In this document: positions 1 through 46,969 of the stretch, piece after piece
Layout of the letters: the number at the start of each line of letters is the position of its first letter
Position numbering within the stretch: the stretch's first letter is position 1
Virus record (IMG/VR): IMGVR_UViG_3300045988_152627
Strand: one strand, 5' to 3'
Source of the DNA: a virus
Lineage: Duplodnaviria; Heunggongvirae; Uroviricota; Caudoviricetes
DNA: 46,969 nucleotides
Position numbers and translations under genes: made by a program
The notes under the pieces: generated by a model
Seen by the model: only the letters and a program-made list of their open reading frames with translations
The model's database searches: none
Told to the model about the DNA's origin: nothing

Positions 1-119
1 AGTATTTCGAATCCAGGCAAGGATTGAGTCATTTTCAAAAGTAAGCCCACCGGACAAGGTATCGCCATTTTTTTGCACGGCGTTACCAGCCCTGTTTACC
101 GTTTCCTGCAAACCGAGGT
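1..119. repeat. Left arm of a perfect 119-bp inverted repeat (reverse complement of 46851..46969)
   Basis: Direct comparison of the first 119 bases with the reverse complement of the last 119 bases: identical, then diverging at 120. Confidence 0.9.
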
Positions 120-1476
120 ATTCGATAACGGCGGCAACGGTCGATTTCGCAAGAATATCCCGCCCGACTTTTGTCAGAGTTGCCAGGCTGGCGACATCAT
201 TCCCCGTAAAATACGGAAACCTGTCTGCCGCAGTAGCAAGCCCGGCCAGCGCCGTCAGGGTGGCATCTTTCGGTTGCTTACCCGCAAGCGCGTTAGTCAT
301 GGTGGTCGCAAAATTCGGGTCGTTGCCCAACGCCGCAGCCAGCTCGTTCAGCGTATTCAGTGCGTCAGGCGACGAGTCCACGAGGGCAGCGATCGCAGCC
401 ATAACGAAAGCCGTGCTTGCGATCTGAGTATTGTTAGTACCTTTTGGCGCAGTTGGTGTTGTTGGTGTTCCGGTCAGCGCCGGACTGTTCAGGGGCGCTT
501 TCTTGTTCGTTTCATCCATTACCACCTTTACAGCTTTCGATGTCGCGGCCAGTGTTTCAGACGTGCTGTTGGTGGCACTACTGAGCTGAGTTATTCCCCT
601 TACAGTCAGTGAAGCTACAGGCACATTTGTTATCTGCTCCCACGAATGCGTGTGATTGGACGGAGCCTTTCCGGCCGCAAGATCATACGCTGCCTTAACA
701 GCCTTTGGTGTTGCTGCTAGCGTTTCAGACGTGCTGTTGGTGGCACTACTGAGCTGAACAATCCCTTTTCGCGCTGTAGTAGCGTCCTGTGCGGTGTATT
801 TGCCATTAGCCAGGTCATATGCTGCCTTAACAGCCTTAGGCGTCGCAGCAAGCGTTTCAGACGTGCTATTGGTGGCGCTGCTAAGTTGAACAAAGCCTTT
901 TGAGGTTAAAGTTGCATCGGGATGATTACGTGATTGCTCATGTTTCACAATGGCTTGCTTAAGCCGCTTTGCTGAAACAGCAAGGGAATCATCTGTACCT
1001 GCATCAATTTCTTGTTCATTGGCAAATCTTGCTACCCCAACAACAGTTTCGGTTGCGGGAGGATTAATAAACTCAATATCACCAAATGTAATATTTTTAG
1101 TATCAAGAGTCTTGATTGCTATGTCACTTGATATTAAAGCAATAGTAGATGATGCTTTATTTATTATTGCTTGTTCTTGCGAGTATACAGCAAACAACGT
1201 TCCCTTATTTGTATACAATCCTATTGTATGGACAACATACTCATCTTTACTATCATCCTTCGCCGTTACATGAATTGTATCAGGGGAAACAACTTTGCCA
1301 CCTATTGTGGTAAGTCGTTTTATTTCGTCTGTTATATTTGTTTGTGAGGTTGACGTGACATAATATCTACTACCTAAACCAACAGAAACAATCTCAACTT
1401 TATTTGTTCCTGTTTTGTTGGCATTAACCAACTCCTGACGCCCGGCGTCAGTCATCGTAAATAATAATTTACTCAC
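1..1476 (-). CDS. Tail fibre protein, N-terminal constant part; 3' end runs off the window start (partial)
   Basis: Open minus-strand frame from GTG 1476 (RBS AAGGAA) or ATG 1455 to the window edge; three QLSSATNSTSETLAATPKAVK repeats, TPTTPTAPKGTNNTQIASTAFV and KQPKDATLTALAGL motifs typical of P2 H / Stf-type fibres. Confidence 0.85.
   Translation of the reverse strand, partial: MSKLLFTMTDAGRQELVNANKTGTNKVEIVSVGLGSRYYVTSTSQTNITDEIKRLTTIGGKVVSPDTIHVTAKDDSKDEYVVHTIGLYTNKGTLFAVYSQEQAIINKASSTIALISSDIAIKTLDTKNITFGDIEFINPPATETVVGVARFANEQEIDAGTDDSLAVSAKRLKQAIVKHEQSRNHPDATLTSKGFVQLSSATNSTSETLAATPKAVKAAYDLANGKYTAQDATTARKGIVQLSSATNSTSETLAATPKAVKAAYDLAAGKAPSNHTHSWEQITNVPVASLTVRGITQLSSATNSTSETLAATSKAVKVVMDETNKKAPLNSPALTGTPTTPTAPKGTNNTQIASTAFVMAAIAALVDSSPDALNTLNELAAALGNDPNFATTMTNALAGKQPKDATLTALAGLATAADRFPYFTGNDVASLATLTKVGRDILAKSTVAAVIEYLGLQETVNRAGNAVQKNGDTLSGGLTFENDSILAWIRNT
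103..128. other. gix/cix-like invertase crossover site, left copy
   Basis: TTCCTGCAAACC-GA-GGTATTCGATAA: two inverted 12-bp half-sites around a 2-bp core, resembling Gin/Cin/Hin sites; the homology boundary with the right copy falls just past the core. Confidence 0.6.
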
Positions 1477-1506
1477 GCTTAATTCCTTGAATTAACAAAT
1501 TGCGAA

Positions 1507-2088
1507 TTAGCACTCGCCAATTAATCGTACATAGGACACAGGCTGACAAGCACCAACAATACCAACACCACCAGAAACATTGGCAGCTTGCGAAAATGTA
1601 AATAATGTTCTTGCCGACTTTGCGCTCTTGATACTTCTTAACGTATCTTCCAACATCTCTTTCGAAGGAACGGCACCATCAAAAGAGTTAATCGAAGCAA
1701 CAATTGAGGCTGTATATGGTTCGCCAGGTGGTGATGTTTCAAACCATTCTGTTATATTTACCTCTCCACCCAAGCTATTTACTACATCTTCAACCGCTGC
1801 CCTTGTACCCTTTATTCGCTTTGTTCGTATTATTGATTTAAAAACAGAACGCTTTAACGATACAGGCCAACTATCCCTCCATGTATCAGCATTCCATTGC
1901 CAAGCTAAATGATCGAGAACAACTGAGTCCAGGTTATCAACAACACTATATATTTCTGTCTTATATATTAAATTGTTAATTGCTTGTAGTTCATCATCGA
2001 TAGCTTTCGACATAGCTATCACGTTGGGATCTCTAGCTAAGTTAGGAGGTAAAACATCCAACAAGCTAACATTAAAGATATCAGCCAT
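1507..2088 (-). CDS. Baseplate/tail protein, P2 gpI-like (Mu gp48-like)
   Basis: 193 aa, immediately upstream of the tail fibre and downstream of the J-like gene, the conserved P2/Mu order. Confidence 0.55.
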   Translation of the reverse strand: MADIFNVSLLDVLPPNLARDPNVIAMSKAIDDELQAINNLIYKTEIYSVVDNLDSVVLDHLAWQWNADTWRDSWPVSLKRSVFKSIIRTKRIKGTRAAVEDVVNSLGGEVNITEWFETSPPGEPYTASIVASINSFDGAVPSKEMLEDTLRSIKSAKSARTLFTFSQAANVSGGVGIVGACQPVSYVRLIGEC

Positions 2089-3205
2089 CCTCTAACCCCG
2101 CATACTGGCAATTTATATTTCTCTCTCTGGCGACCTGCGTCTCTCCAACCACAGTAAATACAGGACTTGATATTTCTAATCTTTTAGCCCCAGCATTTTT
2201 TAAACGTTGAATAATTTCATCTGGATTTATATCTCTTCCCATAACCGAACGTTGCCATTGTTTATACTCATCAATAGCTTTCTCAACCTCACTTTGAATT
2301 AAAGTTGTTCTGTTTTTGTCCGATGAGTTAATCCAGTATTTAATTATTATATCGTATTCAATGCTCTCTGGTTTCTTAACAAGAACTTTATCTGTGAATG
2401 GTCGAATATTAGTTGCAGAGAGAACGCTATTTATCTGCTCTAATAGTTCATCAGAAGGTATATCTCCGTTCTCTAACAAAGAACGGATTTCTACAGTTCC
2501 GGGCGATGGTGTATATACATTCACATCTTTTATATTCTGATTGGCTGTTCTTGTCCAATATTTATAAGAATCCTCCGGCCCTGCTGTAGACAGTTTTTCC
2601 GGCGACAGTTTTATTCTTTCAGCATAATTATCATCTGACTCTGTATCAGCACCAGAATTAGATGTTGTTAGATTCCTTACGCTGGAAACATACGGCAACG
2701 GAGTCACCAACTCGTTTATTTGCCCAGGTAAAAAGCCATTCCCCGATAAGCCAGGTATAACAGCATATCCTGAGACTGTACCAACTGTTTTCCCAGCTGG
2801 TATTTCCAACAAAACATCTGTTTGGAAAATAACACTATTTCCAGTTGAAATTTGAGTGCCAGCAGGTATTGTATATATCCCCGATAATTTTGTTGACAGC
2901 TTAAACTCAAATGTAGTCAAGGCAGATTGAGCTTCCAGCCTAGGCGTATCCGTCAGATAGCCTATATGGTCGAGATATTCACCCCCACCATATGTAAGAA
3001 GGTTTTGTTTTGCAGAAAAATCGATAGCTTTTCTTTGCTGTATAATAATCTCACACAATGACAAGATGAATAATCTACGTGGATCAGCAGGTGCTAATGT
3101 TTCACCTGTTATACTCTCAAAAGCCCTGATTGAACGAGTTGTTATATCAGTCGGGTTAGAATCTGCGAAAGTAATATCTGGCAAACCACCGCGCGGCAAC
3201 GTCAT
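2081..3205 (-). CDS. Baseplate J-like protein
   Basis: 374 aa; size and position between the W-like and I-like genes; start overlaps the upstream gene. Confidence 0.65.
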   Translation of the reverse strand: MTLPRGGLPDITFADSNPTDITTRSIRAFESITGETLAPADPRRLFILSLCEIIIQQRKAIDFSAKQNLLTYGGGEYLDHIGYLTDTPRLEAQSALTTFEFKLSTKLSGIYTIPAGTQISTGNSVIFQTDVLLEIPAGKTVGTVSGYAVIPGLSGNGFLPGQINELVTPLPYVSSVRNLTTSNSGADTESDDNYAERIKLSPEKLSTAGPEDSYKYWTRTANQNIKDVNVYTPSPGTVEIRSLLENGDIPSDELLEQINSVLSATNIRPFTDKVLVKKPESIEYDIIIKYWINSSDKNRTTLIQSEVEKAIDEYKQWQRSVMGRDINPDEIIQRLKNAGAKRLEISSPVFTVVGETQVARERNINCQYAGLEDG

Positions 3206-3522
3206 TCTCTAACTCCTATCACAAGTTTTGGCCTAATAAAACCATCAGAAACGTCCGTTCTTTCAAAAGTAACAGAATGGATAATCGCTCTAGGCTCAAA
3301 CTCACTAATTTTTTGAATTATTTCTCGTGTTGCTGTAGCAATAAAAATTGGGCTGGGGCTATCAACAAGACTTGAATTAACTCCTAATTTTCTGGCATAT
3401 GGTACAGTGCCAATCTGAGTATTAATAATAGTAGAGACATTTTGCAAAACTTCTTCTACAACTGTTTTGGGCGACCAATCAATCGAGTAAGAAGGTGATG
3501 ATATGGTAAACGTATTATTCAT
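3202..3522 (-). CDS. Baseplate protein gpW/gp25-like
   Basis: 106 aa, translationally coupled to the J-like gene; conserved position. Confidence 0.55.
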   Translation of the reverse strand: MNNTFTISSPSYSIDWSPKTVVEEVLQNVSTIINTQIGTVPYARKLGVNSSLVDSPSPIFIATATREIIQKISEFEPRAIIHSVTFERTDVSDGFIRPKLVIGVRE

Positions 3523-3986
3523 AATAATTTACCTAACGCACTTCTAGTTTTTGACTCTATATTGCCAGCAATATCAACTAATGCTTCTTTCAGAGAGGTC
3601 TGCCCGACTTCCTGTAATTTAATGCCGACGATAATCACTCGTGGATTTCCAGTTGGACCGAAATAAGTCCATGACTCCTCTATATCTGTAATTATAAAAT
3701 TACCAAAATACTGAATACCAATTACAACAGGATTTACTTCCTGAATTGATTGCATTGTCCTAAGTAATGAAAGCGCAGCCAATGGAACAATGCCAAGTGT
3801 TGTATCCAACCGCATATTAAAACTAACTTCATCCAGATCTGGACCTATATCCTCCAGAACAGGTTTAAGCCCAATAACATCATGGCGCGCTACACGACGC
3901 TTTGACGTCCTTTTAAAATTGTTGAACGTATTCACCACTATTGATGAGGCAACAAAAGGCATTGTACCAAGCATACCCACAATCAT
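3519..3986 (-). CDS. Tail protein, possibly gpU-like
   Basis: 155 aa between the spike and W-like genes; weak resemblance to the P2 U family. Confidence 0.4.
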   Translation of the reverse strand: MIVGMLGTMPFVASSIVVNTFNNFKRTSKRRVARHDVIGLKPVLEDIGPDLDEVSFNMRLDTTLGIVPLAALSLLRTMQSIQEVNPVVIGIQYFGNFIITDIEESWTYFGPTGNPRVIIVGIKLQEVGQTSLKEALVDIAGNIESKTRSALGKLL

Positions 3987-4603
3987 GCCTGAGCCTCCGT
4001 TGTCGGAGCGTATTCCCCCTGAGCTGTGTGATGGTGGCCTTTAGATTTAATCCCATCAACATCTATATCACCACCAACAACCTTAACATCCCCAGAAATT
4101 GTAGCTGCAACACCTCCAGCAGAAGATCCTTTCATTCCACCTTTGAAGGTTAGTAATCCTTCAACTGTAGCATTTCCGGTAATGATGGTTTCTGGAGCAT
4201 CAATAGTTACGGTTCCTGTAGCCTTAACGGTTACATCTCCGACAGCATCAACAAGGAGTAAATTAGATTCTCTGTCTACCTCAATACGAGTTCCGTTATT
4301 AAATCTAATGACGCGTTTATTAACCGTATTAGATGGCGGCTTCTGTGTTTCATCATAAAAACTACCAAGAATAAAACCTTGTTGCGGCCCTGCGGGATGA
4401 AAGATACACAAAACTTGCTCACCAATATCTGGCATCCAGTAATCAGCATTCTTATCCGTATTTTTCACAATAACTGATAACTTTGCCGAAGTGACGTTAT
4501 CCTGATCATCGAAAGTAACTCTTGCTGTAACATCACCATCATCAATATCAGAAACAACGCCAACTCTTATAGTCTGACGTAATAATGTTTCTAAATCATT
4601 CAT
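3983..4603 (-). CDS. Baseplate spike protein, gpV-like
   Basis: 206 aa; OB-fold-like N-terminus and Gly-rich C-terminus ending in GHHHTAQGEY; conserved position. Confidence 0.6.
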   Translation of the reverse strand: MNDLETLLRQTIRVGVVSDIDDGDVTARVTFDDQDNVTSAKLSVIVKNTDKNADYWMPDIGEQVLCIFHPAGPQQGFILGSFYDETQKPPSNTVNKRVIRFNNGTRIEVDRESNLLLVDAVGDVTVKATGTVTIDAPETIITGNATVEGLLTFKGGMKGSSAGGVAATISGDVKVVGGDIDVDGIKSKGHHHTAQGEYAPTTEAQA

Positions 4604-4605
4604 AA

Positions 4606-5607
4606 TTAATACCCATTAATTACTCTTCGGACATCAATCGAGGTGGTATAACCACTAGCCCCAATTGAATGCACAGCTTTCGATATAAGATATTTTCCAG
4701 AAAATGAACCGAATCCGTCCAGATTTATAGTTACACCAGCTACCAATCTGGTGTCTCCAACCAATACTAAAGCCCCTGTATTTTGATATCTATTTTTAAG
4801 CCGCAAAGCAGCCTTTGCCTTACGTTTTGCTTCATCTAAATTAGCTACCAGTTTTCTTATCTTAAGATTCGACCCTTCTTCTACGGATGGATCTACCCAA
4901 GTATACGAAAGCGACTTTCTTTTTTTAGGTACGCGATATTTGCACGTGCAACTTTTATACAAATCTGTAGATTGTGTGCTAAAGCTATATCTGATTATCT
5001 CATCAATACCTAACGTAAGCGTAGCGATAGGATCTTTTTGCTCAAACATCTCTTGAGCAAATATTATTAATTGGCTATCAGTGACCTTTAACGACAACCC
5101 TTCATCCTGGCAAAGTCGATGGAGAAATTTTAAATCGCTTTCCTCCATTTGATCTTCACGCGCATAATATGGATTACTATCACCATCAATAAGAAACAAC
5201 AGTTCAAGGTTAGCTAATTTAGCTATAGAAGTTGCTATATCTTTAAGAGTTGTTTTTTCCCATGCATTACTTTTTAAATCACGTCTAATGCCTGATGAAA
5301 CAGGAACAGAAACAGCAGTTACCTCAACAACAGAAGGTGGTCCAGAGCAAGTTATGCCATCTACCTGGAATTTCCCGCACTCAAGGACGATTTGATTTAT
5401 AGGCTTAAAGCTCAAATCAATAAAATCACCCTTTTTAGGTGTCCAGTCTCCAGACCATTTCCCATCATCATTTTTTAATATAATAGAAATATCATCGACC
5501 TGACCATCTTCATTATCTGTATAAGACATTGACAAAACATCAGGTGACATATGAGCGGTAATATTTACATTCTGATATATAACATCAAAAAGCGTTTTAC
5601 GTAACAC
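4606..5607 (-). CDS. Tail protein gpD-like (late control D family)
   Basis: 333 aa, immediately downstream of the X-like and tape measure genes. Confidence 0.55.
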   Translation of the reverse strand: MLRKTLFDVIYQNVNITAHMSPDVLSMSYTDNEDGQVDDISIILKNDDGKWSGDWTPKKGDFIDLSFKPINQIVLECGKFQVDGITCSGPPSVVEVTAVSVPVSSGIRRDLKSNAWEKTTLKDIATSIAKLANLELLFLIDGDSNPYYAREDQMEESDLKFLHRLCQDEGLSLKVTDSQLIIFAQEMFEQKDPIATLTLGIDEIIRYSFSTQSTDLYKSCTCKYRVPKKRKSLSYTWVDPSVEEGSNLKIRKLVANLDEAKRKAKAALRLKNRYQNTGALVLVGDTRLVAGVTINLDGFGSFSGKYLISKAVHSIGASGYTTSIDVRRVINGY

Positions 5608-5815
5608 TGTTGCGTCTCCACGGAGGCAAATTGTTTACTGATATTGGCATAACCGGAGCATCAGGAACTTTAAGAATAATTCCCGCAGAAAAAAGCACCG
5701 TAAAGCGGTGCTCAGTATTAGCATCAATAAGAAGATAAGACAGGTACTCATTACCATACAACTTTAACGCGATACTATCCCATGAGTCCCCTTGAACCGT
5801 TCTATAATCATCCAA
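5597..5815 (-). CDS. Tail protein X-like (LysM-like)
   Basis: 72 aa with a LysM-like pattern (YRTVQGDSWDSIALKLYG); sits between tape measure and gpD-like. Confidence 0.55.
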   Translation of the reverse strand: MDDYRTVQGDSWDSIALKLYGNEYLSYLLIDANTEHRFTVLFSAGIILKVPDAPVMPISVNNLPPWRRNSVT

Positions 5816-8600
5816 AACTTAATCTCCGTTGTTGGAACATATGAGCACTCAATTTCTTCTCAAAATCAGAATATCCCGCATCTAATGCTCTTTTAGCTGC
5901 CGCCTCAGTTTCCTTTGGTGAACCAGCCGGAAGATTGATTACAGGTGAATAGGTTATTCCACCAGTCACAGCGTTAACGTTCTGGCGAGTTCCAGAAGTC
6001 CCGGCGGCAGATATCCCGTGAGGTGATAAATTTGATTGCCCGAACTTGGTTGCTATTGCATTCTGTAAGCTGTTATTCCTGCTAACACCTGATGCCAGAG
6101 TAGTCATTATTGCCCCCCCTGACTTTGTTAGCTGTGTGAATGGACCTTTTTTCGCGTCAGAGAACGGTAAATACTCACGTACAGAAGAAAAAACGCCTTT
6201 CACTTCATTAATTAAAGCATTTGCTTTTGATTTTATCCCAGTGATTAACGTCTCAATTATTTTTGCACCTGACTCACTCCAGTTTATTCCAGATAAATAA
6301 GCCGTTACAGATTGGAATGCTCTTATAAAGAGTCCAACTGGTGAAAAACGCATAAAAACAGACACCAGTGTATCTATGATTTTCTTTCCTGTTTCACTCC
6401 AGTTAATGCCAGAAAGGTAATTTGTTGTAAGTTTAAATGCTTTAATTAAGAACGGAAGCGGAGACATCCATTTAAAAGCACTAATTAATGTACTGTAAAT
6501 TCTTACTCCTGCCGAACTCCAGTTTATGTTGGAAAGATAATCCCATGCTTTACCAAACATAGATATAATCCATCCATTGAGATCAAAGTTTAAGATAAAG
6601 TTTTTTATAGCTTCAAACGATTTAACTGTATATTCCTTAACAGAAGGCCAAACTCTGACAGCATAATCTCTGATCTTATCCCAGTTCTGATAGAGCAATA
6701 TTCCTGCGGCAACCAGCGCAGATATAGCCATCTGAATCCACCCGAAGGGTGTTAGCTTTGTCGCTACAGATAAAGCCAGCATAGCTACCCTACACGCTAT
6801 AACCACACTTTTCATGGTTAGAAACGCACCTGCCGCCATCACAATCTGAGACACAAAATTGGGGTTGTTAGCTACAAATTCACTAATTTTTGTAATCAGC
6901 GGAACCAAAACACTAAGCGCGGCATTCAAAGCAGGTTGCAAGGCCTGACCAAAACTTAATGATGCATTGCTAGCCTGAATACGTAATTGTTTCAATCGCT
7001 CCGCATTGTCTTTCGTTATGTTGGTAAAATCGCGGTCAATAACAGCACTTCCAGCACCAAGAGATGTTGCTTTGATTCTCTGGTATTCCTTCCAGTTTTG
7101 AATCATCGGACGAACAAAGTTCTGAACCTGCATATCGCCAAATAGCTCACCAAGTAACTTCTGATCTCCGTTCTTAGTCATTTTCATGACAGAATGCATT
7201 GCAGCTTCGAATGGATTCTTCCCTTTTTTCTGCGCTGTTGTGACAATTTTATATAAATCTACACCGAAATTTTTCTTTGCTTTTTTTAGTGTTTCAGGGG
7301 AAAGTATTTTCGCCAAAAAGTTGTTCATGTTATTAGCAGCCTCATCCGAAGTTGCAGCACCTTTGCGAGCTATCTGCAAAGCTGCCCCCATCGTCGCGGC
7401 GGCTTCTTTACCTCCCATTTTTAATGCCTGGAACTGGGCACCAAGCACAGGAAGATTTTTGGCCATATCTTTAAATTCAAAGTTTCCCTCTTTCCCTGCC
7501 TGAACCAGAATCCCCATTGCAGACTTCATTTGAGATGGATCAATCTTCAATGAGTCACTTAATGTAAATGATGCTTTCGAGACATCGAGGATATCAGAGC
7601 CAGTAGCTGTAGCTGTTCGCCCAATAGTTAGTAGATTCGCCTGAGCCTCTTTATAATCCTGCCCAGCAGCGACAAGAAAACCCTGAGCGGCCTGAATATC
7701 AGATGCAAACTGGTTGGTGGCCGTTCCGGTAACAAGCATCGCCTGCCCCATCGCCTGAACTTCTTCCGGCTTCATATCTGCCGTAAGACCAATCATTTTG
7801 TTTTCACGATTGAAATTTGCTGCATTGTTAGCAGCAGCAAATGCACCAGCCGCTACAGCACCAGTTTGTAATCCTGACCTTACAAGTTGACTCTTTGCCT
7901 CACCAAGATGCTCTCGCTTCAATTCACGCTGCCTTTCCAACGCGCGGTTTAACTCCTCCTGAGCACGTTTTACTGCAAGAACATTTTTCCGTGCTTCAGC
8001 CAACGCATTTTTATAGCTGTTAATTTTATCAATACGTTGTTTTTCTAATGCCCGGTTAAGTTCCTCCTGCTGTTTTTTCACTTGCTGAACATTTGCTCTG
8101 GCTAAAGCCAAAGCCGTTCTGTAGCGGTTAACCTGCTCAACGCTACGGGCCTGAGCCTCACGATTACGATCAATGCTTGCTTTAAGCTCTTTCTCTCTTG
8201 AGGCTAAAGCTCTGGCAGATGTATCAGCTCCCTGATACGCAGACTTTAAAGCGGCCAGTTCTTCACGCTGAGAACGTAGTGATGCTCGTAAATTTGATGA
8301 ATGTGTTTTTGCCTTCTCAAAGTCACGAAGCATCGCTCTGGTTGGATTGGCCGTGTTTTTTATTTGCTTCTGTAACTCTTCAACGCGAGCAGCAGCTTTA
8401 TGATATTCGAGGGCAGTCTGTCCAACCTTTACTTTTACAGATTGTAGCTTTTGAATTTCCCCATGTTCTTTCGTTAATCCAGCAAGCTCTGCATTTAATT
8501 TAGCAACAGCCTGATTAGCTGTAGTAAAACTTTTGGGGAGAGAGGCGGCAACTTTGCCGCCAATTTCAAAAGCCAGCTTAAAGTTCTTATTGCTGGCCAT
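5808..8600 (-). CDS. Tail tape measure protein
   Basis: 930 aa; N-terminal coiled-coil repeats, central hydrophobic segment; follows the frameshifted chaperone pair. Confidence 0.85.
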   Translation of the reverse strand: MASNKNFKLAFEIGGKVAASLPKSFTTANQAVAKLNAELAGLTKEHGEIQKLQSVKVKVGQTALEYHKAAARVEELQKQIKNTANPTRAMLRDFEKAKTHSSNLRASLRSQREELAALKSAYQGADTSARALASREKELKASIDRNREAQARSVEQVNRYRTALALARANVQQVKKQQEELNRALEKQRIDKINSYKNALAEARKNVLAVKRAQEELNRALERQRELKREHLGEAKSQLVRSGLQTGAVAAGAFAAANNAANFNRENKMIGLTADMKPEEVQAMGQAMLVTGTATNQFASDIQAAQGFLVAAGQDYKEAQANLLTIGRTATATGSDILDVSKASFTLSDSLKIDPSQMKSAMGILVQAGKEGNFEFKDMAKNLPVLGAQFQALKMGGKEAAATMGAALQIARKGAATSDEAANNMNNFLAKILSPETLKKAKKNFGVDLYKIVTTAQKKGKNPFEAAMHSVMKMTKNGDQKLLGELFGDMQVQNFVRPMIQNWKEYQRIKATSLGAGSAVIDRDFTNITKDNAERLKQLRIQASNASLSFGQALQPALNAALSVLVPLITKISEFVANNPNFVSQIVMAAGAFLTMKSVVIACRVAMLALSVATKLTPFGWIQMAISALVAAGILLYQNWDKIRDYAVRVWPSVKEYTVKSFEAIKNFILNFDLNGWIISMFGKAWDYLSNINWSSAGVRIYSTLISAFKWMSPLPFLIKAFKLTTNYLSGINWSETGKKIIDTLVSVFMRFSPVGLFIRAFQSVTAYLSGINWSESGAKIIETLITGIKSKANALINEVKGVFSSVREYLPFSDAKKGPFTQLTKSGGAIMTTLASGVSRNNSLQNAIATKFGQSNLSPHGISAAGTSGTRQNVNAVTGGITYSPVINLPAGSPKETEAAAKRALDAGYSDFEKKLSAHMFQQRRLSFG

Positions 8601-8605
8601 TAGTA

Positions 8606-9036
8606 TTAATCCTCATTAAACACGTCAATCCATGCGACGATTCGCCTCAACCGAAGCGAAAGCCAGTAGGATATAGGTGTTGATTGAGATGATTGAGATA
8701 GAGAACTCGCGGCCCTCATTATTTGCTTATCAATAGATTTTTGCTCATCAAAACCTACGAGAGCAAAAAATTCTGTACCTTTTGACAAACTTTAACAAAG
8801 TCTTTCGCTGGTAATCCATTCAGATACTCTATTGGACGACCAATACAGCGAGCAGCCAAGGCTGCATGGACTTTATTATCAAGTGATGTTTGAACTGAAA
8901 CATGCCCTTGAGATTGCAGTAAGTCCGACACCTCTAAAATATCACTGCCTTTTAGGTTGTCTAAATCAAGGTTGAGTTCAGTCACCGGCTCAAAGTCTTC
9001 AAAACGATATTCTTTACTTAATTTAACGGTTTCCAT
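8606..9036 (-). CDS. Tail assembly chaperone E+E' (-1 frameshift product)
   Basis: Slippery T_TTT_TTG on the minus strand (plus 8764..8770); the -1 frame continues exactly into the 60-aa ORF 8606..8788 (FFALVGFDEQ...). Confidence 0.6.
8755..9036 (-). CDS. Tail assembly chaperone, gpE-like (0-frame product)
   Basis: 93 aa between tube and tape measure; ends in AAT TTT TTG carrying a slippery heptamer. Confidence 0.7.
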   Translation of the reverse strand: METVKLSKEYRFEDFEPVTELNLDLDNLKGSDILEVSDLLQSQGHVSVQTSLDNKVHAALAARCIGRPIEYLNGLPAKDFVKVCQKVQNFLLS

Positions 9037-9045
9037 TTTGTCACC

Positions 9046-9567
9046 TTATAAACCTAAATCATCACGAACGCTTTTTAATATATCTTCACCATCAAAGATA
9101 CAAATAAAGTTCAACTTATCAATTTCCAGGACTTCTTTTCCATCAATAAATAATTTGATATAGAGAACTTCAAATTCATTCTCTGAATCAGTAGCCTTTG
9201 CCACCTGTAGCGAACCTAAATCCAGTTTTTTAGGGTTTAGCTTCATTGAAGCCCGAATAGGAACCGTTTTATATTTTCCTGTTCCTGCATCATAAACCTG
9301 CTGGCTACCGCGAAAATCTACCTGATGCGATGAGGATAGAAATAATTTTGTACCAGCAGAGGTCAGAGTTCGCCATTTAAGAGAGACAGTCATTGGTTTG
9401 AAATGCCCCAGCGTTCCGCTCTCAAGCTCTCCAGCGATACCTGCACCACTAACAGTTTCTGTCATCATCTCAATTGATGGCAGCTTTGCGTCAGCAACAC
9501 CGATAATACGGTTTCCCTCACCGTATACTGTAAAGTTAATAAGTCTCTCAGGAATTTGATTGCTCAA
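9046..9567 (-). CDS. Tail tube protein (FII-like)
   Basis: 173 aa immediately downstream of the sheath gene. Confidence 0.7.
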   Translation of the reverse strand: MSNQIPERLINFTVYGEGNRIIGVADAKLPSIEMMTETVSGAGIAGELESGTLGHFKPMTVSLKWRTLTSAGTKLFLSSSHQVDFRGSQQVYDAGTGKYKTVPIRASMKLNPKKLDLGSLQVAKATDSENEFEVLYIKLFIDGKEVLEIDKLNFICIFDGEDILKSVRDDLGL

Positions 9568-9583
9568 AGCAACCTCCTATTAT

Positions 9584-11047
9584 TTATTCAGAAAACAAGT
9601 TCAGCAGATAATCAGGATTATACTCCATGACGAACTCAATATCTCTGGCAGGTGAGAATGGTGTCATTTTTACATGGAATTTAACAATCCCGTCCATTAA
9701 TGACGTAATCGTGTTTTCAGACTGATCAAAGGTAACAACACCACCTGCAATATCCTGATTACCTGTGAGGCCGTTAAGCCAAATATTCGCACTTGTAACA
9801 ATCGATTCAATTAATCGACGGTTTGCAGGATTGTCTATTTTTGACCAATGCGAAAGAATTAACGTATTACCCACCCAGTTAAACATACGTCGGCAAACAC
9901 GAAATGCGTCTTTGGGGTCTGTAGATGTTGGATAAATAGCATTACGGTTTCCCCATGATTTCCAACCATCAAAATTAAGGCTTGTTACAATCCCCTGTCC
10001 ATTTAAGTAGTTTGCCTGGCTAATGTTAAGCCATACTTCACTGCCATCTTTACGTACAGCACCGTCCATCTGTAGTTTTATATTTGACGGAGAACGTGAT
10101 GGAATATCACCATACTGACTATCCAGCAAGCATGTTGCGGCCGCTAAATGGGTTGAGTGATGGTAAATATTGTCACCAAGTTTCACCATCGGCCAGCACA
10201 CTGTCTGGTTAGCGGCCATGTGATTATTGTTCTGTTTCCATTCAGGAACAGCCGAGTAATCACTGATAGTAGATTTATCGGTCGGCGCATCCGTTATAGC
10301 TTCTGCTTTGAACAATTCACTAATCAGCGCGGCTTTAGCCGCCATTAGCTGACCAACTTCACTATCAGAACTAAATCCAGGTGCAATCACTTGTCCAGGA
10401 ACTAACTTGAAGCGGGGATACACATCTGACAGTAACTCAAGCCCTGTATTGGCTTTAGTGTTGGAATCCACACCACCGATAATGTCATTTTTAGTTACGG
10501 CACCGGGATCAAGATGCGTATAACTAACCTTAAGAGTAGCGTCTTTTTCGGTAATTTTTCCTCCGCTAATAGCTGTAATGACCGTATAGCCATTATCATC
10601 CAGCGCCAGCACATAATCGGTATCAACCGTTAACCCAGGCGAATCACCATCTGCTTTTTTCACAACAACAGATTTATATAAGACACCATCGTTAGAGAGC
10701 GTACCTTTCCCGCCAGAAAGTTTTACTAACTCATCAGTAACGTCTTTCTTATGCTTTGCTGGATCAAGCACATTGATAAATACAACTGGCGCAACACCAT
10801 ATATTCCAAATGCGACTTTAATTACTTCGCTTAAAGTATATTTCTCGAAGTTTGTGCTATATCCTATTTTAGATACGGCCTCTGCGTATGTATAAGCAAT
10901 GATAGGTTTATTTACCGCTGAGGCTGGATCTTCTAACTGATTAACAGGAGCCGTACCAAATGCGACAATCAACCCAGCACTAACTTGCACTGGAGGAGTT
11001 ATAGATGTAGCCAGTTCAGATATATAAATACCGTGGCGATATCCCAT
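9584..11047 (-). CDS. Contractile tail sheath protein (FI-like)
   Basis: 487 aa, first gene of the sheath-tube-chaperone-tape measure block. Confidence 0.75.
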   Translation of the reverse strand: MGYRHGIYISELATSITPPVQVSAGLIVAFGTAPVNQLEDPASAVNKPIIAYTYAEAVSKIGYSTNFEKYTLSEVIKVAFGIYGVAPVVFINVLDPAKHKKDVTDELVKLSGGKGTLSNDGVLYKSVVVKKADGDSPGLTVDTDYVLALDDNGYTVITAISGGKITEKDATLKVSYTHLDPGAVTKNDIIGGVDSNTKANTGLELLSDVYPRFKLVPGQVIAPGFSSDSEVGQLMAAKAALISELFKAEAITDAPTDKSTISDYSAVPEWKQNNNHMAANQTVCWPMVKLGDNIYHHSTHLAAATCLLDSQYGDIPSRSPSNIKLQMDGAVRKDGSEVWLNISQANYLNGQGIVTSLNFDGWKSWGNRNAIYPTSTDPKDAFRVCRRMFNWVGNTLILSHWSKIDNPANRRLIESIVTSANIWLNGLTGNQDIAGGVVTFDQSENTITSLMDGIVKFHVKMTPFSPARDIEFVMEYNPDYLLNLFSE

Positions 11048-11337
11048 TATTTAATCTCCATGATAGAAGAAGAAACTCTAGAGTACATTACATACTCGAC
11101 ACTGGTTTTATCAGAAAGTCTTTTCTCTGCATCTGCAAAATCACTGGTTGCCACAAACAAACACTTTGCACCAGGAATATGTGATATTAATTTTTTACAC
11201 TCTGGAGATAAGCCATTCTTAAATAGTTTATGCTTCAAAATTGAGAGTTGAGGGATTGTTGGTCCTATATATACAAATGTTTGAGCAACATCTTCCTTCT
11301 TTTCTATATCTTCTTTACTACTTTTCTTATTAGCCAT
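11047..11337 (-). CDS. Hypothetical virion-associated protein
   Basis: 96 aa ORF coupled into the structural operon between head and tail modules. Confidence 0.35.
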   Translation of the reverse strand: MANKKSSKEDIEKKEDVAQTFVYIGPTIPQLSILKHKLFKNGLSPECKKLISHIPGAKCLFVATSDFADAEKRLSDKTSVEYVMYSRVSSSIMEIK

Positions 11338-11823
11338 TTAGATAAACTCCTGAGACTGAATATTCTGAGGCTTTAATACTAGCCACGTTCCAGTTGCTTC
11401 CGTTATCCAATATGGATACGGTTGATCATCAAACATTCGCCATCTGATATCGCCCTGAAAGAGAAATTTCTCTTCAAGTAAAGGCTTCTCCTGAAAATGA
11501 AACATCATCCTTTCAAGAAGAGCCATTACCCATTCATATCCAGTATGGTCCTCACAAAAACCACCTAGAAGAAACTTAACCTTAACTTCATCCGTTTCAG
11601 GCTGCATTCCTCCTTCCGTGGGCCTGATAATCACATGAGGAAATTCTGGCGGTTTATCTGGAGATGGTTGTGATTTAGGAGGCAAGTACCCTTTAAATAT
11701 TGTTGGAACAAACAATTTAATATCGCTGTCTGTTTCATCATAAGGAGGCCCCTGCACTAATAAATCATGGAAAACCTCATGTTCCAACCGATTTTTTATT
11801 GCATCTATCAAAAGATTAATCAA
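11338..11823 (-). CDS. Hypothetical protein, possibly tail completion / head-tail joining
   Basis: 161 aa ORF in the head-tail junction block; no recognisable motif. Confidence 0.4.
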   Translation of the reverse strand: MINLLIDAIKNRLEHEVFHDLLVQGPPYDETDSDIKLFVPTIFKGYLPPKSQPSPDKPPEFPHVIIRPTEGGMQPETDEVKVKFLLGGFCEDHTGYEWVMALLERMMFHFQEKPLLEEKFLFQGDIRWRMFDDQPYPYWITEATGTWLVLKPQNIQSQEFI

Positions 11824-12164
11824 ATCGGCATTCCTCTGTTAGTATTAACAGTGAGAGTTATTTCCAATACACCAACATTATCTGATACTTCATCAACAAT
11901 ATAATTTTTACCGTTGATTTTCATTGACTGGTCTTTGACAGGGAGAACAGGAAAATCTTTTCTTGAAACAAATAATATTATTTGCCCCTGATTTATTCCC
12001 TCTGCAAACTCAGCATATGAGCGTTTATTCCGCTCATGAATAAGGTCTGTATCAATAACGGCAAGGATATCCTTGCCGTCTATGTTATATGTATCGGCAA
12101 ACTCTTTTTCATTGAGGAATATTGCAGAAATATCTTGCGCTATAACCTCTTTGAAGGAGTTCAT
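11820..12164 (-). CDS. Hypothetical protein, possibly head completion / adaptor
   Basis: 114 aa, overlapping starts and stops with neighbours. Confidence 0.4.
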   Translation of the reverse strand: MNSFKEVIAQDISAIFLNEKEFADTYNIDGKDILAVIDTDLIHERNKRSYAEFAEGINQGQIILFVSRKDFPVLPVKDQSMKINGKNYIVDEVSDNVGVLEITLTVNTNRGMPI

Positions 12165-12556
12165 TACTTCTTATTACCTTTTTTTTGCGTTGATTTTTTC
12201 GCATTACTGGTATCAGAAGTAGCTACAGATTCAGATGAATCATCAGCAACCGTTTCCTCATTGCCGCCATCATCCTCAAACTCAACCTCGAATACACAGC
12301 TACCCGCCTCCGTTCGCGTAATCAACCCCGCGTCCACAGCATCATTAACAGCAGATGCGTATCCATGCTCAAAAGCTAACTTAGCAGCATCATAGCCCCC
12401 GGCCGATGCCAAATCACCATCCTCTTCGGTGGCAATAGCATGTCCTGACGCAATCAGTTCGGCAATTCTGGAGTTATCCATTAGCCCATTAAGCAAACGG
12501 CCCGCTTTTAGCGAGCCGTGGCTTATCGTATCAATGTTTTTAATCAGTCTGGCCAT
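12164..12556 (-). CDS. Hypothetical protein, possibly head completion (acidic C-terminus)
   Basis: 130 aa directly downstream of the major capsid gene. Confidence 0.4.
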   Translation of the reverse strand: MARLIKNIDTISHGSLKAGRLLNGLMDNSRIAELIASGHAIATEEDGDLASAGGYDAAKLAFEHGYASAVNDAVDAGLITRTEAGSCVFEVEFEDDGGNEETVADDSSESVATSDTSNAKKSTQKKGNKK

Positions 12557-13600
12557 TTAAACCACCTTAGCCACCAGATAGGCATCAGCCACACCAGGAT
12601 TAGGCAGTGGAGATGACTTCATGGCAACATAACGGCCAGCCGGCTTACGAGTTACCCAGGTGTCTGGAACTCGTGGTGACTCAACAATCGTTAGAGTCTT
12701 TTCGGCGTCATCTACAAGCTCTACAGCACCATACAGCATCGTTCCTCGACCAGGAGAGCCAAAGAGGATCTTATCTTCCGGTACTAATGGTTCTGGTTTT
12801 CCTGTTTTATCATTGCGAATAAGTTCGTCGTAACCATAAAAATCGACACCTTCAAGATTGCCATAATGAGTTACGCCTTCTTCTAACTCCTTAGGCTCAA
12901 TATACCCAAGCTCTTTTCGGCGATTATCAAGATATTTAGTTACTGCTTCATTTTTAACGAAAGCATCAACAACTTTTGCGCCCATTACGGCAACACGAGG
13001 TGTAAAACCTGAAGTTAGTGATACCCGACGTTTCCAGTTGCGAACATTGACCAACGGATCTGATTTTGCTGCACTCCATAAATCATCACCTGTCAGTTCA
13101 AGATATGGTTTATCTCCTTCCTCTTCAGGCCAAAAATAAACTGTGTCATCCACACCTTCACCAACAATATCAACCTGCCCCGTAAACAAGACTTGTGCAC
13201 ACATCCATTCTTCACGGCGGTTAACCATTTCATCAAGCTCAAGCAAATCTTTACCTAATTGCTCGGCGGCTCGTTCTGCTGGCGATTTTGCGTTGTAAAT
13301 ATTCTCACCCGGAAGCCTGTTTAAAAGCAGCTCTGCTGTTGTTACCAAATCAGGTGCAACAAGTGGTGGCTCCAGAGTTCTCGTTACAAAGCCGCGTCGC
13401 TCAACGGTTTTTGAGCCAAAACCTTTACCAACAAACGGAGCCATAGTACGGCCACCGCGAACAAAATCCAGATCAACTTTCTTTGTATTAAAGGTCTGAA
13501 CACCAGGAAAAAAGGTACGAAGAAGAAAACGACGAGCCTTGAAATTCTGAATAACAGGCTCAAGCATTGTACGTCGTTCAAAAATATCAATATTCGGCAT
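12557..13600 (-). CDS. Major capsid protein, lambda gpE-like
   Basis: 347 aa; C-terminal PDTWVTRKPAGRY...SSPLP resembles the lambda E NWVTTGDPAR...SAPLM region; follows the decoration and protease genes. Confidence 0.8.
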   Translation of the reverse strand: MPNIDIFERRTMLEPVIQNFKARRFLLRTFFPGVQTFNTKKVDLDFVRGGRTMAPFVGKGFGSKTVERRGFVTRTLEPPLVAPDLVTTAELLLNRLPGENIYNAKSPAERAAEQLGKDLLELDEMVNRREEWMCAQVLFTGQVDIVGEGVDDTVYFWPEEEGDKPYLELTGDDLWSAAKSDPLVNVRNWKRRVSLTSGFTPRVAVMGAKVVDAFVKNEAVTKYLDNRRKELGYIEPKELEEGVTHYGNLEGVDFYGYDELIRNDKTGKPEPLVPEDKILFGSPGRGTMLYGAVELVDDAEKTLTIVESPRVPDTWVTRKPAGRYVAMKSSPLPNPGVADAYLVAKVV

Positions 13601-13620
13601 AAAAATACGACCTCTTTATA

Positions 13621-14004
13621 TTATGCAGATGGATTTTGTTGTGCGGTGTTAAGGAATATCCCAACCTTCCGGCAAGCCAGATATACATCGGCAATCTTTG
13701 CTGATTCAGGAAGGATAACCGCATGTGCATTGAACATTCCGGTCAGCCATGCTGTTCCAACTTGCGCTGAATCAGTCGCATCAATACTGTGTTGAGCGAT
13801 ACAATACGGTTCTTTTGCCACCCCCTCACCAGAGAGATTTATTGGTGCTACAGTGACAACATTTGTTGTCTGATCAATACTGACAAAAGCAAGCAACTCA
13901 CCTCGATTTACTTTACCGCTGGCAAGTTTAATACTTGTTGTAATTGCTGGCATACCACCAGAAATAATCAGATTATCTGGTTCAAATGAAAAAGACTCTC
14001 GCAT
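13621..14004 (-). CDS. Head decoration protein, lambda gpD-like
   Basis: 127 aa between protease and capsid genes, the lambda C-D-E order. Confidence 0.55.
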   Translation of the reverse strand: MRESFSFEPDNLIISGGMPAITTSIKLASGKVNRGELLAFVSIDQTTNVVTVAPINLSGEGVAKEPYCIAQHSIDATDSAQVGTAWLTGMFNAHAVILPESAKIADVYLACRKVGIFLNTAQQNPSA

Positions 14005-14013
14005 AAACTCACC

Positions 14014-15102
14014 TTAATTTTTATCGCGGTTTTTAAATACTGACCCAATAACATTTTTTACTACTTCAGCTTGTTTATCGCCGTTGTTTTCTGGTTGATT
14101 AACATCAACTGAATCATTCACCTCATTTGCGTCTTCTTGCCGTTGATTAAGAAAGTTTTTGTTACGCGCTCGCTCTGCATTCATAATTTCCAAAGCAAGT
14201 TCAGCCGCAGAAACTCCCGTTTTGAATTTTGCATTCTTAACCAGGTCGTCATGACCTGGAATCACGCTATTCTCGATTGTTTCAATGCGCTCGCGTTCTG
14301 ATTTAACGCCCTCGTCTTTACCAGCATTAAAAACCTGATTGTATAATTCTGGATGTTTATTTTTTAATTCATCAAGAGTCACAACATCGTCCTCGGTTTG
14401 TTCATTTAATTCAGTAGATAATTCATTTTTATTTTGTGGCAACTTTGCGAGCGAATCAGGTAATTTTGAAAACCTTGATGCTTCAAAAGTTATTCCATTG
14501 AGCGAAAGCATCCCTTCCTTTATAGAAGCGGATAAACGCATTGGTTTTTCAACTTCGTCAGCAAACCCAAGCTCAACAGCTTCTTCTGCATTTAGCCAAG
14601 TTTCCTGATCCATTAGTTCAATTAACTTATCTTCAGAAAGTCCTGTCTTCTCCTTATATGCAGATAAAATACTATTTCGTATCTTATCCATCATCTCAGC
14701 AATATCACGCAATTCATCCGCATCCCCCATTGCCCATGTCCACGGATTATGGATCATCATCATAGCATTAGATGGGATAACAACTTTATCACCTGCCATT
14801 GCAATAATGGTTGCAGCCGATGCAGCAATACCATCAATATAAACTGTAATATTAGCCTTATGACGTTTTAATGAAGAAAGAATAGCTTGAGCTGTAAAAA
14901 CAGAACCACCATAACTATTAATTTTTACGTTGATAGCATTTGATGAAATATCCTTTAATTTATTAACTATGTCAGAAGAAGAAACCTCATCAAATTCACC
15001 AATATACCCGTATATTAAAAGCTCAGCCGGAGTGTCATCTTCACCCGTGCTATTTTTTATTTCCCACCAATTAGGCATCATCAGTCTCCATATTTTGTTC
15101 AT
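14014..15102 (-). CDS. Head maturation protease / scaffold, S49 (ClpP/SppA-like), lambda gpC-like
   Basis: 362 aa with INSYGGSVFTAQAI...GIAASAATIIAMAGDKVV...MMIHNPWT, characteristic of S49 peptidases. Confidence 0.8.
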   Translation of the reverse strand: MNKIWRLMMPNWWEIKNSTGEDDTPAELLIYGYIGEFDEVSSSDIVNKLKDISSNAINVKINSYGGSVFTAQAILSSLKRHKANITVYIDGIAASAATIIAMAGDKVVIPSNAMMMIHNPWTWAMGDADELRDIAEMMDKIRNSILSAYKEKTGLSEDKLIELMDQETWLNAEEAVELGFADEVEKPMRLSASIKEGMLSLNGITFEASRFSKLPDSLAKLPQNKNELSTELNEQTEDDVVTLDELKNKHPELYNQVFNAGKDEGVKSERERIETIENSVIPGHDDLVKNAKFKTGVSAAELALEIMNAERARNKNFLNQRQEDANEVNDSVDVNQPENNGDKQAEVVKNVIGSVFKNRDKN

Positions 15103-16645
15103 TTACCTCAGAAACAGGAGGATTAATAAGCCCCAACTCACGGCGAGCATTCTCTTCTCTGCCACAAATTTGTGCGGTTTCTTCCCAGTTAAGACCTGAC
15201 ATTTCAGCCGCTTCCTTTTCACGGGTAGAGAATGTTTCCTCAACACGCAGTTTTGCAGCTTTGACTTCTTTAAGGGGATCTAATTGGCCTTGTGATGGGC
15301 CATACCATTGAGCGCCACTCCATGCAGCGCGATATTCAGGCCCATAAAAAAAACCAGGGGCAATAACACGACCTTTAGCAACGGCTTCGGCCAACCATTC
15401 CTCATAGATCGGTTGGCAAAATGACTGAACCATCCAGTCACGTCGCATACGGAACATTTTCCAGGCTTCAAGTAATGCGGCCCTGCTTGCGCTATAACTT
15501 GCTGTAAAATGCTTTACCAAGAGTTCGTAAGGGAGTTCTAAAGCAGCCCCAATTTGACGGCATATGGCGACAACAAAACCATCAAATGCCGTATTTGGTC
15601 GCCCGGGATTTGCTGTATCTATCGACTCACCTTCACCCAAACTTACTATGGAGCCATTCCCCATTTCTTGGGTGTTATCATCATGGTTATCGATCTGCTC
15701 GTACTGAGGGATACCCGATTCACCGACTGGTCCATCAGGTGCGTCTGTTTTAATAAAGACAGTAAACATCCCTGACACAACCGCAGCAACCAATTCAGCA
15801 TCGGTGTATCGTCCTAACTGCTTCAATGCTTCAATTACAGGAGCAAGGACAGGAACGCCACGGCGTTGCCCAGGCCTTTCAAAATCCTGCATGACATGCA
15901 GAATATTTCTTCTTCCTGTTTTACTCCCATATGCGGGAATACGTTCCCACTTGCGGGTTACAAAACCAGAAGTCCCGGCTGGGTGATGTTTTGCAACCCA
16001 GTACGCCACAGGCTCGCTAAATTCACCAACCTCTACGCCACCGTAAAGATTTGGTATAAAACGATCCTCTGGATTGCAAACACGATCACCTTCAATTAAA
16101 TAGACGCACAAATCATATATAACCCCCTTACGCTTAATAACTGGTAGCGCAGCAAATATATCGCCAGATGTTAACGCAGATATTTGGACCAATGATTGCA
16201 ATTGTCCAAAAGTACACATTCTTGATGCATCACAATTTGGAGAATCAGCCCATAATCTAAACTCACGCTCAACATGCTTTTCCCATGCTCGCGCTTCTTC
16301 CTGCGTCATCCCCAAGAAATCGGCATCAATGTTCGCATTTAGTTTTAAACCGGAACCAACAACGTTTGTCCTGATAGTTTTTATTGCGCCAACCGATAGC
16401 GGGTTTCCCATGAAGAGATCACGAGAACGCTCACGCAATTTATCTATATTTTTAACAATATCATCATCAGGAGAACCAGCTTTACTAAACCAACCCCTTA
16501 ATGATTTTTTATGAGTGCTTGCACCATGACGTGAATATCCAAGGTTATTAATACCTTCAAGTGCTTCTAACCGTTTTCTTGCCAAAGCTCGATTTAATGC
16601 CCTCTGAGGTGAAAACGGCGCAATAACTCGATCAAGAATATTCAT
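15071..16645 (-). CDS. Portal protein, lambda gpB-like
   Basis: 524 aa between the gpW-like and protease genes. Confidence 0.8.
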   Translation of the reverse strand: MNILDRVIAPFSPQRALNRALARKRLEALEGINNLGYSRHGASTHKKSLRGWFSKAGSPDDDIVKNIDKLRERSRDLFMGNPLSVGAIKTIRTNVVGSGLKLNANIDADFLGMTQEEARAWEKHVEREFRLWADSPNCDASRMCTFGQLQSLVQISALTSGDIFAALPVIKRKGVIYDLCVYLIEGDRVCNPEDRFIPNLYGGVEVGEFSEPVAYWVAKHHPAGTSGFVTRKWERIPAYGSKTGRRNILHVMQDFERPGQRRGVPVLAPVIEALKQLGRYTDAELVAAVVSGMFTVFIKTDAPDGPVGESGIPQYEQIDNHDDNTQEMGNGSIVSLGEGESIDTANPGRPNTAFDGFVVAICRQIGAALELPYELLVKHFTASYSASRAALLEAWKMFRMRRDWMVQSFCQPIYEEWLAEAVAKGRVIAPGFFYGPEYRAAWSGAQWYGPSQGQLDPLKEVKAAKLRVEETFSTREKEAAEMSGLNWEETAQICGREENARRELGLINPPVSEVNEQNMETDDA

Positions 16646-16881
16646 AAATCTCTTATCACCACTCGTTTAATTCGTGGGCCTCGGCGTATACCTGCTGATA
16701 ATCTTTCTACTTCATTACGCCAGTAATCCATCTCTTTTCTGACTTCTGATAAATCCGCACGAGTTAACTGCCGCGTACCAAATTTATATGACTGACCGCC
16801 AATAGCAATAGCGCGATATGCTTCCCGCCAGACAGATAACATCTCTCTGGCTTCAGTCAGAGAAAATGCTTCATTGTTCAT
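16642..16881 (-). CDS. Head-tail joining protein, gpW-like
   Basis: 79 aa between terminase large subunit and portal, the lambda A-W-B order. Confidence 0.55.
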   Translation of the reverse strand: MNNEAFSLTEAREMLSVWREAYRAIAIGGQSYKFGTRQLTRADLSEVRKEMDYWRNEVERLSAGIRRGPRIKRVVIRDL

Positions 16882-16892
16882 TTATATTTCCT

Positions 16893-18749
16893 CTATATGG
16901 TTACGCCTTTACTTATAACTCTACGGCGTCTTCTACGTATACCTGACGAGTTCTGCACATACACATTACCTCGCATTTCCTGTTCGGCAAGCCAGTTAAA
17001 ATTAGGGTTCAGAATTTCCATCGCGGCAGTTGCATAGTTACGGCAATCAAGAGGCTCGTTACGCTCGTAGACTTTCACCCACTTTTCTTTTGTCTGCCCA
17101 TTTTTATATTCAAATATTTTTTTCTCTGATAATAATCCTTTAAAGTATTCGGTATCATATCCTCTGTCAGAATCTAATGGGAAATGCATATAACCAGGAC
17201 CAGGATCATGTAGTTTAATTCTTGCCATGATGGTCCCTTTACCATCATCAACCCCCAAATTAAACAACATAGCACCCACACGGTTATTATTACTTGGCTT
17301 TCCTATAAATGGTAAACCTACCCCACCACGCCCCCTGATAGAGTATATTCGCCTTGATTCTCTCGGCTTAGTAAAGCGATATACCTCTGTCGTAAAATGC
17401 CCACCAGAGTCAATACAAACGGAAGAAATCTGTAATTTTCGACCGTCACGGAATGACCAGCTACGGAGTAAGTATTCATCAAGTTGTTTCCAGACAACAT
17501 CTTGTGCGGGATCACCTGGGAATATTTTATATTCTATCCCCCATGACTCCTTACCTTTTCCCCAACCGACCAATTCACAAACTAAATACGTGTCCTGTAC
17601 GTCAACACCAGCACTTAACAATAAAACATCATCTGGCAAAAACTCTTCAAACCTTATTCTGCGTTGCAACAAGTATTCAGGATCGATATCGTCTTTAGCA
17701 TCCTCTTTCCATGGCTCACCCAGCTTAAGGTTAATAAACTCCATTAATCCATTTTTATCGCGGTTTCTGGTTGCTTCCGTAAATTCTTCAACCAGCTCTG
17801 ACAATGCAACCCACGGGGAGTAAAGACTGTTAATATGAAAACCAACAATACCTTTAACTCCAGTATGTTCAGCTATCCATACCCCCTTCGCCAACCAATC
17901 AACGTCTGGTTTACCAGATCCGCGCATAATCCCGCCGCACTCACAGCACTCATATCTGGCCGTTTCCGGTAACGCCTCACCTGAATCGCTCTTATCCCAT
18001 CTGACTTGCGACCATTTCATCACCTGCATGGTGCCACAACATGGGCAAGGAACATGGTAGTAACGCTGATCGGAGAGCTTAAACCACTTGTGGATTTTGC
18101 TCGTTTCCTCCAAAACAGGAGTAGAAACAAAAACTTTCTTACGATTATGAAAGTTGGTAGTACGCTGAATACCTAGTTTTAGTGGGTCGCCCTCCTGCGT
18201 CACACCGTAACGATCAATCTCATCAGCTAACAGTATTCGAATTGGCCTGGATGCAAGACCTGCTGGGGAATTAGCACCAACAAGTGCTATATATCCACCA
18301 GCGTAATGCTTCATACGTATAGTCGTGCTGGACTTTTTGGCTGCACCGCGCCCCTCTTTCCCTTCATGCAGCTTGTGTTTCAAACCAGGGGAATATTTGA
18401 ACGTCGGATCAATACGCTCTTTTGAAAAAGCCTCAGCCGCCTCTACCGTTGGATAAATCATCAACTGAGGAGATGGCTCCTGATCTGCAAAGTAACCCAT
18501 AACATTTAGCTGTAATTCGGATTTACCAATTTGCGAGCTACATTGCATCACTACTGTTTCTGTATCAGCGTCACCAATAACATCCATTGGTTCACGCAAA
18601 TATGGCACTCGGCTTGTACGCCACGGCCCTGGCTCTGGAGACGTTCCCGGCGCTACATGACGATACTTATCAGCCCATTCGGAAACAGTTAGCCGTGATT
18701 TAGGGCGAAGCGCACGGAAAAAAGCGGTGCTCCATACTGTTTCGCCCAT
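16893..18749 (-). CDS. Terminase large subunit, lambda gpA-like
   Basis: 618 aa; Cys-rich zinc-ribbon-like CPCCGT...CCECGG segment; size and position. Confidence 0.85.
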   Translation of the reverse strand: MGETVWSTAFFRALRPKSRLTVSEWADKYRHVAPGTSPEPGPWRTSRVPYLREPMDVIGDADTETVVMQCSSQIGKSELQLNVMGYFADQEPSPQLMIYPTVEAAEAFSKERIDPTFKYSPGLKHKLHEGKEGRGAAKKSSTTIRMKHYAGGYIALVGANSPAGLASRPIRILLADEIDRYGVTQEGDPLKLGIQRTTNFHNRKKVFVSTPVLEETSKIHKWFKLSDQRYYHVPCPCCGTMQVMKWSQVRWDKSDSGEALPETARYECCECGGIMRGSGKPDVDWLAKGVWIAEHTGVKGIVGFHINSLYSPWVALSELVEEFTEATRNRDKNGLMEFINLKLGEPWKEDAKDDIDPEYLLQRRIRFEEFLPDDVLLLSAGVDVQDTYLVCELVGWGKGKESWGIEYKIFPGDPAQDVVWKQLDEYLLRSWSFRDGRKLQISSVCIDSGGHFTTEVYRFTKPRESRRIYSIRGRGGVGLPFIGKPSNNNRVGAMLFNLGVDDGKGTIMARIKLHDPGPGYMHFPLDSDRGYDTEYFKGLLSEKKIFEYKNGQTKEKWVKVYERNEPLDCRNYATAAMEILNPNFNWLAEQEMRGNVYVQNSSGIRRRRRRVISKGVTI

Positions 18750-18754
18750 GAGGT

Positions 18755-19315
18755 TTATTCTTCCTGCTTAATAAATCGGGATTCCTGGAGCGCCTGAAGC
18801 GCAAAATTAATCTCGTCTTCAATAATGCGTTCGATCTCCCTGGCTGTTTTGCCTTCACAACGGGGAGCTGCTCTTGGAGCAATACTAAATAAGCGGCTAC
18901 GCAATTCATTAGCTGCCAGAAATGCATCATCCCTGACCGCATCTTTAGCGATGAGAGAGCCTTCCTTTTCTTCAAATTCAAGGCGTTTCAGCTTTGCCTG
19001 ATAAATTTTTTCTGCGGTCTTAGCCTTGTTGAATTGCACCGCAACACCGGAAGTACCACCAGCTAATCCGGCATCATCAGCGGGTAACTCTGGTTGTTCC
19101 GAAGATATCCCATGCCCTCTTTTTCCATTTTCAGCAGATACCTCACGACCAACCTGTCGGCTCGCTTCATAAGCCGCACTAGCTTTATCAAAATCCAGCT
19201 TGCCGCTTTTCAGCACTGGAATGCGACCGGAACGACAGAGCTTCGTAACCATTGCCGGAGAAATACCTTTCCGGCGGGCAAACTCTGACTTACTGACGAT
19301 GGCCATTACTTGCAA
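18755..19315 (-). CDS. Terminase small subunit, Nu1-like
   Basis: 186 aa with an N-terminal winged-HTH-like segment, immediately upstream of the large subunit. Confidence 0.6.
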   Translation of the reverse strand: MQVMAIVSKSEFARRKGISPAMVTKLCRSGRIPVLKSGKLDFDKASAAYEASRQVGREVSAENGKRGHGISSEQPELPADDAGLAGGTSGVAVQFNKAKTAEKIYQAKLKRLEFEEKEGSLIAKDAVRDDAFLAANELRSRLFSIAPRAAPRCEGKTAREIERIIEDEINFALQALQESRFIKQEE

Positions 19316-19896
19316 CCATTAGCAAGATACTGAACAAATCCCTCATGCGTTTCATGCGCGTCGTGGTACTGACGATAAACATCCAGCAACAATGCAATTT
19401 CCATATCCGTCGCGGGAATACGTTCTTTATCAATAGCCAGGTACTTAATTTGAACAACAGGGGAAGAATTATCGTCTTCTTCCTGCGGCTGTTCATCGCT
19501 TAACATTTCGTCAAGCTCTGCATCATTAAACCCAAGCAGATCAATATCAAAATCATCATCCATTAACTCTTTGACTTCTTCGGCCAGAAGCTGCATATCC
19601 CAGCCAGCATTTAAGGCCAGCTTGTTATCTGCAATCCTGTAAGCCTTCTTCTGTTTTTCAGAAAGGTTACTCAACCGAATCGCTGGAACTTTATCCATTT
19701 CCAGAATTTCGGCTGCTGCAAGCCGCCCATGCCCCGCAATCAGTTCATTCTTTTCATCGATCAGCACAGGATTAGTGAAACCGAACTCACGGATACTGTT
19801 CACCAACTGTTCAACCTGCTCATCTGAATGAGTCCGTGAATTTTTGGCGTATCTGAGCAGCTTACCGACTGGTAAATATTCGATTTTTAGAGCCAT
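19306..19896 (-). CDS. ParB/Srx-like nuclease-domain protein
   Basis: 196 aa; N-terminal ParB-box-like IDEKNELIAGHGRLAAAEIL. Confidence 0.75.
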   Translation of the reverse strand: MALKIEYLPVGKLLRYAKNSRTHSDEQVEQLVNSIREFGFTNPVLIDEKNELIAGHGRLAAAEILEMDKVPAIRLSNLSEKQKKAYRIADNKLALNAGWDMQLLAEEVKELMDDDFDIDLLGFNDAELDEMLSDEQPQEEDDNSSPVVQIKYLAIDKERIPATDMEIALLLDVYRQYHDAHETHEGFVQYLANGCK

Positions 19897-20452
19897 TTTT
19901 TAACCGCCATAACACAACAGGTTAAAGAAAACTGTTTAACTTATTGATACTAAAAGAGAAAAATGACGATCTTTTTACTCATAAAAATCACAAAAACCAG
20001 GATAATTATCTGATTTTATTAAGTTTTTATAAGTGAAAAGGATCTTGCGATGGTGTTTTGGTTAAAAGATTGGATGTATTTGCATGATTTATAACGATTT
20101 TTATCAGAACAACATCACATTGGTTAAAGATCTGCGCGTATCTTGATGATCTAAAAGAAAATTTTCTACTTTCTTTTTACCAGCACAAATACAGCAAAAA
20201 ATCACGTTTTCCCGATATTTTTCAATAAGATGAGTAAATTTCTTTTACCGCAACTTTTAACCTAACTTTTTTCACGTTTAGCTAGCCGAACATCGGGGTT
20301 CGAATGACCCGCATCCAACGCTTTTGGCCAGAAGGACCCAATTCTGCCGGACGATGAAACGATGCTCGTGCTCCCCCACAGACAGCCAGCGAGCGACGCT
20401 ACAGAACACAGTGAATACACTCTGCATAACAACACCATCAACCACACGATGA

Positions 20453-21172
20453 TTAACGAGAGAAAGTCTTAGAAAGAATGTCATCAATAGCCTTTGTGAC
20501 TTCATCAGCAAACGCATCCTCACCAGCACGCAGCGCCACGCCATGCCAATCAAGACGCTGCGAATAGTTAGGTTGCTGGATAAACGTAAGGATCAACGTA
20601 GGACGCCGCCCAACGCGCTGCCAGACGCCTGGTTGAAGCGGGTTACTTGTACCAGGTCGAACAACAAAAAACTCCGTAGGCTTGCCCTGACGGCGATTTT
20701 GATGCGCATCTCGCTGAACTCTTAGGCCAGATAAGACCTGCTGTAATTGCCCCCGCGAAATATTCCCATATTTGTCCAGCTTTGCGCCGGGACCAGGAGC
20801 AAGCTGCCAGCCGTTAGGCAAATATCCACCAGCCCTTAGCGCCCCTTCTGAGCGTTTGTACTGTCGTTGTCCACCTTCGATTTGCGGAGTCAACGTTACA
20901 GGGGCTGGCGTTCCTCCCCATTCACGAGCATACACAATGGCTGTAGGATCACTCTTCTTTGCGGCCAAAACGTAAGTAGAGTTCTGAATCCACGGCGTGG
21001 GCCTGTCAAATACCCGATTAATTTCATTCTTAATCGCAGCCTGAGAAGCCTTTGCCGTTCTGGTTGCCGCAAGCGCCATTGCGAACGGCAATTCGCGTTC
21101 TTCAAGGCGCTGGAGTTGTCGTTGAATATCCTGAGAAGAAAAATCCATCTTTATCTCAATTCTGTCAGCCAC
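20453..21172 (-). CDS. Hypothetical protein
   Basis: 239 aa ORF coupled to the ParB-MTase gene; no recognisable motif. Confidence 0.4.
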   Translation of the reverse strand: MADRIEIKMDFSSQDIQRQLQRLEERELPFAMALAATRTAKASQAAIKNEINRVFDRPTPWIQNSTYVLAAKKSDPTAIVYAREWGGTPAPVTLTPQIEGGQRQYKRSEGALRAGGYLPNGWQLAPGPGAKLDKYGNISRGQLQQVLSGLRVQRDAHQNRRQGKPTEFFVVRPGTSNPLQPGVWQRVGRRPTLILTFIQQPNYSQRLDWHGVALRAGEDAFADEVTKAIDDILSKTFSR

Positions 21173-21188
21173 CAGCGCCTCCTACACA

Positions 21189-22568
21189 CTACTTAATCAA
21201 CGGCCGGAAAGCCGCCAGCACATCATCAGATCGTCCGATTGTTGAACCACCAGGCAACGGCAACTCAAACTCAAAACGAACAGCTTTCTCCAGACTCGCC
21301 CAACTAAGGGAATCATCGTTAATGACGTGCAAATACCAGCTCTTACAGTTGAATATTGACCGCTTAATCCTGAAACCATGTACACGACACAACTGCTTCA
21401 CTTCATCATCAGAGTGAAACTTCTGGTAAAACCAGTGCCCCTTCCGGTACAACGCGGTAAAACCGTTATGATCAATAAAATAAAGCCGGCTTTTGGAACT
21501 CGCCGCTTGTGTTTGCTTCAGGACTGTTTCCAGCTCTCCACGGCTACGACCAGAAAAGAATATTGACCCACCAGCTTTACACAGGCCTTTCAGAACCGTC
21601 AGAACGGACCATTCAGCCTCGACACTATCGACCGAGTTCAAAACGCTATCGCAAATCACGTAGTCGTAACGCCCTCGCGTTTTTAAGTCGTCCACCAGCG
21701 TATCAATCATCCAGTTTGTTGCGGCCCTATCCAGAGTGTTTCCAGCGCCCTTACGGCGGAAAAGCTCGAGATCATGCAGGTTATATCCCTTTGCCCTGAG
21801 CATTCGCGCGTAGTCTCCCTGCCCCGAACCAAAATCAATTCCTCTTGGCGTCTTGGCAATGATCGGGAGGATCAACGACTCATACAGGTTTGATTTCAGG
21901 CTGCCACCATTACGCAACCGCATAAGCTGCGCATACGTCTGGATGTATGTTGTTTTCTCCAGATGAGAATACTCAAATACACCATAAGTTTTATTCAGAT
22001 AACTTTGGTATTTTTCCTTCTCAACATCAGGGATCACAAACACCGTTAGCGGTGTGCGCGTCATCTTCGCTGCTAATGCATACTGAGCACAGTGAATAAC
22101 CTCGCCAGACTGAGTAGCAACACACCCCCCCCACGGACCATACTTGATAACCAGTTCCGCTATGTTCTTTCGAACATATGCCATTTTCGCGCGCATATTG
22201 CCTGAGATCTGGCTTGCCGATACCTGAACAAAACCATGCTTATCTTCCAGACCGGACACCCTGCAACGCTCATCTCCGCTATCAAAATCCGTTCCGTTAT
22301 GCAGTTGGTTAAACCGTACTTCGTCGTATACCGTCGTTTCACAGGGCAACACATACACCGCAGCACGCGTTATTCCCAACTTACGTAGCGCCTTCGTCCT
22401 TTGGTGTCCCGCCACCAGCAAATCGCCGCGCACTATCAATGGCTTCACAAGCCCTAGCTCCCTGACGCTTTCCGCCAGCCTCGCAAGATCATCCTCACCG
22501 ATAAAACGCGGGTTATATTCCGCACCGCGTAGGTGCGTTATGTCGTAATTGAGGTGAAGCATCAGCAC
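21189..22568 (-). CDS. ParB/Srx-like domain fused to a class I SAM-dependent methyltransferase
   Basis: 459 aa; N-terminal LIVRGDLLVAGHQRTKALRKLG (ParB-like); C-terminal IDFGSGQGDYARML (motif I) and DYVICDSVLNSV; no DPPY/NPPY motif seen. Confidence 0.7.
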   Translation of the reverse strand: MLMLHLNYDITHLRGAEYNPRFIGEDDLARLAESVRELGLVKPLIVRGDLLVAGHQRTKALRKLGITRAAVYVLPCETTVYDEVRFNQLHNGTDFDSGDERCRVSGLEDKHGFVQVSASQISGNMRAKMAYVRKNIAELVIKYGPWGGCVATQSGEVIHCAQYALAAKMTRTPLTVFVIPDVEKEKYQSYLNKTYGVFEYSHLEKTTYIQTYAQLMRLRNGGSLKSNLYESLILPIIAKTPRGIDFGSGQGDYARMLRAKGYNLHDLELFRRKGAGNTLDRAATNWMIDTLVDDLKTRGRYDYVICDSVLNSVDSVEAEWSVLTVLKGLCKAGGSIFFSGRSRGELETVLKQTQAASSKSRLYFIDHNGFTALYRKGHWFYQKFHSDDEVKQLCRVHGFRIKRSIFNCKSWYLHVINDDSLSWASLEKAVRFEFELPLPGGSTIGRSDDVLAAFRPLIK

Positions 22569-23185
22569 ACCTCCCCAGCCAGCAATGCGGATACAAATCC
22601 GATATAGCTGCCATTATCATCAACATAACGAGACACCGCGCAGTCAAAACGATCCGCTTCCTCATCCGTTGCCGGGATTTTATGACCTCCAAATGACAGG
22701 TACTGAACTTTTACGCCTGATTTGGCCTCATCCTTCTCAAATGGGATATCCATACCCTCTGTGTCATCGTAGACCGCCGCACTCAATAAGTTATCCAGTT
22801 CGCGCTGAGTAAAACCAATTGAGTCCAGAGCAAAATCATCGGCCGCAAGATCTGCAAGCTCCGCGCTTAACAACTCTTCATCCCAACCAGCATTCAGCGG
22901 AATACGGTTGTCGGCCAGACGATATGCCTTCTTCTGATTCTCCGTTAGCCCTTCCAGAACAATGCAGGGAACATCATCCATCCCCAACTGAGTGGCCGCA
23001 GCAATTCGACCATGACCAGCAATTACAACGTTGTTCTCGTCTATCAGGATCGGATTAGTCCATCCGTACTCCTGTATGCTGGCAACAATCTGATCTACCT
23101 GCTCCACGGAGTGTGTGCGAGCGTTCTTTTCATAACCAATCAACACAGAAAGTGGTAAAGAAACCACATTAAGATGTTTTGTCAT
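22562..23185 (-). CDS. ParB/Srx-like nuclease-domain protein (paralogue of 19306..19896)
   Basis: 207 aa; LIDENNVVIAGHGRIAAATQLG and overall collinear similarity to the 196-aa ParB-like protein. Confidence 0.75.
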   Translation of the reverse strand: MTKHLNVVSLPLSVLIGYEKNARTHSVEQVDQIVASIQEYGWTNPILIDENNVVIAGHGRIAAATQLGMDDVPCIVLEGLTENQKKAYRLADNRIPLNAGWDEELLSAELADLAADDFALDSIGFTQRELDNLLSAAVYDDTEGMDIPFEKDEAKSGVKVQYLSFGGHKIPATDEEADRFDCAVSRYVDDNGSYIGFVSALLAGEVC

Positions 23186-23420
23186 GCCGTTTATCCGCTA
23201 AAATCCCCTCGCTTGTGCAAGCAAGTGGGCCTCGGTTTGTATCCACGGCACCCTGTGGGTATGAATGACTGTCGTCAGGTCGCAACTGACGGCGGTCGCC
23301 CACCTTCCAGTAATAAAAAAGCCACCAGCATTAACTCCACAGCGAGCTGGAGTTAATGAGGCAGCTTTGGTTTGCGCATTATCGCAGTCCCTGGTAAGCA
23401 CAAGAGCTGCTGTAATGCTA

Positions 23421-23450
23421 AAAAAACAAAACCACCCGCAGGTGGTTTTA
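23421..23450. terminator. Bidirectional rho-independent terminator
   Basis: Hairpin AACCACC-CGCA-GGTGGTT flanked by an A-run upstream and a T-run downstream; ends the minus-strand operon 25081->23478. Confidence 0.6.
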
Positions 23451-23477
23451 TAAATAAATAGCAAACAGGTATCTGCA

Positions 23478-23921
23478 CTAATCAGATAAACCAAACTTCT
23501 TCTTTGCCAATGACTTGAGAAGTTCTACACCAACATCCTTCATAACAGCCAATGGCTCATTGCTAATTTCTTTTAGTCTAGCGAAAACATCTTTGCTCTC
23601 TAGTGCACAGGCAAAATCCTGTCCCTCTGTAGTCAATCTAATATCTACATCAACAGTCCTCATTCCTGCAAAGGAATTAACATAGCCAAGACGCAGAGGA
23701 TCACGCGTTTCCATCTTCATATTGCTGATAAAACCTTGCTCAATCAATTGCATATAATGAAACATGCCCTTTTCTGAGGCTATATCAAACCCCGCATCTC
23801 TTAGTTGATTTACTGTTATGAACGTGCTTTCTGAATCCAAAAACACAGTCAGCATCTTTTTTAGATAATCTAGATCGGTGCGCATTTTACCCTCCTTAAA
23901 TGGAACGCAAATGTTACACAA
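23478..23921 (-). CDS. Hypothetical protein
   Basis: 147 aa (possibly starting at the internal Met); last gene of the four-gene accessory operon. Confidence 0.4.
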   Translation of the reverse strand: MCNICVPFKEGKMRTDLDYLKKMLTVFLDSESTFITVNQLRDAGFDIASEKGMFHYMQLIEQGFISNMKMETRDPLRLGYVNSFAGMRTVDVDIRLTTEGQDFACALESKDVFARLKEISNEPLAVMKDVGVELLKSLAKKKFGLSD

Positions 23922-24120
23922 CCTTTAAAAAAGACACATTGTTTTATTTATGCCTCATTTTAATCGACCAATTACTGCCTAAATTTATCAATCAATAATT
24001 GCTCCCGCTTACGCCGAAAAGCTCTCTGCGCCACTAAGATGCGCCACAGAACACCAGCGATAACCACCAGCGAGATACAAAAACACACGGCCACAACCAT
24101 CAGAAAAATGCCAACACCAT

Positions 24121-24327
24121 TCATGAAACTATCCATTCTTCAATGAATATCTCCAGTAATGTCAAGAGATACGCCATCCCCAGCGCGGTTCCTACCGATA
24201 TAGCTAAGACAAACCTCAAAGATAACGAGGTGTCTTTCGCTTTTCTCCAGACGTAAGCGCCAGCCAGAAATACCAACAAATCTCTTATTGGAAGCGGAAA
24301 CCAGAACAAATCACTCGGCAAGTCCAC
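24121..24327 (-). CDS. Small membrane protein
   Basis: 68 aa with two hydrophobic helices. Confidence 0.35.
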   Translation of the reverse strand: MDLPSDLFWFPLPIRDLLVFLAGAYVWRKAKDTSLSLRFVLAISVGTALGMAYLLTLLEIFIEEWIVS

Positions 24328-24329
24328 GG

Positions 24330-24785
24330 TTATATCCTTCCATTCATTTTTATCGGATGACCAGATAGCCTTACGCAGTTGAGCTGTAAAGCTCCGGTAT
24401 CAACTAACTGATCAACTAACATGATTAGAGCTTCATATTCAGACTGATAGCTAACCTGACGCATTCGACCGCCGTTGTTCTCCAGAATGTCGGCCACCTT
24501 TGCAGCCAACTCGCTTAGACAGGAGAACTTATTCCCATATATCGTTTTATACTCGCGCTTCTGGCATTCTTCGGCTTGCGGCTGGTTATCGAGAGCTATC
24601 AGCGACCGATGGCTATCAAGGAAGTCCACAATCTCATTCAGGCACTCTTTGGCTGCCTCATCGTGACTTTTTCCGTATGCTTCATGGAGGACTTTCATCC
24701 TCATCATTGCTCCGTCACACATAATCGAAAGCGCGTAAAGCACATCACTAATCGCCATTTCTTTTTTGGTGCTTGTCGAAGGCAT
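24330..24785 (-). CDS. Hypothetical protein
   Basis: 151 aa ORF with RBS; no recognisable motif. Confidence 0.4.
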   Translation of the reverse strand: MPSTSTKKEMAISDVLYALSIMCDGAMMRMKVLHEAYGKSHDEAAKECLNEIVDFLDSHRSLIALDNQPQAEECQKREYKTIYGNKFSCLSELAAKVADILENNGGRMRQVSYQSEYEALIMLVDQLVDTGALQLNCVRLSGHPIKMNGRI

Positions 24786-24810
24786 CCCATGTTCTCCTTT
24801 GTCTGGATGT

Positions 24811-24836
24811 AAAAAAGCCCCGGCAATTGCCGAGGC
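24811..24836 (-). terminator. Candidate intra-operon terminator or attenuator
   Basis: Minus-strand hairpin GCCTCGGC-AATT-GCCGGGGC followed by TTTTTT, between the 73-aa and 151-aa genes. Confidence 0.45.
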
Positions 24837-24859
24837 TCGTTGTTCGTTATCGTTACGGT

Positions 24860-25081
24860 TTAATGCTCGCGTCGTCCGGCGACAACTTCGGATTTGTATT
24901 TCAGGTCGCCCAGCAAGAATTGCAGCTTAAGCATCTTTGCCGCCGTGTAGTTCCCTGATTCCACAACCTCTTTCATGAGGTCATAAACGGCCGCTACATC
25001 ATCAGCCAGGAACTCTTTGCGTTGCTGATCAGTCGCACGTTTGAAGGAAATACGCATTACTTTACGGTCTTGTTCTTTCAT
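24860..25081 (-). CDS. Hypothetical small protein
   Basis: 73 aa; start codon sits exactly at the end of promoter-leader cassette copy 1. Confidence 0.4.
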   Translation of the reverse strand: MKEQDRKVMRISFKRATDQQRKEFLADDVAAVYDLMKEVVESGNYTAAKMLKLQFLLGDLKYKSEVVAGRREH

Positions 25082-25200
25082 CGGGTTATCTCCGGTTTAA
25101 CCAGGGCGGGTATCGCTCGGTTTCGGGTATAACATTAGGAAATTTTTTCCCACCTGTAAAGTACTTTTTATATAATTATATAATTATATAATTCTATGAC
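25082..25200 (-). promoter_or_regulatory. Promoter-leader cassette copy 1 (TTTACA-N17-TAATGT, about 50-nt leader, RBS GGAGAT)
   Basis: Minus-strand -35 at 25155..25160 and -10 at 25132..25137; near-identical to 32154..32275 and 42784..42900; (TATATAAT)x3 upstream of the -35. Confidence 0.6.
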
Positions 25201-25781
25201 ACTTGCCAGAGAGCATCATGCAACTGGATACCTCCATTGCACTGGTTGCCCCAGCCATGCCAGCCATCAGGTAAATCACCGCGAGCAAACAACTCAATAC
25301 GAGGAACATCGCCTAACAGCTTTACCAGCTTGTCACGGACCACATCAGGCTTCCGAGAATGCTCCAGACGAGGCGATGTAAACGACTGAATAATCCCCGC
25401 ATCAAGGCGGGTTGGCAGTTTGCCTTTTACCGCAAACAAGCAATCTTCACTGTTTGCACGAGTCATATGCCCCATCCCCATCACCAGCTTATCTGGTTGT
25501 CGGCTACCACATTTGTTCCATGTGAAGCCCTTCATGGTCATAAGCCTGAATCCCCATGCTTTCACCACCAGCAACGCTTCTTCTGGCTGAGTCGGAACCC
25601 ACCACATGGCCAACAAACACGATTCAGGATTAGCAAGCTGCCAGACAGGAATACGAGCAATCTCCTCAGCTTTCATCGTTGGATACTTAAAACCAGCGCC
25701 ACGATTCCCATCCTTACACTTGTCTTTGTATTCCCAGGGGGGATCTGCATAAATCAGATTAAACAATGCAATTGCCTCCAT
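25194..25781 (-). CDS. DNA N6-adenine methyltransferase, MT-A70 family
   Basis: 195 aa with the N-terminal DPPW motif (LIYADPPWEY). Confidence 0.75.
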   Translation of the reverse strand: MEAIALFNLIYADPPWEYKDKCKDGNRGAGFKYPTMKAEEIARIPVWQLANPESCLLAMWWVPTQPEEALLVVKAWGFRLMTMKGFTWNKCGSRQPDKLVMGMGHMTRANSEDCLFAVKGKLPTRLDAGIIQSFTSPRLEHSRKPDVVRDKLVKLLGDVPRIELFARGDLPDGWHGWGNQCNGGIQLHDALWQVS

Positions 25782-26083
25782 GTTAGTTATGTCTCCGCCG
25801 CTCAGGCAGTCATAACGCTGGCCAGCTCTACAGCAGACACAACGAAAAGGGCACTAACCAGACTGATTAATGCCCTTGCCTGTTGTGTGCCGGATATCGC
25901 CCGACAACGCTGTTTTGGTAACACGGCTACAGTTCCGTGCCGCTCCAGCTTTTACCCCTTTGCGGATAACAGGCCCTGCCTGTAACTTAGCCCCACGTTC
26001 GCCCGAAATGCGCACCAGGCACGCATAAAGATGAGCACGAAGGAAGTAACTCCACCGCGCTTATCTTTATGTGTGAGAGTGAA

Positions 26084-26159
26084 TTGGTGGCCCCTACCGG
26101 ATTTGAACCGATGACCGTGCGATTATGAGTCGCCTGCTCTAACCACTGAGCTAAGGGGC
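26084..26159 (-). tRNA. tRNA with CAU anticodon, most similar to tRNA-Ile2 (ileX-type); elongator Met not excluded
   Basis: 76-nt cloverleaf GGCCCCTTAGCTCAGTGGTTAGAGCAGGCGACTCATAATCGCACGGTCATCGGTTCAAATCCGGTAGGGGCCACCA: 7-bp acceptor stem, D and T arms, CTCATAA anticodon loop, encoded CCA. Confidence 0.85.
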
Positions 26160-26329
26160 CATATTTGATCTGTTTGTCTGGTGTGGCGCCGCGCACGAAA
26201 ATCCCAGCCAATAAATTCAGGATTTTTGGGCGCGGCGGCATATCAGACAAACATGGTTGATGCGTGCGCCCATGAGAAAAGCGCATAGAATGTTGTAACT
26301 ATATATTTATATAATTATAGAAATATATA

Positions 26330-26539
26330 TTACTTTCGGCAGTTGATTTCCCATGCCCTGTTATGAGCCAGAATATCTTTCTTTGTCTGGCGGTCCATAA
26401 CATCGATGTCGTGATCAGTCAGGTAGATGGGCTTTACCCAATCACAGGCGGTATCAACCACCACCGGGACGCTTCCACGACTCCCGCAGCTCGCGATCAA
26501 CATCGTCATCAGCCATATGGTTAACACTCTGCTGTACAT
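26330..26539 (-). CDS. o-spanin (Rz1-like lipoprotein)
   Basis: 69 aa with signal peptide and lipobox LIASC; partly nested in the 3' end of the Rz-like gene in another frame. Confidence 0.55.
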   Translation of the reverse strand: MYSRVLTIWLMTMLIASCGSRGSVPVVVDTACDWVKPIYLTDHDIDVMDRQTKKDILAHNRAWEINCRK

Positions 26540-26732
26540 TCCCCACCTCTTTTGTCACTTCTATACGCCGCTCCGCAGTGGCTTTTACGGCGGCTGCATT
26601 CTCATTAATGCGCTGCTTTTCAGCTTCATCTTCGGCCTTTTCTCGCCCCTTCATACGACCAAAACCAAATGCGCCGAATGCAACCAATATAATGGTGCCG
26701 ATAAATGACAAAACGGCTTTCAAACCAGTCAT
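26454..26732 (-). CDS. i-spanin (Rz-like)
   Basis: 92 aa; N-terminal TM helix then charged coiled-coil region; directly downstream of the endolysin. Confidence 0.6.
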   Translation of the reverse strand: MTGLKAVLSFIGTIILVAFGAFGFGRMKGREKAEDEAEKQRINENAAAVKATAERRIEVTKEVGNVQQSVNHMADDDVDRELRESWKRPGGG

Positions 26733-27271
26733 ACCACCACTCGCTCTTTCATCCAGCCATAGACAAACGACTCATTTGCTTCGCGTTTCTCCGCCAGGTC
26801 CAGATAACGGTCGCCCTGCGTACAGTTCAGGGCCGTCAGCATTACCCGTTCGCCGTCTTTTCCCCGATTCCCAAGATAAGCACGTAATGCCGCAATGGTG
26901 CGCGGGCCGATTCGCCCATCCACATCCATATCTGGATACAACTTCCCGCCACGGTTGAAAACATTCAACCAACGTTGAAGCATCTTCGTCGCCACAGTCG
27001 GCCCCATGTTGACGCCCGTATCACACATCTCCGCCGCAATATCAGGGGAAAATTGCGCCACTTGGTCAAAACGAGGTCCATACCAATAATCACCTTCAAG
27101 AATCATCAGTGCCTGTTCGCGGGTTAAATCGCGCATATCGCCACGGTATCCATGAGCACGGGCAGTGTTCTGAGTAATGCCCCACATTGTTGGGCCTCCC
27201 TTGTCGTCAGGGTGATCCACATAGCCGCCCTCTTTTCCAAGAATGCTGTTAAAAATCTCATCTTTGGTCAT
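26729..27271 (-). CDS. Endolysin, GH108-like N-terminus with peptidoglycan-binding C-terminus
   Basis: 180 aa starting MTKDEIFNSILGKEGGYVDHPDDKGGPTMWGIT, typical of GH108 phage lysins; sits between holin and spanins. Confidence 0.7.
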   Translation of the reverse strand: MTKDEIFNSILGKEGGYVDHPDDKGGPTMWGITQNTARAHGYRGDMRDLTREQALMILEGDYWYGPRFDQVAQFSPDIAAEMCDTGVNMGPTVATKMLQRWLNVFNRGGKLYPDMDVDGRIGPRTIAALRAYLGNRGKDGERVMLTALNCTQGDRYLDLAEKREANESFVYGWMKERVVV

Positions 27272-27590
27272 GATTAAACCCTAATGCGTCAACTATCCGC
27301 GCCAGATTGCCCCTGAAATACAGAACAACGATGCAGATAATCAGATTTCCAATAACCACCAGCCAGTGGGATTCTTGATAAAGACCGAACACATAACGGA
27401 AGGGAACATTGGCGTATACAATGACGTAGATATAAGCCAGCAAGGAAACAAATGGACGATGCCTGGAGTCTTTCCGTCGATAAAGCATCAGCGCCATTAC
27501 TATTACTGTGCAAAGCACCGCATTAATCAGTGCTGACGGGTCACTGCTTACCATTTGAACCCCCTCCACGTAAGCGGGAAAGCATTCCAA
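27258..27590 (-). CDS. Membrane protein, possible second holin or antiholin
   Basis: 110 aa with three hydrophobic helices; overlaps both neighbours. Confidence 0.4.
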   Translation of the reverse strand: MECFPAYVEGVQMVSSDPSALINAVLCTVIVMALMLYRRKDSRHRPFVSLLAYIYVIVYANVPFRYVFGLYQESHWLVVIGNLIICIVVLYFRGNLARIVDALGFNHDQR

Positions 27591-27936
27591 AGATGCTACC
27601 GAGATCCTGGCTGTTTACGAACGTGAGGATTTTAATTGTCAATGCAGCCACAATAACCGCACCAAGCGCATCAAGAGGACGATCGTTGTAGCTGGTCCAT
27701 TTGGCAAGAAATGAGCCAACTAACGGCGCTCCAATCACTCCAACAATGAACGATGTAAAGAAATAGCCAATCAGCTTGAGACGGCTAATATTCACCGCTG
27801 TAGCAACATAGAAAACAGCGCCAGCAAATGCCCCGAATACAACGCCGTAATCAATACCAGTTGCAATACCAAAAACGCTGGCACCCATCAGGCCACCAGC
27901 AGCAACGGCCGTACCGGAAATTGGTTCTGCTGACAT
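27541..27936 (-). CDS. Putative holin
   Basis: 131 aa with multiple Gly/Ala-rich TM helices; first gene after the terminator at 27950..27980. Confidence 0.5.
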   Translation of the reverse strand: MSAEPISGTAVAAGGLMGASVFGIATGIDYGVVFGAFAGAVFYVATAVNISRLKLIGYFFTSFIVGVIGAPLVGSFLAKWTSYNDRPLDALGAVIVAALTIKILTFVNSQDLGSIFGMLSRLRGGGSNGKQ

Positions 27937-27949
27937 TGAAATCCTCGTT

Positions 27950-27980
27950 AAAAAAAAAGCCCCGCCGAAAAAGGCAGGGC
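27950..27980 (-). terminator. Rho-independent terminator just upstream of the holin start (tR'-like position)
   Basis: Minus-strand hairpin GCCCTGCC-TTTTTC-GGCGGGGC followed by a 9-T run, then RBS GAGGA and the holin ATG. Confidence 0.6.
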
Positions 27981-28126
27981 TTTACAAAGCAACAAATTAC
28001 GCGGTAATCGCTTAACGCAGTTTTACTACGTTAAATGAAACGTTACACCCAGTTACCACCTAAAACAAGGCTTTTCCATAAAAAAACCTTCACATCGTGG
28101 TTAATCGATCAATAAAAAAGCAATGT

Positions 28127-28318
28127 TCAACTTTTCACCAACCGAACATCCCGACCAGGACTTCCATAATATTTGCCGATATGCCACAGCTTAAGTTGAG
28201 TAATCTTCTCCAACTTAACTCCCACAGAATCCAATTTCTGCCATGTTTTCGGTTGTATGTGCCTCATTACCCGCTCTGAATATCTAAATACTGCTCGTAG
28301 CCTCGCTAAATTGCTCAC
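28127..28318 (-). CDS. Hypothetical small protein
   Basis: 63 aa ORF coupled to the upstream 300-aa gene. Confidence 0.3.
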   Translation of the reverse strand: MSNLARLRAVFRYSERVMRHIQPKTWQKLDSVGVKLEKITQLKLWHIGKYYGSPGRDVRLVKS

Positions 28319-29217
28319 TTGTCGCCTCCTTTACGAATCTGCTCCGCCCACTCTTCAAGGGATTTCTCCGCATATTCACCAGACAGGCCATCAATCGGAT
28401 GCGGTTCATTAGCCAATTCTTCTTTCGCTGACAAAATCATGCGTGTAACGTCGAAAACTTCACGCAAAGACTTATTGATAAATCCGTGATTGAACGCAGC
28501 AGCAAGACGGCTGGCGGTATAGTTAATCCCCTCGTTGCGTGCTTCCGCACGTACTTCAGCAAGGAAAGCATCGGTGGCTGGGGTTTCGACATTAGGTCGA
28601 AGCTCATAATCACAAACTCTTTCAATCCATGGTGATACTCTGTCGCATTTCCTCTTCTTGCGTTCACCGACCTTGGTTGCCTGCTGAATAATTACCCCCC
28701 AGCAAATGCTTTCGACCTCTTCGCTCCATCCATCGCAAGCATCGCCTCTATAGTCGTCAATTGCAGCCTCAGCAGCAGCGATAGCCTCCTCAGCAGTTTT
28801 GTGACACTCGAAACTAAATTCAGAGCCATATGAGAAATACATAGCCCCGGCCTTCAGTCTTGCATTCTCCGCCGCCAGAGCCGCGCAACTGGCCTCCAGC
28901 TCTGCAATGCGTTTGCTTTGTGCCTCCCGTTCATTCAGCAACGCCTGCACTACTTCTGGGTTGAAAGCTGCGATATAACGAGCGTTGTTCTCTGCGTTTT
29001 TCTGTCCGTCAAAGCCGGTCCATTTGATAACGTCTTCACATCGTTCATCACCGGGCGTGTGCACCGCATACGTACCTGTACCCGTCGAAATAAACGCGAC
29101 CCATTCGCCCTGTGTTGCATGTTTTGCTATCTCACGTAGTGCCTGATAGTTAATTGCTGTGCTGTTAGTCATTCCAGGCCTCCAGCTCGTTCTGAATCTC
29201 CTCGTCAACCTCGTCAT
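28315..29217 (-). CDS. Hypothetical protein with central coiled coil (possibly ead/Ea22-like)
   Basis: 300 aa; ALLNEREAQSKRIAELEASCAALAAENARLKAG coiled-coil segment. Confidence 0.4.
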   Translation of the reverse strand: MTRLTRRFRTSWRPGMTNSTAINYQALREIAKHATQGEWVAFISTGTGTYAVHTPGDERCEDVIKWTGFDGQKNAENNARYIAAFNPEVVQALLNEREAQSKRIAELEASCAALAAENARLKAGAMYFSYGSEFSFECHKTAEEAIAAAEAAIDDYRGDACDGWSEEVESICWGVIIQQATKVGERKKRKCDRVSPWIERVCDYELRPNVETPATDAFLAEVRAEARNEGINYTASRLAAAFNHGFINKSLREVFDVTRMILSAKEELANEPHPIDGLSGEYAEKSLEEWAEQIRKGGDK

Positions 29218-29509
29218 TGGTGGCGTCTTCGTTCAGATGGTCGCGCGCCTCTTTGAGATACTGTTCACGGCGTTCGTGGTACCAGGCAGAGAACTCCGGC
29301 GACCATCCTCGATTAGCCCCCTGAAAATCTACCATCGCATTATCCTCGGCCATACGCTCGACCATGCAATCCGCGGTGTTCAGTGCAACCTCACGGATGT
29401 ACCCCCGCAGGTCGCGCTTACGCCAATACGGGCTATATTTTGAGTCGCAGCGGCCTTTAAATTCGACGGTCCAGCGACGGATGCAGCGTGCGTTAAGTGA
29501 TTTGCTCAT
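29165..29509 (-). CDS. Hypothetical protein
   Basis: 114 aa ORF overlapping its neighbours in the same operon. Confidence 0.35.
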   Translation of the reverse strand: MSKSLNARCIRRWTVEFKGRCDSKYSPYWRKRDLRGYIREVALNTADCMVERMAEDNAMVDFQGANRGWSPEFSAWYHERREQYLKEARDHLNEDATNDEVDEEIQNELEAWND

Positions 29510-29511
29510 AG

Positions 29512-30135
29512 TTATGCTTCCTGAATAAGCTTAAACTCAATTACCCATACCCACGGGTTAGATAGCCAGCTCTCTTGCCCGTAAATACCGCGCCAGATAT
29601 CACCAAAGCCAACGCGATAAACAGCTTCCGGCGGTGTAATCTTGTACGTCGCCGGAGATGCGCCTTCCGCTTTAGCATCTGCCTCGCTCATGTCATGCAG
29701 CCGTTCCACACGCACGTCGGTTATTTCCAACAGAATACGGCTGGCCCAACGTGGCATGTGAATTGATGGGGTCCAACCCTCAGCTGGCTTGCTACTATCT
29801 GAGTAATCAGCCTTGTAATCACACAGTTCAGAAGCCAGAGAGACACCATCTTTGATTTCCTGAATGACATCGTTATCCAGCCAAAAAGCGTTGAATGTTT
29901 CACGTACCCATATGCGATCACCAACGTTACCGAACGGACATAAACCATGTTTCGGTGCATCCATAACATGGGTACAGACACCATTGCGTTTCTTTGTCGG
30001 TTTACTGATAACCAGGCAGTTATCCGCCCCGACATTTTTTACAGGTCGGCGAGTCTGCGTTTTCCTTCCTTCGAGGATGGCCCGGACCATCTCATCGTTA
30101 AAAATCATGCCGCGCTCTTTCACTCTCCCTCCCAC
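29512..30135 (-). CDS. Hypothetical protein (ASCH-like / phage Gp49-66-like?)
   Basis: 207 aa with MIFNDEMVRAILEGRKTQTRR N-terminus, a motif recurrent in enterobacterial prophage proteins; identity by recall only. Confidence 0.4.
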   Translation of the reverse strand: MGGRVKERGMIFNDEMVRAILEGRKTQTRRPVKNVGADNCLVISKPTKKRNGVCTHVMDAPKHGLCPFGNVGDRIWVRETFNAFWLDNDVIQEIKDGVSLASELCDYKADYSDSSKPAEGWTPSIHMPRWASRILLEITDVRVERLHDMSEADAKAEGASPATYKITPPEAVYRVGFGDIWRGIYGQESWLSNPWVWVIEFKLIQEA

Positions 30136-30364
30136 GTTTTCAGACTTTCACCACAAAACGGGCAAAATGAGACTCGAATAGGTGATTTAGAAAACTCACC
30201 GGAACGCAACATCACCAAATCAGGTCCACGGGTTAAACTCTCATTCCAGATTTTGTATAGCAGTAAGCCTTTTCTTACTGAGCATTCAGCATCGTGCTCA
30301 AGAGACTTTGCCAATGCAGCACACGGCTCTATTCGATTGCCATTAATTCGACAATTTGATCCAC

Positions 30365-30730
30365 TCACTTCAACTCCTCCCGACGACGTTCCTGAAGCTC
30401 TAGCATTGCGGCTCGGAAATCCTGCCACCATTCCTCATCTGCAACGGGGGTGTTCCGCTCCAGCACCTTGTCCGCATCGGCGATCAGGTTTGCCAGACTC
30501 TTGTCTGAAATCTTCGTTACCGGAGTCGTTGGTTGCTCAACCTGCCCGATAGGTTTTATCGTGCTCAAAAGGAGGCGACGGCTGGAAAGTGGCGACCCAC
30601 AACGGCGCCCATCTTCCTTGCGATATGTTTCTTTCGGACCAACACACCAGGTTGTCGGCGTTTCGCGTAACTTCACTTTTTTCTCACCATCAATGGTGAT
30701 GATTATTCCGGTATGGGTTTTGATGCTCAT
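30365..30730 (-). CDS. Hypothetical protein
   Basis: 121 aa ORF with coupled stop/start to the upstream gene. Confidence 0.35.
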   Translation of the reverse strand: MSIKTHTGIIITIDGEKKVKLRETPTTWCVGPKETYRKEDGRRCGSPLSSRRLLLSTIKPIGQVEQPTTPVTKISDKSLANLIADADKVLERNTPVADEEWWQDFRAAMLELQERRREELK

Positions 30731-31029
30731 GCCACAGCCCCTCTCAACGGCTTAACTTTGGCTAATAAGGTGTTAAACAACATGGAGTTAGGATTCATGC
30801 CAAATGGCAATTCCGGTTTAGCGGAGTAGTACAGGCAACCATTTATTTTCCTGGTTGTTATCTGTCCTTCGGCAACCATGCTTCTCAGTCTGCAACGCAT
30901 AGAGTTCTGCGACACACCAATGTGCTCCGCGATTACGTCCACTTTTGAACATGGGTGATCGGTCAGGAAATTAATCACATCTTGGGGGTTAATAATTTTG
31001 CGTTTCATTGTCGAGGCGTCCTTATACAT
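30727..31029 (-). CDS. Hypothetical DNA-binding protein (winged-helix-like)
   Basis: 100 aa; central segment IAEHIGVSQNSMRCRLRSMVAEGQI resembles a winged HTH. Confidence 0.4.
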   Translation of the reverse strand: MYKDASTMKRKIINPQDVINFLTDHPCSKVDVIAEHIGVSQNSMRCRLRSMVAEGQITTRKINGCLYYSAKPELPFGMNPNSMLFNTLLAKVKPLRGAVA

Positions 31030-31085
31030 TTATATAAATATATAATTCTATATACGGCGGGAGACATCCCGCCGTAGGCTTACTG

Positions 31086-32153
31086 TCAGGCTTTCAATAG
31101 CGATTCTTTCAGATATCGGGCATCAGCCAGGGCGTTTGGAGTAATCTTGCGAACCCATGCATTACGGGTTGGACTCCACTTAAAGGCGCGTGATTTAAGC
31201 AGCGAACGAATGTTTGCCTCTGGTTTGCCAGGGAAATAAAACAGGATGCGGTTATCCTCTGGATCTATCTCCATAGAAAAGCCGTCGTATTCTTCGCGCT
31301 GTGCTCCTGTTACAGACTTGACCGATTCAAGCTCCTTAATACGGCTCTGTAGTCGTTTGATTTCGGCGTTATTGTTGCTCAGTGCGTATGAAGGGAATCC
31401 GATGCGCCCACAGAAATCTCCGGCCAGTAACTCTTTGGCTTCGCTTTCTGTAAACCTGAGATCGATTAATGCAGAAAGCTGCTGTAATTGGTCTTTTTTG
31501 TATTTGCGAATGGCCTTATTTGCGGCCTTCATTTTGACGTGTGACTTCATGCAGCCTTGCAGCTTACGAAGCAACTTAAATAGCGCATCAGGATCATCAG
31601 ACGAAATTCCATTACGACCAACACCTGCGGCTTTGCTCTCGTAGTGTGATGCTTTACTTTCGCATTCAACAAACGTTTTTCTGAATAACGCATCAGCTTT
31701 AGACAAACGGCGGCGATGGCCTTTCGCGCTATAATGGTCAACTAAAATCGGCTGGCCTAACGGGATCACATCCAACAGGTCATGCGCTCGCTTATGCGCT
31801 ACCGCACCTTCTTTTCTGGCTTTTTCTGCACGAGCAATATATCGGGCAAGACGCGCGTTCTGGCGTTCCTGATAGGTGTTTACGTAATCATCTCCGCGCT
31901 GCTGCTGTTCAAGCCATGCTTTGCGCAGATCTTCTGTTACGTCCACCAGCTCCGCAGGGATACAACCAGTTTGGGCTTCATAAGAGTAACCATCCTCATA
32001 GATACGCCCATCGTCTTCAACAAAGAAAAAGGTTTCGTGCTCATCGCTTTTGACCATACGACCATTAACATGGCGTAATAGGTAGCCAGTATCAGTGCTT
32101 AACAGGCTGTTAGGGTTGTTGATCCAGTCAGAAATAATTACTTGTTTATTCAT
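31086..32153 (-). CDS. Hypothetical protein (DUF3560-like?)
   Basis: 355 aa; first gene after promoter-leader cassette copy 2; family assignment by recall only. Confidence 0.4.
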   Translation of the reverse strand: MNKQVIISDWINNPNSLLSTDTGYLLRHVNGRMVKSDEHETFFFVEDDGRIYEDGYSYEAQTGCIPAELVDVTEDLRKAWLEQQQRGDDYVNTYQERQNARLARYIARAEKARKEGAVAHKRAHDLLDVIPLGQPILVDHYSAKGHRRRLSKADALFRKTFVECESKASHYESKAAGVGRNGISSDDPDALFKLLRKLQGCMKSHVKMKAANKAIRKYKKDQLQQLSALIDLRFTESEAKELLAGDFCGRIGFPSYALSNNNAEIKRLQSRIKELESVKSVTGAQREEYDGFSMEIDPEDNRILFYFPGKPEANIRSLLKSRAFKWSPTRNAWVRKITPNALADARYLKESLLKA

Positions 32154-32275
32154 CAGATTTCTCCGGTTTAACCAGGGCGGGTATCGCTCGGTTTCGGTTA
32201 TAACCTTAGGAAATTTTTTCCCACCTGTAAAGCACTTTTTATATAAATCTATAATTATATATTTATAGATTTTCG
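32154..32275 (-). promoter_or_regulatory. Promoter-leader cassette copy 2, directly downstream of the Q-like gene
   Basis: Same sequence as copies 1 and 3 with a few substitutions (TAAGGT at the -10 position); TATAAATCTATAATTATATA motif upstream. Confidence 0.55.
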
Positions 32276-32322
32276 ATGTTCCCGATATCTACACACCATC
32301 AAAACAGCTCAAAATGACACTT

Positions 32323-32700
32323 TTACTCTCTTCGCTTTTTCAAATAATCGACAACATACGCCCTGGCTTTTGCCAGCTTCCGGCGATACTGTCTGAGACT
32401 AAGAGAAAGGGCGTGGGCTTTATCAATATGCGGTGCATTTATGTCGAGGCCCCGAATCTCCCACGCCCCGTATTCAATTCGGACAACCAGCGCCGCAGTC
32501 TCATCAACTACCGTGAGGGCCGTCACCGCTCCCTCGATACTGGTTTCCAGTGAGTCATTTGGTGCGCCGCCCCCTCCGGTAAACTGGCAACGCGTAACCA
32601 TCATCATTTCTAACATCGACGCGAAACCGCTACGGGCGTTGCAGCCATTGCGCACCCACAGCGCCCATAGCTCAAACAAGCTATCCAGATCGCGTCTCAC
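32323..32700 (-). CDS. Putative late antiterminator, Q-like
   Basis: 125 aa; LFELWALWVRNG...VDETAALVVRIEYG...RRKLAKARAYVVDYL pattern recalled from small Q-type antiterminators; lies between nin-like genes and a strong promoter. Confidence 0.45.
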   Translation of the reverse strand: MRRDLDSLFELWALWVRNGCNARSGFASMLEMMMVTRCQFTGGGGAPNDSLETSIEGAVTALTVVDETAALVVRIEYGAWEIRGLDINAPHIDKAHALSLSLRQYRRKLAKARAYVVDYLKKRRE

Positions 32701-32703
32701 TGT

Positions 32704-33036
32704 TCAGATCTCCCGTATCGTGACGGGATAAAGCGCCTCTACCTGCTTTTTCTTCATGATGTAGACGTCTGTTCGCACACCTTTAGTGTCGACACAATCA
32801 ATCGTCCCATCGTCATAAAACACCATGAAATCAAGTTTATAAACGACACCACCTGGCAGATGAAAAGGCACCTGCATAAGAAACGTCACAACGCGGCCAG
32901 CTTTTCTCAGTAGCTTCAGTTCGCAGTAGTAATCAGCCTCTTTTTTGCTATCAAAAGCGATATCATCGACAACCGTTTTTTTATTGCCGTATTTGCTTTT
33001 CCTGGTCGCTGGTTTGCGAAAGCCGGTATATCTCAT
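32704..33036 (-). CDS. DUF1064-like phage protein
   Basis: 110 aa with MRYTGFRKPATRKSKYGNKKT N-terminus, typical of nin-region proteins of lambdoid phages. Confidence 0.5.
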   Translation of the reverse strand: MRYTGFRKPATRKSKYGNKKTVVDDIAFDSKKEADYYCELKLLRKAGRVVTFLMQVPFHLPGGVVYKLDFMVFYDDGTIDCVDTKGVRTDVYIMKKKQVEALYPVTIREI

Positions 33037-33437
33037 TTGGTATCCCCTGGTACTTCACCAAGACTAAGATCAAACCCAATTTCGTCTTTAACTGACTGCG
33101 GCAACAGCTCCCACGTCTGCGCACACAAAAATTCATCGGTGCCATAACGCTCAACAAAGCGAGCACAATTACTCAGGGGAGGGTGACGAACGGCAATATG
33201 CGGAGGCACGCGCCCACCACCAGGCACAACACCGCGATGATGTGGTGCGCACAACCCAAAGCTATGGAAGTGGCAATTCTCATCAACGCTGCCGTAATCA
33301 GGATCGTGATGTAGCTCCGTCCACAGCTCTGGATTCTCAATTTCACGGCCATCAATAATGCAAGCTATGCAACCCACGTGAGTGAGCACCGCTTGTATAT
33401 AAAGTTTCTCTTTCTTCGTTGGCGTACGTCCGTTCAT
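33033..33437 (-). CDS. Hypothetical Cys/His-rich protein (possible metal-binding nuclease)
   Basis: 134 aa with clustered Cys/His (HVGCIACI, HHDPDYGSVDENCHFHSFGLCAPHH). Confidence 0.35.
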   Translation of the reverse strand: MNGRTPTKKEKLYIQAVLTHVGCIACIIDGREIENPELWTELHHDPDYGSVDENCHFHSFGLCAPHHRGVVPGGGRVPPHIAVRHPPLSNCARFVERYGTDEFLCAQTWELLPQSVKDEIGFDLSLGEVPGDTK

Positions 33438-33670
33438 CAGCGCCCCTTACCATTGATAAAGAGGTTGAACTCGTTGATTAACTGGACATACATGCTTCTG
33501 GCCGCATAGTTCTTTGCCAGCTCTTTACGGGATGAGATCCCGCAAAACTCACGCAGAATCACAGAGGCCTCAGAACTGTTTGAAACGTTCTTCCCTGTTT
33601 TACTGGTCAGAAAGCGCCAGAATTGGGGATTCTGGCAATGCATCGCAGCACCGCGAACATAACTACTCAT
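33437..33670 (-). CDS. Hypothetical protein
   Basis: 77 aa ORF, translationally coupled. Confidence 0.3.
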   Translation of the reverse strand: MSSYVRGAAMHCQNPQFWRFLTSKTGKNVSNSSEASVILREFCGISSRKELAKNYAARSMYVQLINEFNLFINGKGR

Positions 33671-34182
33671 TGATGGCCCCCGTCATTTCTGGTGCTTTTC
33701 ACCGTGCGGCTTCTTAAAAACCTGCCATCACGAACAACAGACACTTCTCGTTTACCCAACCTCATTTCACGGCGGTAACATTCAGAAAATGCCTCGTCCG
33801 GCATCATATAAATGCGACGCTTCGCCTCCGTATCCAGAAGGGAACGGCTTGGGGTTACATATAAAAACGACTCATCAATAGGGACAAAACCACGAGCAAG
33901 AATTGCTGGCAGAATGCCAGGAAGAACGCAGAAAACAGCTCCACGATGCAGCAACATCTGGTACTCCATGACCTCCGTTATCCCCGTGACGACTGTTACG
34001 GTGTCACGTCTGTTACGGCTGGCAACCAGTCGCTGCACACGTCCAATTTTCTGATCTACAGATAGATGTTTGCTATCGTTATCAATATGATCGATAACAA
34101 ATCCTTTAATCGTTTGATCAAGGTAGTGCACCACCTGCGATTGAATCTGGTGATTATCACCAAAGAAGGCCAGAATCATCAT
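33667..34182 (-). CDS. Hypothetical protein
   Basis: 171 aa ORF in the early operon; no recognisable motif. Confidence 0.35.
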   Translation of the reverse strand: MMILAFFGDNHQIQSQVVHYLDQTIKGFVIDHIDNDSKHLSVDQKIGRVQRLVASRNRRDTVTVVTGITEVMEYQMLLHRGAVFCVLPGILPAILARGFVPIDESFLYVTPSRSLLDTEAKRRIYMMPDEAFSECYRREMRLGKREVSVVRDGRFLRSRTVKSTRNDGGHQ

Positions 34183-34673
34183 TCCTCAAGCCTCCCAAGT
34201 GCTGAACGCCGGGCGTTGCTAATCTCCTTATGAATCAGCTCGATATCGCTGGAATCTTTATTCTTAAGCTCCAGCACGGCAATCGCATCACGAACCTCTG
34301 AAACGGTTACGTGTGAGTGTTTCCAGCGAGCAATGAATCGCGGACCGCGTAGATTGCAACGCTCCGCAGGCATCCCCAGCTCAGAGAAAACCGCTTTCAG
34401 CCTTGATAAGCAGTTAACAGGGAGATTCCCTTTGATCTTGTTCTGCCGAACCGATGTGCCATCGCTACGCTGGCGCTGACGTTCGGCAAAATCTGCCGCC
34501 CATTGCTGGACGTTAATCCGGCCTTCCGAATACGCCACCAGCCGCGTCAGGTTATCCGCACGAGGGAATCTCTCGAAGCGATACCAGGCACCAATCAGTG
34601 ATGACGTAAAGCCAAACTTTCTGGCAACACCAATTTGGCCTCCATTTTCGTCAACCCACTCCTGAAAGGTCAT
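34179..34673 (-). CDS. Cro/YdaS-like early regulator with C-terminal extension
   Basis: 164 aa; N-terminal 60 aa resemble Cro/DicC-type HTH; first gene of the minus-strand early operon, divergent from the repressor. Confidence 0.5.
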   Translation of the reverse strand: MTFQEWVDENGGQIGVARKFGFTSSLIGAWYRFERFPRADNLTRLVAYSEGRINVQQWAADFAERQRQRSDGTSVRQNKIKGNLPVNCLSRLKAVFSELGMPAERCNLRGPRFIARWKHSHVTVSEVRDAIAVLELKNKDSSDIELIHKEISNARRSALGRLEE

Positions 34674-34847
34674 TTAACGAACTCCAATTAAAACCACGAT
34701 ATGTGGTATTAAAACCACATATCGTGAGTTTTTCAATGGGCGAAACAAAAAATAACCTTCTAATTGTGGTCCACCTCTCGTCTTACCATGTGAAAACCAC
34801 TAAATGTGGTAATGTATAAATAACCCACCATTCACGATTGATGAGAC
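34674..34847. promoter_or_regulatory. Immunity-region operator/promoter block with three CCAC-N5-GTGG-type operators
   Basis: ACCACGATATGTGGT (34693..34707), ACCACATATCGTGAG (34713..34727), ACCACTAAATGTGGT (34796..34810) between divergent repressor and Cro-like genes. Confidence 0.6.
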
Positions 34848-35504
34848 ATGAAAAGCAACGACGAGAACATCAAGAAAGAAATAGGTCTGCGCATTCAGAC
34901 TCTACGGAAACAATCCGGCATGACTGCCGGAGATCTCCAGCAAGTCACTGGAATAGGCTTAAGCACCTTGCAGAACTATGAGGCCGGATTAAGACAACCA
35001 TCTATACCTGCCATCAAGAAAATCGCGCACGCCCTGAAAGCATCAGCGCCTTATATCGCGTGCTTAACAGATAACCCGTTCCCACCCCAGAATACTAACG
35101 CTCCTGTTATTCCTGGGCTTGTAGCTATAAAAAATGACATAGCATCGCACGCCGGAGAAAAGCCAGTGCTGGCGATAGAACAGGAGATTCTACGAAGCAA
35201 GAACATCAACCCATCGTCTCTGTCAGTTCTCCAGAGCAACGATGAGTTAATGTCACCAACAATATCCCCAGGCTCCCAAGTCCTGATTAATACAGACGAT
35301 ACAGAGATTCATGAGGGGATCTATGCCCTTGAAGACAGAAATGGCCTGGTTGTTTTGAGGCACTGTAGAGTCATACCGGGTGACAATGCTGTTATGCTGT
35401 CAACCGAAAGGGATGCTGAAATGAACACTAATCATCTGAATAACGAGGAATTTAAGCGTTATAAAGTTCTTGGCCGCGTAGTTAGTGTTGTCAACTGGTT
35501 ATGA
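34848..35504 (+). CDS. CI-like repressor (XRE HTH + S24/LexA-like C-terminal domain)
   Basis: 218 aa; HTH TAGDLQQVTGIGLSTLQNYEAG; C-terminal LexA/UmuD-like layout ending KVLGRVVSVVNWL. Confidence 0.8.
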   Translation: MKSNDENIKKEIGLRIQTLRKQSGMTAGDLQQVTGIGLSTLQNYEAGLRQPSIPAIKKIAHALKASAPYIACLTDNPFPPQNTNAPVIPGLVAIKNDIASHAGEKPVLAIEQEILRSKNINPSSLSVLQSNDELMSPTISPGSQVLINTDDTEIHEGIYALEDRNGLVVLRHCRVIPGDNAVMLSTERDAEMNTNHLNNEEFKRYKVLGRVVSVVNWL

Positions 35505-35545
35505 TACACAGCACGGCGAAAGCCGTGCATTTCTACGCTCAAAAA

Positions 35546-35560
35546 AACCACGCTTTGTGG
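35546..35560. promoter_or_regulatory. Operator-like palindrome ACCACGCTTTGTGGT overlapping a promoter for 35597..35971
   Basis: Same CCAC-N5-GTGG pattern as the immunity-region operators; followed by TTGACA and TATAAA elements and RBS AAGAGG. Confidence 0.45.
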
Positions 35561-35596
35561 TTTTGACAACATGTGAAAGTATAAAAGAGGCTACGC

Positions 35597-35971
35597 ATGG
35601 AATTACATACAGCCAATAAAAACGAAACTCTGATCACTGCTGGAATCGAAATCCAAGCGTTGAACATAGCGATTGAGTGTATGTTATGCCAAATCATTGA
35701 TAATGAGAAAGATATCGACTGGATAGAATCTATCCTTCATCTGGCATCAGAACAAAAAGTCTGCCTCAAAACGGCCTTACAATACGATGTGCCAGCGGTA
35801 TCGAAGCTGTGCCAGCCATTGATGGCATATAACAGGGCTATTACTTCTGTATGCCTCATGATTCTTGATGAAAACACCCCTCTTAGTGACCGCTCAGAAG
35901 CTGCTCTAACCCTCTCACGTAAACAGCGACAGCTAGCAAATCAACTGATATCAACGATAGCTGACCTCTGA
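35597..35971 (+). CDS. Hypothetical protein in the rex-equivalent position downstream of the repressor
   Basis: 124 aa ORF with strong RBS, followed by terminator hairpin 35976..35999. Confidence 0.45.
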   Translation: MELHTANKNETLITAGIEIQALNIAIECMLCQIIDNEKDIDWIESILHLASEQKVCLKTALQYDVPAVSKLCQPLMAYNRAITSVCLMILDENTPLSDRSEAALTLSRKQRQLANQLISTIADL

Positions 35972-36106
35972 CTGAAAGCGGGCTAACGCCCGCTTATATG
36001 ATTATAGATTTATATAATTATATAAAACGCTTTTCATCCGCCAAAAAGTTGGTTATGCTTACCTCGTTCTATAAATATAGATTTATAGAATTATATAACC
36101 AAACAC

Positions 36107-36775
36107 ATGGAGTCTCGACAAATGACTATCTCTGTAGGTATTTTCAACGGAAAAGGCGGCGTAACCAAATCAACAATTGCCCGTGCTTTAGCAGTTGCTT
36201 ATGCAAAGGCCGGCTGGAATGTATGCCTGATCGATATGGATGTGCTTAACGGAACGGTAACGCGTTGGGTACAACGCAGAATGGCCAACAATATCGAACC
36301 TGCAATCGCGGCGCAGCCGTGCGGCACGCCATCACAAGTCCAGAAAATCATCGAATCAGAAGTATACGACCTGGTTATCGTTGATGGCGGTGCCTACGCA
36401 TCTGAATCAGTACCGAAGCTCTCTGAATTTCTGGATATGGTTATTTTGCCAACCAGATTCTCTACCGATGACCTAGAAACCACCGTTAACACAGCTCACG
36501 GCATCGTTAAAAAGGGTGTACCAATCAAGAAAATTTGCATGGTGTTTTCCGGCGCGGCTGAAAACGAAGCTGACTATATTGAAGCCCAAGAGTACCTGGC
36601 TAATACGCCATACTTTGTTGTCGATAAGTACATTCCCCACAAGCCAGCTCTGAGCAAAGCTCAGGATAAGGGCTTAAGCCTCATTGAGTGCTCATACGTT
36701 GCGCCACGCAAAAAGGCAGACGACGTTATTCAGGGGATTATCAACCAGCTTGAGGCTCTGACTACTGCCGCGTAA
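36107..36775 (+). CDS. parA: ParA-family partition ATPase (small, type Ib)
   Basis: 222 aa with deviant Walker A NGKGGVTKST and later VIVDGGA motif. Confidence 0.85.
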   Translation: MESRQMTISVGIFNGKGGVTKSTIARALAVAYAKAGWNVCLIDMDVLNGTVTRWVQRRMANNIEPAIAAQPCGTPSQVQKIIESEVYDLVIVDGGAYASESVPKLSEFLDMVILPTRFSTDDLETTVNTAHGIVKKGVPIKKICMVFSGAAENEADYIEAQEYLANTPYFVVDKYIPHKPALSKAQDKGLSLIECSYVAPRKKADDVIQGIINQLEALTTAA

Positions 36776-36818
36776 TATATAATTATAGTTTTATAGATTT
36801 ATATAAGATGGGATACAC

Positions 36819-37067
36819 ATGGCCGCACCATCAAAACCACCAAAGAAGAACAGCAAAGGCGTACCGCCATCGATCGAACAACCGCAGGTTTTCGACCCGA
36901 CTGAAACGCCAACCAGAACCAAATCAGGTGGGGCACAAATGGCGTTTAACGTCGACCCTGAATTTAAACGCGAGTACAAAACGTTCGCCAGCTCAATGGA
37001 TATGTCATTGAAAGAAGTGCTGACAAAATCTTTTGAGTTACTCAAGGCTCAATACAACCAGAAGTAA
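36819..37067 (+). CDS. ParG-like ribbon-helix-helix centromere-binding protein
   Basis: 82 aa; Pro/Lys-rich tail then RHH-like MAFNVDPEFKREYKTFASSMDMSLKEVL; directly downstream of parA. Confidence 0.6.
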   Translation: MAAPSKPPKKNSKGVPPSIEQPQVFDPTETPTRTKSGGAQMAFNVDPEFKREYKTFASSMDMSLKEVLTKSFELLKAQYNQK

Positions 37068-37096
37068 GAGAAGGTGACGGCCTCCAGCGCCAACTG

Positions 37097-37279
37097 TTGG
37101 CCGTCGCGACACAACAAGGGGAATTTGTTATGTCCGAGCAACAATATACACGGTTACTAAAAACTCGTCTAATAGACCTCAAACGGCTGCAAGCTGGCCG
37201 CTTATTTGCCCTGCTATCCACCAGGCCAGAATGGGTACGTGAAGCAGTTCTGAAAGGCTTAATGCGCTCCAGCGTTTAA
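37097..37279 (+). CDS. Hypothetical small protein
   Basis: 60 aa ORF followed by terminator hairpin 37296..37311. Confidence 0.3.
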   Translation: MAVATQQGEFVMSEQQYTRLLKTRLIDLKRLQAGRLFALLSTRPEWVREAVLKGLMRSSV

Positions 37280-37295
37280 ATTCAACCATAAAAAA

Positions 37296-37311
37296 GGCCC
37301 CCGAAGGGGCC
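37296..37311. terminator. Bidirectional terminator hairpin GGCCCCCGAAGGGGCC
   Basis: Perfect GC-rich hairpin flanked by an A-run upstream and T-rich sequence on the opposite strand. Confidence 0.55.
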
Positions 37312-37877
37312 TAATCGCTACTTGCTGCTAATGTTTATCGTCACATTCAGAGCGTTATCAGTAATCTTCCAACCCTCCCCATGTGGCGTAAACAAAGCCC
37401 CAGTAACAACGATAAAAATACACATACAGTATTTTTTCATTGTATGGCCCTTACAGGCCGTTTCACGGCATCCCCACCGACGAAAACAACGCGAGAGCAA
37501 GCACGGCTGCTTGTGCTTGCATGTACGGCAACAGGAAATCCTCCCCTAAAGTCGGTGCCCGGGTGCGAATCGGCGGGAAGGTCCACAGGTATTTTACGAT
37601 TATTTTAAGATTAGTAATAGGAAATAAATTAAACGAAAAAACCAGTTTATTTTCACAAAATCAGTAACCTACCCACAATCTGTGAGTTTGCAGACACAAC
37701 AAGAACCACAATTTTTTGAAGCATAATAGTGGACTATTATTACCTTTTGGGTAAAATCAACTTGCTGCTTGTGCTTGCGTGGTTGTTTATACAACAACGT
37801 AATGCTGAAAGGACCGCGAATCCGATCAGCACGAAAGAACCGTCCTCAATAGGGCGGTTTTTTTGTTTCTTCACTCA

Positions 37878-38417
37878 TTAAAACAGTCCAAGACCTGTTA
37901 ATGGCTTCTGATAATCTCGATTATTCATATCAGCGCCGTTATCGACCCAATTTCTATATGCTTCATCGCAACAATACATTACAGCAGTTGGAGTATCTGG
38001 GATGCCGCCCCCAAATGAGAATCCCATTGAGCTAATGCTAACTCTTTCTAATGGCCTATTTCTCAATGCTTCAAACCCCTTGCTATTAAAGTAACGCAGC
38101 ATCAGAGGTAAAAGGTTATCCTCGTCCTGACTGATTGTTCCAGGGAAAAAGTAGTAACCATAACGGTTAAATTCGGGAATAAGATTTTCTACCAATGACA
38201 TGAAATTCACTGGAGTAATATTAAGGGCTGTGAAAGCACCAAAAAGGGCGTCAACTGTTAATACAGACTGCCCGTTCTCTATCTTTGTCCATGCGTTTGG
38301 TGTTTTTCCAGCAGCTTGAGCCAGTACTCCTTGATGCACACCTCTTTCTAGCCTAAGTTCTTTTATGATCATTAGGTGAATTGTTGAAAAACATGAGTTT
38401 TTTGACTGTTCAATCAT
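37878..38417 (-). CDS. XRE-type HTH domain fused to an uncharacterised C-terminal domain
   Basis: 179 aa; N-terminal HTH LAQAAGKTPNAWTKIENGQSVLTVDALF; low-GC gene flanked by AT-rich non-coding DNA. Confidence 0.5.
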   Translation of the reverse strand: MIEQSKNSCFSTIHLMIIKELRLERGVHQGVLAQAAGKTPNAWTKIENGQSVLTVDALFGAFTALNITPVNFMSLVENLIPEFNRYGYYFFPGTISQDEDNLLPLMLRYFNSKGFEALRNRPLERVSISSMGFSFGGGIPDTPTAVMYCCDEAYRNWVDNGADMNNRDYQKPLTGLGLF

Positions 38418-38554
38418 TTTTTATCCCCATATTGAATTTTTTCTTTGTTCCCAACTTTAACAAAACACCACAACTTAGGAATGTATAGTTCCTTAAATGA
38501 ATCATACATTCCCACCTTCGGTATATCAAGAAAATTAAAAGCTCGGCATTCAAA

Positions 38555-38569
38555 CCCACACTATGTGGT
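38555..38569. promoter_or_regulatory. Operator-like palindrome CCCACACTATGTGGT upstream of the antirepressor operon
   Basis: CCAC-N5-GTGG pattern 25 bp upstream of a TTGACA element at 38593..38598. Confidence 0.45.
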
Positions 38570-38864
38570 TGTCTCTGTTAAAATCCCGCCGTATTGACAT
38601 GAATGCGCCATTGGTGGACACTTTCCGAGCCGTAGCAAAATCTACGGTCGGGATTAGCCTCCTGAATAACACGATGGCGCATACCGCGTTAGCGGTTTTT
38701 TTATGCGTAGAGCACTGTTACGCCCAAATTATGGTGGGTCGTACAGGGGCGGAGAAATCCGCGCCGGTTCGTCATTGTGTCCGGTAAGGCTAACCCTGTA
38801 CGGCTCACCACCATTTGATTAGCCTCGAATGGCGGTGATAGTTCCATATATTGGAGATATCACA

Positions 38865-39056
38865 ATGACAAACTTACCCCATGACTATTACGTCAACCTC
38901 GTAAAGATCCTTCTCAAGAAAGCCTCATACGCCGATAAATTCCGCCTGGCTGAAATAATCGAGCGCGAAGCTATGCGCATCGCCAGCAACGATAACGCTG
39001 TTTCTGACGCAAAAATCTCCCTCGTAACCAAAGTAGTTATGGGAGGTGCAAAATGA
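38865..39056 (+). CDS. Hypothetical small protein, coupled to the antirepressor
   Basis: 63 aa from ATG 38865 (RBS GGAGAT); stop overlaps the antirepressor start. Confidence 0.35.
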   Translation: MTNLPHDYYVNLVKILLKKASYADKFRLAEIIEREAMRIASNDNAVSDAKISLVTKVVMGGAK

Positions 39057-40195
39057 AAACGCTTCCGACCGTTAACACCCTACAGCCTATCCTGCATAAC
39101 CAGATCCCCGTTATCACCACGGAGCTGCTTGCCAAACTATATGGCTGTAGCGTCGAATGTCTTCACAGAAATCACCACCGTAATAAGTCCCGGTTTACAG
39201 AAGGAAAACATTTCATAGTTGTAAAAGGTACAGATCTCCAAAGTTTGAAAATCTCTTTAAGAGATTTTCAAACCATCGCGAATAACGTTAGAAAGCTCAT
39301 CCTCTGGACCGAACGCGGGGCTGCACGTCACGCTAAAATGCTCGAAACCGATCAGGCATGGGATGTATTCGAACGGCTGGAAGACTGCTACTTCAACCAG
39401 AACGCGCAAACGGCCGCGACCGTAACCGTCTCACCAAACAATGCTCGTGAGGTTGTCGATACGCTCAACGCTAAACCAATGTATTACGTTAAGGTGTGCA
39501 ACAACGAGCCACTCACAACCTCAGCCGATGTTGCCCAAGCATTCAGCACCACAAACAATTCCATCGTTATGGCCATCGATGCGTTACGTATTCCTCGCAC
39601 AGCTGCGGCGCGTCACTTCTTTAAAGAACAACGACCGCTGGAAGGAAGCGACCGCGAAATAACAATCTATCGCATGACAAAAGACGGATTTACCTTGCTC
39701 ATGGAAAGTATCGACGGTCCAGGCGTGAAGGATATCAAGCTGGCCTACATTGAAGCCTTTAACGCTATCAGCAGCGTGTTAAAGGCAGAATACGAGCGAA
39801 TGCTATACAACCGACTGTATCAGGAAACAAAGATTATCCGAACGGCAACAGAACATCATCGGCTATTAACGGAACCAAACTACCGCAAGACACTAATCAA
39901 AGAATTTGACAAGGCGACGGAGAAAACTAAAGCGGCACTAAATCTACCAACAATGACTAAAGATGATGTGATATCAGCCTTACTTCTTGATCTGCTCAGA
40001 AACGCCAGAGCACTTATCAGTTTTGACGAAAACCTGAATCCTCAGCTCAAGCTACTACCACCGACAGGCAAAGTAGTCGACCAAGCAGATCACAACAGCA
40101 TACTCAGCGTACTGGATGCAAACCTGCCAGCCAGGACACTACAGGAGCTGATAAAAATATCTGCGGATAAACTGGCCGCAGGTGCAAAACCATAA
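39053..40195 (+). CDS. Phage antirepressor (KilA-N/ORF6N-like N-terminus plus Rha-like domain)
   Basis: 380 aa; N-terminal ITTELLAKLYGCS...KHFIVVKGTDL and central TSADVAQAFSTTNNSIVMAIDAL resembling the Rha motif. Confidence 0.65.
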   Translation: MKTLPTVNTLQPILHNQIPVITTELLAKLYGCSVECLHRNHHRNKSRFTEGKHFIVVKGTDLQSLKISLRDFQTIANNVRKLILWTERGAARHAKMLETDQAWDVFERLEDCYFNQNAQTAATVTVSPNNAREVVDTLNAKPMYYVKVCNNEPLTTSADVAQAFSTTNNSIVMAIDALRIPRTAAARHFFKEQRPLEGSDREITIYRMTKDGFTLLMESIDGPGVKDIKLAYIEAFNAISSVLKAEYERMLYNRLYQETKIIRTATEHHRLLTEPNYRKTLIKEFDKATEKTKAALNLPTMTKDDVISALLLDLLRNARALISFDENLNPQLKLLPPTGKVVDQADHNSILSVLDANLPARTLQELIKISADKLAAGAKP

Positions 40196-40200
40196 AACAA

Positions 40201-40219
40201 AGCGCCCGATTTGGGCGCT
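40201..40219. terminator. Bidirectional terminator between convergent genes
   Basis: Hairpin AGCGCCC-GATTT-GGGCGCT between 39053..40195 (+) and 40230..40865 (-). Confidence 0.5.
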
Positions 40220-40229
40220 TCTTCAATTC

Positions 40230-40865
40230 TTAATATTTCGGTGTAATCAGTAGCGATACATGCCCTGATTTGTCACGAGAAACGTAATACTCGCCTCTCT
40301 TAGTCTTGAACTCAGCTTTCTGCATATCTGATTTAACAATCTGCTCTAACTGCGCAATCACGGTGTCTCTTTCACTTGACGCATCCAAGACTTCAACTGC
40401 TACGGCCATAGAAAGCAAGGAATCAGAGTTAGGCTTGGATACTCGCCATAATAACTCAGAAATCTTCCCATCCTTATCAACTCTAGCCCGACCGTTAACA
40501 GATGAGTTGATGGCAAATTCAACGGTGTTGTTACCTTGTTTAACAGACTTAATTCTTATAGTGGAGGTGGCTTTTCCTGATGTAGCGATGCCTTCAAGGT
40601 CATCATTATATAACTGCTTAAACTTATCTACGGTCACACCATCAAAAGCAGCTCCGGTAGTAGCCGCAGTGTTGGAGTCTTCTGGGATCAAGGTCACAGC
40701 CGCAAGAGTATTAACAACTACAAAAGTAGCAATCCCGAGAAAGCCACTCACTAAAACAGCTTTGAACTTACCACCAGAAGACGAGGCACATTGTTTCCGA
40801 TATGCGCCACGAACTACGAAGAAACACAAAATCAGGCTAATAATAAACGCCACCAGCATCCCCAT
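40230..40865 (-). CDS. Membrane-anchored protein of unknown function
   Basis: 211 aa; two N-terminal TM helices followed by a soluble Ser/Thr-rich domain. Confidence 0.45.
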   Translation of the reverse strand: MGMLVAFIISLILCFFVVRGAYRKQCASSSGGKFKAVLVSGFLGIATFVVVNTLAAVTLIPEDSNTAATTGAAFDGVTVDKFKQLYNDDLEGIATSGKATSTIRIKSVKQGNNTVEFAINSSVNGRARVDKDGKISELLWRVSKPNSDSLLSMAVAVEVLDASSERDTVIAQLEQIVKSDMQKAEFKTKRGEYYVSRDKSGHVSLLITPKY

Positions 40866-41500
40866 AGAAATCTCCTTTTAGATATAAGGGTAAAGCAATA
40901 TCGTATTAGATCTTCCTTAAGACACAACCCCCCCTCCCCCCATACAGGGTGCCCTTTACCGGAGTTCCGGCCCCTTCTCAAAAGCATCAAAAAAAGCTCG
41001 AGATCGAGTACCGGAACTCATGCCACCAGATAGCTCCACATCGTTTCCAATGCTTCGCCGCCGTGTGCGCCCTGTGGCCCACAATCATGCCATTGGTCGT
41101 CTGATATACCTTCTTCTGCTCATTGAGCACAGGCGAGTTGTCGCACTCCTGCCTTTCTCAGACTCGACTTAGTTTAGATCGCTGTTCCTGGCTTGCGTCA
41201 GCACACTTTCCCCTTGTACGCATACCCGCGCGCCACTTCGCCCAAAAACACCGAACCCAACGAAGTAGCAAAGACAACGACGCGAGCGTGAGTCTGAAAC
41301 GTGCACCAGTAAAAAAGGGGTTGCAGGCGCAAAAAGATTTGATTATCTTTAGACGCAAGAAAGCCGCCCCAATCAAGAGGTGTCTTTTTAAATCCAGCCT
41401 ACCAAGCAAGATTTAAATTTCAGACTGAAAACCGCCCGGCAAGGCGGTTTTTGTCTTTCTGGCGCTTACATTACACCACCAGAAAACGATCCGTAAAGGA

Positions 41501-41773
41501 TCATTTGATCCCTTGTTCCAATTCTGCCGACACTTTAACCTTTTCCCATACAAGGGTTTGCAGCCTTAACAGAATCGCATCTTTATCAAGGTGTGAAAGA
41601 TCCTTAACCATATCGTCAAACGACAGAACGCGAATGGCCATCTCAATGACCCTCGGCGGCTCCCCCTTCTCATATCGCTTATATGTAGCCAACGATATCC
41701 CAAACTCTTCGGCTGCTCGCTCCTGCGTCCAGTTCATCCCACGACGCCATAATTTCAATTCGTAACCCGTCAT
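41501..41773 (-). CDS. XRE-family HTH regulator
   Basis: 90 aa; HTH WTQERAAEEFGISLATYKRYEKG; divergent from 41875..42300. Confidence 0.6.
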   Translation of the reverse strand: MTGYELKLWRRGMNWTQERAAEEFGISLATYKRYEKGEPPRVIEMAIRVLSFDDMVKDLSHLDKDAILLRLQTLVWEKVKVSAELEQGIK

Positions 41774-41874
41774 TACATCCTCTACCTTTCCCTAGATATT
41801 CAATAAATTAGACATAGCCACTCACGACAAAATAAGATGTATTAACAATCCAATCTTTAGGCTTTAGGTAAAAA

Positions 41875-42300
41875 ATGAGTTCATCTGCTTTTGTCACCGT
41901 GGTCACTGGTGTAAGTGTTTTTGTTCTAGGCCAACTCATCGTCAAAGGAGCTATTGAGCCTTACATTTCATTCAGGGAACAACTAGGGAAAATATCCAAT
42001 CTGTTATTATGTAACCAAGCAAAAATAGTGAATCCTGGCTCGAACTTAAAGCCAGAAATCATTCATGATCTAAAAGATTCCGCAGCACAGTTAATGGCAA
42101 AATATTCCACTTTACCTTTCTATATCAAAAAGTTACATATCGGCTTTCGTCTTGTTCCATCAGCCACCGAGATTCTTGGGGCAGCTCGAAATTTGAACTA
42201 TATAGCGTCAATACATGAAGGTAAGACTGGGGAGAATCCATCTAAGCATCTCGAAGAGATTGGCCATATGCTCAAAATACCAACTACCTATTCAAGCTAA
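41875..42300 (+). CDS. Hypothetical protein with N-terminal TM helix
   Basis: 141 aa; N-terminal hydrophobic helix SAFVTVVTGVSVFVLGQLIV; low-GC gene. Confidence 0.4.
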   Translation: MSSSAFVTVVTGVSVFVLGQLIVKGAIEPYISFREQLGKISNLLLCNQAKIVNPGSNLKPEIIHDLKDSAAQLMAKYSTLPFYIKKLHIGFRLVPSATEILGAARNLNYIASIHEGKTGENPSKHLEEIGHMLKIPTTYSS

Positions 42301-42366
42301 CCCAATGTAAGTTATCGGCTTGCCCCACAATAAGTTATCTATCTTCAAACGCCCCTATATTAACAC

Positions 42367-42393
42367 TCGCAAAGTGTCAAAATGACACTTTGC
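42367..42393. terminator. Bidirectional terminator, 11-bp perfect stem
   Basis: GCAAAGTGTCA-AAA-TGACACTTTGC between convergent genes 41875..42300 and 42403..42783. Confidence 0.55.
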
Positions 42394-42402
42394 GCATTGT
42401 GT

Positions 42403-42783
42403 TTACTTAACGAGGAATAAAAATGGTTTATCGTTCGGCGGTGTACTCGGGGCTGGCTCGCTTTTGCTCATACGATCAGTGTACCAGGCCAGCTCCTTGT
42501 CAAAGTAAGCCTGATTAAAATAGGCCATGAATGTGGTTTCAAATCCATAACGACCGCTAATACGCAGCATCTGATTGCCGTTCTCTGTTTCCAGATATAC
42601 CTGGGCACGTTCCTGATTCTCCTTCAGCCAAGTTAAAGCCTCGTCGCACGAGGACACACGATACTCATCATCGTAGCCGTCATCGATGCGGCTTGAAGGA
42701 GAACGGCAAATCACGCCAACAGAACCAGCCAGGATAGTTTGAATTTTAAGGAAAGCGTTTTTGCGGATTTTAATCATGCTCAT
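42403..42783 (-). CDS. Hypothetical protein
   Basis: 126 aa; start codon sits exactly at the end of promoter-leader cassette copy 3. Confidence 0.4.
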   Translation of the reverse strand: MSMIKIRKNAFLKIQTILAGSVGVICRSPSSRIDDGYDDEYRVSSCDEALTWLKENQERAQVYLETENGNQMLRISGRYGFETTFMAYFNQAYFDKELAWYTDRMSKSEPAPSTPPNDKPFLFLVK

Positions 42784-42900
42784 CGGGTTATCTCCGGTTT
42801 AACCAGGGCGGGTATCGCTCGGTTTCGGGTATAACATTAGGAAATTTTTTCCCACCTGTAAAGCACTTTTATATAAATCTATAATTATATAATTCTATGA
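42784..42900 (-). promoter_or_regulatory. Promoter-leader cassette copy 3 (TTTACA-N17-TAATGT)
   Basis: Minus-strand -35 at 42857..42862 and -10 at 42834..42839; about 88 bp identical to copy 1 from the ATG up to the -35. Confidence 0.6.
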
Positions 42901-42945
42901 GCACAAAAAAGCCCCTTTGCAACAGGGGCTTATCATTCGTTCTGA

Positions 42946-43245
42946 TCAGATGTTAAACGCTATTCGTTTTCCTGTGGGAAGCTCAACATCCAGGCTTAAT
43001 TTGCCTCCCATAGCTTCAACGTAACGCTTTAATGTCGCCAGCTTTAAATCATTTCCGCGCTGCTCCAGCTTTGTTACTGCTGGCTGACTAATACCCATCG
43101 CCTCAGCAACCTGTTTTTGTGATAACTGGAGTTCTTCACGCATCATCTGCAAGCCGACCTCAAGAATCATCTCATCTGCCATTTCTTTAATTCGCGCCTG
43201 GCTTTCAGGTGAACGGCTGGCAATCACCTCATCTAATGTTCTCAT
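42946..43245 (-). CDS. higA: HigA-type HTH antitoxin
   Basis: 99 aa; HTH LSQKQVAEAMGISQPAVTKLEQ; downstream of and overlapping the toxin gene. Confidence 0.75.
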   Translation of the reverse strand: MRTLDEVIASRSPESQARIKEMADEMILEVGLQMMREELQLSQKQVAEAMGISQPAVTKLEQRGNDLKLATLKRYVEAMGGKLSLDVELPTGKRIAFNI

Positions 43246-43598
43246 TACTTGCTCTCCAGTGTGTTCAGATGTGCTGCAAACTCATCCTCAGCTATACGCA
43301 CCAGTTTTTCATAAAACCGTTTATCGTTACTTTTGTCTCCTGCACAAAGAACGATGGCCCGGCGAATCGGATCGAACGCATAAAAGGCTCTTATCGGACG
43401 GCCAGAAAACTGAACGCGAAGCTCTTTCATATTTTTGTACCGAGAACCTTTTACGGTATCGGCATATGGCCTGGGTAACTCAGGTCCGTAAACCTGTAGC
43501 TTTTTCAAATCAGCCAAAACCTTTTCCTGAAGAGCGTCTTCTTGCTCATTTAGCCAGTCGTCAAATCGCTGGCTAAAAAGTACCGTCCACATGCTCAA
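43245..43598 (-). CDS. higB: RelE/ParE-superfamily toxin (HigB / Gp49-like)
   Basis: 117 aa; toxin-first order with a 1-bp overlap to the antitoxin; sequence pattern typical of HigB-like toxins. Confidence 0.75.
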   Translation of the reverse strand: MSMWTVLFSQRFDDWLNEQEDALQEKVLADLKKLQVYGPELPRPYADTVKGSRYKNMKELRVQFSGRPIRAFYAFDPIRRAIVLCAGDKSNDKRFYEKLVRIAEDEFAAHLNTLESK

Positions 43599-43836
43599 TC
43601 CTATAACCTGTAGTTTATATTACTAACTATATAACCTGTGGGTTATAATTTCAAGAAAAACGGGGCTATTTAACATAATGGACGTTATCGGCACCACCGG
43701 ATCACCGTTCATTGTCGGATCTAAAAAATCCGCTCAAAAGATCATGTTTTCCTGGGCGTTTTCCACCGTTTTTTATGTTGCTTATTTGTTAATGAAATCT
43801 CGTTTTCAGTTTCGCCTCATTTTCGACGCGAAAGCC

Positions 43837-44127
43837 CTATTTTTGTGACTTTACTCCTGGCATATGGACTTCCCAGCGACGAATCCCCATAGCTGCGCAA
43901 AAATCAGCCACATAATTCAATCCCGCCCATTCGCGGATACCACCACGGGCTTTTTCAATGAAAACGGCAATCCCTTTTTTATTGAGAGCAAAAAGCCGCC
44001 AGCTTTTTGTCACTTCGTCCTGGGTAGCCACAACACAAGTGAAAGCGCCCATGCGATACAGGTCCAAGAACTCTTTGCGTGTTTTACGTACAAGTTCCAT
44101 AACAAACCTCATATTTGCATGTTTCAA
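43837..44127 (-). CDS. Hypothetical protein
   Basis: 96 aa ORF overlapping the upstream gene by 4 bp. Confidence 0.35.
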   Translation of the reverse strand: MKHANMRFVMELVRKTRKEFLDLYRMGAFTCVVATQDEVTKSWRLFALNKKGIAVFIEKARGGIREWAGLNYVADFCAAMGIRRWEVHMPGVKSQK

Positions 44128-44423
44128 ACATCTGTTTTGTCATCAATGAAGATTAACCCTAACCCAGCGAAGTAACACAGCAGCGCCCAGGCTGCATACG
44201 GAATGCTGGATCTGGATGTGGACTCCTTTAACATCTGCCAATTGCGAACATTGCGACTATCTTTTAGGCCAAGTTTTTTGGCCAACTGCGAGCCGCTCAT
44301 TCCGGTCAGGCCAATGACTGCCCGAACTTCTCCACATGTAGGAGATTCCCATTCATCCGCTTTTTTTAAACAAGCCGGATTCAACATTTTTAAAACAGTA
44401 TCTTTATCCATAACCATCTCCAT
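44124..44423 (-). CDS. Hypothetical HTH-like protein with C-terminal hydrophobic helix
   Basis: 99 aa; HTH-like MSGSQLAKKLGLKDSRNVRNW and C-terminal AAWALLCYFAGLGLIFI. Confidence 0.35.
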   Translation of the reverse strand: MEMVMDKDTVLKMLNPACLKKADEWESPTCGEVRAVIGLTGMSGSQLAKKLGLKDSRNVRNWQMLKESTSRSSIPYAAWALLCYFAGLGLIFIDDKTDV

Positions 44424-44469
44424 TTATTATATCTACGATGGTAGGAAATCTTTTCCTATGTGGCAATAG

Positions 44470-45054
44470 AAATTTACTACATTGCGTATAAGACAAGTTT
44501 TCTATGTCTAATAGGAAATGATGTTTCTTATGTTTTATCGCGTTCTGATGGCTACTGTGTGCGTATTTATCGACGTTTATTGATAAGGCTCACCCCTTCC
44601 TCCTGCAAAGCCCGGCCGTAGGCCTTATTTCGGCCTTATATAAATTGATTTTGTATAGTTCGAAACGCGCCGTTTCGAAAAGGATGATCAGGCTGCACCA
44701 TGCCTCCGGCAAGTGCCGGAGGAGGTATATTTGAGCGTAGCGACTCGAACCGGCGCGAGCTTTAGCTCGCTGCAAGGGCGAACATATTCACAGGCAAAGC
44801 CTGTGTAAGTTAAATAAAGAAAGTCTTAATAAAAGAAAGTGATTTTGCATTTATTTGTTTAGTGCATCTATTATAAAAAACCATTTGCATATACATATCA
44901 AAACTGTGGATAACTTGATTAGCTGATGCCTGTAAAGGCGATATTTACGCTGTGTTCAAGTTTAGAAAAAATCAATTCAGCCTGTTTTTTGAACAGATAT
45001 TTTATTGCGACGTAGATAATCCTCCGGTAAAACCGGATTCATCATTCAGGTGGG
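44470..45054. promoter_or_regulatory. Candidate plasmid replication origin (oriR-like) downstream of repA
   Basis: Non-coding region with an AT-rich stretch (44800..44900) next to a consensus DnaA box; position relative to repA as in IncFII replicons. Confidence 0.5.
44905..44913 (-). promoter_or_regulatory. DnaA box (TTATCCACA on the minus strand)
   Basis: Plus-strand TGTGGATAA, exact match to the DnaA box consensus. Confidence 0.6.
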
Positions 45055-45903
45055 TTAATGCTGGAGTGATTTCCAGGTCTTTCTTAGCCTGTTATAACGC
45101 TGCTCAACGAGGGATCGTAAATATGCAAGGTCAGCTCCAGGATACATGCCATCAGCAAATTCCTGGCTAACCTCTCTAGTGATTTGATGACGAAGTTCGG
45201 CCTCTCCCTTTTCCCGAACAAGACGCGCAGCTCTCTCCGCTGCTTTCTGTTTTGCCTTTATCTCTCTAGCCGTCTTCCTCTGACGCCATACATTCTCCAT
45301 CTGCTCCTGAATAACAATACGCTTATAATCAGCCTCCGTTATCGCTTTTTTAAGCCGTTCGCTATTCTTCGCATTGAAGTAATTAAGTTTCTGGCTAACC
45401 GCACGTCTCCATGCTTGTTCAGTAATACCAACGGTTTCCAGAAGTTGATCACGAATCTCTATTTTCGCTGGCCAATACTGTTTATTCACCCGATCCCAGC
45501 GACGTTCATAATCAATAAAACCTAACGCTTTCAGTTGCGACAACGCCCTTGTACAGCGCGTTATAGACTTGTTCCCAGCTTCGGATACGGTAGACAGGCC
45601 GCAAAAATCAGCCAACGCCTCAGCACTGGCCAGAACCCGCTTAGAAATGATGTTTACATGGTGCAAAATCGCAGCAATCACAGCATTAATCGCCCGACGA
45701 CGATGCTCGTTTATCCGGCGTTTCCGCTCTGACGGTTGATTAACGTAGAACGCAACCTCACACGTAAGATCACGACCATTAATGCGCTGTAAAGCATCAG
45801 ATAACACCAGCGGCAGCTTGTGCGTATGGTGCTTTGGAGGCTGGAACTCCGGCGACAAATTACAAACGTAAGCTGAACGTAGAGACTGCATTGGTCTATC
45901 CAT
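45055..45903 (-). CDS. repA: Plasmid replication initiator RepA, IncFII RepA1 family
   Basis: Segment RRAINAVIAAILHH...GNKSITRCTRALSQLKALGFIDYE parallels RepA1 RRAIDALLQGL...GKLSITRATRALTFLSELGLITYQ; start taken at the internal ATG 45903 (about 282 aa); the longer ORF to 46041 overlaps the antisense RNA. Confidence 0.8.
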   Translation of the reverse strand: MDRPMQSLRSAYVCNLSPEFQPPKHHTHKLPLVLSDALQRINGRDLTCEVAFYVNQPSERKRRINEHRRRAINAVIAAILHHVNIISKRVLASAEALADFCGLSTVSEAGNKSITRCTRALSQLKALGFIDYERRWDRVNKQYWPAKIEIRDQLLETVGITEQAWRRAVSQKLNYFNAKNSERLKKAITEADYKRIVIQEQMENVWRQRKTAREIKAKQKAAERAARLVREKGEAELRHQITREVSQEFADGMYPGADLAYLRSLVEQRYNRLRKTWKSLQH

Positions 45904-45947
45904 ATGTTCGCTCTTGCGTCCACGGAAAACCAACGTATAATGGGAGT

Positions 45948-46036
45948 TGTCGAGGCGCCCATGGATTGTTGTTGGTTTTTGTTTCTTTCCGTGGATGTCG
46001 CAAGAAGCCCGCAGATTTATCTGCGGGCTTTTTGTT
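45948..46036 (+). ncRNA. CopA-like antisense RNA candidate (countertranscript to the repA leader)
   Basis: Plus-strand promoter TTGCGT-N16-TATAAT (45914..45941), stem-loop AAAACCAAC/GTTGGTTTT, and terminator hairpin AGCCCGCAGA-TTTA-TCTGCGGGCT plus T-run (46006..46036). Confidence 0.5.
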
Positions 46037-46077
46037 TCCATATCTGGTCACTTTCCAACCAGACACCCACAATCATA

Positions 46078-46092
46078 ACCACGTTACGTGGT
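46078..46092. promoter_or_regulatory. Operator-like palindrome ACCACGTTACGTGGT upstream of the repA leader
   Basis: Same CCAC-N5-GTGG pattern as the repressor operators, between the invertase stop and the repA control region. Confidence 0.4.
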
Positions 46093-46222
46093 TTTAAGAG
46101 AACTCTACCACAACACTTTCGGTCATGCACGAAGTCTCTCACTGATCGAACGATAATCCACCAGTAAAAGGATCTAAATTGGATCTCGTTTTGCGAGCAT
46201 CATACTACTGGCCTAACTCCAG

Positions 46223-46777
46223 TCAATGATTCCCAGCCGGAAACCTGCGGTAAAGCGTGGATAAGGTAACATCGAAGATAATCGCTATCCGCTTACGTGA
46301 AACACCATTCGCAATAAGCCTTCCGATCTGTTCCCATTGCTCTGGTGCCAGTTTTGAGCGACGTCCTCCTATCCTGCCGTTAGCCCTTGCCACCGCCAAT
46401 CCTGCACGCGTTCTTTCAATCATATTTTCCCGCTCCATCTCTGCGACTGCACTCAGCATCGTGTAGGCAAAGCGGCCAATTGAAGTGCTGATTTTTATCC
46501 CTTCCGTAATTGAAATAAACTCAATGTCGTTTGATAAAAAATGGTTAAGTAAATCAACAAGATGAATCAGAGAACGCCCCATTCGGTCCAGCTTCCAGAC
46601 AATAACCGTATCGCCCGGTCGTAACACCTTCAGTAGCTTATCAAGTCCTGGTCGTTTTGATTTAGCACCGGATATTTTATCTTCAAAAATCCGGTCACAT
46701 CCTGAACTCCTGAGCGCCTCCAGTTGTAATTCCAAATTCTGGTCAAAAGTTGACACCCTCGCATAACCATATTGCAT
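46223..46777 (-). CDS. Serine-recombinase DNA invertase, Gin/Cin/Pin/Hin family
   Basis: 184 aa starting MQYGYARVSTFDQNLELQ (catalytic Ser motif); C-terminal HTH GGRRSKLAPEQWEQIGRLIANGVSRKRIAIIFDVTLSTLYRR closely parallels Gin. Confidence 0.9.
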   Translation of the reverse strand: MQYGYARVSTFDQNLELQLEALRSSGCDRIFEDKISGAKSKRPGLDKLLKVLRPGDTVIVWKLDRMGRSLIHLVDLLNHFLSNDIEFISITEGIKISTSIGRFAYTMLSAVAEMERENMIERTRAGLAVARANGRIGGRRSKLAPEQWEQIGRLIANGVSRKRIAIIFDVTLSTLYRRFPAGNH

Positions 46778-46841
46778 ACTTTCTAAACCGCGATTGTTGC
46801 TAAAAGCGGGAAAAAATATCGTTCAGACGACACAGAGGCAA

Positions 46842-46867
46842 TTCGCAAAAACCTCGGTTTGCAGGAA
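46842..46867. other. gix/cix-like invertase crossover site, right copy
   Basis: TTCGCAAAAACC-TC-GGTTTGCAGGAA; inverted relative to 103..128, sharing one half-site and core; 65 bp upstream of the invertase start. Confidence 0.6.
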
Positions 46868-46969
46868 ACGGTAAACAGGGCTGGTAACGCCGTGCAAAAA
46901 AATGGCGATACCTTGTCCGGTGGGCTTACTTTTGAAAATGACTCAATCCTTGCCTGGATTCGAAATACT
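46851..46969 (+). CDS. Start-codon-less alternative tail-fibre C-terminal segment (partial, runs off window end); also the right arm of the inverted repeat
   Basis: Plus-strand frame encodes LGLQETVNRAGNAVQKNGDTLSGGLTFENDSILAWIRNT, identical to the minus-strand tail-fibre frame at 1..119; no start codon or RBS. Confidence 0.65.

Follow-up and report, generated by a model that had tools for sequence, protein, structure and literature searches.

A predicted type Ib partition cassette and dispersed four-box arrays in a phage-plasmid of Escherichia coli

Two adjacent plus-strand genes, parA (36122 to 36775) and the gene of an 82-aa protein (36819 to 37067), are found with three clusters of AT-rich repeats in the stretch of viral DNA analyzed here (the window; 46,969 nucleotides, IMG/VR record IMGVR_UViG_3300045988_152627). 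Both ORFs and all three repeat clusters lie where a preliminary description of the sequence had placed them. The repeats, which it took to be palindromic, are instead phased direct arrays, each consisting of four TATA tetramers (boxes) at an exact 8-bp spacing. A G+C hairpin, GCGGGCTAACGCCCGC (plus strand, 35978 to 35993), ends the upstream gene (35597 to 35971) and insulates the par operon. We compared the cassette with 10 further loci of the family (L003 to L008 and L089 to L092); an equivalent hairpin is found ahead of array 1 in L003, L004, L006, L007, and L008. Array 1 (plus strand, 35995 to 36024) has its four boxes 8 bp apart, TATATGAT TATAGATT TATATAAT TATATAAA, and ends about 7 bp before the -35 element of a putative par promoter (plus strand, 36031 to 36059), read from the sequence as TTTTCA (36031 to 36036), a 17-bp spacer, and TATGCT (36054 to 36059); this promoter was not detected in a strict consensus scan. 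Array 2 (plus strand, 36068 to 36097), also built of TATA boxes, extends from the -10 element to the Shine-Dalgarno site, an operator position over the transcript start, and array 3 (plus strand, 36776 to 36806; boxes at 36776 to 36803), with the units TATATAAT TATAGTTT TATAGATT TATATAAG, occupies the gap between parA and the downstream gene. In relatives that have no such gap, the third array is found downstream of the second gene. A hairpin (37076 to 37105) and a small ORF (MSEQQYTRL..., 37130 to 37279) follow on the plus strand (37076 to 37279) and also lie 3' of this gene in several relatives (L004, L006, L008, and L092); the region is possibly a third component of the cassette.

ParA is a ParF-like ATPase of small size with a deviant Walker A motif. 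It is 217 aa long when read from the ATG at 36122 and 222 aa long from an alternative ATG at 36107; the former is the likelier start, since a GGAG sequence (36109 to 36112) lies 9 nt ahead of it and since it is the start used by RefSeq and by the homologues. The family, the deviant Walker A motif (here GKGGVTKST), and the position first given for this protein stand, and the length of 222 aa is probably too great. A profile built from seven homologues found its best full-length solved relatives in TP228 ParA/ParF (5u1g and 4dzz), with an E value of about 1e-10 over residues 5 to 212, so that the proposed relationship to ParF holds along the full length of the protein. A Pfam match to CbiA/ParA/MipZ was also obtained, as was one to NCBIfam ParA_partition that scored under that model's cutoff. 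ParA has the features of a type Ib ATPase: small size (about 200 to 230 aa in this class), a deviant Walker A motif, and no N-terminal DNA-binding domain. A locus search with the ParA alignment, which came down to the Walker-A peptide alone, returned generic ParA/MinD loci and was set aside.

The gene downstream of parA is currently annotated only as hypothetical. Its product, used alone, gave no Pfam (E ≤ 0.1), NCBIfam, or PDB sequence match, and phmmer and a narrow profile searched against the PDB gave nothing relevant. A word-indexed homologue search returned only relatives of at least 79% identity; the distant relatives were reached through an exhaustive profile search, which gave 102 cluster representatives (50% identity), mostly of 60 to 100 aa. 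Pfam matches among 83 aligned relatives were to RHH_10 (43 of 83), Antitox_RHH (23 of 83), 56B_RHH (8 of 83), and, weakly, ParG (5 of 83). When the family profile was searched against the PDB, the best solved matches were the 56B RHH protein (2kel) and ParG (1p94), each in register, with an E value of 0.13 for ParG; alignment to the RHH segment of ParG by hhalign was also in register, with a probability of 78%. An AF2 model from a 10-sequence alignment was discarded (pLDDT of 65, with Foldseek matches to meaningless ribosomal chains). The model from the 83-sequence alignment has residues 1 to 46 disordered and helices at 47 to 59 and 64 to 80, with a pLDDT of about 90 over residues 41 to 80. 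Nearly all of its Foldseek matches are RHH proteins (PutA, StnY, CdbA, CopG, ParG 1p94, ORF56, AmrZ, Arc, and ParD-type antitoxins), with a probability of up to 0.99, an rmsd of 1 to 2 Å over about 43 residues, and a target-normalized TM score of up to 0.87; the E values are weak, the domain being small.

The protein is thus predicted to consist of a disordered, basic N-terminal tail and an RHH domain (strand at about 40 to 45, helices 47 to 59 and 64 to 80). The view that it is an RHH protein resembling ParG gains support from the Pfam matches of its relatives, the in-register match to ParG, and the fold modeled by AF2 and searched with Foldseek. The basic motif of the tail is conserved, with K13-G14 invariant in diverged members, and is consistent with a tail that stimulates ParA, as in ParG. 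The window protein falls below the threshold of Pfam ParG (PF09274), which places it outside that sequence family. As judged from sequence and model, it has what is expected of a type Ib partner, namely small size, an RHH domain, a flexible N-terminal tail, and a gene immediately 3' of parA, and it is predicted to work like ParG, yet it belongs to a separate RHH family. One relative of the protein, P0028, is encoded at a locus without an adjacent ParA (L090).

Allowing at most two mismatches, we counted 47 copies of the motif TATAGATTTATA in the window, where 5.6 would be expected; 0 of 100 shuffles reached this count. Four-box TATA arrays at an 8-bp period are present at eight loci in the window and at none in 100 shuffles, and an unbiased scan for any tetramer occurring three times at period 8 gave the same eight loci and no others. 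Typical array units are TATAGATT, TATATAAT, and TATATAAA. The preliminary description placed the motif at the cassette and overlooked five of the eight arrays, which lie elsewhere in the window (25169 to 25198, 26300 to 26329, 31023 to 31052, 32240 to 32269, and 42870 to 42899), all of them intergenic. The eight arrays occupy six intergenic loci, and four of the eight abut a -35 element.

Three of the dispersed arrays are part of a module of about 125 bp, which consists of the array, AAAGTGC, TTTACA, a 17-bp spacer, TAATGT, a conserved 5' UTR, GGAG, and ATG. On the minus strand at 42784 to 42899, the array (42870 to 42899), TTTACA, 17 bp, TAATGT, and the conserved 5' UTR lead to the ATG of a gene at 42403 to 42783, with an HTH gene further downstream. 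A second copy (minus strand, 32154 to 32269; array at 32240 to 32269) lies ahead of a DUF3560/primase-like gene (31086 to 32153), and a third (minus strand, 25083 to 25198; array at 25169 to 25198) lies ahead of a leftward block of small genes, ParB-like nucleases, and terminase, head, and tail genes. The remaining two arrays have no module: one (minus strand, 31023 to 31052) lies between a terminator hairpin and a MarR-like gene with a probable start at 31008, and the other (26300 to 26329, no strand assigned) has on one side the lysis cassette, which ends at a stop codon at 26330, and on the other tRNA-Met (26085 to 26160) and an MT-A70 methylase gene. Two of the five dispersed arrays are close together, upstream of packaging and structural genes.

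The layout of the par promoter is that of the module promoters, including the placement of the array relative to the -35 element. The -10 element of the module keeps TAnnnT while diverging, from TAATGT in the window to TATGGT in L093, a Salmonella relative, and TAGTAT in L008. The predicted fold of the module 5' UTR is mildly better than that of shuffles (z = -1.8 to -2.7), and no Rfam family was found for it. All eight array positions are kept in phage vB_YpM_39 and in the plasmid of E. coli ATCC 25922. At the same threshold, all five dispersed positions score in L093, as do two par arrays; the third par array is partial and lies at the edge of the flank. CI-type operators (ACCAC-N5-GTGGT) are present in the immunity region and upstream of the 124-aa gene (35597 to 35971), the C4/antirepressor region, and repA; a search at the module promoters found none, and control of these promoters by CI was rejected for want of an operator there.

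The wider gene content is that of a phage and a plasmid combined. The window encodes an IncFII-family RepA (45055 to 46041), a CI-like repressor with HTH and S24 domains (34848 to 35504), and a Hin-like invertase, in addition to lysis, terminase, portal, protease, capsid, and sheath genes of the myovirus type. The par region is 98.4 to 98.6% identical to that of the Yersinia phages vB_YpM_39, vB_YpM_41, and vB_YpM_44, three phages of about 49 kb whose isolation host was Y. pestis EV76 and in which almost every gene is annotated as hypothetical. It is 97.7 to 99.2% identical to that of 58 circular non-mobilizable plasmids (about 47 to 50 kb), nearly all from Escherichia and one of them the plasmid of E. 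coli ATCC 25922, and three more plasmid records match it at 60 to 80%; more than 60 records of this family describe circular plasmids of about 48 kb. In one complete relative, no integrase is annotated. A complete phage gene set joined to plasmid replication and partition genes, with no annotated integrase in that complete relative, is what is expected of a phage-plasmid, and from its sequence we identify the window as a circular IncFII-RepA phage-plasmid of E. coli of about 48 kb. A partition system is expected on such a replicon, and the suggestion that the cassette is a plasmid feature fits the IncFII RepA, the circular plasmid records, and the integrase result. A literature search with partial coverage of journals found no paper on vB_YpM_39 or this element.

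In other members of the family, the boxes change and the phasing does not. Five phage-plasmid relatives share the gene order CI, unknown gene, ParA, RHH gene, and L005 is a 1.6-kb fragment in which one ORF precedes ParA and the RHH gene. L089 and L091 lie on unrelated conjugative plasmids (Rep3/TrwC; T4SS coupling protein), L092 is a short contig with different neighbors, and L090 has no adjacent ParA. Arrays phased at 8 bp flank parA or its promoter at nine of the nine loci with an adjacent ParA, and the box differs with residues 40, 42, and 44 of the RHH strand. Q-A-N is found with TATA boxes (the window, L004, and L093), P/A-N-N with TTTA (CTTTAAAT; L003, L006, and L008), L-T-N with ACAT/ATGT (L007), D-N-K with TCGCTA/TAGCGA (L005 and L089), and P-N-K with TTCGTTA and TTCGTG (L091 and L092). 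This covariation extends over 10 relatives. Between L005 and L089, the RHH proteins are only 61% identical and the backbones differ, yet the strand residues and the box are the same. The exception is P0028 at L090, in which a P-N-N strand occurs beside ACGAAA-type repeats, not TTTA. A three-residue code from strand to box is contradicted by this locus, and we therefore claim covariation and not a recognition code. Other proteins of the element, such as the syntenic 124-aa protein, also co-diverge within the phage-plasmid relatives, so a link specific to the RHH protein rests on the loci with unrelated backbones.

The dispersed arrays follow the same pattern. In L003, dispersed arrays of the TTTA type occupy similar sites, one of them after MT-A70, and TATA arrays are absent; no TTTA arrays were found in the window. 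At the orthologous module, GCTTTACAGGTrGGAAA, the arrays are of the TATA type in the window and in L093 and of the TTTA type in L008. The dispersed arrays have thus switched sequence in step with the RHH strand and with the arrays at par, and this is our main argument that a single protein probably reads all of them. The anatomy of the locus, the homology and fold of its proteins, and the covariation of strand and box are established here.

Three four-box arrays bracket the promoter and genes of the cassette, as expected of a type Ib system, and the type Ib reading is supported. The repeats had been put forward as operator and centromere sites, and at the level of anatomy they are good candidates: their geometry, tetramer boxes with 4-bp spacers, is that of TP228, they bracket a sigma-70-like promoter, and they covary with the RHH strand. 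Placed in this way, they would be expected to serve both autoregulation and a centromere, as the TP228 sites do. We consider it likely that the locus as a whole is the type Ib par cassette of a phage-plasmid and that the same protein acts at the dispersed promoter arrays. By analogy with ParFG and delta/omega, ParA would be a ParF-like ATPase stimulated by the basic disordered tail of the RHH protein. One RHH dimer would bind each TATA box, so that dimers coat the four-box arrays; arrays 1 and 2, on either side of the par promoter, and array 3, between the genes, would provide autorepression and a centromere, and the segrosome assembled at par would stimulate ParA. In the plasmid-prophage state, the RHH protein would also occupy the promoters with dispersed arrays and serve as an omega-like global regulator, most likely as a repressor of promoters that have no CI operator. 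Binding, partition activity, and the direction of regulation we infer from these comparisons.

That the partition protein also regulates phage genes is probable. The module promoters are reasonably good sigma-70 promoters without CI operators and would need some other control in the lysogen, which favors repression by the RHH protein. The protein may instead activate them, since omega is able to activate or repress according to occupancy (PMC4627068), and because an array upstream of the -35 element is in the typical position of an activator or UP element, regulation may go either way. A more specific proposal, which we regard as doubtful, is that the RHH protein is a second lytic repressor sensitive to copy number, a timer that couples copy number to the late genes. 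In a low-copy prophage, there would be enough protein to fill all 32 boxes of each genome and so to keep sigma-70 promoters outside CI control silent, among them one upstream of the packaging and structural genes; lytic replication would then multiply the arrays and titrate the autoregulated protein, and the promoters would fire.

The strongest alternative to a regulatory role accepts the cassette as a genuine type Ib par system and takes the five dispersed arrays as extra centromeres only, as in phage N15; they would add to the loading of the segrosome and play no part in transcription. N15 uses four natural centromere sites that lie apart from one another (IR1 to IR4; PMC7205306, citing Ravin and Lane, 1999). 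In TP228, the operator OF and parH each act as a centromere, and four boxes, the number per array here, keep about half of the activity (PMC3130281). Four contiguous repeats are also the functional minimum of pSM19035 parS (PMC9499535), so each array in the window could act as a centromere as well. Three of the arrays nevertheless keep a fixed abutment to the -35 element of the module, as at the par promoter, which would be needless for pure centromeres, and we think it unlikely that loading is their whole function. The dispersed arrays could double as centromeres while regulating promoters, so that this explanation is compatible with the favored one and does not exclude it.

A less probable alternative is that another factor, such as a host nucleoid protein (H-NS, Fis, or IHF, on AT-rich TpA tracts) or the syntenic 124-aa protein of the element (35597 to 35971), binds the arrays, and that the RHH protein recognizes something else. 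The arrays are extremely AT-rich, and in the phage-plasmid relatives the 124-aa gene always lies ahead of parA. However, a discrete change of box with the 8-bp phasing kept is not expected for generic binders of AT tracts, and the combination of a TCGCTA box with a D-N-K strand recurs on an unrelated Rep3/TrwC conjugative plasmid without the 124-aa gene. L091 and L092 likewise have phased arrays at parA despite their different neighbors, and we give this possibility little weight.

Two further explanations can be treated briefly. The dispersed arrays might be promoter parts that act independently of a bound protein (UP elements or embedded -10-like TATAAT sequences), with their likeness to the par arrays due to duplication of a single promoter cassette. 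Three of the sites are clearly duplicated 125-bp modules, and TATAAT hexamers are embedded in the arrays on the minus strand; yet the arrays at 26300 and 31023 have four phased boxes without a module, the arrays of L003 and L008 are of the CTTTAAAT type, which is not -10-like, and changed in step with those at the par locus, and in Salmonella the module has diverged to 87% while the arrays persist, which makes this account very improbable. It is hardly credible that the partner of ParA is one of three proteins with ParB-N domains near the terminase (22562 to 23185, 21189 to 22568, and 19306 to 19896, which match PHROG families named ParB-like partition protein/nuclease) and that the 82-aa protein has no role beyond that of a transcription factor or an RHH protein of the antitoxin kind, and we ruled these candidates out on position, context, and type of ParA: their genes lie about 13 to 17 kb away among structural and packaging genes beside the terminase, the annotation of a relative shows one of them in fusion with a methyltransferase domain, ParA is a 217-aa ParF-type protein without the type Ia N-terminal domain, and the ParA-RHH pair is adjacent, often overlapping, on unrelated plasmids.

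The cassette itself is ordinary; the interest lies in the predicted eight-array regulon and in the series of strands and boxes. The phage-plasmid family is common in E. coli, including ATCC 25922, and also yields infectious phages on Yersinia pestis. If the favored reading is true, the omega global regulator would have its first counterpart that is ParG-like, Gram-negative, and carried by a phage, and the RHH protein would tie plasmid maintenance to the lysis-lysogeny program in a concrete and testable way. The natural RHH series of strands with TATA, TTTA, ACAT, CGCT, and CGTT boxes would then also be available for the study or engineering of RHH specificity. In a literature search with partial coverage of journals, we found no phage-plasmid in which the centromere-binding protein of a type Ib system has sites across the genome.

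Several known systems share parts of this arrangement. MetJ, like other RHH regulators with tandem 8-bp sites, binds met-box units, one RHH dimer to each, and coats them cooperatively; the arrays described here likewise consist of tandem 8-bp units, each predicted to be read by one RHH dimer. Unlike the window protein, MetJ has no partition ATPase as a partner. N15 resembles the element in being a phage-plasmid with several spread sites for a partition protein, predicted in the case of the window. Its centromere sites were reportedly found dispersed through the phage genome by Ravin and Lane in 1999 and by Grigoriev and Lobocka in 2001. N15 SopAB is a type Ia system with a large SopA and an HTH protein, SopB; its sites are single palindromes, and its replicon is linear and has a telomerase, in contrast to the type Ib system, RHH protein, phased arrays, and circular IncFII-RepA replicon found here.

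The closest parallels are with TP228 and pSM19035. TP228 ParF/ParG also pairs a small deviant Walker-A ATPase with a downstream RHH protein of about 80 aa that has a flexible N-terminal tail. In parH-OF, tetramer boxes at an 8-bp period, direct or inverted, lie upstream of the operon and serve as operator and centromere; they are ACTC boxes with 4-bp AT-rich spacers, and one ParG dimer binds each box (PMC3130281). The differences are in the box (ACTC there, TATA here), in its number (8 plus 12 boxes there, arrays of four here), in the scattering of arrays across the replicon at other promoters here, and in the protein, which does not reach the Pfam ParG model and falls instead in an RHH family of its own, with about 100 clusters (50% identity). 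The omega protein of pSM19035 has sites in several promoter regions, coordinates partition with other functions, and activates or represses according to occupancy (PMC4627068). The element described here shares with delta/omega the predicted RHH-bound arrays of short contiguous repeats in several promoter regions, with four units per array here and four as the functional minimum there (PMC9499535). Omega uses 7-bp heptads and not an 8-bp period, and it was absent from the PDB sequence matches of the family profile, with no homology detected. The replicons differ also, a Firmicutes Inc18 plasmid there and a Gram-negative phage-plasmid here, as do the genes beside the extra sites: copy-control and toxin-antitoxin genes in pSM19035 and phage genes (replication-like, regulator, tRNA/methylase, and packaging/structural) in the window. 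On these comparisons, the system appears to be like TP228 ParFG in its geometry and types of protein and like omega in having sites at several promoters.

The palindrome ACCAC-N5-GTGGT was matched eight times in a scan of the window, against 0.8 matches expected, and is a probable CI operator. Five of the eight copies lie at 34693, 34796, 35547, 38555 and 46078; sites occur in the immunity region, 5' of the 124-aa gene that directly precedes the par cassette, and 5' of the C4/ant region, and one copy is found 37 nt upstream of repA. This distribution, with a copy upstream of the replication gene, suggests that plasmid replication, too, is under the control of the phage repressor.

The promoter and 5' UTR module is triplicated on the minus strand, at 25083-25168, 32154-32239 and 42784-42869, and almost every one of 62 related PLSDB plasmids likewise carries it three times. 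Its leader of ∼50 nt (CCGAAACCGAGCGATACCCGCCCTGGTTAAACCGGAG) is near-identical among the three copies and has a modest predicted fold (z = -1.8 to -2.7); no matching family was found for the 5' UTR in Rfam. The leader may contain a control element of its own. Two of the arrays of TATA boxes bracket a tRNA-Met (CAT) (26085-26160, minus strand) and an MT-A70 DNA methyltransferase gene (25194-25781, minus strand), a pair that stands apart from both the lysis genes and the genes for packaging and structure.

Directly 3' of the RHH gene is a conserved hairpin with a 49-aa ORF (MSEQQYTRLLKTRL...; 37076-37279, plus strand), an arrangement also found in four other loci encoding relatives of the RHH protein (L004, L006, L008, and L092). 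Family searches with the ORF gave nothing beyond a weak match to a PHROG without a named function. Directly 3' of the par cassette, Rfam identified a ryfA RNA (37290-37586, minus strand; 143 bits, gathering score 80), within which a small hydrophobic ORF, MKKYCMCIFIVVTGALF..., is contained. This locus adjoining par probably represents an addiction module with a TimP-like type I toxin.

Elsewhere in the window, three proteins with ParB/Srx N-terminal domains (22562-23185, 21189-22568, and 19306-19896, minus strand) adjoin the small terminase, and for one of them a methyltransferase domain is annotated in a relative. A partition role for these proteins is unlikely.

The sole further phage record with a tblastn match to the RHH domain was Erwinia phage LS-2018a (CP013974.1, 20051-20158; 50% over 36 aa), where the match was found at two places; this phage may be another phage-plasmid using the same RHH family. 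The conjugative-plasmid relative L091 has repeats at 9022-9056 and 6239-6283: a perfect 8-bp tandem repeat (unit TTTATTTC) ∼280 bp upstream of parA and, apart from it, a (GGACA)n repeat.

Rfam also matched isrK (65.7 bits) and C4 antisense RNA (70.8 bits) at 38629-38815 on the plus strand, shortly 5' of an ORF6N/Rha antirepressor-like gene (39053-40195). The isrK/C4 matches together with the antirepressor-like gene resemble the immI-like c4-ant immunity module of P1 and P7; the phage has a CI-type repressor as well.

What the first reader, a model, noticed from the sequence alone, without database searches (positions are those of the whole stretch)
37317..38560. Low-GC island with an HTH-fusion orphan gene
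A 179-aa protein combines an XRE-type HTH with an uncharacterised 110-aa C-terminal domain. It is embedded in about 1 kb of AT-rich DNA, separated from the partition operon by a terminator and from the antirepressor region by a promoter zone. Single-gene HTH fusions in such islands often act as abortive-infection or exclusion determinants, or as sensors.
Basis: inference. Interest (0 to 1): 0.6.

Follow-up and report, generated by a model that had tools for sequence, protein, structure and literature searches.

The report
Self-regulated HTH accessory gene cassette
The 179-aa gene is real: it is a 681-bp optional cassette on a common E. coli/Yersinia phage-plasmid. It encodes a DNA-binding protein that very probably represses its own promoter and carries an unclassified C-terminal domain, but its payload function (possibly exclusion of rival mobile elements) is unproven.

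Summary
The ORF (37878..38417, minus strand) exists. It has an XRE-type HTH (residues 18-69) and a roughly 95-residue helical C-terminal domain with no Pfam, PHROG, PADLOC, PDB-sequence or fold match. The "1-kb AT-rich island" is overstated: GC is 40.4% against 44.4% for the window, the 20th percentile.

Half of that stretch is not empty. It holds an unannotated timP/timR (ryfA) type I toxin-antitoxin module, and the "terminator" is timP's. On the other side lies a P1-like immI module (isrK/c4 RNAs, then the antirepressor).

The gene, its promoter and a 35-bp double dyad form a discrete 681-bp indel (37871..38551). About 43 of 59 related plasmids lack it.

Homologues form a modest family of about 100 clusters. 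They are always solitary and sit in accessory positions: the P2 gpA-portal hotspot, lambdoid moron sites, plasmids, and next to Hachiman, Gabija and NsnA. Thirteen of 17 carry a GGAA-N7-TTCC dyad in their own promoter region (14 hits against 0.14 expected). In the 47-kb window that dyad occurs only there.

Best reading: an autoregulated accessory repressor. A defence or exclusion role is plausible from context but untested. Interest is moderate.

The parts
37871..38551 (.). The accessory cassette: a 681-bp presence/absence segment holding the gene, its promoter and its operator.
   Evidence: Alignment with the empty-site plasmids pESBL3215 and pE16EC0240-3. They read ...GGGCGGTTTTTTTGTTTCT|GCCTACCAAT|AAACCCAC..., so 10 bp replace the 681 bp. 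GC is 38.5%. About 43 of 59 PLSDB relatives are empty at this site and about 16 are occupied.
37878..38417 (-). CDS of 179 aa: XRE-type HTH plus a family-specific C-terminal domain.
   Evidence: ORF list. Full-length homologues. AF2 model with pLDDT 83.9 and pTM 0.81.
38211..38366 (-). HTH_3/HTH_31 DNA-binding domain (residues 18-69).
37923..38210 (-). Conserved C-terminal helical domain (residues 70 to about 165). Residues 166-179 form a variable, low-confidence tail.
38501..38529 (-). Sigma-70-like promoter of the gene: TTGATA, 17 nt, TATGAT (10 of 12 matches).
   Evidence: Consensus scan. It lies inside the cassette.
38478..38512 (.). 35-bp double dyad, the candidate operator. It comprises GGAATGTATAGTTCC (38478-38492, about +2 to +16) and TGAATCATACATTCC (38498-38512, overlapping the -10). 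The centres are 20 bp apart.
   Evidence: Inverted repeat I2. It is the only GGAA-N7-TTCC in the 46,969-bp window. The same dyad lies upstream of homologues in 13 of 17 loci, 14 hits against 0.14 expected.
38424..38428 (-). Shine-Dalgarno sequence GGGGA, 6 nt upstream of the ATG.
   Evidence: Read from the sequence.
37290..37586 (-). Neighbour inside the finding's coordinates: ryfA/timP type I toxin mRNA. It includes a 40-aa ORF (37318..37440) and an intrinsic terminator (37295..37312).
   Evidence: Rfam RF00126: 143 bits against a gathering score of 80, E 3.6e-38. The ORF starts at +147. Terminator.
37730..37866 (+). Neighbour: candidate TimR-like antitoxin sRNA (about 37764..37866). It has a promoter TGGACT-16-TAAAAT (37730..37757) and a terminator (37840..37864).
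   Evidence: Its 5' 18 nt (37764-37781) are complementary to timP mRNA positions +64..+81, counting one G-U pair. A C/T difference covaries between sRNA and target in two allele types. Fold z-score is -5.5. Promoter.
38616..38815 (+). Neighbour: P1-type immI leader RNAs. isrK/c4-a1b1 lies at 38616..38702 and the C4 antisense RNA at 38727..38815.
   Evidence: Rfam isrK 65.7 bits (gathering score 50) and C4 70.8 bits (gathering score 45).
38829..40195 (+). Neighbour: a 75-aa ORF (phrog_7886) followed by the antirepressor (ORF6N + Phage_pRha).

Best explanation
The finding is a self-contained 681-bp accessory ('moron') cassette. It sits between the terminator of a TimR-like sRNA and the immI (c4-antirepressor) promoter of a ~48-kb phage-plasmid found in Escherichia and Yersinia. 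It encodes an XRE-family DNA-binding protein.

Proposed mechanism:
- The N-terminal HTH recognises a GGAAC-N5-GTTCC-type dyad.
- Two such dyads, 20 bp apart, cover the -10 and the start region of the gene's own promoter, so the protein represses itself.
- It probably binds as two cooperating dimers held together by the novel helical C-terminal domain.
- No second strict site exists on the element. Its useful output must therefore lie elsewhere: either repression of matching sites on other genomes (incoming phages or plasmids, or the host), or protein-protein contacts made by the C-domain.
- I consider a role in conflict between mobile elements (superinfection exclusion or heteroimmunity acting through DNA binding) the most likely payload.

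Status of each step:
- Shown: the gene, the domains, the cassette boundaries, presence/absence among relatives, the conserved promoter-proximal dyad, and the solitary, mobile distribution.
- Inferred: DNA binding at that dyad, autorepression, and oligomerisation through the C-domain.
- Speculative: the exclusion role.
For: - Gene and HTH.
- Discrete indel with its own promoter.
- Optional in the lineage: about 16 of 59 PLSDB plasmids and 20 of 72 RefSeq E. coli genomes carry it.
- Foreign codon composition: GC3 0.34 against about 0.49.
- Operator: a 35-bp double dyad overlaps the -10 and +1.
- GGAA-N7-TTCC lies within -300..+60 of the start codon in 13 of 17 homologous loci from unrelated contexts and genera, 14 hits against 0.14 expected. 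With the looser criterion of at least 8 of 10 matches, there are 18 hits against 2.25 expected.
- It is the only strict site in the window.
- Paired sites are seen in several loci, but the spacing was measured in only two: 20 bp in L012 and 40 bp in L025. In L022, L031 and L032 a second site roughly 20 bp from the first was read by eye from the output.
- The C-domain is conserved along the whole family yet has only D100 and L102 near-invariant. That fits a structural or interaction domain rather than an enzyme.
- The model is compact (pTM 0.81), with the N-terminal strand pairing with a strand of the C-domain.
- There is no conserved neighbour.
- Positions: the P2 gpA-portal hotspot (PMC9122126); upstream of a tail-sheath-like ORF identified by eye; a lambdoid NinG-terminase slot; plasmids; and beside HamB, GajA, DUF262 and NsnA.
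Against: - No binding or phenotype data exist.
- The dyad could be bound by another factor.
- The more distant subfamily (30-39% identity) mostly lacks this dyad.
- Association with defence loci is anecdotal (about 8 loci) and was not tested against a null. Variable regions collect all kinds of cargo, including plain regulators.
- PADLOC gives only generic HTH hits.
- A repressor whose only site on its own element is its own promoter has no demonstrated target.
Confidence: 0.55

Rival explanations
1. Sensor-effector abortive-infection or defence protein. The HTH only keeps expression low. The C-terminal domain senses a phage product and/or is itself the toxic effector, by analogy with fused toxin-antitoxin defence proteins such as CapRel (from my own knowledge).
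For: - It is a solitary, autoregulated gene in hotspots and defence islands.
- The C-domain has no known fold.
- Unknown genes in P2/P4 hotspots are often defensive: 6 of 8 tested P4 loci protected (PMC13586616).
Against: - The C-domain is a small helical bundle with hardly any invariant polar residues, so no catalytic signature.
- There is no PADLOC match.
- The model shows the C-domain packed against the HTH as one globule (pTM 0.81), not an autoinhibited two-lobe arrangement.
Confidence: 0.18
2. Orphan antitoxin-like or anti-addiction (or anti-defence) module. The HTH autoregulates. The helical C-domain binds and neutralises a toxin or effector encoded elsewhere, for example by a competing plasmid's TA or a host abortive-infection TA.
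For: - The architecture of an HTH plus a ~90-aa helical C-domain resembles PezA/HipB-type antitoxins. Only the HTH part matches, weakly: NCBIfam couple_hipB at 24.6 bits against a cut-off of 71.65, and PezA and HipB in the PDB profile search.
- One homologue sits next to a ParE toxin pair on a mobilisable plasmid.
- In the window it lies beside another addiction module, timPR.
Against: - No toxin gene is adjacent in any of about 25 loci.
Confidence: 0.1
3. Local regulator of its neighbours. One version is an Mnt-like maintenance repressor of the divergently transcribed c4-antirepressor operon. Another is a modulator of timP/timR, since read-through from the gene would run antisense to TimR and into timP.
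For: - It is divergent from the immI promoter, with a 198-bp intergenic region, and convergent with TimR, sharing its terminator.
- A pRha/ANT gene lies about 1.3 kb from one distant homologue.
Against: - About three quarters of related plasmids keep timPR and immI intact without the cassette.
- Homologues at <=57% identity have no ryfA or C4 nearby.
- No GGAA-N7-TTCC site lies in the immI promoter, the timP/timR region or anywhere else in the window.
Confidence: 0.08
4. Plain lysogenic-conversion regulator acting on host chromosomal genes, or a selfish or decaying passenger with no selected function in this element.
For: - The 3' end is polymorphic: 179 aa here against 190 aa in most relatives, where the reading frame runs into the TimR terminator.
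- Many XRE proteins in prophages regulate host genes (from my own knowledge).
Against: - The family is conserved full-length across Gamma- and Betaproteobacteria at 45-57% identity, together with its operator. That implies selection.
- The variable tail lies outside the conserved domain.
Confidence: 0.09

Closest known systems
Restriction-modification controller (C) proteins, e.g. C.Esp1396I, C.BclI, C.AhdI
   Same: They are the best PDB sequence and fold matches of the HTH. By established knowledge, C proteins autoregulate by cooperative binding of two dimers to a ~35-bp operator made of two dyads at their own promoter. That layout resembles the 35-bp double dyad at 38478-38512.
   Different: C proteins are ~80 aa with no extra domain, and they are always operon-linked to R-M genes. 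Here there is a ~95-aa additional domain and no R-M genes in the window. The sequence match is HTH-only and weak (E 0.08-0.5 with the single sequence).
HTH-type type II antitoxins with a C-terminal toxin-binding domain (PezA, HipB, HigA)
   Same: They share an N-terminal XRE HTH, small size, autoregulation and carriage on mobile elements.
   Different: No cognate toxin gene is present in any locus. The C-domain is unrelated by sequence and fold.
MGE master repressors with sensor domains (SaPIbov1 Stl; phage SPC32H Rep)
   Different: The scores are at HTH-family background. Stl and Rep control adjacent island or phage operons, whereas this protein has no site other than its own promoter on the element.
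Phage lysogenic-conversion exclusion genes at P2 hotspots (old, tin, fun/Z)
   Same: It falls in the same class of genomic slot. A homologue sits between gpA and the portal gene of a Vibrio P2-like prophage. Another sits just upstream of a tail-sheath-like ORF. Each is a single gene with its own promoter and low GC.
   Different: The proteins are unrelated, and no exclusion phenotype is known for this family.
P22 Mnt (repressor of the antirepressor promoter)
   Same: It is a small repressor gene divergent from an antirepressor operon.
   Different: Mnt is a ribbon-helix-helix protein and an obligatory part of immI. This cassette is dispensable for the immI module, and its dyad is absent from the ant promoter.

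Membership tests
XRE/Cro-C1 HTH family (Pfam HTH_3 / HTH_31) | Sequence match above Pfam's gathering score. | tested here: met
   HTH_3 scores 26.5 bits (cut-off 23) and HTH_31 scores 27.4 bits (cut-off 27), residues 18-69. 49 of 57 family members match.
XRE/Cro-C1 HTH family | Five-helix lambda-repressor-like fold. | tested here: met
Autoregulated repressor | A dyad-symmetric site overlapping its own promoter, conserved with the protein. | tested here: met
   The double dyad 38478-38512 overlaps the -10 and +1. The same GGAA-N7-TTCC lies upstream of 13 of 17 homologues, 14 hits against 0.14 expected.
Autoregulated repressor | Physical binding and repression. | not testable with these tools
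   Needs EMSA or footprinting and a reporter assay.
Type II toxin-antitoxin (HTH antitoxin) | An adjacent co-transcribed toxin gene. | tested here: not met
   No conserved neighbour on either side in about 25 loci. In the window the nearest same-strand coding sequence is timP, which belongs to a separate RNA-regulated module.
R-M controller (C) protein | Linkage to restriction and methylase genes; a ~80-aa single-domain protein. | tested here: not met
   The protein is 179 aa with an extra domain, and no R-M genes flank it in the window. Only one distant locus has R-M genes within 3 kb.
CI/LexA-type phage repressor | A C-terminal S24 peptidase or CI dimerisation domain. | tested here: not met
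   This protein has no S24 or CI_C match. The element's CI-like HTH protein, with a sub-threshold Peptidase_S24 match (17.9 bits against a cut-off of 23.3), is a different gene at 34848..35504.
Known anti-phage defence systems (PADLOC-DB v2) | A match to a defence-protein model beyond a generic HTH. | tested here: not met
   Only HTH_VI (E 1.3e-4, residues 17-75), Control_protein and RmrA HTH stretches match.
Anti-phage defence (functional class) | Reduces phage propagation when expressed. | not testable with these tools
   Context only: hotspots and neighbours.
timP/timR (ryfA) type I TA (neighbour inside the finding's coordinates) | ryfA RNA match; a small ORF at about +145; a divergent upstream sRNA whose 5' end is complementary to the 5'UTR and is followed by a terminator (features as described in PMC7667032). 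| tested here: met
   RF00126 scores 143 bits against a gathering score of 80. The 40-aa ORF starts at +147, and 18-nt complementarity lies at +64..+81 with one covarying position. Promoter and terminator are present. Toxicity was not tested.
P1-type immI (c4 antisense RNA - antirepressor) (neighbour) | C4 RNA and a1b1 target elements upstream of an ant gene. | tested here: met
   C4 scores 70.8 bits (gathering score 45) and isrK 65.7 bits (gathering score 50). c4-a1b1 scores 35.7 bits, below its gathering score of 46.7. The ORF6N + pRha antirepressor lies downstream.

The most novel reading that the evidence does not exclude
The protein founds an unrecognised family of single-gene, self-repressed anti-phage or anti-MGE determinants: an XRE HTH plus a novel ~95-aa domain. 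The family moves as a ~0.7-kb promoter-operator-gene unit between P2-like and lambdoid prophages, phage-plasmids, plasmids and chromosomal defence islands. It would act either by repressing invaders that carry GGAAC-N5-GTTCC sites or by sensing a phage protein through the C-domain.
Probability: 0.25. Interest if true: 0.65.

Novelty: new variant of a known kind. Interest (0 to 1): 0.38.

Why it matters
If the cassette proves to exclude phages or plasmids, it would be one of the smallest defence units known: one gene, one promoter, one operator. The target motif is already predicted, so it can be tested directly in a clinically common E. coli phage-plasmid lineage that is also present in ATCC 25922. 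If it does not, it is still a clean example of how phage-plasmids gain and lose regulatory morons. The re-annotation of its surroundings is also useful, because current RefSeq annotation of these plasmids shows none of the flanking RNA features: a plasmid-borne timP/timR type I TA beside the partition genes, and a c4/isrK-controlled antirepressor.

Tried and rejected
- Domain searches of the whole protein (Pfam, PHROGs, PADLOC, NCBIfam, PDB sequences) and of 57 family members found only the HTH.
- Link to ryfA/C4: an Rfam scan of 12 homologous loci showed those RNAs only in the near-identical phage-plasmids, not beside distant homologues. The co-function idea was rejected.
- Mnt-like control of ant was rejected, because empty-site plasmids keep immI and there is no dyad in the ant promoter.
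- Search for further operator copies on the element found none. The 9-mer half-site with one mismatch is at chance level: 18 hits against 12.3 expected.
- Whole-length RNAduplex energy for TimR/timP was uninformative, because shuffles were as good. I relied instead on the local 18-nt complementarity and the covarying base.
- blastn of the timPR region against E. coli chromosomes found no chromosomal ryfA. The plasmid copy is too divergent for blastn, and only the covariance model sees it.
- Literature searches for the Yersinia phages and the ATCC 25922 plasmid found nothing on this gene.

Full report
**1. What is there**

- The window is about 94% identical over this region to the 49-kb circular Yersinia phages vB_YpM_41, 44 and 39.
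- It is 91-98% identical to many ~48-kb non-mobilisable Escherichia plasmids, including the ATCC 25922 plasmid. The element is therefore a phage-plasmid lineage.
- Around the finding, the plus strand carries a CI-like repressor with an HTH and a sub-threshold Peptidase_S24 match (17.9 bits against a cut-off of 23.3; 34848..35504), a ParA (36107..36775) and a small partner ORF (36819..37067). Further on lies an ORF6N + pRha antirepressor (39053..40195).
- The 179-aa ORF lies at 37878..38417 on the minus strand.
- Pfam places an XRE-type HTH at residues 18-69, just above the gathering scores, and nothing else.
- PHROGs, PADLOC, NCBIfam and PDB sequence searches match only that HTH.

**2. The 'island' is mostly not empty**

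- An Rfam scan (confirmed at gathering thresholds) shows that 37290..37586 (minus strand) is a full-length ryfA RNA: 143 bits against a gathering score of 80.
- ryfA is the timP mRNA of the timP/timR type I toxin-antitoxin system (PMC7667032).
- It contains a 40-aa hydrophobic-N-terminus ORF starting at +147. The paper reports +145 for Salmonella.
- It ends at the hairpin 37295..37312, whose T-run is on the minus strand.
- Upstream and on the opposite strand, a promoter-like site (37730..37757) leads into a ~103-nt RNA (37764..37866).
- That RNA folds far better than shuffles (z = -5.5) and ends in a hairpin plus T7.
- Its first 18 nt are complementary to timP +64..+81, more than 60 nt upstream of the start codon. 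This is the arrangement described as diagnostic for TimR homologues (PMC7667032, section 13).
- Two allele types among relatives carry a matching C/T change in both the sRNA and the target.
- On the other side of the HTH gene, 38616..38702 matches isrK/c4-a1b1 and 38727..38815 matches the C4 antisense RNA. A 75-aa ORF and the antirepressor follow. This is a P1-style immI module.
- Compositionally, 37317..38560 is 40.4% GC against 44.4% for the window, the 20th percentile, so it is not an outlier. ryfA itself is 50.8% GC.

**3. The gene is a discrete, optional cassette**

- Alignment with plasmids that lack the gene (pESBL3215 and pE16EC0240-3) puts the boundaries at 37871 and 38551.
- In the empty form, the TimR terminator is joined through 10 bp to the immI promoter region.
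- The 681 bp hold exactly the ORF, a Shine-Dalgarno sequence, a TTGATA-17-TATGAT promoter and a 35-bp near-palindrome.
- A search with the artificially joined flanks found 59 PLSDB plasmids with this site. About 43 are empty and about 16 are occupied by the HTH gene, and no other cargo was seen.
- In RefSeq complete E. coli genomes, 72 carry the flanks and 20 carry the gene.
- The gene's GC3 is 0.34 against about 0.49 for its neighbours.
- Most relatives encode 190 aa. There the frame reads on into the TimR terminator, whereas the window's copy stops 11 codons earlier. The difference lies in a non-conserved, low-confidence tail.

**4. The family**

- The word-indexed search found 25 clusters. 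All are full-length and conserved to about residue 163.
- The exhaustive profile search found 835 representatives at E<=1e-3 and 101 at E<=1e-10, mostly 150-190 aa with the same two-part layout.
- None of 57 members hits a Pfam family in the C-terminal part.
- The AF2 model is confident (pLDDT 83.9, pTM 0.81) and compact. An N-terminal strand (residues 6-9) pairs with a strand at 88-91, followed by five short helices.
- Across 57 members, only D100 and L102 are at least 90% conserved in the C-domain. This looks like an interaction or oligomerisation module, not an enzyme.

**5. Conserved operator, hence autoregulation**

- The 35-bp element consists of GGAATGTATAGTTCC (38478-38492, just downstream of the predicted start) and TGAATCATACATTCC (38498-38512, over the -10). 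The centres are 20 bp apart.
- I extracted the upstream regions of homologues from unrelated contexts: Deefgea, Vibrio, Photobacterium and Pandoraea, plus plasmid and phage contigs from unnamed metagenome or read-archive assemblies.
- GGAA-N7-TTCC, mostly GGAAC-N5-GTTCC, lies within -300..+60 of the start codon in 13 of 17 loci. That is 14 hits against 0.14 expected from the density elsewhere in the same loci.
- Several loci appear to have two sites. The scripted scan measured spacing in only two of them: 20 bp in L012 and 40 bp in L025. The second sites in L022, L031 and L032 were read by eye from the output.
- The 30-39%-identity subfamily mostly lacks this motif.
- In the whole 46,969-bp window the strict motif occurs once, at the gene's own promoter.
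- This is strong comparative evidence that the protein binds and represses its own promoter. It also shows that the protein has no other strict site on the element.

**6. Where the family lives**

No neighbour is conserved. Positions recorded:

- between gpA/Ogr and the portal gene of a Vibrio P2-like prophage. This is the old/tin hotspot defined by Rousset et al. (PMC9122126).
- upstream of a tail-sheath-like ORF in an IMG/VR phage contig (L026). The ORF was identified by eye from its N-terminal sequence; no family search was run on it.
- antisense between NinG and the small-terminase genes of a lambdoid phage.
- next to integrases at Vibrio island or prophage ends.
- on plasmids, one beside RepA/ParA with an Abi_2 gene about 4 kb away, and one beside a ParE pair.
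- in one chromosomal housekeeping context.
- adjacent to Hachiman HamB (Deefgea), between GajA and a DUF262-type gene (Pseudomonas), and beside NsnA/PD-T4-2 (Photobacterium).
- 2.4 kb from PDC-M11A in Vibrio, and near SLATT_5, a PLD nuclease and IS66 in Advenella.

This is the distribution of mobile accessory cargo, enriched by eye for conflict loci. I could not test that enrichment statistically.

**7. Mechanism and rivals**

- Best supported: an autoregulated XRE repressor carried as a moron. The C-domain probably provides dimer-dimer contacts on the double dyad.
- Its payload is unknown. I favour action in trans on other genomes (exclusion or heteroimmunity), because the element itself offers no second site and the cassette is dispensable.
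- Rivals are a sensor-effector Abi protein, an orphan antitoxin-like neutraliser, a local regulator of immI or timPR, and a host-gene regulator or passenger.
- The local-regulator idea is the most clearly disfavoured. Three quarters of relatives run timPR and immI without the cassette. Distant homologues lack those RNAs. The dyad is absent from those promoters.

**8. Comparison with known systems and verdict**

- The protein works like an R-M controller protein or an HTH antitoxin in its predicted self-repression at tandem dyads. It fails the membership tests for both, having no R-M genes, no toxin partner and an extra domain.
- It is not a CI/LexA-type repressor and is in no catalogued defence family.
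- It is best filed as a new variant of a known kind: an XRE autoregulator with an unclassified C-terminal domain, mobile as a ~0.7-kb unit.
- Interest is moderate (0.38). The gene is ordinary in its DNA-binding half, but it is a well-defined, directly testable candidate for a minimal inter-MGE conflict determinant.
- The correction of the surrounding annotation (a plasmid-borne timP/timR and c4/isrK immI) is a useful by-product.

Noticed in passing
window 37290..37866: A complete timP/timR-like (ryfA) type I toxin-antitoxin module lies next to the parA genes of a phage-plasmid. It comprises the toxin mRNA with a 40-aa ORF (MKKYCMCIFIVVTGALFTPHGEGWKITDNALNVTINISSK), a divergent ~103-nt sRNA with 18-nt 5' complementarity, and one covarying base between two allele types. 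No feature is annotated under it in the RefSeq plasmids. It is too divergent from chromosomal ryfA for blastn to detect.
   Followed up: partly
window 38616..38815: A P1-type immI leader lies upstream of a 75-aa ORF and the ORF6N + pRha antirepressor. isrK/c4-a1b1 scores 65.7 bits and the C4 antisense RNA 70.8 bits. The phage-plasmid therefore appears to control its antirepressor by an antisense RNA.
   Followed up: partly
window 37865..37885 versus L001 7840..7870: The 3' end of the gene is polymorphic. The window copy stops at 179 aa. Most relatives (190 aa) read through into the TimR terminator, so that AAAAAAACCGCCC encodes ...KKPP. The cassette's coding end was apparently created by its junction with the flank.
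   Followed up: partly
L006 about 5740..5830 (Advenella MAG contig): Upstream of that homologue the half-site is amplified: three tandem 20-bp repeats TTTTCAGGAACATGCATATC, then TTTTCGAGAACAAAATGTTTT. This may be a different operator architecture.
   Followed up: no
ryfA/TimR region in relatives (L001, L023, L024, L030 versus window, L022, L028, L029): There are two timPR allele types, about 82% identical to each other. Among the eight loci examined, the four with the divergent type all carry the HTH cassette. The window's type is empty in L028 and L029 and occupied in the window and L022. This suggests the cassette spread between backbones by flanking recombination.
   Followed up: no
window 26085..26160 (minus strand): A tRNA-Met (CAT) gene is carried by the phage-plasmid.
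   Followed up: no
window 40230..40865 (minus strand): A 211-aa ORF with a hydrophobic N-terminus lies convergent with the antirepressor. It matches phrog_23465 (unknown function) full-length and has no Pfam or PADLOC match. In some relatives this slot holds a much shorter ORF (186-213 nt), so it may be another variable position.
   Followed up: no
L017 3180..8860 (Pseudomonas sp. LjRoot277): A distant family member (31% identity) sits between a GajA gene (E 2e-196) and a DUF262/Orf5-HEC-06-type gene (E 3e-186). In L002 the homologue directly follows a split Hachiman HamB.
   Followed up: partly

Follow-up and report, generated by a model that had tools for sequence, protein, structure and literature searches.

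The closest described counterparts of the locus analyzed here are the ColE1/pMB1-type (ColRNAI) plasmids, in which a primer promoter with a GATC cluster and a GTAAT -10 element drives a transcript of ~550 nt, the first ~110 nt of which contain three stem-loops (the first of them being, when read from the opposite strand, a terminator), and in which a G-rich run is found ~20 nt before the RNA-to-DNA switch, its distance to the primer promoter being roughly 500-570 nt; this position of the run is the criterion for a ColE1-type origin used here. The transcript (RNAII) is the preprimer of such plasmids and RNAI its antisense RNA, and their replication depends on RNase H and DNA polymerase I while needing no plasmid Rep protein. 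In ColE1 itself, rop lies directly downstream. Dual replicons within a single phage are exemplified by P1, where oriR/RepA serves the plasmid state and oriL/RepL serves lytic growth, and R-loop priming is known from the origins of phage T4, as well as from mitochondrial CSB II, a G5-6AG7-8 tract associated with R-loop/G-quadruplex primer formation.

Genomic context of the locus

The window, i.e., the whole stretch of 46,969 nt that was analyzed, is that of a ~48-kb Escherichia coli phage-plasmid, which combines a myovirus with an IncFII RepA, ParA and a P1-like C4/icd/ant immunity system. The region of interest is the accessory and maintenance part of this phage-plasmid, its constant core being an HTH gene and a ~585-nt non-coding element; toxin-antitoxin and immunity genes adjoin the cargo found there. 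Its main features are:

39053-40195, plus strand: ant gene, convergent with the left cargo gene
40199-40221, both strands: bidirectional terminator hairpin common to ant and the left cargo gene (9-bp stem, 6 GC pairs)
40230-40865, minus strand: left cargo slot, gene of a 211-aa protein with two N-terminal TM helices and an alpha/beta domain of ~135 aa, predicted to be periplasmic
40915-41500 (to ~41510), minus strand: conserved non-coding element of ~585 nt, proposed ColE1-type RNA-primed origin with an RNAII-like preprimer
41501-41773, minus strand: gene of a 90-aa XRE-type HTH protein (Pfam HTH_3, E 6e-7; phrog_6962)
41783-42356, plus strand: right cargo slot, an inserted 574-bp cassette with its own AT-rich promoter region and a 141-aa gene (41875-42300)
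42368-42394, both strands: perfect 12-bp palindrome CGCAAAGTGTCA-AAA-TGACACTTTGCG, located between the 126-aa gene and the HTH gene/cassette and unique in the window

The 211-, 90- and 141-aa ORFs are situated where an earlier note on this DNA had placed them, and its assignment of the 90-aa product to the XRE HTH regulators agrees with the Pfam match listed above. The same note had the genes lying in low-GC DNA, which applies to the 141-aa cassette only (gene 39.4%, upstream spacer 31.7%), as the 211-aa gene (43.2%) is close to the window mean of 44.4% and the non-coding block, at 49-52%, is actually richer in GC than its surroundings.

Phage-plasmids of this family are found in Escherichia, Salmonella, Klebsiella and Citrobacter, the available members including 72 E. 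coli genomes and 62 plasmids; Yersinia was the host on which related virions were isolated. The block is present in all 62 matching plasmids and in three Yersinia phages, the records of which have been deposited as complete phage genomes, and an annotation for it is missing from all the public records that were examined. No MOB-suite replicon type is given in PLSDB for the family plasmids examined, no replication protein besides RepA is found in the RefSeq annotation of one complete relative, and GC skew showed no origin signal. A literature search yielded nothing on vB_YpM_39 and no paper on the 48-kb phage-plasmid family or on the block; pSLy3 was rejected as a member of the same group, since it belongs to a different, 114-kb one, and a metagenome match (L058) turned out to be a chance 20-mer.

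Conservation and RNA structure of the non-coding element

The element is conserved, non-coding and, on its minus strand, possesses an RNA structure exhibiting compensatory changes. When E. coli sequences are compared with their Salmonella/Citrobacter relatives, the block is 88.6-90.8% identical, as opposed to the 68-87% seen for parA, ant, the HTH gene, higBA and repA, and it stays ~90% identical even where the HTH protein has fallen to 69-74%. Substitutions are spread evenly over the codon phases (24/24/23), 1-nt indels are present, and of the RNA-sense ORFs with at least 15 codons, none is conserved. On the plus strand, a single ORF (41020-41172, 50 codons) has been kept open; it lacks a Shine-Dalgarno sequence, and approximately every second nucleotide change within it alters the protein. 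A protein-coding or pseudogene reading of the block is ruled out by the missing codon periodicity, the 1-nt indels and the breakage of its ORFs in other lineages. What had previously been described as a non-coding block flanked by the genes of interest is, hence, non-coding in that the HTH (RNA-sense) strand of the 635-bp stretch at 40866-41500 holds no ORF conserved across lineages; the role of a spacer does not suit it, the block being the most constrained and the most informative feature of the region.

As regards structure, the Alifold energy of the block amounts to -187.6 kcal/mol for the minus strand versus -133.8 kcal/mol for the plus strand, with 99.3% of the cells of the alignment paired. 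Compensatory (double-sided) changes were seen at nine pairs (37 cells), compared with 0-2 pairs in slid-partner controls, and nine such pairs were reached in 2 of 500 shuffles. One hairpin exists in five distinct variants with its pairing kept, and such pairing-preserving substitutions indicate continuing selection. In one relative (L050), two adjacent hairpins have been lost in a clean 50-nt deletion.

Attempts at matching the block to a known kind of element were made along several lines. Rfam 15 (GOLLD, ROOL, HEARO and OLE included) gave no match at gathering score, and even at E<=10 the matches within 40700-41900 were terminator-driven only; no iterons, direct repeats or repeated operators were found in the block. 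A type I toxin-antitoxin (hok/sok-like) identity was dropped, as a conserved small hydrophobic-peptide ORF was not found, and so was a XerCD cer-like site around ATGCGTACAA, which resembles the XerC arm and is not accompanied by a XerD arm (by eye, only 2 of 11 positions fit the cer consensus). A single-stranded-DNA promoter (Frpo/ssi) was considered because homologues of the HTH gene, known at 33-65% identity from 3782 plasmids, most of which are conjugative, are located in the leading regions of such plasmids, e.g., ygeA in those of IncI plasmids; it was rejected since the fold is not one long hairpin, blastn detects no similarity to conjugative plasmids, and the plasmids carrying the block are typed as non-mobilizable. 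Linkage of the block to the more distant HTH homologues (Serratia, Providencia and IncL/M plasmids) was rejected as well, the block being absent from those loci. Wherever the element does occur, the HTH gene is always directly upstream of it, travelling with the block and not with the 141-aa gene.

A ColE1-like control region at the 5' end

The following smaller features of the element are needed for a comparison with ColE1-type replicons:

41488-41510, minus strand: three Dam sites spaced as GATC-N4-GATC-N7-GATC, a cluster that overlaps both the HTH ORF, at its end, and the proposed primer promoter, at its -35 region
41468-41497, minus strand: proposed RNAII-like primer promoter (-35 TTTACG at 41497-41492; -10 TGTAAT/TAATGT at 41475-41468; upstream TG; start at ~41464)
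41426-41453, both strands: stem-loop I, 11 pairs followed by TTTTTGTCTTT on the plus strand
41356-41460, plus strand: proposed RNAI-like antisense RNA of ~105 nt (promoter TTGCAG at 41321-41326, 17-nt spacer, TATCTT at 41344-41349)
40928-40941, minus strand: G6AG7 run, located where the element ends on its 3' side and proposed to form an R-loop shortly before the RNA-to-DNA switch

The 5' control region of the element is homologous to ColE1-type primer promoters. The three-GATC pattern, the only one of its kind among the 133 GATC sites of the window, has the spacing known from the primer promoters of the ColE1 family (GAT[CT]AAAGGATC-N7-GATC) and is followed, as in these promoters, by a GTAAT -10 element and then by the hairpin AAAAACCGCCTTGC[C/A]GGGCGGTTT. 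The proposed primer promoter, which was read from the sequence, aligns with the ColE1/L070 promoter TTGAGA-17-(G)TAATCT, and its hexamers are invariant in 17 sequences, in which four spacer positions vary; a strict consensus promoter scan found neither this promoter nor the proposed RNAI-like one. Stem-loop I is almost the same as the hairpin by which RNAI is terminated in true ColE1-type plasmids (~1700 small plasmids match), and in two of those, L070 and L071 (Rfam RNAI 56.5 and 88.9 bits, respectively, the latter with Rop downstream), the match falls exactly on the RNAI 3' end and the RNAII promoter, on the same strand.

Local alignment of the block scored 99 against L070 (shuffles 24.7 +/- 4.2) and 50 against ColE1 (shuffles 19.7 +/- 3.5). 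Pairwise blastn of the primer promoter region against L070 gave 75% identity over 85 nt (E 5e-9), a database-wide blastn retrieved three 5.5-kb plasmids at E 0.01, and the best match of a ColE1-family nhmmer profile in the window was on the minus strand, at 41507-41428 (E 8e-4). With the same profile, another terminator of the window reached 7 bits, the block reaching 10 bits, and part of the profile signal is, therefore, generic.

Terminators had been noted earlier as bounding the region, and terminator-like hairpins are indeed present at 40199-40221, 41426-41453 and 42368-42394 (the region totals 14, versus 4.6 +/- 2.0 in shuffles), the second of them being more than a terminator, as it matches the RNAI terminator/RNAII stem-loop I of ColE1-type replicons. 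We propose that this stem-loop would act on the plus strand as a strong intrinsic terminator of an RNAI-like RNA and, on the minus strand, as the 5' hairpin of an RNAII-like RNA and a weak terminator of the HTH gene.

Three stem-loops (41360-41386, 41387-41417 and 41426-41453) are predicted on both strands, the middle one having kept its pairing via compensatory changes in five sequence variants, and we infer an RNAI-like transcript from the plus strand. The energy of the middle stem-loop is -4.5 to -5.8 kcal/mol on the plus strand versus -8 to -12 kcal/mol on the minus strand, which makes the case for a well-folded antisense RNA weaker. The Rfam RNAI model (RF00106, gathering 47 bits) was not reached either in the window (18.1 bits on the plus and 20.3 bits on the minus strand) or in L066 (19.9 bits), the sub-threshold signal coming mainly from the terminator hairpin and both strands being matched.

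The G-run and the body of the proposed RNAII-like RNA

At the other end of the element, the G6AG7 run, nearly invariant in 17 sequences, is separated from the GTAAT -10 element by 530-534 nt, the corresponding distance of the terminal G6CGG run being 493-571 nt in nine ColE1-type plasmids and 548 nt in ColE1. Conservation ends ~13 nt past the run, which Alifold pairs with the invariant CAACCCCUUUUUU at 41311-41324. In relatives devoid of cargo (L022 and L050), an intrinsic terminator, the hairpin GGGGC-GAA-GCCCC, is located just past the run (~15 nt) as a counterpart of the hairpin at 40199-40221.

Between these two ends, the likeness to the ColE1 family is lost. The ~400-nt RNAII body shows no detectable similarity to ColE1-family RNAII (pairwise BLAST against ColE1, E ~1), and a seven-member ColE1-family nhmmer profile matched only the 5' 80-100 nt (profile positions 99-180), for which reason full-length homology to ColE1 RNAII was rejected. 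The surroundings of the RNA-DNA switch cannot be aligned to those of ColE1-type plasmids either, the run reads G6AG7-TTGTG and not CAGGGGGGCGGAGCCTATGGAAAAAC, and, unlike in ColE1-type replicons proper, the RNAI model stays below threshold and no Rop homologue was found, the place of rop being taken by cargo genes. A Rop-like role for a 62-aa gene situated downstream in ATCC 25922-type plasmids was considered and rejected, as its product had no Pfam/NCBIfam match, Rop included. Finally, whereas the ColE1-type replicons are small plasmids, the block is part of the genome of a tailed phage, 48 kb in size, where an IncFII RepA replicon is its neighbor.

Nearly the same G6AG7 tract, on the RNA-like strand and at the end of a promoter-driven transcript, is found in mitochondrial CSB II, a likeness to be taken as a lead only, CSB II and the T4 origins being an unrelated system.

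A proposed RNA-primed origin and its main alternative

We think it rather probable that the block is a divergent ColE1-type RNA-primed replication origin with cargo slots beside it; such an origin is proposed to need no Rep protein. A promoter situated immediately after the end of the HTH ORF, with three Dam sites overlapping it, would give rise to a structured, RNAII-like minus-strand RNA of ~550 nt, the G6AG7 run at the end of which would form a persistent RNA-DNA hybrid, host RNase H and DNA polymerase I then making the primer. The ~105-nt RNAI-like antisense RNA from the plus strand would stop at the 41426-41453 terminator and pair with the preprimer at its three 5' stem-loops, thereby limiting priming, and the DNA just downstream of the origin, as well as the gap upstream of the HTH gene, would take up different small cargo genes in each relative. 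The existence of the transcripts, the priming and the time at which the origin would be used (plasmid state or lytic growth) are what we infer from the features described above. It counts against an origin that an IncFII RepA replicon is already present, a second origin not being strictly required. The RepA origin is situated at about 44.4-45.0 kb, and initiation at the block would be expected at about 40.9 kb.

A bolder version of this proposal, which we put forward as possible though doubtful, is that a tailed temperate phage carries a highly divergent, RNA-primed ColE1-type second origin dependent on host enzymes only, probably for lytic growth or amplification and gated by antisense RNA and by Dam methylation of the triple GATC at the primer promoter. 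P1 would be similar in being a plasmid prophage with C4/icd/ant immunity and a second origin near the immunity region; unlike P1, the present phage-plasmid has no RepL-like protein, and its candidate second origin would make use of nothing but host enzymes and an RNA primer. If true, this would explain why RepA is the only replication protein encoded and why cargo has built up immediately downstream, in reach of expression by read-through of the primer RNA. Should the block work as a ColE1-type origin at all, a widespread 48-kb phage-plasmid family would have an unrecognised second replicon. This would matter for the typing of these elements, for the control of their copy number both in the lysogenic state and upon induction, and for incompatibility with small ColE1-like plasmids, which are very common, and it would bear on how a tailed phage amplifies its DNA without a phage-encoded replication protein. 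The ColE1 family would, moreover, extend to RNAII bodies without recognisable similarity, which could serve as a comparison for the parts of RNAII needed in priming.

The alternative that survives best, unlikely as we consider it, is a discrete, structured non-coding RNA of ~550 nt that does not prime and instead takes part in lysogeny/copy-number regulation, host-factor sequestering or anti-defence, its promoter/terminator module being common to ColE1-type plasmids. The covariation argues for an RNA and not for a primer specifically, the 400-nt core without RNAII similarity is closed by a long-range helix, and the invariant unpaired purine-rich stretches AGAAGAAGG and AAGGGGAAAG are possible binding sites; the intrinsic terminator right past the G-run in cargo-less relatives, too, is what a stand-alone RNA gene would have, and the want of an Rfam family match also speaks for such an RNA. 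The three-GATC cluster, a typical feature of ColE1 primer promoters, is, however, part of the promoter homology, the G-run lies at the ColE1 distance, and phage replication genes, in the presence of which a host-only origin would be superfluous, are lacking. Nor was a convincing complementary target found elsewhere in the window, where the candidate antisense matches were rejected as chance-level 11-14-mers (the best being 14-mers at E ~0.08).

Cargo genes beside the element

Both membrane-protein genes are cargo cassettes that have been gained and lost among otherwise near-identical relatives, in keeping with their earlier designation as morons. Their predicted topologies stand as well: Kyte-Doolittle profiles and AF2 helices agree on two N-terminal hydrophobic segments in the 211-aa protein (approximately residues 1-23 and 33-62) and on a single one in the 141-aa protein, which is otherwise modelled as a helical bundle (AF2 pLDDT 79). 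Neither protein has a match in Pfam, NCBIfam or PADLOC, PHROGs lead to unknown-function families only (phrog_7512 for the 141-aa protein), and structure searches returned no specific match (for the 141-aa model, Foldseek against the PDB gave none at E<=0.001). A profile search of 1.84 billion representative proteins with the 211-aa family gave only eight matches, none of them annotated, and homologues of the 141-aa protein form 36 clusters on Enterobacterales plasmids.

It has been suggested that these genes are the functional units of the region, acting in defence or superinfection exclusion, with the HTH protein controlling the divergently transcribed 141-aa protein and the block serving as mere spacer. 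Both proteins are, indeed, membrane-anchored, their location beside toxin-antitoxin and immunity genes is an accessory one, and a homologue of the 141-aa protein is encoded next to an Abi_2 gene. They also share with prophage morons and exclusion membrane proteins of the T4 Imm, HK97 gp15 and P22 SieA types the small size, the membrane anchor and the occurrence in variable cassettes of a temperate phage, and the modelled topology of the 211-aa protein (inner-membrane anchor and a periplasmic domain of ~135 aa) is compatible with the general design of known exclusion proteins without demonstrating exclusion. We nevertheless regard this reading as quite improbable. The pairing of the HTH and 141-aa genes has been created by the 574-bp insertion, whose boundaries (41783-42356) were derived from an alignment with NZ_CP009073.1, the plasmid of E. 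coli ATCC 25922, and which is absent from ATCC 25922-type plasmids and missing from most relatives, so that the co-occurrence of both genes is not conserved. When neighbourhoods were compared, as the earlier note had advised, the four loci examined for P0021, a homologue of the 141-aa protein, had unrelated neighbours (e.g., Abi_2 or ParE/Phd), with no HTH gene called alongside. Adding to this, the proteins bear no sequence or structural likeness to any known exclusion or defence family, and the supposed spacer is better conserved than any nearby gene. The membrane proteins are better seen as interchangeable cargo in two insertion hot spots beside the element than as a regulator-effector unit, and we propose that insertions are tolerated in both slots, i.e., in the DNA directly downstream of the proposed origin and in the gap preceding the HTH gene.

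There is only a slight chance that the block is an inactive remnant of a past co-integration between a ColE1-like plasmid and the phage-plasmid. This would account for ColE1-likeness being recognisable only in the 5' 100-150 nt, but is at odds with the ~90% identity of the block over Escherichia, Salmonella, Citrobacter, Klebsiella and Yokenella lineages (above that of every flanking coding gene) and with its continuing selection for pairing. A long structured 5' leader controlling cargo expression, as the co-oriented cargo genes directly downstream and the lack of an intervening terminator in the window might suggest, is just as improbable, the block being fully conserved both in relatives without a downstream gene (L022, L050 and L069) and where the downstream genes are unrelated.

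The 141-aa cassette is moron-like in having its own promoter region and terminator. In L050, the right slot is occupied by an unrelated 103-aa gene. The palindrome at 42368-42394 may serve as an operator or form a terminator-like hairpin; in ATCC 25922-type plasmids, it precedes the start codon of the HTH gene by ~25 nt.

Membrane-protein genes as interchangeable cargo

Three open reading frames that an earlier note had described as two membrane-protein genes and an XRE-type regulator are all present, and they adjoin a conserved non-coding element (hereafter, the block) that is more interesting than the membrane-protein cargo first noted.

40230–40865, minus: 211-aa protein, two N-terminal hydrophobic helices
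about 40915–41500, minus: the block, directly after the HTH gene
40928–40941: nearly invariant G6AG7 run, 530–534 nt from the −10 element
41020–41172, plus: 50-codon ORF on the strand opposite the proposed RNA
41321–41349, plus: plausible promoter TTGCAG-17-TATCTT, ~105 nt upstream of a strong plus-strand terminator
just after the HTH stop codon: GATC-N4-GATC-N7-GATC cluster, GATCAAATGATCCTTTACGGATCG
41501–41773, minus: 90-aa XRE-type HTH protein
41783–42356: 574-bp insertion (relative to ATCC 25922-type plasmids) carrying the 141-aa gene
41875–42300, plus: 141-aa protein, one N-terminal hydrophobic helix
42368–42394: perfect 12-bp inverted repeat, 3-nt spacer, unique in the window

Terminator-like hairpins were likewise found (40199–40221, 41426–41453 and 42368–42394), whereas the low GC content attributed to the region is confined to the 141-aa gene (39.4%) and the spacer preceding it (31.7%), with the 211-aa gene (43.2%) close to the window mean (44.4%) and the block GC-richer (49–52%). 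Beyond the hydrophobic helices, a confidently modelled alpha/beta domain of ~135 residues is predicted for the 211-aa protein and a helical bundle for the 141-aa one.

Both membrane-protein genes are interchangeable cargo. Three relatives (L022, L050 and L069) carry nothing in the left slot, beside the block. A 62-aa gene occupies it in the Yersinia phages and the ATCC 25922 plasmid, a 54-aa ORF in L067, and a 211–218-aa gene in the window, L004, L033, L034 and L066. Very few proteins belong to the 211-aa family: searches of 5.8 billion proteins and of 1.84 billion representatives gave 8 clusters and 8 hits, respectively, and all of its homologue loci examined lie in this slot. On the other side, an unrelated 103-aa gene sits in L050 where the window has the 141-aa gene, and P0021, a homologue of the 141-aa protein, adjoins Abi_2 or ParE/Phd genes at the four loci examined, and at none of them was a neighbouring HTH gene called. 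The proposal that the HTH and 141-aa genes form a regulator–effector module conflicts with this insertion analysis and is thus unlikely, and the finding as first described is one of ordinary, variable membrane-protein cargo without functional assignment.

Throughout the phage-plasmid family, the block is always preceded by the HTH gene. Homologues of the HTH protein occur in 3782 plasmid records, 3303 of them conjugative (e.g., L036, IncI pSTM709; L059, IncI-gamma/K1; L037, pOXA-48-like), and frequently map to the leading region, between oriT and ardA, under the gene name ygeA. The more distant of them are small regulators common on conjugative plasmids (e.g., ygeA in IncI leading regions), and their loci lack the block. 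Where relatives lack the 141-aa cassette, the HTH start codon is ~25 nt downstream of the palindrome at 42368–42394, which is therefore a candidate operator and may not be a terminator.

A conserved and structured non-coding element

The constrained core of the region is the block, an unannotated (in all records examined), strongly conserved, structured non-coding element between the cargo slots, which was found in 62 of 62 matching plasmids and in the Yersinia phage records. It is 88.6–90.8% identical to Salmonella/Citrobacter relatives, as opposed to 81% for parA, 68% for ant, 70% for the HTH gene, 79% for higBA and 77% for repA, and its identity remains at ~90% in relatives from Klebsiella aerogenes, Citrobacter amalonaticus and Salmonella, where that of the HTH protein is down to 69–74%. 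Substitutions show no preference for any of the three codon phases (24/24/23), 1-nt indels are present, and the RNA-sense strand has no conserved ORF. The antisense ORF at 41020–41172 stays open in all lineages despite 10–18 nt changes and includes a hydrophobic stretch (GRLIYLLLLI), but it is probably open by chance, because a Shine-Dalgarno sequence is lacking and roughly half of its changes are non-synonymous.

The block is predicted to fold as RNA on the minus strand, that of the HTH gene (RNAalifold, −187.6 kcal/mol versus −133.8 for the plus strand), with 99.3% of cells paired in a 17-sequence alignment. Nine pairs (37 cells) were kept with changes on both sides, versus 0–2 with partners slid by 1–3 columns, and only 2 of 500 shuffles reached nine, although the sample comprises only about six lineages and the structure derives from the same sequences, so that most helices are backed by invariance or one-sided changes only. 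Five sequence versions, all pairing, are seen in a GAAA-loop hairpin (columns 465–480 of alignment A6), five covarying pairs in the hairpin at columns 249–286, and GCUU/AGGC, GGUU/GACC and GGUU/AACC versions in the stem-loop at 41387–41417, whose minus-strand stability is twice that of the plus strand. A clean 50-nt deletion in L050 removed two adjacent hairpins. In L055 (low-coverage metagenome contig ERZ791802 NODE-7666), a 22-nt deletion (columns 337–358 of alignment A5) takes out the 5' strands of two predicted helices; the copy may be defective or wrongly assembled, or the deletion may count against those two helices.

Likeness to ColE1-type primer control regions

The 5' end of the block is ColE1-like, with a control region homologous to ColE1-type primer promoters. 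The GATC cluster, the only such arrangement among the 133 GATC sites of the window, is followed ~17 nt further on by GTAATGT and then the hairpin AAAAACCGCCTTGCCGGGCGGTTTT, which parallels the ColE1-type layout (GAT[CT]AAAGGATC-N7-GATCC ... CGTAATCT ... AAAAACC[A]CCGC-loop-GCGG[T]GGTTT). Similarity to the 5.5-kb plasmid CP077351.1 (L070) extends over at least 85 nt (75% identity, pairwise E 5e-9; local alignment score 99 versus 24.7 ± 4.2 for shuffles), and the match in L070 and L071 coincides exactly, and in the same orientation, with the 3' end of their RNAI, the antisense RNA (a true RNAI by Rfam in both, at 56.5 and 88.9 bits, respectively, with Rop downstream in L071), and the promoter of RNAII, the preprimer. 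Searching with the 196-nt 5' module retrieved, besides the phage-plasmid family, ~1700 small plasmids matching at the hairpin. Three stem-loops are predicted on either strand of the first ~110 nt, the ~105-nt span from the plus-strand promoter to its terminator is of RNAI size, and the 530–534 nt separating the G-run from the −10 element compare with 493–571 nt in nine ColE1-type plasmids (548 in ColE1); conservation of the block ends ~13 nt past this run.

Against such a reading, the ~400-nt body cannot be aligned with RNAII, Rfam RNAI scores only 18–20 bits on the block and matches both strands, the middle stem-loop is weak in its antisense version, Rop was not found, and in relatives devoid of cargo a terminator immediately follows the G-run; a ColE1-family profile has its best window match at 41507–41428 on the minus strand (E 8e-4), yet its 10 bits there compare with 7 bits for another terminator in the window. 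For these reasons, the block is not filed under the ColRNAI family as currently defined. On balance, it nevertheless seems rather probable that it works like a ColRNAI element, being a relative that has diverged but retains a recognisable control region. Most likely it would provide this tailed phage-plasmid with a second, RNA-primed origin that has a cargo-insertion hot spot on each side. The main rival, a stand-alone structured RNA of other function sharing only the promoter and terminator module with ColE1-type plasmids, appears considerably less probable. A decayed relic and a leader for a cargo gene are both unlikely, as the former conflicts with the conservation of the block and the latter with the cargo-less relatives.

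The phage-plasmid background

The window is a ~48-kb phage-plasmid. The 2.9-kb stretch around the three genes has matches in 72 complete genomes of E. coli, with few exceptions on 47–50-kb plasmids, and in three Yersinia phage records (vB_YpM_39, 41 and 44) that were submitted as complete phage genomes. In RefSeq, a complete relative is annotated with myovirus structural and lysis genes, ParA, a HigB/HigA-like toxin–antitoxin pair and, as the only replication protein, an IncFII-type RepA. No helicase, primase, polymerase or phage initiator is annotated in L032 (NZ_CP020518.1), only IncFII RepA. Other products listed there are an MT-A70 methyltransferase, a Ref nuclease, DUF1064 and DUF3560 proteins and, close to the terminase, three proteins with ParB/Srx domains.

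26085–26160, minus: tRNA, CAT anticodon
37290–37586, minus: ryfA-like RNA (full-length Rfam match, 143 bits; gathering score 80)
38629–38815: isrK-like (65.7 bits) and C4 antisense (70.8 bits) RNAs (Rfam)
39053–40195, plus: ORF6N/Rha anti-repressor (380 aa), preceded by a 75-aa icd-like ORF
42946–43598, minus: Gp49/HigB-like toxin (117 aa) and HTH antitoxin (99 aa), one-base overlap
44424–45054: 630-bp non-coding stretch downstream of repA

The isrK and C4 RNAs, the icd-like ORF and the anti-repressor (38629–40195, plus) are a P1-type immI module, and the 211-aa/HTH/141-aa region lies between it and the RepA replicon; the annotations of several E. coli relatives show the anti-repressor gene split into two pseudogene halves. 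By analogy with IncFII plasmids, 44424–45054, whose central ~320 bp are 75–80% identical to Salmonella/Citrobacter relatives, is likely the RepA-dependent origin. A HicA/HicB pair occupies the HigBA position in L050 and L069, so the toxin–antitoxin module is also swappable. The ryfA-like RNA has the ParA operon on one side and a 179-aa HTH gene on the other; since the ryfA of Salmonella codes for the small toxin TimP, this may be a type I toxin–antitoxin locus that stabilises the phage-plasmid. The tRNA, called tRNA-Met by ARAGORN and tRNA-Ile in RefSeq relatives, probably decodes isoleucine after lysidine modification of its anticodon.

Follow-up and report, generated by a model that had tools for sequence, protein, structure and literature searches.

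Phage-plasmids have to alternate between two modes: plasmid replication under tight limits and fast replication as a phage. Phage P1 has dual replicons, a plasmid replicon (oriR/RepA) and a lytic replicon (oriL/RepL), and its lytic origin needs the RepL protein. In ColE1-type replicons, an antisense RNA with three stem-loops covers the 5′ end of a long RNA, and its terminator abuts the start of that RNA; in ColE1, the long RNA (RNA II) measures ~550 nt and the antisense RNA (RNA I) ~100–108 nt (PMC8683028). A stretch of rG in the ColE1 transcript that faces a dC stretch in the template is essential for the persistent hybrid, or R-loop, that gives rise to the primer (PMC4412123). In human mitochondria, a transcript becomes a replication primer at the CSB 2 element, whose commonest form is G6AG7, via a very stable R-loop or a hybrid G-quadruplex (PMC5027508, PMC3488243).

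The locus described here lies in a viral DNA of 46,969 nucleotides (IMG/VR record IMGVR_UViG_3300045988_152627), the whole of which we call the window. A preliminary description made from the sequence alone had singled out positions 40866–41500 as either a structured non-coding RNA or the remnant of a decayed gene. Matches to this 635-bp stretch occur in 72 complete E. coli genomes at 95–100% identity, almost always on circular plasmids of ~48 kb, and also in three Yersinia myophage genomes and a few Salmonella and Klebsiella plasmids. The related records hold P2-like tail and head genes alongside ParA, a HigBA-type toxin–antitoxin pair and RepA, which identifies the element as a phage-plasmid; members of the family range in size from 47 to 57 kb. 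The group has been named the “p-p47 family” in a 2026 preprint, according to which the plasmid copy number of 1.2–2.6 is set by an IncFII-type RepA/CopA replicon and altered by RepA/CopA mutations, typing tools detect no replicon, and the resistance genes carried have a dosage tied to copy number (bioRxiv 10.64898/2026.08.19.745698). Annotation and Pfam reveal no replication protein other than the IncFII RepA, no relaxase is annotated in the element’s records, and mobilisation genes are absent near the block. Rop was not found by tblastn. The block region itself carries no annotation in any related record examined.

We conclude that the block is most likely a distant, previously unrecognised ColE1-type replicon kept as a core module of the phage-plasmid. 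Its predicted parts and their surroundings are listed below in window coordinates.

~40912–41565, no strand assigned: conserved non-coding module, candidate ColE1-type replicon (alignment of relatives)
40912–41463, minus: predicted RNA II-like preprimer transcript, ~550 nt (consensus fold and alignment to ColE1-family RNA II)
41470–41502, minus: P2, putative preprimer promoter, with −35 TTTACG at 41497–41492 and extended −10 TGgTGTAAT, hexamer at 41475–41470
41501–41773, minus: gene of a 90-aa HTH_3 protein, directly upstream of the preprimer and co-oriented with it
41321–41349, plus: P1, putative promoter of the RNA I-like RNA, TTGCAG, 17-nt spacer, TATCTT (read from the sequence)
41356–41459, plus: RNA I-like antisense RNA, 107–108 nt, with a ~6-nt 5′ tail and three stem-loops (predicted folds)
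41359–41388, plus: first stem-loop (SL1) of the RNA I-like fold
41389–41415, plus: second stem-loop (SL2) of the RNA I-like fold
41422–41456, plus: third stem-loop (SL3) of the RNA I-like fold, the terminator with its U-run
41291–41299, minus: segment complementary to 41418–41426, inside the RNA I target zone (repeat and predicted pairs)
41232–41269, minus: hairpin in which lineages differ on both sides of five pairs (covariation); absent from the metagenome copy L053
41038–41053, minus: GAAA-loop hairpin in which two pairs show fully compensatory changes, aligning with the GGAAAC hairpin of ColE1 RNA II
40962–41019, minus: long 3′ hairpin of 20 pairs with a U-rich inner loop (inverted repeat GAGTTCCGG / CCGGAACTC)
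40948–40974, minus: segment aligning with the G-run and origin of ColE1, GGGGCCGGAACUCCGGUAAAGGGCACC versus GGGGGGCGGAGCCUAUGGAAAAACGCC in ColE1 (global alignment)
40928–40941, minus: G6AG7 tract at the preprimer 3′ end (C7TC6 on the plus strand), candidate R-loop anchor
45055–46041, minus: repA, IncFII-type (Pfam IncFII_repA, E = 1.3e-43), the known plasmid replicon of the element

The edges of the block were set by aligning copies from E. coli, Yersinia phages, Salmonella and metagenomes. On the left, conservation sets in sharply near 40912–40925; on the right, the block enters the 3′ end of the HTH gene. The limits first given for the stretch need two corrections: its opening ~50 bases (40866 to ~40911) are part of the variable cassette next to the block, and in the alignments the conserved unit runs past 41500 to ~41565, inside the HTH gene. 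With 52.1% GC against 44.4% for the whole window, the block is GC-rich as originally noted; the flanking genes, which had been called low in GC, have ~43–45% and are not especially low. E. coli and Salmonella copies are 88.6% identical over the block and 72–80% over the flanking genes, and the block is found in every one of the 72 E. coli genomes that bear the family’s terminase gene. It is a core module of the family, not cargo. Variation within it is patchy, with a 59-nt core that has one variable position and some short patches that vary at half of theirs. Judged by these patterns, the block appears to be selected as a nucleotide sequence; recent recombinational exchange could partly lie behind its higher identity.

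On the right, the last ~65 bases of the HTH gene (41501–41565) are near-identical between E. coli and Salmonella and the rest of the gene is only ~70% identical; the near-identical end marks the breakpoint of a recombination, or else sequences ahead of P2 constrain it. The stop codon of this gene overlaps the first GATC of P2. Its product is a neighbour of the block and possibly a regulator, and we found no convincing operator-like repeats common to P2 and the HTH promoter. HTH homologues in Serratia and Providencia lack the block (HTH-anchored search of species-representative genomes), and no distant copies were gained by this route. On the left, the slot at 40230–40915 encodes a 211-aa protein here, and its equivalents in the relatives L002, L003, L004 and L005 encode a 62-aa protein, Rha or a 214-aa protein, a pattern that suggests a hotspot of cargo exchange, with its boundary at the end of the replicon.

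Searches for further copies added little divergence. Three viral-contig scans returned the same nine loci and no new copies, and a metagenome scan added only three moderately divergent ones. Two metagenome copies carry deletions: L053 (positions 263–754) lacks 50 nt corresponding to window 41222–41271, which removes the covarying hairpin wholly, and L061 (positions 2434–2952) lacks 22 nt corresponding to 41145–41166. These may be real variants or assembly artefacts.

The structure of the ~540-nt region is clearest on the minus strand. Its consensus fold reaches −172.6 kcal/mol, versus −116.6 kcal/mol for the plus strand, and comprises 160 pairs; 99.6% of the cells are paired. Both sides have changed in seven pairs, compared with 2.9 ± 1.1 in shuffled alignments and with none of 500 shuffles reaching seven; about five lineages are available, so that few independent events underlie this covariation. 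A control in which the pairing partners were slid gave 0–3 such pairs. The seven double-changed pairs cluster in the hairpins at 41232–41269 and 41038–41053. About two dozen more toggle between Watson–Crick and G–U on the minus strand, where the plus strand would have A–C mismatches. The structural signal of the minus strand is consistent and strand-specific, though few independent events contribute to it. The same holds locally for the long 3′ hairpin. The inverted repeat pointed out in the preliminary description (GAGTTCCGG / CCGGAACTC) is exact, at 40962–40970 and 41011–41019, and all three varying pairs of this hairpin retain pairing on the minus strand only (A–U to G–U, U–G to C–G and G–U to A–U).

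The predicted preprimer would start at 41460–41463, and its 3′ end or the switch from RNA to DNA would fall somewhere in 40912–40955. At the level of sequence, the features of a preprimer are present: P2 aligns with the P2 of ColE1, the distance from the start to the end of conservation is ~550 nt, and the stems between them covary. The −35 of P2 is bracketed by GATC-N7-GATC, with the same GATC spacing as in ColE1 (GATCTTCTTGAGATC versus GATCCTTTACGGATC in ColE1). Both hexamers of P2 and both GATC sites are invariant, and its spacer varies at 4 of 16 positions. P1 behaves alike, with two invariant hexamers and a spacer that varies at 2 of 17 positions. All four promoter hexamers and the G-tract are constant, and variation falls in the spacers and in the loops of the antisense RNA. 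Neither promoter is called by a promoter scan, and both are weak by consensus.

P1 lies ~105 nt upstream of the plus-strand terminator and, measured from the RNA II start, within ~5 nt of the position of the RNA I promoter in ColE1. The terminator noticed in the preliminary description is confirmed as a hairpin at 41426–41453 followed by TCTTTCT. The same three stem-loops and the short 5′ tail are predicted in five lineages. Differences between lineages fall on 3 of the 8 positions in the SL1 loop and on 8 of 15 at the top of SL2, where pairs have been swapped in compensatory fashion, from GC/GC to GGU/ACC to GGUU/AACC. In one copy (L075), two changes preserve the pairing of the terminator stem on the plus strand only. 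The conserved T-run is the one on the plus-strand side of the terminator hairpin; its minus-strand counterpart is shortened in the Salmonella copies. The predicted RNA thus has the properties of an antisense inhibitor of the ColE1 type: 107–108 nt, a tail, and three stem-loops whose loops vary while their stems are kept or compensated. Judging from this distribution of changes, the RNA II-like preprimer and the RNA I-like inhibitor are most likely both under selection. The segment at 41291–41299, in which a Salmonella change retains a U–G pair on the minus strand, is a candidate for the alternative pairing in the preprimer that binding of the RNA I-like RNA would block.

At its 3′ end, the preprimer would carry two G-rich elements. 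As in ColE1, the origin-equivalent segment comes after the hairpin with the U-rich loop. Within it, GGGG at 40974–40971 aligns with the G6 of ColE1, and the G6AG7 tract follows ~30 nt further on. The C-run reported on the plus strand is confirmed as C7TC6 at 40928–40941; it is the sole such run in the window, where 0.12 would be expected by chance. The composition of the tract is invariant, with a G7/G8 length polymorphism in the second G-run (40927–40934) of L005 and L060, and conservation between lineages ends ~16–18 nt beyond it. GGGG at 40974–40971 and the invariant G6AG7 at 40941–40928 together provide the rG stretches expected of a ColE1-type replicon. The tract is also reminiscent of human mitochondrial CSB 2: in both cases the G6AG7 is in the transcript and the run length is polymorphic. 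The two share no homology and their polymerases differ; this is a functional analogy at most. With ColE1 and CSB 2 as guides, we regard G6AG7 as a putative R-loop anchor. A conserved primosome-assembly site was not found downstream, because the left flank is variable.

To place the block relative to known replicons, we built an nhmmer profile from nine ColE1-family origins (ColE1 and eight diverse relatives) and ran it on the window and three other loci. Its best match in the 47-kb window is at 41524–41428 on the minus strand (E = 2.6e-4); the match has only 12 bits, is confined to P2 and the first stem-loop, and is owed in part to a generic terminator hairpin. The −35 and −10 of ColE1 fall on TTTACG and TGTAAT, in agreement with the hexamers that had been chosen by eye, and the Salmonella and L021 copies are matched at the same place. 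A global alignment of the minus strand, spanning P2 through the G-tract and beyond, with the corresponding span of ColE1 gave z = 6.5 relative to dinucleotide shuffles. Across all nine family origins, z ranged from 4.2 to 7.7, and from 3.3 to 5.5 for the RNA II body alone. Shuffles that kept local composition (10–30-nt windows) still left z = 3.0–5.0, and the wrong strand and four control stretches scored −0.4 to 1.3. Similarity therefore extends through the origin region, from P2 to oriV, but it is distant: the block is further from ColE1 than the Aeromonas replicon is (Aeromonas versus ColE1, z = 6.4–10).

Standard searches do not see this relationship. Rfam reports no family at gathering score in 40866–41500, and the covariance-model search that had been proposed for the stretch would on its own have missed the system. 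At E up to 10, the only Rfam matches in 40866–41500 are terminator-driven ones to RNAI and Phe_leader. The block scores 18.1 bits (plus strand) and 20.3 bits (minus strand) against the RNAI model (RF00106), below its threshold of 47; ColE1 scores 73.8 bits and Aeromonas pA8AHP2 55.1 bits. Used as a blastn query against phages and plasmids, the block matched the same phage-plasmid family only, plus one 38-nt Aeromonas stretch; this search recovered no ColE1 plasmid and no small plasmid with this origin alone. Conversely, with ColE1 as the blastn query, none of these phage-plasmids was among the matches listed. The Aeromonas match is to the small plasmid pA8AHP2: over 38 nt, and in the same orientation, the block is ~92% identical to the RNA I terminator of this plasmid plus the bases that run into its RNA II start, whereas no similarity can be detected in the remainder of the preprimer (z = 0.7).

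Compared with ColE1, pMB1 and p15A, the block shares a colinear set of parts: P2 with GATC-N7-GATC, a ~550-nt preprimer, a 108-nt antisense RNA with three stem-loops and an abutting terminator, the hairpin with the GGAAAC loop, and a last hairpin, with a U-rich loop, before a G-run. The position of that hairpin, ahead of the G-runs, is the position of the last hairpin in ColE1 RNA II. In contrast to these plasmids, the block falls below the Rfam RNAI threshold, is unseen by blastn and MOB typing, has neither Rop nor mobilisation genes, carries the extra G6AG7 ~30 nt past the ColE1-equivalent origin position, and lacks a conserved region downstream of the origin. It also resides in a 48-kb, low-copy phage-plasmid with an IncFII RepA rather than in a small multicopy plasmid. 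Members of the ColE1 family are usually small, multicopy, often mobilisable and often equipped with Rop, a context typical of the family and not strictly defining; here the elements have 47–57 kb and a copy number of 1.2–2.6.

The block thus has the anatomy and geometry of a ColE1-type replicon, invariant promoter hexamers, compensatory changes, and weak but significant similarity to the ColE1 family on the correct strand. From these features we infer that both RNAs would be transcribed, and that R-loop formation, priming and origin activity would follow. The reading as a structured non-coding RNA, offered in the preliminary description, is supported, in the more specific form of two predicted overlapping antisense RNAs of ColE1-type architecture, one RNA II-like and one RNA I-like. 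Homology of the block to ColE1-type replicons is likely. As an explanation of the whole locus, a diverged, RNA-primed theta replicon of the ColE1 type inside a phage-plasmid is probably correct. That the block still acts as an origin is plausible and, on balance, slightly more likely than not.

By analogy with ColE1, the following mechanism is plausible. Host RNA polymerase would start at P2 (minus strand, ~41463) and produce a structured preprimer of ~550 nt, the counterpart of RNA II. Its G-rich 3′ end (GGGG and G6AG7) would stay paired to the C-rich template as an R-loop. The hybrid RNA would be processed, in ColE1 by RNase H, and extended by DNA polymerase I, with the leading strand running leftward. 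The 108-nt antisense RNA from P1, the counterpart of RNA I, would pair with the first ~105 nt of the nascent preprimer. This pairing would cause the preprimer to misfold so that no primer forms, and would thereby set both the initiation frequency and the specificity of incompatibility.

When such an origin might be used can be approached from the known replicon. With a copy number of 1.2–2.6 that shifts when RepA/CopA is mutated, a constitutively active multicopy ColE1 origin is unlikely. RepA is the only replication protein that the element encodes, and under RepA/CopA control the element is kept at 1–3 copies, which leads to the hypothesis that the second origin serves a mode other than that of a plasmid. 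Our guess is that the second replicon comes into use once the element has escaped the tight control of IncFII RepA/CopA, lytic growth being one such situation. A more specific version, which we regard as tentative and rather doubtful, is that of a lytic or escape origin that would require host enzymes only, would be silent under RepA/CopA at 1–3 copies and would fire on induction, with G6AG7 acting as a site of transcription stop and as R-loop anchor in the manner of CSB 2. The preprint describes a single high-copy mutant without a repA mutation, which has a SNP in an unnamed regulator (bioRxiv 10.64898/2026.08.19.745698); this mutant is of interest as a lead. The arrangement resembles phage P1 in that a low-copy plasmid replicon is accompanied by a separate second origin, and in that a C4 RNA and antirepressor module of the P1/P7 type lies near the block. 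It differs from phage P1 in that the putative second origin would need no element-encoded protein and in that its lytic use is hypothetical.

If the ColE1-type reading is true, a protein-independent second origin with its own antisense control would constitute a concrete switch and would explain how the element is amplified without replication genes beyond RepA. If, in addition, the block is a lytic origin, this would be the first known case of ColE1-type priming in a phage, and a bacterial system that has converged with primer formation in mitochondria. Replicon typing tools miss the putative origin in the block entirely, and a determinant of incompatibility of the RNA I type could govern the coexistence of family members.

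The main rivals to this replicon are an exapted pair of regulatory RNAs and an inactive relic. In the former case, the two RNAs would descend from a ColE1 replicon that no longer primes and would serve, for instance, to control neighbouring genes or phage development. Structure, covariation and the antisense pair are all real, the low copy number is under RepA control, two RNAs of the immunity type (C4 and isrK) are encoded 2 kb upstream, and the HTH gene reads straight into the block, all of which are compatible with a regulatory function. Two features are, however, specific to primer formation: the ~550/108-nt geometry, which has been retained, and the G-tracts, which do not vary and sit exactly where conservation stops on the 3′ side. 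Moreover, the downstream gene is a variable cassette that lies on the opposite strand in one relative, and a regulatory RNA would thus have no constant target in cis. We therefore consider loss of priming in favour of regulation unlikely.

A second possibility is that a ColE1-like plasmid once fused with an ancestor of the phage-plasmid and that its inactive replicon has been carried along passively. Cointegrates of ColE1 replicons with larger plasmids do form (PMC8683028), and the absence of Rop and mobilisation genes nearby would fit such an origin. A relic should decay faster than coding genes, yet the block is more conserved than they are; its hexamers are invariant, its stems change in compensatory fashion, its variation is concentrated in loops, and all 72 family members in E. 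coli retain it. The conservation pattern disfavours passive carriage, which we consider improbable.

A further reading reduces the block to untranslated ends alone, namely the 3′ UTR and terminator of the HTH gene together with the promoter or leader of the left-hand gene, and the hairpin at 41426–41453 could also terminate minus-strand transcripts of the HTH gene. The left-hand gene, however, differs between relatives while the block is constant, ~540 nt of conserved, covarying structure far exceeds what a UTR needs, and the T-run that is kept lies on the plus-strand side. This explanation is very improbable.

Protein coding fares worst. The two ORF calls in the stretch do overlap in antisense as originally reported (97 aa on the plus strand and 83 aa on the minus strand), and the preliminary judgement that neither is a convincing gene is upheld. 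In Salmonella-type copies, stop codons and frameshifts interrupt both ORFs, and a copy with 99% identity has lost the start codon of one. Pfam has no match to either, and substitutions are distributed over the codon positions as 21/25/19, without codon periodicity. Although both reading frames are present in this copy, their disruption in sister lineages and the higher conservation of the block relative to neighbouring genes make a decayed gene, the other option initially entertained, or a real small protein extremely improbable. Among other kinds of element, we rejected a type I toxin–antitoxin system, as a small hydrophobic ORF is absent nearby, and a retron, as a reverse transcriptase is absent nearby. 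A tRNA/tmRNA scan returned nothing in the region. The GC skew is uniformly negative across the window, and an origin cannot be located from it.

Several further observations concern the rest of the element. Directly downstream of repA lies an ORF-free stretch of ~620 bp (44430–45050), AT-rich and with a trough of 29% GC, which probably serves the RepA replicon as its oriR. The preprint predicts a CopA RNA ahead of repA (bioRxiv 10.64898/2026.08.19.745698), whereas Rfam at gathering score reports none there. Upstream of the block, Rfam and Pfam delineate the following features.

37290–37586, minus: ryfA-like RNA (143 bits)
38629–38702, plus: isrK RNA
38727–38815, plus: C4 antisense RNA
39053–40195, plus: ORF6N/Rha antirepressor-type gene, just downstream of these RNAs

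Together, the RNAs and the ORF6N/Rha gene look like an immunity module in the style of P1 and P7; the RefSeq records annotate none of the three RNAs (ryfA-like, isrK and C4). In one E. coli genome, both the block and the terminase gene occur on the chromosome. The plasmid NZ_CP032086.1 (94,204 bp) has the block twice and seems to be a dimer or fusion. Finally, a tRNA with anticodon CAT is encoded at 26085–26160 on the minus strand; ARAGORN identifies it as tRNA-Met, and its RefSeq equivalent in NZ_CP069971.1 is annotated as tRNA-Ile (lysidine-modified CAT).

What the first reader, a model, noticed from the sequence alone, without database searches (positions are those of the whole stretch)
42403..42900. 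Third promoter-cassette copy driving a single 126-aa gene closed by an 11-bp-stem terminator
A compact insulated unit (promoter copy 3, one gene, terminator at 42367..42393) sits between the HTH/membrane pair and the toxin-antitoxin genes. The protein has no motif I recognise.
Basis: seen in the sequence. Interest (0 to 1): 0.45.

Follow-up and report, generated by a model that had tools for sequence, protein, structure and literature searches.

The report
Repressor-wired single-gene unit, unknown conserved protein
A small, well-conserved gene of unknown function in an E. coli phage-plasmid has its own copy of a repeated, regulator-controlled promoter, and its context suggests, without proving, that it helps the element establish itself or evade host defences after entering a cell.

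Summary
A 126-aa ORF (42403..42783, minus strand) lies behind the third copy of a ~108-nt cassette (42791-42898) and ahead of a 12-bp hairpin (42368-42394).

The window is a ~48-kb E. coli phage-plasmid. The gene occurs in all 59 related PLSDB records found and is under purifying selection. A 65%-identical Salmonella relative keeps the three cassette copies at the same three places.

The cassette has four parts:
- an array of 8-bp repeats that also flank parA/parG;
- a TTTACA-N17-TAATGT promoter with a GGAAA-N3-TTTCC palindrome in its spacer;
- a 5'UTR hairpin kept by compensatory changes;
- a ribosome-binding site.

The same palindrome sits in the promoter of a 99-aa HTH gene (44124..44423). 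That protein is homologous to the anti-CRISPR-associated HTH of AcrIF24/Aca3.

Marine phage-plasmids (33-39% identity) rebuild the same unit with their own repeats and palindromes.

The protein has no Pfam, NCBIfam or PADLOC match and no fold match. Relatives are fused to LPD25 or to a neighbouring 76-aa gene.

Best reading (about 0.45): an early or establishment gene under Aca-like and ParG-like repression, probably anti-defence. The biochemical function is unknown.

The parts
42909..42931 (-). Intrinsic terminator of the upstream higBA operon (8-bp stem, T-run). It shields the cassette from read-through.
   Evidence: terminator scan, minus strand; sequence.
42870..42905 (.). Array of 8-bp repeats (TATAWAWW) just upstream of the -35. 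The same repeats flank parA/parG. Inferred binding sites of the ParG-like ribbon-helix-helix protein.
   Evidence: 22 matches against 0.01 expected; sites at 25166-93, 26297-329, 31023-47, 32240-69, 36000-27, 36081-97, 36789-805, 42870-94. Marine relatives use their own octamer at both the par locus and the cassettes.
42834..42862 (-). Sigma-70-type promoter: -35 TTTACA (42862-42857), 17-nt spacer, -10 TAATGT (42839-42834).
   Evidence: Read. The hexamers keep their position in the Salmonella and marine cassettes (TTGCTA/TTGCAA ... TATTTA/TATAGT/TATGTA). Not called by the consensus scan.
42840..42852 (.). Palindrome GGAAA-N3-TTTCC inside the promoter spacer. Inferred operator of the Aca-type HTH protein.
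   Evidence: 4 matches against 0.08 expected, namely the three cassettes plus the promoter of the 99-aa HTH gene. Each lineage has its own palindrome at the same position.
42801..42824 (-). 5'UTR hairpin (outer stem AACC/GGTT, inner stem GCG/CGC).
   Evidence: 8 consensus pairs across 9 cassettes from 4-5 lineages, 4 of them kept through changes on both sides. Single-sequence folding is not significant.
42792..42795 (-). Shine-Dalgarno GGAG, 8 nt before the ATG.
   Evidence: conserved in all cassette copies.
42403..42783 (-). 126-aa gene. It encodes a ~105-aa alpha/beta domain (signature IRKNA near the N-terminus), a disordered linker, and a short hydrophobic C-terminal peptide (PPNDKPFLFLVK).
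42368..42394 (.). 12-bp perfect hairpin/palindrome (CGCAAAGTGTCA-N3-TGACACTTTGCG). A terminator by the scan rules on the + strand only. Its right arm contains TTGACA, and the inverted repeat is retained (weaker, 10 bp with one G-T) in Salmonella.
44124..44423 (-). 99-aa HTH gene ('s99'), homologous to the AcrIF24 C-terminal HTH and to Aca3. Candidate repressor acting on the spacer palindrome.
   Evidence: E 1.5e-5, residues 20-83; marine homologues.
44444..44456 (.). Fourth GGAAA-N3-TTTCC palindrome, in the spacer of the s99 promoter (TTGCCA-N17-TACCAT).
36819..37067 (+). 82-aa ParG-like protein just downstream of ParA (36107..36775). Candidate binder of the octamer repeats.
   Evidence: ParA hits Pfam; the 82-aa protein has no Pfam hit, so ribbon-helix-helix is my reading of the sequence. 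Homologues sit next to ParA in marine relatives.
25089..25196 (-). Cassette copy 1, upstream of a 73-aa gene and the genes that follow it, downstream of the MT-A70 methyltransferase.
32160..32267 (-). Cassette copy 2, upstream of the DUF3560 gene (31086..32153).

Best explanation
The unit is a self-contained regulatory module of a phage-plasmid. It has an upstream terminator, an operator-bearing promoter, a structured 5'UTR, one gene and a closing hairpin.

Shown by sequence and comparison:
- The gene is real, core to the family and under purifying selection.
- Its promoter cassette is one of three near-identical copies that evolve in concert.
- The cassette shares an 8-bp repeat array with the parA/parG locus.
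- The cassette shares a spacer palindrome with the promoter of a 99-aa HTH gene that is homologous to anti-CRISPR-associated (Aca) regulators.
- Very distant relatives keep the same layout with different repeat and palindrome sequences.

Inferred:
- The HTH protein binds the palindrome and the ParG-like protein binds the octamers, and both repress.
- The gene would therefore fire in a burst when the DNA enters a cell that has neither repressor, or on derepression, and be throttled in the established plasmid state.
- The product is a compact alpha/beta domain that carries a flexible tail ending in a short hydrophobic docking peptide. It most likely binds a host protein, and my leading guess is neutralisation of a host defence.
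- Its molecular target is unknown.
For: - Real and core: 59 PLSDB records hold the region and 59 hold the major capsid gene. It also occurs in three Yersinia phages. The sequence is on at least 1000 contigs. Against Salmonella, dN is 0.25, dS is saturated and there are no indels.
- Concerted three-copy cassette at the same three positions in Salmonella.
- Octamers shared with par.
- Palindrome shared with the s99 promoter.
- s99 matches AcrIF24 HTH and Aca3, and the marine homologues do too.
- Marine phage-plasmids L013, L015, L004 and L006 each have cassettes with their own octamer and palindrome. The octamer recurs at parA in both L013 and L015. The spacer palindrome recurs at the parA promoter in L015, with a related one in L013. 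Each cassette precedes one small gene or a small-gene + s99-like pair.
- In L006 the family gene directly precedes the s99-like gene, which is the acr-aca order.
- In L012, a different palindrome goes with a different HTH.
- The 5'UTR hairpin is kept by compensatory changes.
- Published framework: Aca proteins repress bursts of anti-defence expression, often control several neighbouring operons, and some bind 5'UTR RNA. One Aca family is ribbon-helix-helix (PMC13551039).
- Conflict-type context of relatives: fusion to LPD25, a domain of polyvalent proteins of conjugative elements. A position between parAB and traM/traI that looks like a plasmid leading region. An ArdC-N neighbour. Lar in the same gene array.
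- Divergence: 65% identity to Salmonella, like the CI-like repressor (65%) and HTH90 (70%). By contrast, ParA is 95%, HigBA 90%, RepA 85% and most of the major structural proteins (capsid, portal, terminase, sheath, baseplate) 79-90%.
Against: - No defence or anti-defence homology: PADLOC, Pfam, NCBIfam and PDB sequence searches are empty, and PHROGs gives only an unknown-function family.
- No expression or binding data, so repression by s99 and ParG is inference only.
- In the window s99 is 1.3 kb away, with higBA in between.
- Two of the three cassettes precede long runs of same-strand genes that, going by the annotation of the ATCC 25922 relative, include lysis and packaging or structural genes. 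The cassette may therefore simply be a lytic-cycle promoter rather than an anti-defence one.
- The parA promoter in the window shares the octamers but not the palindrome.
- HTH similarity to Aca proteins does not by itself define function.
Confidence: 0.45

Rival explanations
1. It is a regulator of the lysis-lysogeny or immunity circuit, for example an antirepressor or a partner of the 90-aa HTH encoded just downstream in most relatives. Expression from the same promoter as the lytic operons would lock in the lytic programme.
For: The HTH90 gene follows 55-71 nt after the stop in ATCC 25922 and Salmonella. The hairpin between them is a perfect palindrome whose right arm holds TTGACA, so it could be an operator. 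The protein diverges at the rate of the immunity genes. The anatomy resembles stand-alone antirepressor units such as tum of phage 186 (my own knowledge).
Against: HTH90 has no close counterpart beside the gene in the marine relatives; its only hit there (L004_8696, on the opposite strand) is about 4.5 kb away. Family members occur in a conjugative plasmid and in a Photobacterium chromosomal array, where no lysogeny switch is evident. The element already carries a P1-type c4 antisense RNA plus an ORF6N-Rha antirepressor module. The palindrome occurs only once in the window.
Confidence: 0.2
2. It is a plasmid maintenance accessory for replication or partition. For example, it could recruit a host replisome component through its C-terminal peptide, or act with ParA.
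For: The gene always lies in the repA-to-parA maintenance region, 0.7-2.3 kb downstream of an IncFII-type repA. It shares the octamer repeats with the par promoter. The C-terminal x-L-[FY]-L-V resembles beta-clamp-binding peptides (QLxLF type; my own knowledge, not tested). Weak fold hits to sliding-clamp domains are not significant.
Against: Insertions (higBA, small genes) separate it freely from repA. The marine C-terminal motif (NVVSLCAYRQRLAG) does not fit a clamp motif. The reported copy-number mutants of this family map to CopA/repA, apart from one regulator SNP. The AF2 model places the N-terminus in the sheet, not as a free ParA-activating peptide.
Confidence: 0.15
3. It is a lytic-cycle host-takeover protein, such as an inhibitor of a host process, made together with the replication, lysis and packaging operons.
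For: The identical cassette precedes the DUF3560 gene and the post-methylase genes, which are followed on the same strand by genes annotated as lysis and packaging functions in the ATCC 25922 relative. This arrangement is conserved in Salmonella.
Against: Homologues are present in a conjugative plasmid and a chromosomal gene array that lack lytic functions. In the marine relatives the cassettes seen so far drive only small genes in the maintenance region.
Confidence: 0.15

Closest known systems
acr-aca type operons (Aca-repressed anti-defence operons), including AcrIF24/Aca3-type HTH regulators and multi-operon Aca control
   Same: A strong promoter with an inverted repeat between the -35 and -10. 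An HTH homologous to AcrIF24-CTD/Aca3 is encoded nearby, and adjacent in marine relatives. The same operator is repeated before several neighbouring small-gene units. There is a structured 5'UTR motif just before the RBS. The cargo is small and has no annotation (PMC13551039).
   Different: The cargo has no similarity to any known Acr. In the window the regulator is 1.3 kb away in its own operon. Two of the operator-bearing promoters head long runs of same-strand genes rather than small anti-defence operons. A second layer of octamer repeats shared with the partition locus has no counterpart that I know of in described acr-aca loci.
Global regulons of partition or ribbon-helix-helix proteins on plasmids: KorB/OB sites of RK2, omega of pSM19035, ParG/OF of TP228, and the dispersed centromeres of phage-plasmid N15 (my own knowledge)
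   Same: Short repeats that mark the par promoter or centromere recur at other promoters around the replicon. A small ParG-like protein is encoded next to a small Walker-type ParA. The regulated genes include poorly understood 'kil/kle'-type small genes.
   Different: Binding is not demonstrated. The repeat is an 8-bp AT-rich unit. The element is a phage-plasmid, and the repeats sit in front of phage-type gene runs as well.
Solo domains of polyvalent proteins (LPD families) and leading-region establishment genes of conjugative plasmids
   Same: Distant family members are fused to LPD25. One of them sits between parAB and traM/traI, and it points towards the traM side where I would expect oriT. 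Neighbours include ArdC-N and Lar.
   Different: The window protein has no LPD25 domain. The element has no conjugation genes. The family's N-domain is not among the Pfam LPD models.

Membership tests
acr-aca type (Aca-regulated anti-defence) operon | An Aca-family DNA-binding regulator is encoded in or beside the operon. | tested here: met
   s99 (44124..44423) matches the AcrIF24 HTH at E 1.5e-5 and Aca3 at E 0.017. In marine relatives it is adjacent to, or in the same cassette unit as, the family gene. In the window it is 1.3 kb upstream in its own operon.
acr-aca type (Aca-regulated anti-defence) operon | An inverted-repeat operator lies within the promoter and also in the regulator's own promoter (autoregulation). 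| tested here: met
   GGAAA-N3-TTTCC lies in the spacer of all three cassettes and of the s99 promoter: 4 matches against 0.08 expected. This is sequence evidence only; binding was not testable.
acr-aca type (Aca-regulated anti-defence) operon | The cargo protein inhibits CRISPR-Cas or another defence system. | not testable with these tools
   This needs infection or lysogenisation assays.
acr-aca type (Aca-regulated anti-defence) operon | The cargo is homologous to a known Acr or anti-defence protein. | tested here: not met
Intrinsic (Rho-independent) terminator closing the gene | A GC-containing hairpin directly followed by a U-tract on the transcribed strand. | tested here: inconclusive
   The hairpin is strong (12 bp, z -4.5). 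The scan finds the T-run only on the + strand. The minus-strand tail is AGUGUUAAUAU. Marine orthologues do have canonical terminators.
Sigma-70 promoter | -35 and -10 hexamers 16-18 nt apart. | tested here: inconclusive
   TTTACA-N17-TAATGT gives 5/6 and 3/6 matches with the key T-A...T positions kept. The scan does not call it. Hexamers closer to consensus sit at the same positions in other lineages.
ParG/omega/KorB-type global regulon | A small centromere-binding protein next to a Walker-type ParA, with short repeats at the par promoter that recur at other promoters. | tested here: met
   ParA has Pfam hits, and an 82-aa protein with a ribbon-helix-helix-like sequence follows it. Octamer arrays lie at par and at 5 other places. 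In L013 and L015 the octamer differs between lineages but is the same at par and at the cassettes within each. Binding was not testable.
Polyvalent-protein LPD25 domain | A match to PF18840. | tested here: not met
   The window protein has no match. Only distant fused relatives (P0060, P0062, P0066, P0064) match, and only near or below the gathering score.
Beta-clamp-binding protein | A QL[SD]LF / QLxLxL type peptide that docks on DnaN. | not tested
   The C-terminal x-L-[FY]-L-V is only a resemblance recalled from memory. The marine motif does not fit it. No complex prediction was available.

The most novel reading that the evidence does not exclude
The ~100-aa 'IRKNA' domain would be a new, widespread effector module of phage-plasmids and conjugative elements. 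It would dock onto a host defence or housekeeping hub through exchangeable C-terminal pieces: a short peptide, a 76-aa domain, or LPD25. Its expression would be gated by three layers at once: an Aca-type HTH operator, partition-protein (ParG-like) repeats, and a 5'UTR hairpin. That would tie anti-defence or establishment bursts directly to the partition system's sensing of whether the plasmid is already established.
Probability: 0.25. Interest if true: 0.75.

Novelty: new variant of a known kind. Interest (0 to 1): 0.55.

Why it matters
- This phage-plasmid family is common in clinical E. coli and can carry beta-lactamase genes (bioRxiv 10.64898/2026.08.19.745698). That the window belongs to that 'p-p47' family is likely but was not checked by sequence.
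- A core, fast-diverging gene of unknown function with a dedicated repressor-wired promoter is a concrete candidate for what lets these elements establish in new hosts.
- The regulatory layout gives a directly testable case of a partition protein and an Aca-type regulator jointly controlling phage and plasmid genes. The palindrome-bearing promoter occurs four times, three of them as full cassettes with partition-type repeats and a conserved 5'UTR hairpin.
- The same layout is rebuilt with different sequences from E. coli to marine Vibrionaceae.
- The protein family has no Pfam model and no fold relative, so characterising it would annotate about 40 sequence clusters (50% identity).

Tried and rejected
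- Homology: Pfam, NCBIfam and PADLOC gave nothing. PHROGs gave only phrog_8090, of unknown function. PDB sequence searches with two profiles gave only chance hits (SNF5 at E 0.59, Bet v 1 at E 0.32).
- DNA mimic (Ocr/ArdA-like): rejected, because the net charge is only -1.5 to -8.
- Known RNA element in the cassette: no Rfam hit there. Single-sequence folding of the UTR is not significant (z -0.6 to -2.0). Support for the hairpin appears only in the cross-lineage alignment.
- Integron cassette reading of the Photobacterium array: rejected, because the repeats there are promoter-like (TTGTCT-N17-TATTAT), not attC-like.
- A homologue of the marine 76-aa partner domain in the window: none found.
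- Hairpin palindrome as a repeated operator: it has only one copy in the window, which is compatible with chance for loose matches.
- Literature: nothing on the protein accession or on the Yersinia phages. The p-p47 preprint does not name this gene and has no supplement held as text.

Full report
**What the window is.**
- The region matches 59 non-mobilizable ~47-50 kb plasmids, 58 Escherichia and one Klebsiella, at 95-99% identity. It also matches three Yersinia myophages.
- Annotated relatives carry a contractile-tail virion module, an IncFII-type RepA, ParA and HigBA. The window is therefore a phage-plasmid.
- It is very probably the 'p-p47 family' described in bioRxiv 10.64898/2026.08.19.745698, which has about the same size, the same hosts and CopA/RepA control. 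I did not verify identity by sequence.

**Observation.**
- The 126-aa ORF is at 42403..42783 on the minus strand.
- Upstream is the third copy of a three-copy repeat at 25089-25196, 32160-32267 and 42791-42898.
- Downstream is a perfect 12-bp hairpin at 42368-42394.
- Upstream of the cassette, the higBA operon ends in its own terminator at 42909-42931.
- The T-run after the closing hairpin is on the + strand, where it serves the convergent 141-aa gene. On the gene's own strand there is no canonical U-tract.
- Twelve of the 20 listed relatives carry the 141-aa gene. In ATCC 25922 and Salmonella it is absent and a 90-aa HTH gene follows co-directionally, 55-71 nt after the stop. The fully 'insulated' state in the window is therefore partly derived.

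**The gene is real and core.**
- The same number of PLSDB records (59) hold the gene and the major capsid gene.
- The exact or near-exact protein is on at least 1000 contigs.
- Salmonella phage-plasmids have a 65%-identical orthologue of identical length. dN is 0.25 and synonymous sites are saturated. Within E. coli, dN/dS is 0.15-0.39.
- Its divergence (65%) matches the immunity and regulatory genes: the CI-like repressor at 65%, HTH90 at 70% and a 124-aa protein at 60%. It does not match ParA (95%), HigBA (90%), RepA (85%) or most major structural proteins (79-90%).

**Anatomy of the cassette, read on the minus strand.**
- An array of 8-bp TATAWAWW repeats.
- -35 TTTACA, then a 17-nt spacer holding the palindrome GGAAA-N3-TTTCC, then -10 TAATGT.
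- A ~50-nt leader, GGAG, and the ATG.
- The consensus scan does not call this promoter.
- In Salmonella, three copies sit at the same three positions: before the orthologue, before DUF3560, and after the MT-A70 methylase. All three share lineage-specific substitutions, which indicates concerted evolution with a trans-acting factor.

**Two links to regulators.**
- First link. The octamer pattern has 22 matches against 0.01 expected. Beyond the cassettes it clusters at 26297-329, at 31023-47, and three times around parA/parG: 36000-27, 36081-97 and 36789-805. The 82-aa protein after ParA has a ribbon-helix-helix-like sequence. That is my reading; it has no Pfam hit.
- Second link. The palindrome occurs four times against 0.08 expected. 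The fourth copy is in the spacer of TTGCCA-N17-TACCAT, the promoter of a 99-aa HTH gene just after repA.
- That HTH protein aligns over 64 residues to the C-terminal, promoter-binding HTH of AcrIF24 (E 1.5e-5) and to Aca3 (E 0.017).

**Deep conservation of the design.**
- An exhaustive profile search finds 38 representative proteins at E up to 0.001, about 34 of them credible family members.
- Marine and Vibrio phage-plasmids with 33-39% identical proteins keep the synteny: tail genes, repA, small genes, family gene, then parA and an XRE repressor further on.
- In L013, L015, L004 and L006 the family gene is preceded by a repeated cassette with the same layout but different sequences. The octamers are AGTGAATT in L013 and AAAGAAAT in L015. 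The palindromes are TAGGCC-N5-GGCCTA or TAGGAC-N5-GTCCTA.
- In L013 and L015 the lineage's own octamer reappears at its parA. The spacer palindrome reappears in the parA promoter of L015, and a related one in L013.
- Each cassette there precedes one small gene or a small-gene + s99-like pair. Canonical or terminator-like hairpins follow the family gene.
- In L012 a different palindrome goes with a different HTH.
- The leaders share a hairpin. Four of its eight pairs are kept through changes on both sides, for example GGCC/GGCC against AACC/GGTT.

**The protein.**
- It has no Pfam, NCBIfam or PADLOC match. PHROGs places it in phrog_8090, of unknown function.
- With a 29-sequence alignment, AF2 gives pLDDT 85.8, with block means of 92-96 over most of residues 1-100 and a dip to 80 for residues 31-40. 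The topology is beta-alpha-beta-beta-alpha-beta-beta-beta-alpha, followed by a low-confidence tail.
- I6-R7-K8-N9-A10 are invariant in all 29 sequences.
- The tail ends in a conserved short motif: PPN..P.L[FY]LV in enterobacteria and P.N[VI][VI]SLC.YR..LA[GS] in marine members.
- Longer relatives carry other C-terminal modules. [quoted passage not shown] Another is a 76-aa domain that is a separate, cassette-driven neighbour gene in the marine phage-plasmids (61% identity, E 3e-28). The window has no copy of that domain.

**Context of relatives.**
- One LPD25-fused member lies between parAB and traM/traI of a conjugative plasmid and is oriented towards traM. Calling this a leading region is my interpretation; oriT itself was not located.
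- One member has an ArdC-N neighbour.
- One sits in a Photobacterium array of small genes that includes Lar. Many of the genes in that array have their own copy of a repeated promoter.

**Interpretation.**
- The layout closely parallels Aca-controlled anti-defence operons. It has an inverted repeat in a strong promoter, an autoregulated Aca-type HTH, the same operator before several neighbouring units, and a structured leader. All of these features are described in PMC13551039, including a ribbon-helix-helix Aca.
- The layout also parallels global regulons of partition proteins such as KorB and omega (my own knowledge).
- My preferred model: transcription bursts on entry or derepression and is then shut down by s99 and ParG. 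The product acts on a host protein through its tail, most likely to counter a defence or otherwise aid establishment.

**Shown:** conservation, anatomy, shared motifs, the HTH homology, and the domain fusions.

**Inferred:** who binds what, the timing of expression, and the protein's activity.

**Main counter-argument.** Two of the three cassettes head long runs of same-strand genes that, by the annotation of the ATCC 25922 relative, include lysis and packaging or structural genes. The gene may therefore simply be a lytic-cycle or regulatory factor. Rival readings (immunity regulator, maintenance accessory, host takeover) together carry about as much weight as the preferred one.

**Verdict.**
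- It is a new variant of known regulatory designs, carrying a protein family with no known relatives.
- Interest is moderate (0.55): it is a well-defined, testable candidate rather than a demonstrated new mechanism.

Noticed in passing
window 25166-25193, 26297-26329, 31023-31047, 32240-32269, 36000-36027, 36081-36097, 36789-36805, 42870-42894: Arrays of an 8-bp repeat (TATAWAWW), 22 matches against 0.01 expected. They bracket parA/parG and recur at the three cassettes and two other sites. This suggests dispersed binding sites for the ParG-like protein, acting as a global regulon or as multiple centromeres.
   Followed up: partly
window 44124-44456 (-): The 99-aa HTH gene after repA is homologous to the AcrIF24 C-terminal HTH and to Aca3. 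Its promoter spacer carries the same GGAAA-N3-TTTCC palindrome as the three cassettes. The p-p47 preprint reports one high-copy mutant with a SNP in an unnamed 'potential transcriptional regulator'. Whether that is this gene is unknown.
   Followed up: partly
window 37290-37586 (-), 38629-38702 (+), 38727-38815 (+), 39053-40195 (+): Rfam hits to ryfA, isrK and the P1/P7 C4 antisense RNA. They lie just upstream of a 75-aa gene and an ORF6N-Rha protein, which together look like a P1-like immI (c4-icd-ant) module.
   Followed up: no
window ~41780-42357 (gene 41875..42300 +): The 141-aa protein gene (hydrophobic N-terminus) is an insertion between the hairpin and the HTH90 gene. It is present in 12 of the 20 listed PLSDB relatives and absent in ATCC 25922 and Salmonella, where the HTH gene follows the 126-aa gene directly.
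   Followed up: partly
window 42368-42394: The 'terminator' is a perfect palindrome (AAAGTGTCA-N3-TGACACTTT core) whose right arm contains TTGACA. An inverted repeat is retained at the same place in Salmonella, where it is AT-richer and has no U-tract. It could double as an operator or promoter element for HTH90.
   Followed up: partly
window 42801-42824 (-) and the equivalent place in all cassettes: A conserved 5'UTR hairpin with compensatory changes across enterobacterial and marine lineages (4 of 8 pairs). There is no Rfam family here.
   Followed up: partly
L007 549-15690 (Photobacterium kishitanii contig PYNF01000003.1): At least 11 copies of a ~45-nt promoter-like repeat (TTGTCT-N17-TATTAT) are spread through an array of about 30 small same-strand genes, so that many genes have their own copy. 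The array includes the family homologue and a Lar-like gene. The element type is unknown.
   Followed up: no
L004 4332-4562, L015 5309-5542, L013 8564-8782, L011 8810-9043; proteins P0018, P0021: A 72-77-aa protein family (motif DNASxRAYRGxG...YKSWRG) is a separate cassette-driven gene next to the family gene in the marine elements. It is fused to the family's N-domain in P0018 and P0021. It has no Pfam or PDB match.
   Followed up: partly
protein cluster of P0001: The 90%-identity cluster of the 126-aa protein also lists the unrelated 90-aa HTH proteins as members. This is probably a clustering artefact caused by fused or read-through gene calls.
   Followed up: no
window 509-918 and 6259-6543: Three ~110-nt direct repeats at 509-918. 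Three 45-nt repeats spaced exactly 120 nt apart at 6259-6543, inside the large 930-aa ORF (5808..8600 -). Neither set was examined.
   Followed up: no
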